64,000 nt of DNA, taken from contig JAQGDQ010000151.1 of the NCBI GenBank assembly GCA_030141605.1, positions 429,611-493,610 of the forward strand, given 5' to 3'. Made by a program: the position numbers and the translations under genes. This document shows positions 1-64,000 of this stretch, piece by piece; position 1 is the stretch's first letter, and each line of letters starts with the position of its first letter. Source of the DNA: Tubiluchus corallicola. Taxonomy: Eukaryota > Animalia > Priapulida. The notes beneath the pieces were generated by a model. The model worked only from the letters and a program-made list of their open reading frames with translations. It had not been told where the DNA came from and searched no databases.

Positions 1-414
1 AGTCAGTACAGGCTAAGCAATAAATTTCTGTTAAGTGTAAATATTTACCTAGAGGCCAAACTGACTGTATCGTTAATGACAACAACACAAATCATGGCGG
101 CTGTAAACTAAGCCGACTATTTAGCTACTTAAGGACACTGGTTGATTTCTGTCAAAAGCCTTTGTTGTAAGTTGTAACCTACTGCGATTGTGAGCTATGC
201 TAAATGAGCCAGAATTATGTATAAACGTAGAACACATGAACGTAGATCGAAACTGCACACAAATGCACGTATGTCATATCGCGATAACGACTGTTTTGAA
301 GTTCTCATAATAAATGCCTACAAAATTACAGTGAAACTTAAGAGCTTCTAGTGAAATCTTCCAATGAGATGCAGGTGTACATAGTAAATGTGCAATAGCC
401 ATTTAGTGCACAAT

Positions 415-597
415 CTCTCGCTATTTCTTTCTCTTTCCCTTCCTCTTCTCTTTCCCTCTTTGTTTCTTTTCCTCTCTCTCCCCCACTCTTTTCCCCTGTC
501 CTTTGTCTCTTTCCTTCTCTGTCTTTATCCGTCTCCTCTCTCTCCCTCTTTCCTCTCACCCTTTCTCTCTAGTCGTTTCCTCTCTCTTTTTCTCTTT

Positions 598-640
<43 letters not shown>
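415..640. repeat. Pyrimidine-rich tract with (CT)n
   Basis: Direct inspection. Confidence 0.9.
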
Positions 641-641
<1 letters not shown>

Positions 642-1034
642 AGAAAGGATGCACACTGTATATTCAGCTTGTTTAAACGCAAGTACATGTTTTCCTTTCA
701 GGCTTTAATTTAATCCTACAACGAAATATTGGAAAATCTTTCTATGTGTTAGGACGAATAAAACAATATTTGTGTACCATTAAATCTTGTTTTGATCGAA
801 GATTTATGCAGCAGATTGTTCTGAAGTCGTTTCAGCGTTATTCGTTGTAGAATAAGCACACAGACATATCGCTGGAAAAGATACAGAATTTGAAAAAAAA
901 GAATCACCCGGTTTCAAATATAGTATCCATGTTTATTTTTAAATCTAACTGAATATGATAAGTCAGCAGATTAGCTTTCTCTTTCTCTGGCACCTTTTAA
1001 GAATAAAACTAAATATCGGAATTAATGGACCCAT

Positions 1035-1235
1035 TTTCAAGGTCGAGGTTCGAGGTTAGTCCTGTCGCGCGTCCTTATCGTCATCGTCATTGTCGTCGTC
1101 GTCGTCGTTGTTGTTGTGGAGACAGGCAAAAATCAGACCACAGTTCTGCATGCAGTTGTATGTTTTGCTGAACACTCAATAATGATAGTAAGTTTATTTG
1201 TCATCTTTAGAGCCAAAAGGTCGAGTTACAGCACA
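1035..1235. mobile_element. Possible Helentron-associated interspersed element (HINE-like) remnant
   Basis: AAGGTCGAGGT motifs flanking an internal (GTC)n/(GTT)n microsatellite; similar AAAGGTCAAGG motifs at about 3041 and 3313. Confidence 0.25.
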
Positions 1236-1727
1236 GCACAAATTTACAAAACGTAACATTTTTTAAAAGAATAAGCAAAGTAGAACACACAACACTATTA
1301 CATCTACTCAACAGGAATAGATCCAAGTTGAAATTTTTTGTGAAAGAAACGCCAACTTACTTGCGGAAAATGAGTAATAATTTGACTCTTGTTTACGATA
1401 CTGATTAAGTCTGCTAACCGCGCGTTCAGATTAGAAGCTATGATATTTAAAATCACACTGAAGCAGAACTGATAAATGCCTGTTAAAAACTTATAGTAAT
1501 ATATTAAACGTAAGCTGATAAGCTTTAGCCTGTAGTGCTTATTAAGTGTATAATTGTTAAACGTGAAGCCACTGACCCTTACTAGTTGATCACTCGCTAA
1601 AACTAATTGAACAGATGAGGTTTCTTATTTGAAACAACAGGTAGCTAGCAAGCTTAACAGTTGCAACACCTATAAGGTGAGATTATTTCAGTAGCGAAAT
1701 GTAACAATGAAACGTTCAGATTCTCAA

Positions 1728-1821
<94 letters not shown>
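1728..1821. repeat. (GA)n microsatellite
   Basis: Direct inspection. Confidence 0.97.
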
Positions 1822-1825
<4 letters not shown>

Positions 1826-4800
1826 GGGTAGGGAGAGACGATTTTGATACATCCTGAAAGAGATACTAGCGATGGAGAGTCAGACGTTCCTATATCTTAA
1901 GTAGTTTATCACAAAATTTTTTGGCGTTATTCTTTTATCTTTATGCCTATATTGATACTCAGAGTGCAGTTTAAGCATACTGCTGTACAATTTAATCTGT
2001 AGTTTACAGTTTGCAACATTCAAGAGCTAAAAATTGTGAGCCGTTGAATTGATTTCTAACATCGCAGGACGAAATAGTCTTCTGACGCGCATTCAATTTG
2101 GCTTTTTATTTTAAAAAAGTCAGAGTTCGAAGTGTCTGTCATTCAGAAGAACTACCGACATCATATCTTTGAGTATATTCGCAAAGCTTAAAAGGTCGAT
2201 GTCGCAACAAGTTGCGGTGAGACTGAGACAAAAGAAGAGTGCTAACGTTTGCAAAGAAGACCACTCTTTGGATAGTCCGTCACGGGTTTTACAAAACTTA
2301 CAGCTTGTCTGCAATTATGGCTTGCCAAAGAATTGCACACACCGCAAAGTTTGTTTAACATCCGCAAAATCCAGAGAATTTTCTCGAAAACTCACCGAGA
2401 CAGTGGAGCTCTCTTCACCAAACTTTGATTTAAGCGCCTCAATGTACAGAACGGCTTCACAACGTCAATCTGATTGGAAAAACTGTGAAAAGATCCCGCC
2501 TAGGAAAGTATACGTTACTGAAATAATAATTACTGGTGCAATTATTGCTGACTGCTGATTTAAGATATTGTTTTGTTGAAATACGCTTACCAATTAAAAG
2601 GAAAAGAAAAGAAAAATGCTTATCTTTAATTTTAAAGGTTACCAACAAACCGATATAATAATGAGCTTACGTCACATTAATCATAGTAAACAACTTATAT
2701 GCTTTGTTGGAAATAATAAGTTTTGTTGATTAATGACATTACGCATTTTGAATACGCGTGTAGGTTGACTTAAAATTATAGTGTATCTAAACCCGCAGTT
2801 TACCTACAAAGAAATCATTCTCATTCAAGTATACTGCCGAACTAATTTAGCACTTTTATCCGCGAGTACTAGCGTCTTGAGTTCATTCTAAGTAATCTTT
2901 TCATTCCGTTAGGCATCCAGTTTTACACTAATTTTCTTGTCGAGTAACAAACGCAGAGGGTTAGGGTAGCTTAAAACTTAAAGGGCAGATATTTGAGGTA
3001 GGGTGGGAGCTTGGAAAGTGGTGTGGTGAACCTTGGTCTAAAGGCCAAGGACAGCGGTCAGTTTTTTCGATTGCCATTATTAAACTGCTCCTAGCGCTTT
3101 GAGTTTAATTCGTTCAATTTTTATAAGTATTTGGGTAATGTGGGGCAGATGTATAGCCGGGCTTTTAAAAAGCCGATAAGATTGGGCGCGCTTTCAATTC
3201 ATGTTAATTCGCGAACACAGAGGGATATACACGCAAAACTCAAAAGTGCCTCAAAAACTCAAACCTGGTGTAGAGGCGTTAAAAGTGGTGTGATGAACAG
3301 CGACCTCTGTCCAAAGGTCAAGGACACTGGGCATCAGATGCAAACACAATCACTGCGTTATCTGAATTCTTTCAGTCTTGACAGTGTTTACAGGCCTAAA
3401 TCTTAGAATGCCCATTCGAGAATGAAGTTAAAGGTAACCTTGTACTTAATACTGTTTGCACTATTTAACGCTTTTTATGCTCAGTTTTATATTTGACAGA
3501 GAAATGTAGTGCTTTTTAGATAAACCAAAATGAAGATAACATTTTAGTAAGGGGTTAAAAACGCGAAATAGTAAAATAAAACAGCTTGCTGTGTAGTTCA
3601 GAATGTAACATATCTACACCTTCCTTTGTGGTACTTCGCAGCAAAATCAACAATATTTTGTGTCGTGTTTTGTCATAGTGCTGAAATCGCAGTAAAACCA
3701 TTATAGCAATGATAACAATAGGGCAAAAATTATCCGTAATTTTCAACAATAAAGACATATTGCACATTAAGAACCTGTCCTTTTATGCATCAATAAATCC
3801 CATCGTTTGGTCCGTTAGTTACGTCGCAAGCTGAATGTTTTTGGTTTTTTAGACTAGCAATCAGCTTGCACTGAAGCTGGTCGTATCTAATATTATCATA
3901 ATTTTTCAATTATATATGCGTCCCCTAACAGAGCAAAGACAGTATACAGCTTCCATAATGTCATTTCCTGATTATGAGAAGCTATACAGAAATGACCAAA
4001 TGAGAAAATAAATCACTGCTTATATTCTAATGCCGTGGATAGTGTCATTTAAATTGGCACTGTAGTCGTTAAAAGATATTGTTTGTAAAGCCGTCCATAT
4101 AAATAGCGAAAATTGACTGTTTGCGTGCTGTAACGCTGCAGCTGCATTTCATGAAATTTATCGCCTTCATAACTTCAAATTCTGCCATTTATTAACAGAT
4201 CTAATTGCGTCGTATGTTCCGTGATGCGACTTTTCATCTAATATTATTCACATTTGTGCTGTTTTTGTTGTTTTTGATTTTGTTTTGACGGGCAGTTCGA
4301 CCTTCAGCTAATTACAGTGACTTCCAACAATCCCAAGGGTAGAAATCTATCTGGTTTATGTTTTTTGCACTTACAATAGAGTAGAATCATTATTGTTACG
4401 TAGAGATAAAATGTGAAAGATGTTAAAGTTTATTATTCATGGTGGACAAAAAAGTTGCTTTGGATGACAGTTGTTAAATTTTACAAGGACTTTACGTGCA
4501 ATTTTAGTCTTGAGTTAGTAGAAAGGCTTATATTACGTATTTTGAGACAGAAAAAGAATATTGCGTGATTGTGTCTTGTTTTTTTGATATGTCTAATATG
4601 TATTTGACTTATCATTTGTTAAATTATACTTATGGACTTTTTTCATCTATCACAAAAGTCTGCAATTGATGTACAAGACCATTGTAAGGTTTGTGACGTT
4701 TAGCTGCGATACTGACGTAATCGTTGCGCATATTAGTAATACTTCAGTAGATATGAAACAAAAACTACCAATCATTGCTCGCACGTGAGAGCTTATAAAT

Positions 4801-7800
4801 ATTTTCGTCTGTATGCACCTAGGTTATAACCTGACGATTGTGCACTAACTACTGATTTATGCGTTTGCTGTGTGATTTACTAGTTTGTCATGTACGTCGC
4901 TGGCATTTACGTGGTTTATTAATCACTGTTCGTGGCAAAAAGCCAATAACATTTGCCTAGTTATCACAGTATTTGGATCTTTATTCAGCGACGCAGTGTC
5001 CCAGTGCGACCATTATTTCTAGGTGCATTGCACACTGGGAAATGTTATGGATGTCCAGTGACGTCACAGCGACACGAATGGCGGCATTAAATAATACTGA
5101 TTAAAAGTGTTAATACGTGGTGGATTTCTCAGGACAGTTATTTAGACGATACTGATGACAATAACGGCAACAGCAATAGCGTCAAAGACGATGATGGTTT
5201 GATAAAATTAACAAATTAAAGCTGACAAAATCTGGACGTCACGTACACGAAAACACACAAAATTTATCCCAATAACAAGAACACAAGTAACGATAGTGAC
5301 TAAAACTAATAAAAGGAGCCAGCCGTACTAACAGTGTGGTGCTCAGTGAACTCTTTGGATGTGTACGGCAGATGGTAGCGCCATCCAATGACAAATAATG
5401 TGAAACAGTGTTACTTTGGAAAGCTTTAATAGCTTGAGAATGCTATCAAAAGCTGAAATTTATTTCAGAAATAACGAGAAAATGTTTTTATTCTGTTTGA
5501 AATATGCGCTTTTCGAGTTTTTAGCAATAATAATATCAGTTAATATATCGCCCAAGATCTTTCACATGGTCAATTTGTCAAATGGCATGATAATCCAAAT
5601 GTGAAAAAGTTTGCACGCTAAATTCATTTCATCTGCAAAGAGAAATCAACAGTCAAACTATTGTAATCCAACGGTATTATCCCTAACAAAACCATTTAAG
5701 TACCAACGGCAAGATTTTCAAATCTAATAACTTACGTGTAAACCGCAAAAGTGCTGATATTAGGAAGGAAATATCACCTTTGCCGTGTATTCAGTTTGTC
5801 TAGTGGCTTGCCAAGCTTTCAGAATTGGAACAAAAACTTTAGAAGCAATACGCAAAATTGTGGGAAGGACAAATTCGATAATGCAATTTGCAGATACGGT
5901 TGTCATAAAAATGAGAGAAAAACTATTTTATTCATCGTTTGATCAAATATTAATGCTTGCAAGTTTGGCTACTCTCTTCTCATGCGATCTGAATGGTTGC
6001 ATTTGAGTCAAGTTTGAAAATTTTACGTATCTGCGTTAGAATTGCACTTGTTCCTACTACAAGTCCGCAAATCGTGTAAAATAATTTTATTTGGCCAACC
6101 ACTCATCCAGGAGGGTTTGCAAATATATGGATCATTTGCAAAGTCTACATTTATTAAAAATTTGCATGTCGCAAATTAGTGGATAATCGTTAGTCATATG
6201 TTTTGTAGGAATAATCATTACTTACTAAATAGAGGGTTTACTCTAGTGTTACTTTATTCACCTATATAATCGCAAAAATAATGACTACAGTTTGGGTTAC
6301 TCGCTTTCGAACAACTCTATAACGCGGTTCAGTTCGCCGTGTTGTTCCCGTTGTTCCTGTAATACAAAACTTTGCCATTTTTCTCCTTGTGGCACGTGAG
6401 GCAAACAATGCATACAAACTTATCACGAAATTTGGATTCTATGGCAACGTAAACGCTTATCTATAATCTGTTAACAACACAGTTGCCATCAATTCGGCAG
6501 CAGTAAACAAAGACTAAGCAGAATGTTCGGGCATTATTAACATCGGATTTGTTAGTAGTTGTTATTTCACGCAGTTTCAACATTGTGCAAAACGTGTTTA
6601 TTGTTGCTGTTGTTTTGTAGCGTTGTATGGGTGGTGTAAGTGATGTAATGTGGGGTAGTGAGGGGTAGTTTTTTAATATTGAGACCTCAAAATAGAGCGC
6701 TACTGTAGAAAAATATTGAGTGGCTTAAAATAACTCATGGTCTCATCTGAAAATAGCATGTTACTAAAGGTTGTACATTTTACAAAATTCGCCCAAGCAA
6801 AACGCATGTGCGTGCGTGCGTGCTCGCGCGCGTCAAGCAAGTCACCTAAGGATTCGCATCCCGGATTAGTTAGCAGGAAAGCAGCGAGTAGTAGTTAAAA
6901 ACACCAAATTTTTCCTTATCTATTCAAAAATTTCGATTTACTCAACACCTGTTCAAATTTTCCAGGTATTTGTTAAACGTTTATAAAACTTTTTTCCGAA
7001 TTTTTGCATTTGCGATTGGGAAGCAAAAATACGTATTGTGCAATCAGCAAGGTTTATAAAACAGATTTTATGCTTAGTGAGTGTACTTTAACTAAACGTT
7101 TACTGCATAGCCGAAACTGTACCCTTATTAACATTTTTTGTAAAAGGACATTAAAATTGTACAAACGCGTCAATCAAATAAGTAACGAAATTGTCTTGTC
7201 ACTGAACATTCTGAATGATTATTCAAGTATAACAGCACTAGGAGAAAATATAATGTTTTGTGAAAGTAAAGAAATGAATTATAATTATACCATAGAAGAA
7301 AAACCAAGTTATAAAATCTATTGGTCTTGTCAACATGAATTAATTAAATAAGGTTTCACTCATAGTGAACTGAATGAGACGCTTTTATATTTATTAACTA
7401 ACTAATTCAAAATTGTATATATTGTATTATTTTTTGTATATATTTCTATCGTTCTAGTTATCTATTGCATTCTTTTACGAAGTAAATGATATATATTAGG
7501 AATCTGACTAGGCAACCGACTGAATGGTTAACCTACCAACTAGCCATCCACTCGCTGGACGGGCACCTAACTAGTCATTCTGCCAACAAGGACGGTCAAA
7601 CGAGAAGGTATAATTATAAAGCCAATCTTTATCCCTTTGCCCTTCAAACAACACCATAAAAATGAGTTTGTAGCTTAGACAACATTCACTGCCGTTAACC
7701 GTATGATGTGTGGAATTATCTAAGTCAATATGGCTGTCTCGTAAATAACATGTGTCTTTGAAAACACAAAGTAATTTACTAAAGCAACCGAACGCAACTG

Positions 7801-9288
7801 GTGTGAGTTAGGATAGTGATATAACAACGCATGTACGACAGCTAGTCAAAATAATGCAGATCTGTTCAACTGCAGTCATGTTTTTAGCAAACTATAATGC
7901 GCACATGTGTACGATATTATCAGCAAGAAAGTGTGTCAGTAATGGTCAATTCTGATTGGAGGCTTACTTACTGAAAACTATAAGAGAAGGCACAATTAAA
8001 GCCATATAAACGTTTTTCAGCCAGCAGAAACATGTTACTAAGTTAGAATTTTGCACTTTTTACAATAGTTTTCTGAAGCCTAGGGTGGTGGAAAACACTG
8101 CTTTATACATAAAACCTTATCAAGGTTTAGTAAATCGGAATTTTTCGAAGAAAAAGCAGAAATGTAGTGATTTTACGACTATCCGCAACAAAAAATAGTA
8201 ACCGTTGTTGTTATTAAGGATTGAATACACTTAATCTAATTAGTGGAGCTATATATGATTATAGGACCACCTCTGCGGCTTCGCATGATAAACAAGCATA
8301 GCTTAGTTCCACAAAAATATTAGTGTTTCTCATTTTATGGAGAACAGAAAAGGATTTGTACTCTTGTCAGTTGGTAGGCCTTACGTAGCAGCGGATAAGT
8401 GCAGTCATCTCGTGTCATAGTCAGCTATAAGATATTTGATCTAGTGAATTCGTATGGGACACAAGCGGATGTTACTTGGTGAAATAACTTCCTGTTCATT
8501 ACTGTGTATTGGGAATTTTAGCGGATATTTCAATGTCAGACGAATGCAAATGTGGCAAATTGTCTAGTCGTGATCACTTGGCGATATCTGGCACGGAACT
8601 GGAATTCTTAGTGAGCCTTGACGGTGATGGAACCAAGGTTAATGTAGTCAACACGGTTTAGGCTAGGGGAAAGCACTAACAAGGCCATTGTGCCACTCAT
8701 TATTTGACGTAGGGGTGGTAGTGGGGGTGGTGATTGTAATGGTGTTGTGGGTCGTGATGCGATTGATGGTACTGATGGTGGTTTTGGTGTTGCTAATGAC
8801 GTGGCAGGGGCGGTAGCGATGGCGGTGACGGTGGTGGTTACAGTGGTGGCTGTTGTTGTTATTATTGTCGACAATGTTGGTTGACATTACTGTTAGTGCA
8901 TCGGTGGCAGTATGTTTCATCACTCTGATGTGGTGTTCCTTATTATGTAATACTAAAAGACTTATGTAAGACTATTATGTAATACTTACAATTTTATTGT
9001 TAAGATGATGTGATGGGATGACATAAGACGGGACTGGATAGGATAGGGTAGACAGGACAGGACAGGACAGGGCAGGACAGGACAGGATAGGAAAGGCTAA
9101 TGAAATACCATGGGGTAAGATAGAATACGCTGGGGTACATAGATAAGATAAGATTTTAGCTGTCGTCTATGAGTTTTTCTAAACACTACAAAATCGATAT
9201 CCAAGTATATTTTAACATTTAATAAAACAGCAGATATGTTGTAGTATTTAGAATTAGAATTGGAAAAGGGATGGCGAAATTTTGTGAT

Positions 9289-9550
<262 letters not shown>

Positions 9551-11397
9551 TTCATTTAGGACATAGTCCACGGACAATAACTTAAGTAACTCAATACTTC
9601 TTTCCAAGGTGGTCCCGATTAATATTACTCGATATTACTTCGATAAGCCCGCGTAATGATTTGTGTGATGACTAAATTAGTGGAGGTAGCTAATCATTTG
9701 ATAGTGACAGTAGAACGGGGTGACTAAGGTCGATAACAAATTGGAAATTAGGAGAAGTGTAATATGGAACTAAACCAAAATTACCCTATGGAAGCTGCGA
9801 AAAACAAAACTTTTCCTTTCTCTAGATAACTCATTTATCGCCACCTTCACATTTTCAAGTAGCTTTCCTCTGGTTGACTTGTTTATTTCTCAGTTACTTA
9901 ACTTAATGAAGCCAATTGCGGGTAACGTTACTTGACTACTAATGCGAACATTTAAAGATCTAAAGCTGTTTAAAACAGCTTCATTTTCTCCGTTCAGGGA
10001 TAGGAGGGCTTCAATTACAAATGGCATAAACTAATTATATCCTCAGCAATATAGATTGGAGAGATGCATAGAATACGCTGTTGTCAAACCTGGTTTGAAA
10101 AACGGGTCATTTTTAATTGAGTTTTCTTGATTTGAGCGTCATTGTTAATCATTTGAGAGACATTTGTTACACAACTGTAACATGCAAAAAGAAATATATG
10201 GATACAGGAAAATAGTTTTTTAATTGATCCTCAGCTTTATATCTTTTGATGACATCGTTTTATGGACTAAGCTGATAAACCAAGCAGTCTGTGCCTGCCA
10301 CTGCAAACAACTATGAAGTCAAACAGTATGCATGCTATGTCGAACAAATCACTTTTATTTAAACGGACTGACAGGCGGACGGACGCACGGGCGAACAGAT
10401 AGTCAGACAGATAAGCTGATAAACAAACCAATAAATAAATAAAATAAATAGAGTAAAGCGTGAGTAGCGAAATGTCTCATTACGGGTTCCATAACATAAG
10501 ATTGTAGGACATGAAATTTCTTCCTCGCAAGAACTGTTTGATTCATTGTACATTCATTGGCATTATGTAGATGACTGTTTGTGTCGATATCTTTATATAT
10601 CACAATAAAAAATGAATAAATTCAGAATTAGCTTACTAAATTTCGAAATACATATTCGAAATATGGAGATTTTGCTCAATCTGTTCTGTGTAAACGCCGT
10701 GTAAAAACTAAACAAATGGCGCAATAAAAATAATAACGTTACAGTTCTAGATAACAGAAGCCATTACGAAAGTCAATCAAACATTGTCTAAATCCTTGAA
10801 ACATTTCTTAGAGGTTAATTTCTGTGCTCATGATCTTGTTTTGTTGATTGCTTTTAGTTAAATATTATTCAATTATCATTATTATTGATCAAAAGATAAG
10901 TCCGCAAGGCGAAAGGATGCAACTGCAATTTTTCTTCGAAGATTTCATCGAGCAGTAATTAATGATTTAGTTTTTAATGGTTCGACGATGTGCCTTTGAT
11001 GACCTAAAGCAAAGTGACATTATTTTAGTAGTTCGTGTCAAATCTTCTAACTGACAATGTTTGAAGAAAGTTTACACAACATAAGGATTTCATTTTGTTT
11101 TCTCTCTTCTTCCTTTCGTTTTTTCATTTCCTGTTCCTCCTCCTTCCTTCTTCTCTTCTCTTCTCTCGTTTCTTCTTCTTGTTCATAAATGTGCTAACTA
11201 TAACTGTGTCCTCGAAGCCTGGGCAATAGTCTATCCCAAGTATATTGAAGCGTTGACAAAATTCAGTGAAAATAAATATTGCTAGATATAATACGTTATA
11301 GTGTGGTAATAATGGTGTACGTACATATTGGTAAACTTTACGCCTAATTAATTCTAATGAGAAACGTAATGCACTGTTAATTGTAAAGTTAGTTAAC

Positions 11398-11558
11398 ATA
11401 AGAAAACGCTGAATGCCCTGTAGTTTCAAAATAATTATTTTTAGTTCTTACAGAAGCTTTCACCTTAGCGGCCTGATGAAGCTCACTAGGGTAAAAACCT
11501 CTGTTGGGAAATAAAAATAATTATTTTGAGACTATAAGTGCATTCAACGTTTTCTTAT
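11398..11558. repeat. Long imperfect palindrome with hammerhead-like CTGATGA at the apex (Penelope-like element remnant)
   Basis: About 75-bp arms (ataagaaaacg..tcaaaataattattttta.. vs ..taaaaataattattttga..cgttttcttat) around CCTGATGAAG. Confidence 0.6.
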
Positions 11559-11706
11559 ATTAAAATGACCAGTCTCAGGAGAGCTTTTTCATATTGTGTA
11601 TATATTATATTCCTCACTGTTTTGCTTTTACTTGCTGTGAGGGTGTTTTGTACATGATGTGGTTACTGACGTTGGATTGAGGCCTTGTATATATTTATGC
11701 ATTATG

Positions 11707-12005
<299 letters not shown>

Positions 12006-13195
12006 ATGCAACTTGCTTTATTGAGCCTACACACCCAGACCAATATATTATATAAAAGTAGAGACATCAGTTAAAGACACGAAACAAATTGCAAGCAGGC
12101 AGCAAACACATCAGTTTTGTGAAAACATCTAGCAACACTAACTTCCTCGTTACATTTGGGTTATTTTCACCAAGAAAATCTGCGAAAAGGAAGTATTGCT
12201 TAATCACTTATAAATTTACAACTATGAACCATAAGAAGGTAGTAAAAATATATTTTTTATTACGAAATTTGAAACTGAACTAAATACGGAACATTTGGAT
12301 GATCCAGAAAGATCAGTGCGGGACAAGGGACAAAATTAGGGACGTCTAGCAATCCTAGCATATACATTACCTTACAACGACATACATACAGCAAAACTAC
12401 AACAAAATACAAAAGTAGCCAAAAACACATAACAAATAATAAATATATATAATTTTAGTATAGATACGGTTAGCGTATCATGAAAAAAATAATAAATATT
12501 CTCAATATTTACATGTTAGTACTATTCATTCCCTATTTTTAAAACACTGTACTTGGCGACTATTTTGGTTATATTGCATTCGCTAATCCTCAATGCTATG
12601 CCACAAAACCAAGTGATTATGATAATAATGACAACTTATTTTAATTGATTTACGAAACATTGAAATGACAATGACTTTTTGAAAAAGTTATACTGAAGCG
12701 TTAGAATTAGTCTCGCGATTAGAAATTGCACAATGCAATTTGAAATTGATATATTACGTAGCAGAATCCTTTGAACAATATAAGACGCATTTTCTTAATT
12801 AATTCCTTAATTTAAACAGAAATTCATTACCATTATTCAGCGCAAAGAAAAAGGTGGGGGCGAGACTTCAAACTTCTGAATTCTTGTTTTACGCTGTACA
12901 ATGTAAGAACGAATGATGTCTACCGCCCACCCTAGACTGAAAATTGTTGAAAAAGAATCTCACAGAATCAGCAAGTACAATATGTATTTAAAAACAAAAA
13001 TTTACTTAATTGAGGCAATAAAATAGCTTACATGACGATGCTTCTTGTATAGTGTGCGTAATTCGTAAAAAATATTCACATTTTTCTGGTGAAGATGCCC
13101 TCCAATGCATAAATAAATGCCTCTGAGCTATGTTTATCCGCAGCGAAGACTTTTTGGGTAAAGTGAACAGCTGAGTGGTTTCAGCGTATGTTAAC

Positions 13196-13268
13196 AACCA
13201 AAGTTAAGCAACGCCGAGGTTGATTAGCGAATGGATGGTAACTACTAGGTTCATTATTCGCTCTGGGA
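13196..13268 (+). pseudogene. 5S rRNA-derived fragment (pseudogene or SINE3-like head)
   Basis: AAGTTAAGCAACGCCGAGGTTGATTAGCGAATGGATGGTAACT resembles the 5S internal control region (AAGYTAAGCA...GGTTAGTACTTGGATGGGWGACC) with several mismatches; no 5' half of 5S visible. Confidence 0.45.
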
Positions 13269-14729
13269 AGTTTCATTCACCATACTCGCTCTGGCACTTG
13301 ATTTCCTTAAAGAAGATGCGCTCACATTCCACATTACTGAGATACTTCTGTCTGCTCTGTGTCTCATCTTAAAGTATTAGCTTTGTGAAAGGAAGTGAGT
13401 ACACCGAGCAAACTGACGGCGCTTAAGAATAACTGACGAAAAGCCTCAGAGCCTATCTAATATAAAAGTAGCTATAAAAGAGGCTTAACGTAGAAACTGA
13501 TCCTTGATGAGTAACACGAGTAATATTGTTACAGTGTCAATTCATTCAATTTAGTTTTATTTGCCTCATACAATCCAACAGAAGGTTTGCTTAAATATTG
13601 TTAGTACGCCTTAGAAAATAAACAGAGAGAGGCGGGGTGGTGCAAAACCATTGGGTCACCCCTGAATAATCAATTAATACTGTCGATGAAATTTAAAAAG
13701 TATTTAAAAAGTGATAATAATATGGCAACATCCTGATAAATTTGACGTTAATAAGTACAAGTAATTTTAGTGACTATAATGTGACACTTATTCCTAGCAT
13801 GACATTTATGAATGAGCGGTTCGCCTCCAATACCTGGTTTTATGTGCTTTGCGAAATTCGTATAATATTCTAAGAAAAGAAGAATGTCAACTGAAACCAG
13901 TTACCTTCTCAATTAACGCTCGAGGTGCCCCTACCGTTTGTAATGGAGAACGCGTGTATTAAAGACAAATCAAATTAGATCCGTCAGGCGCAATATCAAC
14001 TCGATATTAAAACAGAGCAAGAGAAAATGATTTAGGCGGGGGAGCAATATAGAGATCAGTAGGACATCATTTACGGGGGAGGATTCATTCTTAAGGGCGC
14101 TAACAAAGTTGGCGGAAACTTAACGTACGCTTGAAAACTGTTTTTTCATTGAACTCTGTACTCTCGTGTTAGTATCATCGAACTTCGTGTGTTTTGTGTG
14201 TTTGCGAATGTTGAGTGCAGTTCTTTGCTATTGTTTGGATGATTCCAGGTCATGGGAGATCGTTGGGAAAAAGCTCCGGGTTATATATCTACACACGTGA
14301 ATTACTGTGTCAACCTAATATGGACTGTTATGTCAGAAACCTTATTATGGCGGTGTTTGTATACACCGGGGCAGGATCTAGGTCCAGGATGGAAATAAGC
14401 CACTTAGGGTAGTGTGAAAAACCAGTAAAATTCTAAACTTGCATAACTTATGTTACAACTTGCTGACGTATTGTTGGAAACAACATAATTTTATATAGAG
14501 TTTGGTTCCATATTACAAATTGATGGCTATACAGCATACATTAACTGAATTAGAAATCACGAAACTAAGTAGATATATAATATAAAAATATTTCCAAGTG
14601 ATAGAATTTTCAAATTTCGAAATCTGTAAACTTTTTTTATTGGAAGATTTATACTGATACTTTTTCTAAGCTTTAAAATTTGTTAATAGTTACCATTGTC
14701 ATTATTTATCATTATAATGACAACTGTCA

Positions 14730-14900
<171 letters not shown>

Positions 14901-15692
14901 TCATCGTTATATAGCACAGCACCGGCCATAGCCTTTCTGTTTCTTTATGCTTTTCTTCCTTTTCTTTCTTTTCACCCATCCCTATCTTTTTCTTTCCATT
15001 TCTTCTCGAGGTGGCCTTTAACTTAGGCGGCTATATTGCTTCTTCTGCAGAAAATAACTTTTATAGATTTTTTCGCTAAGTGAGGTGATTCAAAAACAAG
15101 AAATATTGAATAAGCTATAATCATGTTTTTGCTTAAAAATGATGCCATTTTATCTATCTTTCTATCTATCTATCCAAAGGAAATCCGGTTTTAAGTCCTG
15201 TAATGTCAACATTTTATTGCGTAATTGAACATAGAGGTCGATTTATCCAAGTTTGAACTTTGTACTGCGGTGTCAGTATTTTATTCTGCTGTCATTTAGT
15301 TAATTTATCCATGTCTGATCTAAGTACGACAGTATTTTATTTCTACAGTATCTGTGTATGTTGTTCAATTTAACTCGTTTTAAAGTTTGATGAAGGCGAA
15401 TAAATTATTTCTTCTTCCTTTAGACGAATCGATGGAAGAGCTTACAATTACTGTGTTCTAATTCTGATTTAAGATGTTAGCATAATAATTAGACTAATCA
15501 TTGCAGAACTTTATTCGCAAACATCATTAGCGAATCAATAATCGAGGCCATATATATAGCTGCCAGCAGGCAGTTTTGAATCGTTCAGTAAAAGTGGACA
15601 ATTTTCATTAAATATGACGTAAATTCAGTACATTTAGCGTAATTTCATGATATTTCAGGACCTTTTAGTCCTGCAATCTAGCATATGCATAG

Positions 15693-16305
15693 GAACGAGG
15701 GAACAAACGAACAAACAGGATTGGAAAGGAAGAAATGAGCAGACAGGATTGGAAAAGAACAAAAAACAGACAGGGTTGGAAAGGAACAAATGAGCAGACA
15801 GGATTGGAAAAGAACAAAAAACAGACAGGGTTGGAAAGGAACAAATGAACAGACAGGGTTGAAAAGGAATTAACAAACAGACAGGGTTGAAAAGGAACAG
15901 ACGAACAGACAAGGTTGGAAAAGAACAAAAAACAGACAGGGTTGTAAAGGAACAAATGAACAGACAGGGTTGGAAAGGAACAAACGAACAGACAAGGTTG
16001 GAAAGGAACAAACGAACAGACAAGGTTGGAAAAGAACAAAAAACAGACATGGTTGTAAAGGAACAAATGAACAGACAGGGTTGAAAAGGAATTAACGAAC
16101 AGACAGGGTTGAAAAGGAACAAACGAACAGACAAGGTTGGAAAAGAACAAACAAACAGACAGGATTGGAAAGGAACAAATGAGCAGACAGGATTGGAAAA
16201 GAACAAAAAACAGACATGGTTGTAAAGGAACAAATGAACAGACAGGGTTGAAAAGGAATTAACGAACAGACAGGGTTGGAAAAGAGCAAACAAACGGACA
16301 AACAT
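15693..16305. repeat. 27-28-bp minisatellite (GAACAGACAGGGTTGGAAAGGAACAAAC), about 22 copies
   Basis: Direct inspection; explains repetitive ORFs 15655-16311, 15665-16150, 15887-16084, 16092-16301. Confidence 0.95.
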
Positions 16306-17445
16306 GTACAATATTTAGATTGTCTGACACCTTTGTAGAAAAGCTTGAGAAGGTATTAGAAAACGATTACTAGATAATGTTAACAATAAAATTCTAGTAA
16401 CTGTTATCAACTGGGTACGAATTTTACAATCTCGTTAGTTTAAAATGTGGAACAAAAAGGGCTGTCACAAAGTAAATGGTTAATATTACAAGAATTAACG
16501 ACTCACAGGGTCTCACATAAAGTAATCTAATGTAAAAAAGTCTAATTAAACGACATTTCTGGGTTACCTGACGGAAGGTAGACTAGTTTGACGAAGGCAG
16601 ACAAAAGGGTTAGCATAAAGTAATTGGTTAGTAATACAGGAATCTTTTTTGTGGCGACTCACAGGTCTCGCGTTGTTTCAAGCAAAACGTTTACTGCTGT
16701 AAAAAATTCAGTTTTTGCAGTAAAGTAATCATAAAGAAATGCACGAAGACAAACATACCTTATTTTACAAAATATCTCCAAACAATGAAGTCTTTGTAAC
16801 TTGGGTACATACAATTATCTTACACGGTCATGTTATTTGACCCCAGCGCCCACATGAAAATGACACGTCGTCAAATGGTGACCCAAGTGACCCATTTCCA
16901 GCATTTGGCCAGCGATGCAAAAAATCTTTAGCAATGATTTTACTTTGCTACGCTTGATGCCTACACCCCAGATGCAGCACACCAACCAAATGTTGGCAGC
17001 TCTGTTGGCGGTCATTCAACAGTGAAACTGTTTTAGTTTGCTGGCATCTCTGTTAGTCTTAAACTAGAATGCAGCCAGTTTCGATTAACATCGCTGCTGG
17101 ATGCTGCCCTATATACCAAAACTTCCCTAAAACTTATCACAAAACATCCCAACAGCCGAGGTGATTTTAGATGTGCAAGTGCCTTTGAGCTTTTCCGACT
17201 AAAATGAATCTACCAACAAAAATGCAAGTTAGAACGAAGTTTTTAGTGCAATAATTTCGTGATGTATGTAGATAATTTACAATGCTTTTTTGACAGCTTA
17301 CTGCTTCTCCCCGGTCTTCTTCCCCTGTTTTCTTTCTTTTTCTTTTTTTCTTTCTTTTTCTCTCGTTCTCTTTCCCTTTGGCTTTTCCTTCCTCTTATTA
17401 CGTCGTACCTTCTTAGCAAACATTCAGAATGCTAACAAAACATAA

Positions 17446-17449
<4 letters not shown>

Positions 17450-17522
<73 letters not shown>
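17450..17522. repeat. (GA)n microsatellite
   Basis: Direct inspection. Confidence 0.97.
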
Positions 17523-17525
<3 letters not shown>

Positions 17526-20500
17526 CACAAAAATTATATTAATCAACAAACTAGTAAAAAATGAACTGCAGTTCTCTCTAAATTGTTAATTCAATAGATG
17601 GCTTTATTTTAATGAGCGAAAGTTAAAAGCTTTTTTCTTGTTTATGGAAGCGCACAATATAAAGTACTTTGTTATTGTGATTGTTTATAAGTTTTCGGTA
17701 TGTGAGATTACGCGTTTATCTTTTATGAAAATATAGTGAAACAGTTCATTAAACGAATTAACTAATTTTACTGTTATTCGACAATGTCCTATAGATGGCT
17801 TCGTCTATAACAGGTTGCCAGCTATGTGTTTGTAAATTTGCACAGCGTGAACATTTGATTCTAATAAGATGTATCTGTACATCAGAAGCTTAGCAAAAAT
17901 TTAATCAAATGGCGTAAAAAATTCATAAATTGGGCAATTTTCTGTTGCATTATTTGATTTTTGCAGATAGCACGTCCTGCCGCCTTTCAGATTGCTCTTT
18001 GCTGAATCAAGTTTGCACGTCAGAATCAACAAATGAAACTAATCCTTTATGTCTGTATCAGTCATTATTGTTATTCCACACTTCCCTTCGAGAATCTAAG
18101 TGAACTCTGTCTGCCCAAACTACAAAGACTTTGCGAATTATGTGAATCTGACTTCCCTCCCATGTGGGCTAACATTTGATTTCAATAACGAAGATCTCGC
18201 CGCGACAAAAACATAACAAGAATGCCATAAAACATGAAAAACTCATGTTGACCTTATAGTGCCAGTTGTAAACTGCGACTACGAAAAGCTGAGCAATAGA
18301 AAGAAATTGGAGTGAAGTAGAGAGAAAGGATTGGGAAATTTTGCAACTGGAAAGTAATAAGTGGCAAGCTCAGTAGCATGAAATAAAAATTCTAGTTGAT
18401 TCAAAACGTTACTCTCTTGTCTGTTTATTCTAGACTAAGCAATACTAATAAGATTCTGTTTCCAGTTTACGATTAGGCCACTAGTCGCCACGCAAGAGCC
18501 CAGTCATAGAATTTTTGAACATAACAAGGAATTATATGAAAAATTCAGTTAGTTATTTTTTTATTTTCGTTAACATGTCCATTATCCATGGCTATTAAAC
18601 CCGTACGTCCAGGGACGAAGTTCCTTTTCACAGTTACCAAAAAAGTCTGAGCGTACCTGAGCGTGTTATTTATGCTGGAAATTTTAACATTCTGGTAGGA
18701 AGCTAAGTTAGACAGATAGAGACAAATCTCGGATCCTTCATGGACTTTCTGTTCCCTTAGGGTTGTGTGAGCTTTTTGGACCCAATCCCCCCGGCCATTG
18801 TGTGTGTGGAGAAGTTCCAGCAGCTGTGTGTTTTTTCTAAATCGTTGTCATTATGAGTTTTTTGCGGTTTGTGCAAATAGTTCAGTTTGTGTTGTCAGTA
18901 TCGCTGCTTTTCTTGAATCAACAACGATATTCTTACACTTTTCTATAGATGAACTTTTCTATAGTCGTTTAACAGTTACGATAAGGTAGTTGAAGAGTGA
19001 AGACGTCTAGTTTAGGGTTAAAAACTTGCTCATACTCGTTCAAAAATGCCCATTTCAGTTATCATTTCAAAACTTAAAACAATAAATTTTTGTTAGGTTG
19101 TGCACTCAGAAAAAGAAATGGGCTATGCAGTTTACATTTCTCTTCACTGAAAATTTCTCTGTAGATCTATGAGCATCTTGCCTTATTACTAATCGTGTTA
19201 TCCCTTGCTGTGAAGAATGACTTGCGTATAAATAACATTATTGCGATATAGATTTATACAATTTTTCCCCTGAATTTTATTATCCCGTGGTTGTGGCGTA
19301 TCTGGTTTTAGAAGAGCACTGATTGGTGAAGCTACTGAAATCACTACGACTTCAAGTTTTGGCAGTCTGTAAAACTGTAACAAATTTGCTACTGAATGTA
19401 TAAAGCTCTTTGGTGCTGTATTGTGTATGGGTTAAAGGAAAATATTAATAATCGCTTCGTGTGGATCAGGTCTTTCTTCAAACTCATAAACTAGGCAATT
19501 CCTCTGTTTCCATATTGCATGACTGTTTTCAAATACGTTGTTGTAAATTTACGTCGAATGCATAATGAGTGCGCAAAAAGCATGATATTTATTTATTATA
19601 TGTGTTTACAAGCATTGCATGTAGGTTGTTAAGTAACTTAAATGTATCGTTTTTGTGTAGCATATAATAACCTATTAGGATCTAACAGCATTTAATGAAA
19701 GCTGTGCTGCATAGCAAAAATCATCATTTTCCCGTATATCTTTTCGCACACATTCACAATTTTTGAATAATGGTAATAACGCCGGGAGTTCTAATATTGA
19801 AAGGAGCCTTGTTTTTATTCTCGTATTTGGCATAGCAAGCCTATTTGGGTTTCGTGGTAGCCCTATTGCTTCTTGAGACTTACAATTTTCCGAATAATTT
19901 AAGATGCAAGACATTGTTTTAGAAAGAGTTCATTGGGACCAAGAATGCGCGGTTATGATTTGCTCGGTCCAAAAGGATTGGCATTTGTATATGACCGTGA
20001 CTATAATATTGTCACCGCTGTTGAAACCACCGCAATACTTCTCATGAGAGAAGCAACGTGATCACAAAGTAACGCTATAGTCTATTAAACAGGCTTGGTA
20101 GCGTGCGCACGTGGTCTATCACATAGAAGAAATTAGGTGCTGATCCAAAAAATTGGGTAAAAGTTGTAAAAATGTCTGGCGCGTCGCAATTCGTTTAGAT
20201 TTCCGACAAGCAGGCAGGTTTTACGATAATATACTGCCTCTGTTCATCATCGCTTTGAGTCTAATTGCAAAGAAACGGTTTATTTTGTTCAGCCGAGCAC
20301 CCGAAGGTGCAATCATGCTTTAAATTTATGTTGCGAAAGCGTTTTTAAGAAGCTCGTAAACAAAGGTACTTTGTCAAAATTCTATGATGTTTCGGAATGC
20401 TTAAAATTGCGCTTTGATTTTCAGTACGGCTCGACAGAAGCGAATTCAAATTGGCATTTCATAGAATTTCCCTTATTTATGACACTTAATTAAAGATTCA

Positions 20501-20646
20501 GGATGAATTTAGAACAATATTACAAAAATTTATGGTTCTGTGTCTTCATTCCAGTGAAATATAGAAGTGAAAGTCTGATGGCTTAGATTTTCTTGATGTC
20601 AGAATCTTAACAGGCCTACTTGACCGTTTCTCCCTATTAACACTCA

Positions 20647-20738
<92 letters not shown>
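20647..20738. repeat. (CT)n microsatellite
   Basis: Direct inspection. Confidence 0.95.
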
Positions 20739-23700
20739 AGCGAGGTTTAACGTGTAACAACCAGCTTCACTAAACCATAGTGATTTAACTCCATTACAAT
20801 CAGTTATTCCACAAAGCTATATTGACGTATGCATAAGCTTTCCATACATCTGACCATGACACAGTAAAAGCTGGATATATGGTTACATGTAAGTTTGGTT
20901 CCAAACATTTGCAAATTCGTCGGAATTTGCTTGGTTTGGACATACGATATATTTATTGATTTTTTTTCTGTCGAAAACAAGTGTCAATAGGTCAGACTGC
21001 CATGAGTCAAAGAGGCCAGCGACTGAAATGGATTATAACTGCTATCTCACAGACCTTTAGCTCACTTTGTCTGTGGCAAAATATCTTAAAAATTAGCAGA
21101 AATGAATTGGCGAATTTATTACTTTTTATCGTGGTCGGCGTCAGACATGGTTAAATAGTTCCACTAATAATTTCCTGCCCGCCGTGTCCGGCCCTTTTCT
21201 CTTCCAATGGGTTGAATTCCAAAGATGGCTTCTAAGTTTCAAAAGGTCGTGTACCGATTGTATGCAGTGGATCATCAAAGTACAATGAAAAATATTGCAG
21301 TTGTTGTTCGAATAGTCAACGATGGCTACGCAAAATTAAACAGCAAGGTATCAGAATACTCAAGTAGCGGTAATAAATTTAAAACCAGGAATAAACTTAC
21401 CAAAGGTAACAAGGTTAAAATTTTGTATTACTTGATTTAGGGACAAATATAAAACAAAAATACCTGACATCTAACTGGTAAAATAATTTTGATAAAAAGC
21501 TTTATTAGTTTTTATCTTGGGCCGTAATAATTATTAAGTGTTTATCATTGTTAGTATTATTAAGTCATAAGTCATTTATTTCACCATACACATTTACAGG
21601 TTACATATACAATATCTAGTGAAAGGGCCTACAATGGATATAATACAAATAAAAAATACTGCACAGAAAAGCCTCAAGCACTATTCACTTATACACGAAG
21701 GTAAATGTGTTGTGGGCAATCAAAAAGCAGGGCTTGTTAGATTGTCCCACACAGTGATAGAGGAAAAAAGTAATGGAGATAATCTGAAAATTTAAAGTGA
21801 ATCGTGATAAAAAAAACGTAGTGCTTAAAATGGAATGATGTAATGAATGAAACTCATATATGGAATGATATAAAAGATAGAAAGACTATTATTTTTTAAT
21901 AGTATGTAAAATTAAAATAACTTGATTAAGTTAACACCACTGTTTTGCAACTACTGTGAGGACACATTATTGTTCACTAATACCAAAATATAATACATGT
22001 GCAGTAGATATTGCATAACAAGTGTTGCAGTAAGATATTTCATGTCAGGCATGACAAGAATCTGTAGTTATATTGTTAATACAGGATGCAACATCTGTAA
22101 TTACGCTTTTATCAAAATAATCGACAGTACCTAACAAATACTGATTCCGATGATTGGCTATATGAACTTAAAACAAACTGCATTATTAATCATAACCTAA
22201 ACATTTTTTTTAACAGTTAGACGAGCGTGCACACATGGAAACATCGTATAAACATTAGTATTGCAATACTAACACGCACTCTAATGTACTAATTACCAAC
22301 ACACCGTCTGCAGGTTTGTGTGTAGAAGAAACCAAAGCTTCTGTGCTTCGGATCAAATTGCGGAAGCTTACAAGTTCATCCGCCTGTTTCAGTGCTCAAT
22401 TTGTTTAGCTTACAGGAAAACTATATCCATAATATTTACGTGAAGCGAAGAAAATAAACAACTTAACAAAGCAGGCTACGGCGAGTACATGCGAATCAAT
22501 GACGAATGCAAATATTATGCAAGTTTATATTAGTGCTTTATGCGTAATTACAGATAAAAGTTAAAGTTTACATAGTAATATCTCATATTGCGGCAATTGC
22601 AGTTTGTCTTATATATGCGCAAAACTAATTAATTTGAGTGCAAACCCATCTGCATGGGTCACGATTGATTACCTCGGATACAACGAATACTGTGCGCCAT
22701 GCAGCACAACAATTGCTACTTTACATAATTTAAAAATTAAGAAAAAAGGGCGAGAAATGCGTTTGGTGACTGTTCTAAATTTGGCAGACATTTGCTGTTT
22801 CTTTGCATCTCAATTTAGAGGACTCTGAGACTCTCAGCAATGTACATTGCTTAACTTTAAGATGTCTCCTACTAGTGTGTTTGGGAAGACTCACTGTAGT
22901 GCACCAAATAAGAAAACTAGCACCTGATTTTGTATTTTATCCACATTTCTTTAGAAAAATACCAATAAATGTTCAACCTGAGATTTACGTGATACAGACT
23001 TTTTAAGGATAGCTACAACTTTCTGTCCATTTTACCCACATATATTCCACCCAAAATGAGGCCTTGATTCTACCTAGCGTGTAATCAATAAAAATCTAAT
23101 CCAGATTCTCCACCACTGGCAGCACTTCGCACTAATCACAATACCTGATCCACTTAACGAATTAGTGGTGAGTTGATACAAACGATCGCTCTGCGGATTG
23201 AATCGTTGATCAAAGTCGAACTCCAAACACACACCGCGCCTTTTGCAGTTTTCGTATCAATTTTATAAAAGCGCAGCGAACTTCAGCATTAGAATTCTTC
23301 TCTAGTGTCAGTGATTCAAACGCCGTTTAGCAGTGCTTGTTTGGCTTACAGAAATTCTAGTCTAACTTCAATATTTTTTCGAAGACAGAAACGTTGTGCA
23401 AGCGCTAATTACAAATTTATTATGCAACGTGAAACACACATGGGTCTGTTAGTTTTTAGCAATTGTTTCTAGCATCTTGTATTTATCGTGTGCATACTTT
23501 TAAGCTTAACTTTCATCACATACCATTACTCTTTTCTTTTAATCTACCAACAGTGTAACTTTGAAAGACACATTATTACAATAGCGGCAACCATAATAAG
23601 AAACGAGAAACATTAATACTTGATTAAAAGTTAAAACGAGCCAATTCTTATTTCACTGCTTATTTAGTTTCAGGATGTCGAAAGTAATAAACGCTCTGAG

Positions 23701-23749
23701 ATAGTCTAAAAGATCACATCAGCCACGACAGGTGGCGCAGTGGGCTAGC

Positions 23750-33488
<9,739 letters not shown>

Positions 33489-35267
33489 TTGAAAACAAAA
33501 TGGAATGCAACAGAAAGTTTTTCTCTCGGCTAGCAAGTTAAGAAGTGAGACTGGTTCGTTTAAAGAACGCGTGCTAAGATTTGTAGAAAAAGCGTGACGT
33601 CATACAAAAAGTCTTAGTTCAGTGGTGGCTTTATTGTGTTCACACAAATACCCGGATTAGATACGGTCTATACAGGCGTTGTACGTCCATACGCAGAATG
33701 ACACTTGAATCATTGCCGAGTATGATAGACCAGTGATCTCTTAAAGTTGAGCGGCGACGTCGCGACAAACTAACGTTAATATTTGCAATTCAAATACTTT
33801 TTTATAATATATTGATGTTTGCACAGTTTTGCACTTCAGACATTACTACAATGCTTTGAAGGTTCAACTCGTTATTATAATCTGTGTTTAGAAATCCTGA
33901 GGTTGCGAACCCTGGCATTGACAACAAACTTTTTCGGAGTTTGTTGTAAAACTCCATCTGTATTCATCTTTTTATGCATACTGACATTGATTTAATTCAG
34001 TGCTAAGTTTTGATCGATAATAATTTAATTCTCTTAAATAATAAGTGCTAAAATAATGCAAAATGTACGCAAAAACCATTCAGCATAATGATGCAGTTAC
34101 TACGCTGGCTCATAGAGGACAGTAAATTTGCTTCCCGTTTTCGAAGTTTGTTACTCCGTATTATATTACGACTGTTATATGGTTTGTAAAATAAGTGTCT
34201 GTTGTTATAACAATTATTATATAGTCATAAACGTTTGTAAAAATAACATATTGTTGTAAAATTTCGTTATTATGCCCTCACTGTGATAACGCGCTATTTG
34301 TTTTATGCATTTTTTGTTGTCTTTCTGCACTGTATCAGCACGTTTAATATAATTATACCCTTAAGCACATAGCACTCAGACGACCGACGACAATTTGGAC
34401 TTTTCACTACTAGTAACAGAAGATACTACTATGATACTACTTCATACTACCAAGGGATGGCCCTAGGATTTGATTACTTAAAGTAGCTTAAGAGAAGACT
34501 CACATTACTGAATAACATATTTTAATGATTTTACTTTGCGTACAGAAATTTTAAAACATGTACCGACAGAAATGCATGATCGATCCTTGCTGGTGAAATA
34601 ATTTCTTATCTGTTCTGCAGATTAGTAATGATTTTTGTATAGTGTCTGACAAACTGAATTTAGACTGGTGCCATCTGCCTTCTGTCTGCCGAAGATTCCA
34701 CCTGTCCAGTTGAAATGTGCATTATACTTTTAATTTTTATGCCACTTAATAGTCTTGAATTAAATAATGTACACAACTTCCCCAAACCATTATGTTTAAT
34801 AATCTAATGATTGTCATTAATTTCACAATTTGCATTTCTGCGGTCTCCAATTGAGGAGCTTATCTGTCATAAATGAAAACTTTCTTTAAGAAATTTTATT
34901 TCTTTTGTTAGTACAAAACTGTGGCTAGGTAGTTTATGTGTACTTTATAGTTTTGGGCGTCTCTTGAAGTTTGATGAGTCTTATTGCTGAAAGAGTTAAA
35001 AATTAATTGAAGATATGATTTTTGCAAATGTGACAGTTACAAGTCACAATATGCACCGCACTTCAGTTTATTTTATTCAGGGAATTATCTGTTCCATTGA
35101 CAGTATGCCGTGATTGTAAAAAAACGAACACATTTTATTAAATTTAAATTAACTTCATTGAAATGGAGAACAAAATTTCAAAAGTTAATGCAACATTATG
35201 AAAATATGATGTTTTGGCGACTTCTTTTATATTTATAGTTTATGTGGTGCTCAATACTTACAGCAGC

Positions 35268-35530
35268 AGATGATGATGTTATGATGACGATGATGATGAT
35301 GATGATGACGACGACGACGATGATGATGATGACAACGACGACGATGATGATAATGATGATGATGATGGTGATGGCGATGATGATGATGATGGTGATTGTG
35401 ATCACCATCATCATCGTGATGATGATGGTGATGGTGGCGGTGCAGTGGCGACGCTCCTGATGTTGGTGGTTAGGTAGTGGTGGTGATGGCGTGTTGTAGT
35501 GGTTGTGGTGAAGACGATGGCTATGATAAT
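35268..35530. repeat. (GAT/GAC/GGT)n degenerate trinucleotide repeat
   Basis: Direct inspection. Confidence 0.9.
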
Positions 35531-37675
35531 AACGCAATTTTGTATATTTGCTGACAATGTAATTATTTAAAATTAGAATAACAAAAATGTCCCATACGAT
35601 CATCACAATATTACACATAGATATACGAGCGGTTTATTACGAAACCTGCTTTTGAATAACGTACTTACTATGTAAAGGGTTTTGTAAATATACTCATATA
35701 TTTGATTAAGTTTTTTCACTCACCTCTCTTATATAGAGTAATTTAACAACAAATTTTATTCTAAGTATTCATCTGTTGAATAAAACATTGTTTTAGTAAA
35801 AAAAGACTTCTGTATTTCAATATATGAATTATACCATATTTATGGAAACTTACTCAGTTAAGAATCTGTTGCTGAATATAGAAGCGTTTTTATGTTTTGT
35901 TAAAGCAAACTCCAGATGACGTCTAGATTATGGCCCCTGCGTGCTCGCACTGGACTGGCGGACGTATTTAACATGTAAATGGATTGAAAATTTTTAAAGC
36001 TTTTGCACCGAGATGCATGTATTTTATCTAAAACTGAAAAATAGCACATCCTCTGTTTAGAACACGCTTTACAAAACCAAAGCAATCAAGCGATCCCAAG
36101 CTTGTAGGCGGCAGACCAGTATGCCAGACAGCACTATGTGTTGCAGGAAATAAAACCATTTTATTAAACTGCGACCTGCATAGTGGTCCTACGCACAAAA
36201 ATTGGTGGAATAGTAATTATGGTGTTATATGGATCAATAATAACACCATAGAACTACCTTGCCCCTTCAGGATGTATGCTAGTTCATAATTTATTTCGCC
36301 AAAGAGCACAAGGTCTCTAATTCTAATAATCCTCAAGCACTTTATTCACTTCATTTAAACAGACCCAGGAACTCACACAATGCAAATCCAATGGACATTC
36401 TTCTCATTCTTAACGCAAGTCTCTGTGACTTTCTCTTTCACTTTCAGCCAACCATCTAAACTATCACCCGTCATGTCCTACATACTCGCTTTCCTTTCTT
36501 GGGCAAAAGGGGATCAAGTGCTAATCCGCAGATAATCCAAGCATTCAGTTTCAAACCAAATTGAGGTCTACTTATTTGCTTTTTAAACACGGAGTTATTT
36601 GCTGACCAGTGATACACCATTCTCTTAGACAGCAGACTACAAGATTCTAGGCTTGTGTGCATGCAGGCTGATAAAAGCTGCCTTTATTTATTTTGCAGAC
36701 ACCTATTTCAATTGTTTTCATTCATGCTTACATATAACTACCAGTTATATATAATATTTCAATTACACATCTTTATCTTTATTTGCCATAAAATAGTGAT
36801 AACATACATTTATACAATATGGTACACCATTCAGTGTTTACGTGTAATAAGGGCCATACTGCTAATATGCAAATGTGTCTGGTGCAAAAAATAAAACCCC
36901 AAGTGCAGTAGGAGTGCATAAAAACACGAGCAATAAAGCAATAGTGACACAAACTGCAGTAAATGGCACATGTCTAAAAATCGAAGCACCTTTGCAACTC
37001 AGTTATATCACGAGATTCATTGGTTTACCCGTCAACCCTTCTAATCTGTCTATCTATCTAATTATGTAATTTATTATTTGCTCTTAATAATATATGTAAG
37101 GTTTTATACTCAAAACATTTTTCGTCATAAAATTTAATGAAAAACGAAATGTTTCAATTTTTTTCTAATATGCTGAATCATTTGTGTCATATTGACAGGG
37201 TCCACCTTGACAACTTCCCAAGTGACAGCAAATTGGGCGCCAACCACTGCTAATTGATTTTAAATTATACCTGTAGACTTGTATTACATAATTTACCTAC
37301 AAGTGTCTGGTGTACCTGACTGTCTAAGTGTGACAGTGAATCAACAGTGAGCTAAAGCACAGCTTTTAAGTAGTTAATAATGATACTTATGTAAATATAG
37401 TTTGACAATGGAAACAACTCAAAAGTATTTTGTTACTTCTAGTATAAAACTCGGTCAATATGGCCCCACCAGATGTACTAAGCAAAATATTTTAGAACTA
37501 AACAACATGAATAACCTAAAATAAGGTAGCGTATTTTGTACAAAGAGTTTTTGCTGTTTTCGCCTAATTACGGTTTTGTGGCGTAAGTAAGTATTTAGTA
37601 TTACTCTACACAAACTAATTAGCTATATTTCCATATTATTAGAACGGATTACTATGTTTGCGAGATCATCAGAGA

Positions 37676-37862
<187 letters not shown>

Positions 37863-38657
37863 TGCGTTCTTCATTTGCTATAGTTTGATGATTTCAGCTC
37901 AATACCAATAACCAATACCAGTAGGATGTGCTCCTAACTGCCAGTTAAATTAAAATTCTGTGACAAATTCGCGTGATTACGCACCAAATTCAAACGAACT
38001 TAAAACTACGCGTAAGCCTATATAATAAATTACCCATTTCATCGAAATATTTTGCATTTATTACTGAATTGATCGCTCAATTAGTCGTCAAAATTCTGAC
38101 AGTCAATTAACACGCCACAATGATCACACATTGCGTCAATTTTTATGTCTATAATTAATTATGTATCCAGGCTATGACCACGCATCCACAATTATCACAA
38201 TACACTTGCATTGATATTTTGCACATACAGTTGGTTTAATAAGTTTATTAAATTTATGTTCTGCGTGAATTTCTCTTGTCTAACGATGCAGTGATGAATG
38301 TAATTCATTTCCAAACTACATAGCAAATGACCCAGATATAAGAACAGAAAATTGTAAGTAACTAGCTATATTATAAACTTCAGCAAGTGGGTTTATAAGC
38401 AAAATCATAAATTAACAAATTATACATTACCTGACAATATAACTATTTACAAGCCCTGCAATTATCGACACTGCATGACATTTAAAAAACAATGACGCGT
38501 TTCTTATATTTTAGCGGTTCGACATTGGTATCTCTGTGTTATTATGTAGAGTTGTAGAGATGTTTTATTAAACTGTGCCACGTCCAATTTACGTGGTATA
38601 AATGTGCATAAATTATTTGCATAATGTGAAAAGAACTACAATAAACATATTTCATTA

Positions 38658-38840
38658 TATTTGTACTTGTATTTGTGTTTTTGTTTGTGCTTGCAATTGT
38701 ACTTTTTCTTATGTTTATATTTACGCTTATACTTACATTCACACAATCACACTTGCACTCATATTCATGTTTATATTTATTTTGTATTTTTATTTTTATT
38801 TGTATTTGCATTTGCATTTGCATTTGTATTTGTATTTTTG
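38658..38840. repeat. Degenerate hexanucleotide repeat (TTTGTA/TTTGCA)n
   Basis: Direct inspection. Confidence 0.85.
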
Positions 38841-41710
38841 GGTATAACAATTACACAATTTCAGAAGACAACAACAAAATACAAAGCATTTGAAGTAACA
38901 AATTACGAAACGAAAAGTATTAAGCATATTAGAAGTAAATAAACAATCGCATTGTATGCAGCAATAAGATGTTGCCATATCAGCATGAGACGCACAGATA
39001 ATTCGGGGGGGGGGGTCAAAGAACTTTCTAGGCTAACTGTTTCACGACCTCGTCAATGGTTAACCGAGTTGACGGAATTCTTAGAATTAGAACGAAATCA
39101 CTAATGCCAACCTGTAGATGGACTTTAATGAATAAAAACAAAATCAGACTGGTATCTGCATGTACATACACTTCTGTTACGTAACGTTGTCTATGCTTTT
39201 AAGCCGTCTGGACAGCCTATTAAGAGTGGGACAGATTTACCAGAACGATCAAGTAGCATTCACGTATTTGCAACCTTGAATTCGTCACGACCACCCCTTC
39301 CTATGAACACGAAAAGCAATAAAGAAAAAACGGACCGCACACGCAAATCGACGAAGCACCTTATACACGAAAACACTCATAATTATACCTAGATTTTTCT
39401 GTTGTACAGGTTGTTATGTGAAAGCCACATAGTGATCGCAGGCGAAAGGATATGTAATTGCGATAATTGTAACTTTTTCTGCTACTTTCACTGTCACGCT
39501 GAAAACTGGGTCAATGTTCGAATACTAGACCAGCGACATTGCCGACACTAACTTGAAGAGACGTTTTTGTTTGCATAATTTGATTACTTCATACAGGAAC
39601 GTCGAGTGAGGCGCCTCCCGCTGCATACTAAATAACTACACAAAGTAAATAAAAGATTTGTAGATTAATAATCTGCCTTGTGCTATTAACTGCTCTGTGA
39701 CAATAATTCTGTCAATCCCGTTGCCAGTCATGAGAAGCAAAAATGTTTTCGAAGATTATTCGTGGGTCTTGCAAATTTTAACAGCTGCTAATATTCAAGT
39801 AAATAGTAACTAGTAAATAGTAGTAAAAAGTAAACAAGGTGAAGTAAACTTGAAATTGAGTTGACTGAGATCAAATATTTGACAATTGTTTGCGTCTTCT
39901 TCATTTTTATAATCGGTTTTTCGCGATCTTCGTAAAAATACTGACGACCAATTATTTCACAGCATTAAAGCATAAACATACACAATTTCCACTTTTCACT
40001 CTAGGGTTAAACTTAGGAAACTTAAACTTAAACTTTACAATATCTAAAATAAAGCGTAATTTTAGTCGCATCGTCATCATTCTTTCTTATTCTGTTTTTC
40101 CAAAATTTACTTGCTGAAAATATCCAATCTTTAACAGTATTTTTCTATTCTTAACAGTAATTTTAATGCTGCTACGAGAGCTTTCGATGTACAAACTGGT
40201 TCAATAAAAAACACATTTCTATTTATGAGAACGTTGAATCATCGTTATTTTTCTCACTATTTTCTTCATCTAATAATTTCACGGTCAGTGACGGACTGAC
40301 ACAGTTTCTCTTGTTGCCGTGTTTCCTTAGCGGTCTATTTAATGATAATTCTATTATCACTAAATACAGGTACTTCAAAGCAATCATAGACAGCTGTGAT
40401 TAAATTCACTCTAAAGAATTTAGATTGGGACCCATTGTTACCCGCAATGTAAGCTTTTCCGCGTACAAGTTTTACATACAGGAGGGACCTTCAGTATATA
40501 TTGGCATTGATGTGGCCATTTTATATCTTACCCCCTCCCCCAATTATTTGTCGTTATCTATTTTGTAAAAACAAAACGCGAGGTTGTCTGTCTGTATGTC
40601 TGCGTAATGAATGGCTCATAACTGATAAATCAACTGCAAAGTTTGCATTTAACTGGTGAACATAACCGATTCAAGATTTCCATTTCACTAGTCTCACATT
40701 GAACATTGTTTCTATAAACAACATTCAACGTGCCTTATGTAAATGTTAGCTTTCATTTCACTTTTTCTAGATTTGAGTTCAGCTGTATAGGTTAAGGTTC
40801 GGCCAGTTTGAAAAAACAAAAAGAATGTGGGGTAATCAGAATTCGTGATAGCATTTAAAAAATTCAAAAGTTCAAAAAATTCACTTTTTTAAAAACTTAT
40901 AAGTGTGATAAGCAATGTGTATGAAACAAACACTATAATTATTCTGAAAGTCTCAAGTAAAATTTAAGAACAAATGTTCATCCTTCTTACTTAAATCATT
41001 CACTAGCTCGCGTTTTTAAATAATGCTATCTCAGTACATACAATTTTTATCCGGTGTGTCATGACTTTTAGTAATCGAAAACGCAGCAGTTCCAAACATG
41101 GCACCGCGACCACGAATGTCAAAAACGCGTATCGTCCATGTAGTTTTGCAGTAATGAACACAAAATAGTAAAAACTTCTTTATTGAAAACGTTATCAGTA
41201 AAATGGACTTGAGATAATTTTATACAATGATACATTGAAAATTATGATCATATTCACTTGCATTGAAGGCCTAGTTTAATCTACAATAAAACTTCAAAGA
41301 TTAAAAACTATCGTGTGTTGGATACCAATATTACCTACAAACCACCGAGAGACATTTGCGCTGCATGTAGTTCTTTTGTTGATATGGGAGAAGGAACATA
41401 GTTATGGTAAAGATTTAAGAATGGCTTAAAATTCAACCGTGGTTTCAACAAATAGACGGAGTTTAGTTATTTTTTATATCTGTGTGGCTGTTTTCCTTTA
41501 TTCTTTTTTATTGCCTGAAAATTAAAAAAATCTCATTCAAGCGTCGGGCCTTATTTCTCCTTTATTTACAACCTGCAACAACGAAAAGACTAAATTTGCG
41601 GTGCGCTAGAATTTAACGCGACTGAAGCCACTGAGGTAATGTTTAACACAGCACAAACTGTCTCTACAATTTTAGATATTTCCTTATTTCTCCTTTTTTC
41701 TCTCTCTCAA

Positions 41711-41751
<41 letters not shown>

Positions 41752-42261
41752 GTGTCTCCATATCTCTTTTTTTCTCAGAAACAGATCTAAATACAGTTAT
41801 TCAGTGTTATGAATGGATGTACAATAACTGACAACATAAATGATGGAGCCAATCTTTTACTTTATAAGTCATTGGATGCACCATTATGCAGCATCACATA
41901 CCCGAACAATTTTTACGGCTGGAGTCGTGACAGGTTATTACACCCGTCTTCCCCACACTTATTGTAGCAACATTTCTTCCATTTACATCAATTTGCATAG
42001 ATTACTACAATCCGACTTTGCTCAGTAAAAGTAGACGTAATTTTCTGATGAAAAAATTTGGAACATTGAAGGCACGCGCTGATGGGTGCTTTCACTGCGG
42101 CTTTGCCCACTTTGTAGTGGACGGTAGTTGTTTTTGCGATAACAAAAGCATGGCCTTCTGTCCCTGTTATCGCCGAGAGAGCGAGGAGAGGCGAGAAACG
42201 AAAATACCAGCAGCGAAAAAACGGGCTGTTCCGTAACGAGGTCAGACTAGACATGGAGGCG

Positions 42262-42343
42262 TATATATAGACAGCGTGACGAAGTGTCATAGTCAACGTG
42301 AGAGAGGCAGTTTGAACAGCAAGTGAAAGCTGACAAACCAAAG
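42262..42343 (+). promoter_or_regulatory. TATA box and probable non-coding first exon of secreted protein A
   Basis: TATATATAG at 42262, Inr-like TCATAGTC about 25-30 nt downstream, then AAG|gtattt donor at 42343/42344; the coding exon has an acceptor (ttatag) 5 nt before its ATG, so an upstream UTR exon is expected. Confidence 0.6.
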
Positions 42344-43111
42344 GTATTTATTGCATACATTATAACGCTTAATTATTGGACAAAGTTAGATTATTGGATT
42401 AGTTTTAACAACTGATAATTATAAATTAAATTCAAACATTGTAAATGTTTGCCATGTAAATTTACGTACTAAAATAAGTTAATTTAGTGATATAACTATT
42501 TTTTCTTTTTGAAAATTCTTATATTGTTGTGCTGATTATTTAGCTTTTCCTAAAAACTGTGGGACAGCAATTATTTTCACAGTTTTTAATCACTTCATCG
42601 AAATTGATAAGACTGCACATTATAAGGATGCTAAATAAGCGTCAGCATTAAAGCCGTAAACAACAAGGAAACTTCCAAAATGACGTTCGTAACTCTACGA
42701 CCAGAAAGTGCAGATATCACTAATTTAGAAGATGAACAATTACTGTGTAAAAGTTAACACACGCTAGAACATGCACTGTAACTTTAAGCATGAATAATCG
42801 GAAAGTATAGACCATACGTGACTAGTATGAGGCACTAATTTCAAAAACCTATCTCAGCTTGAAATACGAAAGTCGTAATTTTTTGTTTATGTAAGCTGAA
42901 TTATGAAAAAATAATGACATTTGGCACTTTTATTAATACCTACGGTGTCACCGATTACGTAGTGGTATTTAAATTTAAAAAAAGTTAATTATTAGCATTT
43001 TACATCATCCCTACTTAGAAGTTTGCATCAACTGTTAATCCTAAGTAATTTATCGTAATGGTTTTTGATAAAGCGCTTAAGTTGCAGCTTTTCTTTGTAT
43101 TTATAGGCATC

Positions 43112-44292
43112 ATGAGAGCAACATTGGCAATCCTCCTTTCCATGGTGGTCAGTGCTCTGGCCGAGGGTTATGGCCAGCAAGGTGGGCAACAGATTGTTCA
43201 GGCTCAGCAGTTTGTGCAGCAACAACAAGGCTACGGGGGAGCTCAGGTGCAGGCTAGCAGCGCACCAGAATACTTCACTACTACCCGGTATGGACCTATC
43301 AGCAGTGGTGGTCTGAGAGGAGAAGGAGATCGGTCAAGCAGCTTGACCTATACCAGACAAGGTAGCGCATCTGGTAGTCTGTTCAGCAGGGACCAGGCTG
43401 AGGCAACAGAAACTGCCAAGAAGACCAGAGGATATGAATACAGATACAGGTAGATTACTATACATACTAAACTTTTGAATACATCTATTTATGGTACTCG
43501 GAATGTCTCATTTTTGAAGACACATCATTGCTTCCTTTAGCTTGTTAGTTCAATAATAATTTTCATAAATGGCGACACCTACTAACGGCGTAGAAATAAT
43601 AGATTGCTAAATTACACATAACCTGATGATATCTATTGAAAAGAAAGGTAGAGCCTCATGACCGAACACCTTTTTAATAACAGATGTAGAAAAGTTAATA
43701 AGAGCTAAGTTCATTGTAACGTACGTCATAAAAAAGAAAGGTTACTAGCCATTACTGAATTTCAAGATATGTAGAATTTCGTTAATATGTTTATAAGAAT
43801 TGTTCATTTTTAAGAACAGAAAACTATGCATAGTATTAGTATTAGTATTAGTATTAGTATTAGTATTAGTATTAGTATTAGTATTAGTATTAGTATTAGT
43901 ATTAGTAGAGCACATCCCTCGCTAAAACAGAGTACGGCCCTGTTCTTGACTTCTCATTCTGGCTTGCAGTATTCAAACTATATAAAAAAATTCTGTTCCC
44001 TACAATTTTGTTGTCAGAATGTTCCGTAGTTCACGCCAGAATTTCAGTGTTCACTGTTGCATCTTAAATTTCCAATGTCATTTTTAGGGAAGGGCACAGT
44101 TACGAACAGCCAAAGACTCTGTATAACTACGACATCGAGGAACCCATTTGGGGATTCGCTGACGTCGACGTTGTTTATCGTGGTGAAGGTGGCGACGTCC
44201 CACGACAAGTTCAACCAGTTGTCCAAGTCCAACCAGTTGTCCAACAGGTCCAACGGGGATACGGTGGTGGACAAGCCCAGCGCGGCTACTAA
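43112..44292 (+). CDS. Secreted Gln/Gly/Tyr-rich protein A of unknown family; join(43112-43449,44088-44292), 180 aa
   Basis: Signal peptide MRATLAILLSMVVSALA; phase-2 intron AG|gtagat...tttttag|G; exon 2 reads EGHSYEQPKTLYNYDIEEPIWGFADVDVVYRGEGGDVPRQVQPVVQVQPVVQQVQRGYGGGQAQRGY*; 92-aa core is 83% identical to protein B with the same intron position. Confidence 0.92.
43831..43907. repeat. (TAGTAT)n microsatellite in the intron of protein A
   Basis: Direct inspection. Confidence 0.95.
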
Positions 44293-46272
44293 ATCTGAAA
44301 AACTGCTAATAAGGAATCATGAAGTGGGTTTGTTTGGTCCTGGTAGCATTTAGAATGATAAGGCAGCGAAAATCCAAGAAAAGCATTGCCAACATTTGCA
44401 CTTCTATGTGGCACATGTAATAGATTTAATGTACAATAGCAAACGTCCAAAATAGTGACCATTATTTTTACACCAGGTAGGCTTTTTCTGAAATTGCGCA
44501 CATCGACTAAAACAAAAATTTCCACATTTTCTCATTTGCTGTCCACAGCATCGCTTGTTTATTGCATTATTGGCAAAAGTCAGTAAAATTGGTATTACTG
44601 CAACTAACTGGCGATCGAAGCAAACCCACTTCGGGCGTTAACTGACCAAGGAAACCGACTGTTTCAGGGTAACATCGAAACAGTGGATTGAACCAAAAAA
44701 TACAAAGAAAATAGAGCTGCGAAAAGCAGATGGGAGGTAGTGCATCATACATTTTATTTTGTTTCTTTTGAATTTTTAGCTAGAGCAAACACCAAAAAGA
44801 GTGTCTTGGTCACTGGGAATATTTCTAAATTGTTTTTGTTTCTTGTATAAAATTATCTGGTGCTACAGTTACACGTTAATAGTTGCCAATGTTGCACATT
44901 TTAAAGAAAAAAAGCACTACCTACCCACAAAAATTAATAAACTATGATCTAATTACTATTACTAGTGTAAGTAGGAAATTAATGACGTCAAGCCAAGTTG
45001 CCGCTGTCGGCGTTTGTCGACGTCAGGGCCATCTATTGTTGGAGCAACGAACTTTGACGTTTGTAATATCATGATTGTAAATCTAGTATTTTGTGAATAT
45101 GGCCTCGTGTTGTCACAATTGCTTTACATTTATATATATATCTAAGATTTTACTCAGTCTGTGATGTTGACATTTTGTACGTTTTTATTGATTTTTTGTG
45201 TTTTGCATTAAAGATATTGTAAATAGCATTATACACTCGTATTTCTTTGATTTCTTCCTTCACTTCGCTATCTTGGTTGCATGTCCGTCTCCTGTCTATA
45301 ATGCCATTTCTGCTTAATTTTGCTATAAGACGCAAAACGCAAGCGCAAAGAATCAATTAAAATAAGATAAGAATTTTTATTTCACAATGCGTGGAAGCCA
45401 TTATATATAGTGATATATATATATATATACGAAGAAGCAAGCTATCTAGTCGTCCACCAGAGCATTTATTAAACAGTGATTCAAATTGAGCTACTCATTA
45501 TACAGCTGCATAAACTAGAATTCAATGAAGTTTTATACTAAGCATAAACAATTCTTTTAAGAAAAAATAACCATCAATTAAATCAAGTTCGCAAAAATAG
45601 TAAATAACAGTTATAGATATTTAGTAATAAGTATTTACAAACTAGACTGTTTGTGAGCTTACATATAAGTTTTATCTTCTGATATAACACACGCATAACA
45701 ACAAGTTTACGCACAACATAAGGTTGATGAGATCGCGAATATTTTGATAGTAAATAGTGTTTTTTTAACTTTTTTATACTAATGATGATTTAGTTCTTTA
45801 ATATTGCCATGTGTTTCGTTCCATGTTAAATGTTGTAGTTTACATAAATATATTGGTTCTACCGGGCGGCATAAAGCTATTACTTGCATATCTTGCTATG
45901 AATTTCACTGATTGGTTGTAGTCGAGTGTGTACTGACGCAGCCAGATTAGTTGACTGGTTTCTTAAGTTTTTTTTTTGATTTTGCATGAAATGCACATTG
46001 TAAGTCCATGGTTTCACGTGTATACAGAGCAGGCGTATTTCCACGCGTTGTCACGCTGAATAGAAAGTTGCAGGGTGCGCTGTCAAACTAGTCACATCAA
46101 TTCCCACGTTGTTGGTGCTGCCATCTGTGGGACAGGTAACGAAACGGGAAATGAGAGAAACGAGACGGTAAGACGAAATGCGCGAACATGAGTCATTTAT
46201 CTTAAAAAAACGCACACATTTTCATTTCCGCGATCACATAATGACAGTTGAAACAAGAAAACAAACAGTTAA

Positions 46273-46485
46273 AATTATTTAAAGATTCTAATTTATCTTA
46301 GGCGTGATTGGGAAATAATAATGAAGACCATGAATTGATGATGGATAATTTTTTGCTTAGAATAAAGGTTTTAAGATTAATTATTTAAAGATTGTAATTT
46401 TTTCATGGGCGTCATTGGAAATTAATAATGAAGACCATGAATTAATGATGGATAATTTTTTGCTTAAAATTAAAGTTTTTTAAAA
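46273..46485. repeat. About 106-bp AT-rich tandem duplication
   Basis: AATTATTTAAAGATT...ATGAAGACCATGAATT...GATAATTTTTTGCTTA occurs twice. Confidence 0.85.
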
Positions 46486-46929
46486 AGTTATAAAAGTTAT
46501 AAAAAGTTATAAAACTTAAAAGTTATAAATCGAAAAAGTATTCTAACCAGGATGCCTAATAATTACTATAGTATAGGTAAACGAAGCAAATGTTCGTCAT
46601 GATGCTCGACTTGCAAAAATCAGTCTTGACTTTTTTCGTATTTCCCACCTTTTAGTCGAGTTTGTCTTAAGAAAATGAATATTCTGGAATTTTTCTCATA
46701 TTCAAGCGTCGCCTGAAATGTAATTAGTGATGCGAGTGGTGGACTTTCCAATAATTCCGGATGAGTAAAATATGTAATCATCAAACATAAGATTATTTTG
46801 TCGTGATATTTGCCACAGAATATGTGATGTGCAACCACCTCATATTTTAAATCACGACCGGTGTGCGCAGTTATTGGACATTATGTTTGACAGTAGTACA
46901 TTCCACTAATGTGTTGTACATGTTTCGAA

Positions 46930-49270
46930 AAAGGAAATTAAAGTGCAGTGCTGTTGTACAACATTCAGCGTGATAATTTACGTTTAAATTTAAGTTTTAA
47001 GTTTGTCGATGTGCTAACGTATAAGCTCTCGTGCTACGTCACAAAAGAACGCCTCTGAACTGAGAGGTATGCTGTCTGTACAATGCATTTCCATCTGTGC
47101 AGACGAGGCGTCCACCAAACTAGTGAATGGGGAGAACGCGAACGTGAAATAAGAATTCTTTCACACAAGTCACTCTTAAGAAAAAAAAACAAGTGCATTC
47201 TCTTTCAGTGTTTTATACATTAGCTTATTTTAGCTGTAGTAAAAATTGGGTCCTGTTCTTCTTGATATAGATGACTAATTGTGTCGCTTTAAATATTTTA
47301 TTATAAGGCAAGCTAAAATACATCACAGCACAGCAATATCTAGTTCCGATGATACCAATATAAAAGGCATGCCTTATGTCTATAATGATAAAAAATAGTG
47401 GAAGTAAAGCAAGCGTTGCTATCCCATTGAAATGTTCAGTTACAAATATCGCAGGCACACTTTGTCAAGGCATCTGCACATAATGCTCAAGGATTTTTTT
47501 GTTTGACAAAATGTGCAACAAAGTCTGTGAGCTAATAAAATTTTACACACACGGGCATCGTGCTATCTTTTATTTACTGCCATAATGATGACGTTGCATT
47601 TTTACATGCGGCGGAAAATCCGATTTAACCTTTGCCAAATTCGAAGTTGCCAACATCGAAAATGCCAAAACTTTAAATTGTCATAATTTTGCAAATATTT
47701 AACATAGAACTGCAAAGTAAATCACCTAATTTTGCGAAAATTTAACTTAGAATTTTATGCAATATATTTCGAACGAAAATTTTAAATTATTTTTGAATAT
47801 TTGGATTTAGATCCGGCAGAAATCCAAGACGACTCTCATGCGCCTTATTCTCAAATATCCAATTTTGGTAAGGGATTTTTAATGGAATACTTGACATCAT
47901 TTTCAACCAAGATATTCATTTTCAATATTCATATTCATTTTCAACCATTTCTGAAATCAGCAATTTTTGCATTTAGATAAGTGAGAATTAAAGCATATCT
48001 ATTGCAATAACTTGGCAAATGACAATGTATGTTTCAATAATTCATTATCCCAAAACGGGGATGTCTCTAAACTAAGACTATGGATAATTCTATAAATTAA
48101 ACACGTACCTATAGTGAAATGTGCATACATGCATATGATCTTTGCTCAAGTAGCCTCCTGAACACAAGCACCAGCTTTAGTGCACTTGCAGCATCCACTA
48201 CACCATTTCTCACAGTGGCAGTGAATAAGTCTATGCAGGATTTTGACGCTTCTGAGAGGGTGGTCCACAGAGGCTGCCACTCAGTAGGTTTCTTTGTCGA
48301 ACCTAATATCAGATGTGTTTGGCATTGCTGGATTCAGGAAAAATACTTGATTCCAATACTTGGCCTGGTAGCAAGTGCTGCTTTAGACCTGCCTGTGTTG
48401 ATGGGATGTTCTCCACAGATCTTACTTTTTGTGTAAACAGCTGCTTTTGCTTCAAATACTCCTATGCTGCTTGTAGTATGGTCGTGGATTATCACAACAA
48501 ATATCTCTGGAAACGTGATTGATCCTTCAGAAATTCCATTTGGCGTATCTCTCAGTGAATGCATTTGATCCTTTTCGCCACCAGTGGCGAGCAAACAGAC
48601 ATCAATAAAAATTATCTGTCTGTGAGATCTACCACAGGATCAACTTGACTTCAGAACCACACCAAATAACAATTGATAAATTACATTTAAATTATCAGTG
48701 GAAAATGAATATCATTTTCTCCGAGGTGAGATGACCGAGAAGTAGGGCCAAAATTTCTAGCCTGTGTATCTGAAACAGCAATGCCAACCAGTGTAGGCTT
48801 CAACAGTTTATGTAACTAGCTTTTGTCATTTGGTGGCCCAGTAGGCTTTAATGATGTATTTTTGTGTGAAAAGAATCAGCTGATCAGCACCAGTTTGTTA
48901 AAGGAAAACCTAACCCAATGTTAAACAATCTACCCTATAAAATATTGAAAAAGAACATACTATTTTTCCAAGAATGACTCACATGAAATAATTGTTACCA
49001 GCGGCTAGTTCTTCGTTTGAGCAGCTAGTTCTTCACTGTATATGCACTACTTTGCCATTCGCTTCTTAGATCATGAGCACTAGCGCCTGCACCTTAGAAA
49101 AAACAAGTGCTGTACCTCTCAGTTCAGAGGTGTTAAGTTGTGATGCAGTACAAACGTTCGCAAGCTGATTTACAGCGGTAAATTTGAAATTTGAATTCTA
49201 AGCTTAAAATTTGACTAGTTTTTGTATGTCGCACTGAATGTTGTATAGTAGCATCGTACTACAATTTTCG
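46930..49270. mobile_element. Degenerate element bounded by long imperfect inverted repeats
   Basis: AACGCCTCTGAACTGAGAGGTA (47048-47069) vs TACCTCTCAGTTCAGAGGTGTT (49113-49134), and TACAACATTCAG (46957-46968) vs CTGAATGTTGTA (49234-49245), colinear in inverted orientation. Confidence 0.5.
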
Positions 49271-49579
49271 CTATGTTCAGTTGTCATGTCATCACTAGTT
49301 GAGCTCCCCCGCCGTTAATTAAGTTTTTAATGTACTATTTAATTATCAGAAACGTTTTGGCATAATCATAGGTATTAAAATGTATACATTTTAATATTTT
49401 TCAAAATGGGGTAGGATGTGAAAAATCATACTGTTTTAACAGTAACCAAATTAAGAACGTCGCCGTTCTTTCAGAGACAAAACCGCATCAGTGATGCGTC
49501 AGACGAAAACAACGCTATCAATAAGTACTTCGCATACACCTATCACTTGTATAAGTCAAAAATTAGTTTAGTTTAAACT

Positions 49580-50745
49580 TTATTTATTTATAGCGAATTT
49601 ACAAAACAGACTGCGTATCTCCACAGTGCAAGTGCTGAATGCAAAGTGCTAATAAAAAAATAATTGGCATCACAACTAATAATATCACAACACTCGGTTC
49701 GATAAAACATTTGACTCAATTACAGTTAACAGATGGTAAATAAACTTACATACACGAACACAGTATAAACACAATATTTTAATAACAACAGTATTAATAA
49801 AAATACATTTACAAAATAAGTTGGCTGATTAATCATTTAACAGTAAATTCTATTGTATCGTGTATTGTATCGATTAAAAGGTTGATTTAAGAAACTGCTG
49901 TAATAACTGTGGATAATAAAGCAAGATGGGGGACCAGTTTTGAATTTTTTGTAATATGTTTCTGTATAATACTACAGGATTATAATTTTGTAAGGATTCA
50001 CGTATTACAATCTGGTGGTCGAGTAGGTCGTCTAATAATGCCGTTCTAGCTGTATCATATTTTACGCATTCGAAAAAGTAATAGTAAGAACTTTTGGGGT
50101 CGTCAATTAAGTTTCTAATAAAAATTTCATCTTTTAGCTGAGAAATTTTTTTAATACATCTATTTCTAAACATTTCGTTAGTCCGACCATTATTGTATCG
50201 AGGGCATAATATATTTGTGGGAAGATTCCAAAAGGCAAGCATTTTTATTTTTGAACGAAATTTTGGAAGTATATGTTCCTCTAAAATCTTTGGGCAAAGA
50301 GTTCCAAATTCTTGTGCCTTTTTGAAAAAAAAAAGTTATACAATTGTCTTGTAGGTTTTAGACAAGATGGGTCACGGGTGGGATAATATTCTACACTTAC
50401 GCGAAATTTATTACTTCATTTAAGTAGTCTGGAGCGGGGTGATAAAACAGGTTTTGGATTGTTTGAACAATAAGAAATTCATTCCTGGCTTTTAAAGAGG
50501 TAAGATCGAGTAATTGATTAAGGTTTATTTGGCTGCTGCCTTTGATAGCACCCGATATTATTAGCATAGCACGGTACTGAATTCTTTCTATTTTCAAAAA
50601 ATTTGCTATTGCGCAATTTGACCAAATTACAATCCCGTATTCAATTATTGGTCTTGCAAATGCTTTATAAAAATTGCCATATTATACGTAGCTGGTTTGA
50701 ATTTGAGTAAATAAAGTGAATGAAGTATTTTGTTGGCTTTTTGTA
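49580..50745 (-). mobile_element. Degenerate 5'-truncated non-LTR retrotransposon (CR1/L2-like LINE, RT C-terminal region)
   Basis: Broken frames read FYKAFARPIIEYGIVIWSNC...KIERIQYRAMLIISG, RIWNSLPKDF, and a degenerate zinc-knuckle YYFFEC; ends in an (TAAA)n-like tail near 49580. Confidence 0.8.
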
Positions 50746-50759
50746 CATCTTGCTTATTG

Positions 50760-51967
50760 AAACTCATAGACTGGATCGTCCTCAATAAATTTCGAGACAA
50801 TCTTAAAGCTGTGATTTGCAATATGCCTACATGAAAAGTTGCTCAACAGATCTTTGTACATTAATATTGAAAGAACCTGTAAACTATTATATGGTCAAAA
50901 ATTCGCCCGTGTATTGCTGCCTCATCGACTTTTCAAAAGCCTTTTGTCGCGTAAACATTGCAAAGCTGATTTCAAAACTGAAAGAAAACTGTAATCTTCC
51001 AAACTATGTTCTTGCTTTAATGTTAAGTACTTACTTAAATCAAAATGTATCTATTCAGTGGAACAATACTAAGTCATTCTCTTTTTTGACAACCAATGGA
51101 ATACGCCAAAATAGTATTCTGCCTGGAATTTTGTTAACCATATAAATAGATGACTTGCTTATGTCTCTTGGTAGGCGCAATATTGGATGCCACTTGCTGA
51201 ATAGTTACACTGGAGCTCTGGGGTATGTGGATGATGTAACCCTGCTGGCACTGCCTTAAATCAATGCTCAGTGTCATGATTCTTAACTCCAGGAAAACAA
51301 AGTGCGTTTTATTTACTAACATTTAGAACTTAATTAACTTACCTACAGTCATAGCTAATATACAGCGTTAAATTGGACCGATGAAGTGAGTTACCTGGGT
51401 CACAAACTAACATCAAACCTTAATGAAATTACTGATGTTGTAAGATGTAAAAAAGATTTTATTTCGTCTGTTAACGCTATTTTGTGTTCTTTAAGTCAGT
51501 GACAGATAACGATTTAACGATTTACCAAAGAACTGTAAGTCGAAGTTATTTACTGACAATAGAAAAGCATTGAGACGAATCTCAAACTTGCCCAGAAATT
51601 CTCATTCCAGCATGACACTGTGCATTGCTGATACAAATCCTCTAGATATACTCTTCCATAAGCGAATTTTAAAGTTCTATTGTAGCACAAATTTATCTGT
51701 TAATCCAGTTCTTTGCTCCATTGGCTGTGTTAAATAACAATACCAGCCGTACTTGAACCACCATACTTATGCTTATAGACCTGTCAACATAATAGCGGCA
51801 TTCTGTTCTGAACTTTGCATAATGAATATGTAATTGAAGGTTTCACAGTTAATTATATTAATGAAATGTTGTATTCGCTACTAACAACATAATGTATATA
51901 CCAATGTAAATAACACTACTTACCCTATTATATTACATGTAATGCAATCATTATTTGTGAATAAAGA

Positions 51968-51970
<3 letters not shown>
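50760..51970 (+). mobile_element. Degenerate LINE reverse transcriptase fragment
   Basis: STDLCT..VYCCLIDFSKAF, NGIRQ, IDDLL, GYVDDVTLL (YxDD), YLGH motifs across frameshifts and stops; ends AATAAA then (TA)n at about 51960-52007. Confidence 0.85.
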
Positions 51971-52013
<43 letters not shown>

Positions 52014-52931
52014 CATGGAAGTTCCATTTAAGCACAGAATTGAATATTAATCCCAGATGTTTGACTGAATTAACCACTTCAACTTCAGAATTGCCGAAAA
52101 CTACCCCATTTAGTCCGATGGTAATCTTTTACGTGAATAAAAAATTGTTAAGTGAACAAGTCAGAAATTGTTAAGTTTAAATTTTGATTCATGCTTAGCA
52201 ATTACTATCAAAGCAACAGAAACAAGGCAGAAGTTTCCAAGTGAACAAGATTTACACGAACATTTGATGACGGCAGTTGATATTGCTCGTAGTAATAACT
52301 CATCCTTAATGAGGTGTCTGGATAGTCTACGAGATGGTTGTGCATAGGAGACGATTCGAAGAGAGTAAAGTGATAGCTAAAAATTCAGTAATAACTAGCG
52401 ATAAATTGAAAAGAGTTGCTTACTGTAAATTTAACCCGAGTTTGAAAAAAACCTGAAATACCATGTTCCATTCCAGAGTTTCCCCATAATCTCAATGATA
52501 TTATGAAAACAGGTAAGATGCGTCGGTGAGACGCGACACCATCGACTGTGCAGATGTGGAGAAGTACAAACTGAAGAACAAGTGATCTCGTCCTGTACAT
52601 TCGCTCGTGATATAAGACTCTCTTACTCTAGGGTGAATTTTGAAACGTTGTTAGATTGTTTTAGCAATGAAGACTGCTTTGCAATTTGTTTAGAGTGTTT
52701 CAAATAGGTTATAGTCATAGTCTGTGATGTAATGTTAATTTAGCCGACAGTAGTGATATTCAATTATCAAAAGCATTATAAGGAATAAAATGTATATTGT
52801 GCATCACATATCAAAATGAAAAATCGTGTTTTCCTTTAAATGGCCATAAAACAGTGAAAAAATTATAATGCTTGCTACAGCTACCGCTGAAGGCAGCAGT
52901 TGTCACAAACATTCCTAGATGACGTAAGCAC

Positions 52932-54905
52932 TCAACAGAATTTGTCCCTGTAAAACTTTCGAATTAAGTCACCAAAAGTCGATTGGTACTTGTGCGAATC
53001 ACAAACGCGCATATGAGTATCACGGCGCATGCCCCCTGCCCACATAAACAAATGTAAGAAATAATATGATCGTAAATCAACGTATTCTTTAAATAATTTT
53101 CCCTCGAAGTCATCAAATACATAACGCCTAATGTGACAAAGTTTCGGGTGACGTTTAGCTATTGAATATGGCACCCCACCGGAATTATATATCCAGTCGT
53201 CTGCCTTATAATCAGTCTTGTAACTTTCATACCACAGTCGTAGGAATGTAGCATTTGGCTCGGCCATAATCATGCCAGAGTTCAAAACATTCCCTTCAGT
53301 GTGCATTGTGCACGGGTAGTACTGCATCATTGACACATCCTGCAGTACCAATACATCAAAGTCCAAATAAATTCCTCCATATTTCAACAGCACTTCTATA
53401 CGAGCAATGTCGGCTTCGTGTTGTATGTGCTTAATAGGCTTTCCATTCATGTGATCTTTCATCTCATGCCGTTTTATCTCGATATTAGGAACTCTGTGAA
53501 ACAGTTCACGCCACCATAACCCCCGAGGCTCTCTGTTACAGTGCAAATAAATTTTTTCTGGTTTTAAAATTTCATTGGCGCTAATAGGGCCCAAAATCCT
53601 GACTAGTTCCAGTTCTTGAAAAATGTCGTCAGACTCCGTGAACCAAATATAATGAAGGATATTAGGCACCCTGGAAATTTCACTCCTTTCGTCTACTTCG
53701 TTTTCTATACTATTTGAAATTTCACTAGGCATTTTGACCCTTCGAACAAACATTTTGTTGTAACTTTCAAGTTTTTTGTTTTTCAACTGTATACCAGTCT
53801 TGTTGCTAAACCCTGAGATCGGTGACAAACCTGCATTATTAGTCGCTGTTATAAGTGTATGAGTGGTCTCTTCAGATGGAAACAATGTATCATAAATTCC
53901 AGGAATGTGGTACACTGATGGCACATTAGAGCATTCGCAATCTACAACAACAAAAACACGATGAATAATATAATTTTGCAAAATAAAGCCGATGTTGTCG
54001 TTCCTGTAATTTTATTGCTGGTAGGGTTAGTGTCATTTTCGCTACCGTTTTATTGCCTTTGTTGATACTAACTTTTTTCTTAATTGATGCTGCATGTCGT
54101 TCGCGTTGCAAAAATGATAACAAACTTGGCATTTGAACCCAAGACAGTGAGTTCCATAGCTTTCCGTATGAGTTGACTTACTGCATCTACCTGAACAGCT
54201 TGATCTTTACTCACTGCCGTGCAGTACCGGCATTCGACATGAAAAAACTTTTTTATAGACCCAAATATGGACTGGAAAAGCAGAGGAAGATACCACCTTG
54301 GACGTATATGCCCTCGTCGCAATAACAATTAAAAGAGCATTTTCAAATAGAATTGTTTCACACTGATGGATATACTGCATATCTTCCTTCTACGAGAGAA
54401 ACAGCCGGGTTAGTACGATAGAAGTACTCTTTCTTCCTGGCAGTTATCCACCTATTCATTAATCAGGATAAACGTTGCTTAACTTTGCATCCAGGCGCAT
54501 ACAGCAACTACGTAATTATTCTCTTCATCCTAACCACAATAAAATTTCATGTCCGCCAACATGTTGACTAAAAGGGGGATATTCCGTATACATGTATTTC
54601 AGTTAACAATATACACGTAAGGCTTAAGAAAACTTGAACGGTCGAACTTCTTCATTATGGCCCATTCCCTAATCATGTGATTTAAAAATGTATTCAGACA
54701 TAATTAACAAAAAGTGAAATTTCAATGTGATAAAGGAGGAAAGTGTTTTCAACTTACACAAGTCTTCTGTCCTCTTCATGGGAAGGACAAATTTTTTCTC
54801 GATTGTTCTGCCCAAGCTTATACGCATCCACACTGTAATTCCGACAACAGAGATAAGTAAAGAAGCTGCGACGGTTCTCTGGCAGGCTTTCCGCGTCGTT
54901 AACAT
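52932..54905 (-). CDS. Type II membrane glycosyltransferase, GT32 / DXD sugar-binding family (alpha-1,4-glycosyltransferase-like); complement join(54758-54905,52932-53941), 385 aa
   Basis: Exon 1 encodes basic tail plus TM helix (VAASLLISVVGITVW), donor T|gtaagt; acceptor ttgttgtag gives in-frame Tyr. Catalytic motifs VPNILHYIW, ADIARIEVLLKYGGIYLDFD (DXD), NSGMIMAEPNATFLRLW, W.YNS..VP. Acceptor at 54931 implies an upstream UTR exon. Confidence 0.9.
54180..54400 (-). mobile_element. Possible highly degraded LINE RT remnant in the glycosyltransferase intron
   Basis: Minus strand GGC ATA TAC GTC CAA GGT GGT ATC / CCT CTG CTT TTC resembles the GVxQGGILSPLLF RT motif with frameshift. Confidence 0.25.
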
Positions 54906-57779
54906 CGATCGTTAGTTTTCTCGACTACATCTACAGTAAAAGAGAAATTGATTAAAATTCCATCTGCACACTGAACTGCTCGCAATATTTTTACTCGAAA
55001 AATTTTGCAGCTATTCCTCCCCCCCCCCATACACATACACAGTCATATATACTCCAAAGTGATTCTTTGAAAAATGTGTCGGTCGTGTAAAACGTGGTTT
55101 TCTGAGTTGTGTTACATTTTTAAGACATCTGACGCAAGATATAGGTGCTTGACTTTAAGTGTTTGTAATACAATTGTGTTTTTATATTACCATTTTTACT
55201 TTACTTAGGAAACTACATTTTTTTGTAAAACTTGCTAGTGTTTTAATACCTAGACATTTATTTTAATTTTTAATGCACACGGCGTGTTAGTTTCGTTTGT
55301 ACGCAAGTGGAAGGGGGTAATATAAGACTTGCCTTTTCCCATTTTTCTTTTTATTGCAAACTAGGTCAATAATTATTTAGTTGGTTACGTTGTCTGCAAC
55401 TATATGTTGTTGTTTTTAAATGAGTAAATGTTATTTAATATAATTAAATAAATTATATTACAAGAAAAACGTATTACCAAAACAAATGTGATATTGTGCT
55501 GTATCAGAACGATAGGAGAGCCACCTACTGCATTCTGAGGGGTAGTTCAGGTATCTGCAAGAACTACATACAGATCTATAACTAGAAATACGACAAATGA
55601 AATTGTTAAAGAGAAATTCATTTAGGACAATGTTTCGTTTGTTTCTTTAACGAATACGTTCAAAAAAGTAAAAAGTTCAGTTGTGTAAAAATTCAAAATA
55701 AATCTATTTGTTAACGAAATAAATAGATTTTTTCAAAATAAATCTATTTGTTAAAAATCTGTCTGCATTTTTTTACACAGAAACTTACTATATAGTCTTG
55801 CCACTCCTTAGAAACAAGACATTTAAAAACAGTTCTATTGATGCACGCTTGTCTTAATTCAATACTTATCTTATTCCATAGTCTAATTGTTGTTTGAAAA
55901 AAGATGTTATGTAATTGAACTGTAGGTTTCTAAGGGTACGGATCAGACAGCGAGTAACGTCTAATGAAACGATGCTTTGCTAAAATATCACGTGAGCATT
56001 GACGAGCATTATGGAAACAATTTTTTGATTGTTGGAAGGCCTAGTAACAGATTAAGATTGCAATGACTCGTAACCTTCATAGCTTCTGCAATATATTGCT
56101 TTATTTTATACTGAACCCTTACAATCTTTATCTTATAAAAAATTTTAGTTGAACAATTAGGCAACTACTCCCACATCATACCTGTCCTAGATCTCCTTTA
56201 CAAGAAAATAAGTGATTGGTCATACGCTCCACTGAACAGGCTATCTAGCCAAAAAAACCGCCGTGTTAAAGGACAAGGTCATCCAGTTTTGCCTGTTCTA
56301 GAAATTGAAACCAGGTTCAACACAGTGTGTCGAACTTGCTAAGCCAGTGAAGTCGTGCAATATGGCTTCCGACGAACATTATTAACAATCGAAGTCAAGA
56401 CTTAATTATTGTGGCGATAGAAAGTGATTAAAGGGTACTGACACACAAAAGGGGTAGGTGTTCGAGCCGTGAGGCGAAAACACCAATAAACTGGCTATTA
56501 TTCGTTATTTGACGTACTGCTGTAAACGGAAATTCAGGAGATCTGATGCAGATACAACCAGGCGATGACCAGACGTTGTATCAATGGTAGTTTCACGAGC
56601 TCCACGGGTTAAGACTCCACTGCATTCTACTAGGATTGGAGAACTAACCACTTACAACCTCGGTACACCTGACAAGCATTGTAGAAGTGGCTACGTAAGA
56701 TTCCACCCCCTGCTGAGCTTTGGAAGAGTAACTGTTCATGATTTCACGAAGTTCGCATAACCGATTAGTCATATTATTCCAGCTTCCAGAGTGATGGAGA
56801 ACGTCAAATGTGGGAATCTGACAGCTTCCGACTGCAGTCACTACAACTGATAAGTATACTTACCTTACATCCTTCTCCCTCACCTGGGTTGGACTCACTA
56901 GTCTTCTGTTTATCTTAGGTTATCTAGAAACGTCGTTTGTAATTATAACAACTTTGTTGTTATTTTGAATTAAAGTGAATTGTTTTTAGTTCTTATTATC
57001 CCATTAAATCAAGAATTTAATCGGCAATATTAAAAATTGTTTTGTTTGCTTCTGTTCCGAATACATGTCTGTCAACTATGCTTAAATGGAAAAGTTCACT
57101 TAACCCACGTGTCAGCACGTATCAGAAATTAGTAGAAAAAGTGTTTGTGGTGTCATAACGAAAGTGCCCCATATCACAGGTGGTACCCCACATATCACAC
57201 ATACATATTAAACAATCCACAGCAATTTCTATAAATATTTACTAATGGCTTCAGAATATTCCATATTAAAATGTTAGTGCGGTAGAATAGTGTAATTTAC
57301 ATGTGCACTTGAGCGTACCACAAGTCTATATATAAGTAAAATTACTGTAATATTTCTCGTTACATCTCTTGTGTTGTTTGTATTTACTGTGGATTCGTTC
57401 CACCATTAATTAGTAATTATTAAATCAAAATCAAATGTCACACTACGTGTAGAAAAAATATTGGGGTAACTAAACTCGACAGTGGAATATATTACTGACT
57501 TACCTTGCTATAATGATTTGACAAAACATACACCACTTAAACGCAAACTAATATAAAATTCATATCACAGCCTTTTTTGAATTGCACTATGTTCTATGAA
57601 TGGCAGGCCATTTCATGATCACAGCTGTTAGTCCCAGCAGCCCTCACAATTCTCAGTATCGTGGACTTTGTCCTATGACCTCGTATAGTAGAGTAAAACT
57701 GCGTGATCAAATACTCAGACCTGCCGCACAAGTGACATCAACCACTCACTAGCCAGTGCACAGTGAATGAGTTGTGAAT

Positions 57780-58352
57780 CTGTTGCAAACTCTCAGAGCT
57801 GCTGCACCTGTGACGTCATGCTATCAATCTACTTAGTGCAGAGCAAGGCTCTGTATTTGTTGCAAATTGTCAGAGCTGCTGCACCTGTGACGTCATGCTA
57901 TCCAGCTACTCAGCGCAGAGCAAGGCTCCGTATTTGTTGCAAACTCTCAGAGAGCTGCTGCACCTGTGACGTCATGGTGTCCAGCTACTCAGCGCAGAAC
58001 AAGACTCCATCTTTATTGCAAACTTTCAGAGCTGCTGCACGTATGACGTCATGCTATCCAGTTACTCAGCGCAGAACAAGACTCTGTATTTGTTGCAAAC
58101 CCTCAGAGCTGCTGCACCTGTGACGTCATGCTATCCAGCTACTAAGTGCAGAACAATGCTCCGTATTTGTTGGAAACTGTCAGAGCTGCTGCGCTTGTGA
58201 CGTCATGTTATCCAGCTACTCAATGCAGAGCAAGGCTCTATAATTTGTTGCAAACCCTCAGAGCTGCTGCACCTGTGACGTCATGCTATCCAGCTACGTA
58301 TCAGAGCTGTGCAGCATCAGTGCAGAACAAGGCTCTGTATTTGTTGCAAACT
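57780..58352. repeat. 77-bp tandem repeat, about 7.5 copies, each with TGACGTCATG
   Basis: TGACGTCA at 57811, 57888, 57967, 58044, 58121, 58198, 58276. Confidence 0.95.
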
Positions 58353-59555
58353 CAAATATTGTTAATATAAAGCTTAAACAATGGCGACTCTAAGAATGTG
58401 CCCCGCATGGTGCGCCGTTATCTTTCGTAGATCTGCTTCATCAGGAAACTCATAAATTTGTTTAGTAAGTCCTGCATTTGTATAAAACAACGCCGTATTG
58501 ATTTATGGCTTCCTGTTAGACATGTCTAAACCAATGATTTATAAATACACAAGAAACCCAGCTTGTTAAGAAGAATTTCCGTGTGGGAGTGAACAGTGAT
58601 TTATATAATACACAGTCGTTTGAAAATACACAGCTGCCCTCCAGTTCTATAAAGTGACTTCATTCGAAGAAATTGCTTCGAAAAGAGAAAACTCAAAAGA
58701 AAGTAGTTTTTTGTCCAACATTCAAGTTAACTACCAACAGCTCTAATACATTGGTTTGTGTAAATACAGAGACTTTCACAATGAATTTCGGCAGAAACAA
58801 TTTATTTGAAGTTCTTTGTGCGGAAGGTGAAGTCACGCTCGAATCTGCAAAGCGAGTTGCATCAAGTAATGACTTCGTTTCTTCTGATTTTGACGAACTT
58901 CGCTTGGCTAAAAACGGAGTCATATCATCACCTCTATCAAAATCACATGCAAACCAAAACCACTCCCACCTGTATAGTTGTTGAGGCTAATCGCTAAATG
59001 TTGTAACATTCTATATTATAACATTCGTCTTTCCAAACTGGTTTCACCTGTTTTGCTTTATGCTTGTACACGGAATAGCTATTTGTAAGTCTATGCAGCT
59101 CATGTTTGCAATTGAATTCTCAAGTTCCTTGTTGTTTATAACAGAGTTTTCTTGCGGTGCGCCACAAAGTAGTTATTCTATTATCACAATTGACTAGAAA
59201 ATTTTTTTTATGCTTTTTAGTTTTTATTCTTTATACCATATTTAGCTTGCGACGTGAAAATAATTGTAAAGAAACTTTTATTCGACGTATTAGAAGCCAC
59301 TGCACAGCAATAACCAGCTGAGAACACCATTTTCATAATTACTTGCTCTTATTTAAAAACCTATACATTAGCGAGTGTTTTGATAGTTTCCCTTTCATTA
59401 TTTCACATTTTCGTCCATAATTCCATATTACAAATATGTATAAAACTCCTGAAAAAGTGTTGCGGTATTACAATAGTTTGTGACAAATAACTTACCTGAT
59501 TGTTACAGACAAGTAGTGAAGGTATCTCATGTTACCTGTATTTCTTTAATCAGGC

Positions 59556-59893
59556 CTACATGATTACGTTGCCCAATGATAAAATATGCCTGTAAAAGTA
59601 TGCAGAAAGCTGTTTGCTAGCAAAACGAATATTGTGGCTTCCTAGGTAGATCCCCAATAGCAGAAAAAGAGCTTTATAATCAAGAACGACAAGAATGAGC
59701 AGAGGGACAAGAGACTGATGAGGTCTACATGATTACGTTGCCCAATGATAAAATATGCGTGTAAAAGTATGCAGAAAGCTGTTTGCTGGCAAAACGAGTA
59801 TTGTGGCTTGCTAGGTAGATCCCCAATAGCAGAAAAAGAGCTTTATAATCAAGAACGACAAGAATGAGCAGAGGGACAAGAGACTGTTGAGGT
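59556..59893. repeat. 169-bp tandem duplication (2 near-identical copies)
   Basis: CTACATGATTACGTTGCCCAATG starts at 59556 and again at 59725. Confidence 0.95.
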
Positions 59894-60870
59894 GACTAGT
59901 GCATGATTTGCAGAGCAATGTACGCTTGCGCCATCTTAGTACACAATAAACTGTAAAAGATTACTTTTGAAATCTTATAAATTAATCGTTTTGAAGATGA
60001 AGATCAGATTTAATTCGAAAATTTAACTGGATAACTGATTTACCTGCGAGGACGAAAGGGTACTAAATCACAGAAAGTTATTAAAATTATTGAGGGCAGC
60101 TATTTTTGTTACGTTATGCATTTGAGGTGTTGCGGCATCGACTAAAATTCTATTACTGCATCATACGTACTGCATCATTGCTTTTACCATATTATTGTAC
60201 AACATTAATTTGTAACTCCATGTTTGGAGGTGTCTAAAATTATTCTTACGCTTTACTGGTGCTTAAAATATCAAGCGATTACTCAAAATTTGTTAAAAAG
60301 GTCTCCACTGTGACCGAGTGAGCTTTTAACTAACTGCTGTTGACAATAGTGAATTAGTAATATTACACAAGTAAACAATTACTTGTGACAATGTAATGTT
60401 ATGTTTTAATAAGACTTTTATGGCTTAGGCAATAATTTTTGGTTAGGCAATTATTTTCCAACAAATATATTTTGCAGTAACGAAGACATCAAATTTATTT
60501 CAATTAAAAGGCTGCTAAAGTGCAGTGATACGTCTTCATTCCCACGTTGAACAGAACTACTTACAAAATGTGTCAAGCAATTGCAACAATCATCAAGGCC
60601 AAGTTAAAAAACAATAACATCACAAATATAAAAGGTAATGTACAAATTTACAAACGACGAGTTAATTCACAATTAGACACAAAACCGTTAATTAGACACA
60701 AAACCGTGCATCTTCTCCTTGCTTCTTTTAAGCGTAACTAAAATTTAGTTCAACCGAAATTTACATTCTGGAGATGTACGCAAAAATTCTAAACATTAAA
60801 ATCTTTGGATTTTTCTAACTGCTCTCTCTTCTATGACTTCCATTCTTTCTGTGGTTCTCATTGAAGTCGT

Positions 60871-62726
60871 TTAACGAGCAGCGGCTCCAACGTAAACATC
60901 ATCCACATCAGCAAATCCCCAAATGGGCTCTTCAATGTCATAGTTGTACAAGGTGAGGGGTTGTTCATAACGATGTCCAGTTCTAAAGCAAAATGCATTA
61001 AACAGATAAAAATGGTTTACTATGACACTGGTTATGTATTTAGAGAGCTCCACAAAAATTAAGGCCAAAAAGTGATTTCCGCAAATACGAACACACGAAA
61101 TGCTTTTTGCCCTAATCTCTAAAATATTGGTTAATAAAACAGCTATTCGAAACCTTAATCATTTAGGTTTTTTTTTGAAAGTTGCAAAGCAGTTGCATTG
61201 CATTTCAACTTGTACCTTGTTTGGTGATTAACACAATAAAAAATTTACAGCAAAGCAATAACAACATTAAAAGCGTAAAGTAAAAATCGTTGTAACTAGT
61301 TATTATCAAACTGCCCGCAATTGCCGAATTGATGTTGAGCGGCTAATGGAATACTGTCAGCGAGATTTTTTAAATCCTAGAAATTAATTTTGCTTTTAAG
61401 CATCAATCGTGAAGTTAAGCAAAAGGTCTTCCATAATTATTGAATAGTTAAAAGAGTCAAATTGTTAAAAAATTTAACTTCTAGCTACGTTAATGTTTAC
61501 AAAATTCTCTGATCTTGGCCACCATCATTATCCTGATCACCGTCATTGTTATCGTTATCGCCATCATTACTGAATCACCGCCGTGACTAACTCTTATTGA
61601 CAAGAACACTTACAAGTAACTGAAGAATCTCACAATTAAGAAACGAGGAAATACGCGATGTTTCAAGCGACCGTACATTATATTTAAGTGAAGGAAAGGA
61701 AAAAAGATCAAATAAAATAACTTTAGAGAAGTTTTTTATAGAATGGTTTTATAGAATGGCAAATAAGACAAGGGTAATAAACAGCAGTATTATACAGAAA
61801 GTAATAAACAAAAGAAATAAACAGAAGTAATAAACAGAAATCACTGGTCACAATCATAGAACATAGAGTAAGACATACCATAAACTTATGGTTATTTTAC
61901 ATGATTTTTTTCATTTTTTCGCCTGAAGATAAACTAAAGTTGTAGTTTGAAACAGCTTTTTTCTCGTTTCTTTACTGTGGGAATTTAATTAGCCTTCAAA
62001 AAACATCCTGCTTCATTGATAACGTACACTTGATTATTATTAGCCTTTAAATGTAAATAACAATAATGGCGATCGTGTAGTGTGATGACGGCGATGATGA
62101 CGACGACTCGACGACGACAGCAATAACGACGATGACGATGATAATGACGATGATAACGATGATGACGATGGTGACGACGACGACGACGACGACGAAGATG
62201 ATGATGATGGTGATGATAATGACAATGATAAAATAGATGAGGACTATGATAATGACGATGATGTTGATTACAAAAACGACGATAATGAGTATGACGATCG
62301 TGATGATGACAATGGTGATAATGAGGGCAACAATGATCACGATGATGACGGTGACACATCATTATTTTAGTCTTAGACTTGTTCATCGTTATTGTACCTG
62401 TATCTGTATTCGTATCCTCTGGTTTTTGATGCAGTTTCGGCTGCTTCTGCATTATCTCTGCTGTAGAGACTACCGGCAGCTTCACCTCGTCTGGCATATG
62501 ACAGACTGCTAGACCTCTCTCCGGATCCCCTCAATCCACCGCTGCTGATGGGACCGTACCGAGTAGTAGTGAAATAGCCGGGCCTCTCTGACACTTCTAC
62601 GACTTCAACGGCAACAGGTGCGGCTACAGCCGGGACATCTTGTACCCTTCTTCCGTAACTCGCTCCATAATCTTGAGCAAAAATTCCTGCCACTAGGGCA
62701 AAAAACAGCGCCGCGGCAAGCTTCAT
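60871..62726 (-). CDS. Secreted Tyr/Gly-rich protein B, paralog of protein A; complement join(62398-62726,60871-60982), 146 aa
   Basis: Signal peptide MKLAAALFFALVAGIFA; acceptor 8 nt upstream of ATG (exon edge 62734); phase-2 intron AG|gtacaa...gctttag|A; exon 2 reads TGHRYEQPLTLYNYDIEEPIWGFADVDDVYVGAAAR*. Confidence 0.92.
62060..62355. repeat. (GAT/GAC)n degenerate trinucleotide repeat in the intron of protein B
   Basis: Direct inspection; source of His/Ser/Ile-rich ORFs. Confidence 0.9.
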
Positions 62727-64000
62727 GTTGTAATCTAAAAGAAACTTGTGACTTTAATTTCACGATTTTGATTTAAATAATGCAAAAGGCTTCGCTAAAA
62801 TAATAGCTTCAGTAGCAACTCAACCGAAAAAGTGAAACATCGTTTTAAACAGATTAAAATAAATGTGTAACTTGGGCACGTTTAATATTAGACAGGAGGA
62901 AACTAAACGTTGGATTTATTTAATTGACCAATTACTTTTTCAATGCATTACATAAAATTTTAAGGTTTTATTCAGCTCACAACATTACACGTAGCATTAA
63001 AATTCAATGCGCTGAGGGCATCGTGAACTGGCCCAGAAAACTAAAAAAGTAGGCCACCAAATAACTCTTAAATTAATTGGCGTCTTATTAGTAGATGTGC
63101 GTGAGGTTTTAACGGCGAGGAATTTTTCTGTACAGGTTTATGGTCTCAGTTAATAGATGGAAGGGGAGTCGTGTGCGTGTTGCACATTGATAGACCGAGA
63201 AAAGAAAAATATGGAGTAAATACTAAAAAGGATCTAAAGTCTTCGGCATTAATTTTGAATAACAACAAATTCTCTCGTATTCTTTTATATTCGCCAACTA
63301 AAAACGAACGAATACTTAAAAAAGTAAAACATTACAGAAGGTTCTTAATAGCAAATAAAAAGAGAAACGCTTTGATAACCTTTATAGGGTTTATTGTAAC
63401 ACAACAAAAGTACGCTTCGACAATCTATAAATACGTCAATACTGTTACTGAGAAACAATCGACAAAACATCACCACAAAAGCATTCGTTAATGTTTTGTT
63501 GTTTGTTTCTCAGCACGGAGAAATACTTCTATTAATATAATATAAGGTCACGTCTGCCTAATTAATTTTAGAACATCTTTAAAATTGAAATTATTAATGT
63601 GCATTCAACTTAAGAAACGAAACGTCTTGGCTAATATTTTAAATCATAATATGCCATATAAAGGTTATTCAATCTTAATGCTTTTCTCATTTCTTTGTTG
63701 TTAAATATTAACTGTAATGTTAATGGCTGCAGAATTTGTTAGGACACTAGCTGAAAGTGGTTTTAATCTTAAGAAACTTTTCCAAAGATGAAAGCGCAAA
63801 AAAAAACTCCATCCAGGAAACTTCTTTGACGTATCATTTAATGTTTGTTACCATAATTTAATTACAGTAACAGTAATCGCTTCTTAGTGAACTAGCTTTT
63901 TAACTGTCACACTTGCACAATCATTTTTGAATGATTCTTTAGATCTCACAAAATGCTAATTATATTCACATGATAAGCATAACAGGTCACATAATAGTAT

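Follow-up and report, generated by a model that had tools for sequence, protein, structure and literature searches.

As far as PMC9629831 describes them, nematode and arthropod cuticles are built by lineage-restricted families of low-complexity proteins. In C. elegans, the same account presents IDPA, IDPB, IDPC, APPG, NSPB and FIPR, families of the pharynx, as secreted, largely disordered, nematode-confined proteins and proposed builders of the chitinous cuticle. The arthropod CPR proteins, which PMC13449613 defines in its text by a match to Pfam PF00379 (Chitin_bind_4), combine a large paralog set with a signal peptide, a Cys-free aromatic-rich core and G/Y/AP-rich arms. A glycine-window rule for secreted silk-like structural proteins such as fibroin, shematrin and chorion is given in the account of PMC4944945. 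The priapulid cuticle is described as tri-layered and moulted (PMC5011709) and priapulid teeth as chitinous (PMC10525141); in the literature searched we found no paper that names priapulid cuticle proteins. Here we describe a family of predicted secreted proteins, found in the priapulid Tubiluchus corallicola, that shares with the CPR proteins a large paralog set, a predicted signal peptide, a Cys-free aromatic-rich core and G/Y/AP-rich arms. Its core is longer than that of CPR proteins, contains an alternating segment of 49 residues free of proline and gaps, and matches neither PF00379 nor the Rebers-Riddiford (R&R) consensus. With the C. elegans families it shares lineage restriction, predicted secretion and low complexity, but it has one strongly conserved core.

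The analyzed window is a stretch of 64,000 nucleotides of T. corallicola DNA. A preliminary description, made from the sequence alone, had proposed two convergent spliced genes for secreted paralogs. Joining the exons by coordinates bore out this gene structure: gene A (180 aa) and gene B (146 aa) are convergent, both introns are of the GT-AG type, and the phase-2 introns interrupt the same Arg codon, as had been claimed (Table 1). The acceptor proposed shortly before each ATG was likewise recovered, as an acceptor-like AG. The proposed signal peptides correspond to N-terminal hydrophobic stretches (Kyte-Doolittle 11-residue maxima 2.57 in A and 2.75 in B) and are thus predictions from hydropathy only. 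Low-complexity arms had been described on both sides of the core; the N-terminal arms are present, but gene B has almost no C-terminal arm. Neither tblastn nor the family HMM revealed a third family copy in the window, and Rfam gave 0 matches.

Table 1. Positions of gene A, gene B and associated features in the 64-kb window.
Feature	Position	Strand	Remarks
Gene A upstream first exon, non-coding (candidate)	TATA-like box 42262, donor-like site 42344	+	putative
Gene A acceptor-like AG	43105..43106	+	5 nt before ATG, with pyrimidine tract
Gene A coding exon 1	43112..43449	+	predicted signal peptide ~43112-43162, Q/G-rich arm, core codons 1-61; phase-2 donor at end
Gene A period-2 segment (family columns 17-65)	43304..43449	+	predicted long beta-strand, one invariant face
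Gene A intron	43450..44087	+	638 nt, GT-AG, phase 2; X2 contig skips 638 nt here
Gene A coding exon 2	44088..44292	+	final 30 core codons (to 44178), V/Q/G-rich tail, stop
Gene A likely 3' UTR	44293..45216	+	X2 contigs over most, ~94% identity, ending 45216 beside ATTAAA at 45207
Gene B coding exon 2	60871..60982	-	final 30 core codons (to 60892), 6-residue tail, stop
Gene B intron	60983..62397	-	1415 nt, GT-AG; codon and phase as in gene A
Gene B coding exon 1	62398..62726	-	predicted signal peptide ~62726-62676, V/A/P-rich arm, core codons 1-61 (from 62582)
Gene B period-2 segment (family columns 17-65)	62398..62543	-	alternate-residue conservation
Gene B acceptor-like AG	62735..62736	-	8 nt before ATG, with pyrimidine tract

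Spliced transcripts had been named as a check on the two genes. In a contig of run X2, which is presumed to be RNA and bears the same species label, the 638 nt of the gene A intron are absent; this intron is probably spliced out in RNA. Since 8 of 113 letters differ from gene A, the contig perhaps derives from a close paralog or from a different population. Another contig of the run spans the position of the gene B intron with 31 other letters in between, and therefore represents a spliced paralog and not gene B. The X2 contig cover takes in the 5' arm of neither gene and is uninformative about these arms.

The cores of A and B align without gaps and are identical at 76 of 92 residues, with 10 and 11 Tyr and no Cys in either protein, exactly as first reported. 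Different codons are used at 41 of the 76 identical residues. In a 16-codon stretch singled out by the preliminary description, 9 codons differ and every change is synonymous. The core is under strong purifying selection, in agreement with the original claim (NG86/JC, A versus B: dS 1.71, dN 0.13, ratio 0.077).

The two genes are indeed paralogs, but they are merely two members of a larger multigene family and not an isolated pair. A profile search of 1.84 billion representatives returned 25 matches, of which 23 are members (E 3e-29 to 2e-9), namely 13 named Priapulus caudatus models and 10 Logan ORFs. The HMMER profile consisted of two first-exon sequences, so remote homologs may be missed. 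Further searches brought the named P. caudatus RefSeq models to 17; one profile used, built from 27 rows, was limited to 65 positions of the first exon, and one of its rows was in the wrong frame. Seven of the 10 Logan ORFs stop exactly at the intron codon. The P. caudatus models were named automatically from their low complexity, mostly as misnomers (keratin-, loricrin- or fibroin-like). They include XP_014664989.1 (FUS-like), XP_014678922.1 and XP_014677301.1 (keratin-like), XP_014667205.1 (loricrin-like), XP_014678404.1, XP_014666838.1, XP_014680505.1, XP_014678354.1, XP_014668263.1, XP_014668264.1 and XP_014666824.1, among others; XP_014668263 and XP_014668264 are tandem copies at adjacent loci. 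Like A and B, the P. caudatus models have a hydrophobic N-terminus and low-complexity arms, and the core shows 45-84% identity with gene A in the 13 that contain both core halves. No model is identical to either window gene, and no source gives the shared domain a name. One match, P0006, carries the second-exon half alone behind an LRR region; it is likely a gene-model chimera and was left out of the core alignment, statistics and trees. Two other candidates were dropped as chance matches, P0025 (a translated tandem repeat) and P0026 (a WD40 protein).

Hydropathy places a hydrophobic N-terminus in 25 of 28 members, and two of the three exceptions carry a hydrophobic stretch internally, preceded by a long N-terminal extension. 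The arms, which differ strongly between several subfamilies, are enriched in GYG (69 versus 12.6 in shuffles) and AP[AV] (14 versus 3.4), values reached by 0 of 1000 shuffles in each case. GGY and YG are enriched too, while strict AAP[AV] is not (1 versus 0.5). GYG- and AP[AV]-type motifs are typical of arthropod cuticle proteins. Egg envelopes and adhesives carry the same compositional signature as the family.

No match was obtained in other named organisms, e.g., nematodes; kinorhynchs and loriciferans are perhaps poorly sampled. Scanning metagenomes with exon 1 yielded 0 of 387 candidates. With exon 2, 2 of 278 metagenome and 5 of 59 prokaryote candidates were retained at first, but all seven loci are chance matches of 10-18 residues (best family-HMM E 0.75). 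A word search with gene B exon 1 gave no match, yet this is a false negative, as member P0003 was within the length range, and negatives of this tool therefore carry little weight. Few branches of the trees were supported, and orthology to A or B could not be read from them. We found no description of the family in the literature searched, mainly open-access main texts; priapulid gene lists in supplements could mention the models. We conclude that the two genes belong to a multigene family whose products are predicted to be secreted and whose named relatives were found only in P. caudatus.

A new feature reported here is the strict alternate-residue conservation of family columns 17-65, proline-free and gapless over 49 columns. 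Proline accounts for 0 of 1213 residues in this segment and for 72 of 704 in the remaining domain. The mean entropy of the alternating columns is 0.69 versus 2.24 bits, a difference reached by 0 of 20000 shuffles, and the spectral power reaches 1440 at 180 degrees, whereas none of nine other angles exceeds 39. The periodicity is found in the 13 P. caudatus rows alone (24/24 adjacent pairs) and in the 10 Logan rows alone (22/24), and between A and B 0/24 even but 11/24 odd positions differ (Fisher p 2e-4). On the invariant face, Gly/Ala/Ser make up 46% and Tyr/Phe 15%, together with fixed Arg, Lys, Asp and Glu. Since every second residue is conserved, columns 17-65 likely form one very long beta-strand that is invariant on one face, and a period-2 pattern free of proline and gaps is what is expected of a beta-sheet fibre-forming protein (functional amyloid or beta-ribbon). 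In fibroin beta-sheets small residues occupy alternate positions, which the segment recalls. However, compared to silk-like proteins the segment is unique and non-repetitive, with fixed charged and aromatic residues, and its two halves show no internal repeat.

Two AlphaFold monomer models were of low confidence (pLDDT 47.8 and 56.2, pTM 0.18 and 0.15). Both lack any strand and place a helix at core columns ~41-58, at odds with the conservation moment, which is 0.76 for 180 degrees but 0.10 for 100 degrees; beta structure is likewise in no model. Foldseek gave 0 matches, and because its query was such a low-confidence model this says nothing about the fold. An antiparallel register centred on Gly40 is attractive, but we do not claim it: neither size complementarity (p 0.28) nor an antiparallel covariation diagonal (mutual information, 25 rows) gave a significant signal.

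The domain had been described as unrecognised, and the searches uphold this: no match was found in Pfam or NCBIfam, the best PDB sequence match had E 0.083, and the literature searched contained no description. The R&R-like layout without the R&R consensus also stands. Signal peptide and low-complexity G/Y/AP-rich arms are present as predicted traits (the former from hydropathy only), PF00379 is matched by none of the 27 database members and by none of the 4 window exons, and the R&R consensus, in strict and loose forms, matches 0 of 29 proteins. PF16009 (DUF4779) was not matched by the same 27 members and 4 exons, with E up to 10 in 22 members, and no paper mentioning DUF4779 was found; the Lys-x-Arg-Gly-Tyr region of the family may in part resemble that domain. 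There was no Pfam match to the six-cysteine ChtBD2 domain (CPAP/peritrophin), and Cys is missing from the cores of A, B and the 13 two-half P. caudatus models. CPF, CPCFC and Tweedle are arthropod cuticle families with Pfam models; these and Retinin/CPLCA were not matched in Pfam, in a search where the HMMER filters drop most matches above E ~0.1. The glycine rule of SilkSlider (at least 25% glycine over 80 residues) is passed by 12 of 26 database members, divided into 9 of 16 from P. caudatus and 3 of 10 Logan ORFs (first exon only), and by 0 of 2 window proteins. In the ESM Atlas the gene B core found no usable match. For member P0003 the nearest feature clusters were all arthropod low-complexity proteins (pupal-cuticle-like 0.80, Retinin_C 0.76, DUF4779 0.75), all below 0.9, scores that shuffled proteins reach a third of the time; the DUF4779 proteins are in this respect a weak neighbour and a lead.

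Taken together, we lean toward the view that the family probably comprises structural cuticle proteins of priapulids, which would assemble through the strand and work like arthropod CPR proteins. The segment would adopt extended beta structure, ~17 nm long if it is one unbroken strand, or form a long hairpin with odd-length turns. Copies of the core would associate with one another as sheets or fibres, and the cuticle is the probable place. The invariant face would be an assembly surface common to all paralogs, which could for this reason co-polymerise. Contact with chitin, or cross-linking as the material hardens, would fall to the Tyr clusters and the aromatic C-terminal third. The G-, Q-, Y- or AP-rich arms, which vary, would adjust the mechanical properties of the trunk cuticle, the lorica, the scalids or the teeth. 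The preliminary description had suggested a chitin-binding or self-assembling module of cuticle, chaeta, tube, shell or egg coat. Alternate-residue conservation favours the self-assembly half of this suggestion, and the named relatives belong to an animal that moults and has a cuticle, in keeping with the suggestion. Chaeta and shell are unlikely because of the priapulid affinity.

The core might instead be mainly a chitin-binding module whose single copies fold along the chitin chain, as has been proposed for the R&R domain, and might even be a remote R&R or DUF4779 homolog beyond sequence detection. The CPR-like layout, the aromatic-rich Cys-free core with its one-sided conserved face and the exclusively arthropod Atlas neighbours speak for this, but we consider it unlikely: neither Pfam model nor the R&R pattern was matched, the Atlas scores are also reached by shuffled proteins, and an invariant face made mostly of small residues is more in keeping with closely packed sheets than with stacking on sugars. 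Self-assembly could also serve a non-cuticular material, such as an egg or fertilisation envelope or an adhesive or mucus secretion. Chorion and silk proteins have G/Y-rich arms as well, and the glycine-window rule, as presented in PMC4944945, does not separate such materials. Yet the family numbers at least 17 gene models, spread over several subfamilies whose arms are very dissimilar; this would suit a cuticle that varies from region to region more than one envelope, and we regard a non-cuticular role as rather improbable. The predicted signal peptide, the shortness of the proteins, arms rich in Gly and, within the core, a basic Lys-x-Arg motif that is conserved would also be compatible with precursors of signalling or antimicrobial peptides, the core being the processed peptide, or with soluble secreted binders. 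Such a role seems very unlikely, as the core is not flanked by a conserved dibasic site (Ala predominates at column 55) and the arms resemble structural proteins. Moreover, conservation runs gapless with period 2 over ~90 residues, and we know of no peptide precursors with such a pattern.

A more far-reaching version of the structural cuticle reading, which we put forward tentatively, is that the domain is the priapulids' own: dozens of paralogs, each with a ~49-residue (~17 nm) beta-strand, might co-polymerise into beta-ribbon fibres along chitin. The family would then be a scalidophoran counterpart of R&R proteins, either invented independently or a deeply diverged relic of an ancestral ecdysozoan cuticle scaffold.

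Reconstructions of the ancestral moulting animal depend on priapulids as a key group. According to PMC9629831 it is unclear if the cuticle proteins of arthropods and nematodes arose separately or have diverged beyond recognition, and a conserved, alignable priapulid family adds a third lineage for testing the origins of cuticle proteins. The family corrects at least 17 misnamed or nameless RefSeq models and offers markers for epidermis and moulting. A 49-residue non-repetitive strand with one conserved face would be an unusual building block for a protein material.

Joining the predicted exons of the convergent genes A and B by their coordinates bore out the preliminary description of two spliced genes with a common intron position and an ungapped, Cys-free core. 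In both genes the same Arg codon is interrupted by a GT-AG phase-2 intron, the cores align without gaps over 92 residues, of which 76 are identical, with 10 and 11 Tyr in the pair, and neither protein contains Cys. Different codons are used at 41 of the 76 identical residues. With a dS of 1.71, a dN of 0.13 and a ratio of 0.077, the core comparison argues for an old duplication under strong purifying selection, as had been proposed. Also as claimed, acceptor-like sites precede both ATGs. N- and C-terminal arms had been described for both proteins; this was confirmed in general, but protein B ends only six residues after the core. No further core copy was found within the 64-kb window.

Coordinates of genes A and B and of other features of the window
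Feature	Position	Strand	Remarks
Gene A	43112-43449, 44088-44292	+	180 aa
Gene B	62726-62398, 60982-60871	-	146 aa
Candidate non-coding first exon of gene A	42262-42344	+	TATA-like box, then donor-like site
TATA-like box, gene B	63289		donor not found with the pattern used
Skips in likely 3' UTR of A	44517-44590		two X2 contigs omit 67 or 72 nt, non-canonical ends
ATTAAA	45207		X2 coverage reaches 45216
Cys-loop receptor subunit gene	27219-33488	+	multi-exon; Neur_chan_LBD and Neur_chan_memb matches; predicted nicotinic acetylcholine receptor alpha-like from vicinal cysteines
Decayed non-LTR retroelement pieces, between A and B	49874-51737	both	several short frames; RVT_1 (E 3.5e-4) at 50807-51142
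Long open frame, between A and B	52932-54011	-	DXD glycosyltransferase domain (PF04488, E 3.7e-9); no match in PDB search
Tandem repeat	57781-58297		77-bp unit, 6.7 copies, 86% matches

None of the runs on record as RNA contains the stretch. We used the run X2, chosen by its species label, whose RNA nature is a guess. One X2 contig omits 638 nt at the intron of gene A. The mapper sets its joint three bases early, as would fit a single synonymous change at this point, and 8 of 113 letters differ from gene A, so that the contig would stem from a different allele or population or from a close paralog. The region 3' of the A stop codon is mostly covered by X2 contigs, and the short skips there are probably indel variants or paralogs. 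Another X2 contig spans the intron position of B, yet it is a paralog, and no transcript of B itself was seen among the X2 contigs. Contigs of both runs match the core and then continue into different flanks, making additional core copies in this genome likely.

Scanning 1.84 billion representatives in full by HMMER with the exon-1 profile yielded 25 matches, of which 23 are members, with E values as low as 2e-9, and the remaining two are chance matches. Thirteen members are named Priapulus caudatus proteins and ten are Logan ORFs; further searches added three more P. caudatus models, and with the exon-2 profile the total is 17, 13 of them with both core halves. Likewise, the six proteins recovered by the exon-2 profile among 117 candidates are all from P. 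caudatus. The P. caudatus members are named keratin-, loricrin-, elastin-, fibroin- or FUS-like or uncharacterized, names that stem from low complexity. Since 7/10 Logan ORFs end at the codon where the intron splits A and B, this intron is likely common to the whole family. Several Logan ORFs cluster in the tree with particular P. caudatus paralogs (four starred branches), which suggests subfamilies common to more than one species. The core of A shares 84% identity with its nearest counterparts in P. caudatus and 83% with that of B, and none of the P. caudatus models compared has an identical core. The window would thus derive from a priapulid other than P. caudatus or, with lower probability, from a different scalidophoran. 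Three P. caudatus models look mis-predicted: P0006 (XP_014674124.1) is an LRR protein fused to the second-exon half, P0001 (XP_014678922.1) has a long extension at its N-terminus as well as a surplus second-exon half, and P0008 (XP_014663846.1) departs from the family pattern within exon 2.

No member matched a relevant Pfam family, giving sub-threshold unrelated lines only, the LRR part of P0006 aside. NCBIfam (12 sequences) and a PDB sequence search with family members gave no relevant match, and metagenome and prokaryote scans for the core returned chance matches only. A description of the core or family was not found in the literature searched. The domain thus appears undescribed, in agreement with the initial impression, and a Rebers-Riddiford pattern was matched by 0 of 29 proteins, again as anticipated. 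Judged by the tests run, the family does not belong to the CPR, CPAP or any other Pfam cuticle family; CPR proteins are defined by PF00379 in the relevant section of PMC13449613. The neighbours in the ESM Atlas, low-complexity proteins of arthropods, scored 0.75-0.81, which shuffled proteins often attain.

An alignment of 25 first-exon cores revealed a strict alternation of conserved and variable positions in columns 17-65 (mean entropy 0.69 versus 2.24 bits, equalled in 0 of 20000 shuffles). Spectral power reaches 1440 at 180 degrees, and none of nine other angles exceeds 39. The alternation is present separately in 13 P. caudatus and 10 Logan rows, and A and B alone differ at 0/24 even versus 11/24 odd positions (p 2e-4). 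Internal gaps are absent from this segment, as is proline (0 of 1213 residues, compared to 72 of 704 in the rest of the domain). Its conserved face consists of 46% Gly/Ala/Ser and 15% Tyr/Phe, with Arg26, Arg34, Asp46, Glu52, Lys56 and Arg58 fixed and three Tyr at the end; the opposite face is polar for the most part. Strict alternation with one conserved face is the pattern of extended beta structure with one face buried, and we predict such a structure for columns 17-65. Unbroken parity across 49 residues would mean either a single strand some 17 nm long or hairpins whose turns are odd in length. Two AlphaFold monomer runs speak against a beta structure, since their low-confidence models contain helix and no strand. 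This helix is at odds with the conservation moment. Tests for a strand pairing register in the segment gave no significant one. Burying such a face would be difficult within a single chain, which argues for assembly: the invariant face would be buried against other chains or a polymer. That the core is a monomeric chitin-binding module or a remote arthropod homolog seems unlikely to us.

A hydrophobic N-terminus was found in 25/28 members. The arms of 26 proteins (P0001, P0002 and P0006 excluded) contain 21% Gly, 7% Tyr and 0.5% Cys; GYG, GGY, YG and AP[AV] occur above shuffles, and strict AAP[AV] is not enriched. The glycine rule for silk-like structural proteins, as outlined in PMC4944945, is passed by 12 of 26 database members and failed by both A and B. 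A structural secretion outside the cuticle is a rather improbable reading, and a peptide precursor a highly improbable one. Priapulids moult a tri-layered cuticle according to the pertinent passage of PMC5011709, their teeth are described as chitinous in a part of PMC10525141, and the lorica is treated as chitinous cuticle in a section of PMC8588615. Excerpts of PMC9629831 ascribe to nematode and arthropod cuticles their own low-complexity families, whose common origin is an open question, and lineage-specific genes are reported for pancrustacean moulting in an excerpt of PMC13539456. The likeness to arthropod CPR proteins lies in a conserved core with variable arms, whereas neither PF00379 nor the Rebers-Riddiford pattern is matched here. 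On balance, we consider it reasonably probable, and the likeliest of these readings, that the protein would work as a structural cuticle protein of the arthropod CPR type, with a conserved assembly core and variable arms.
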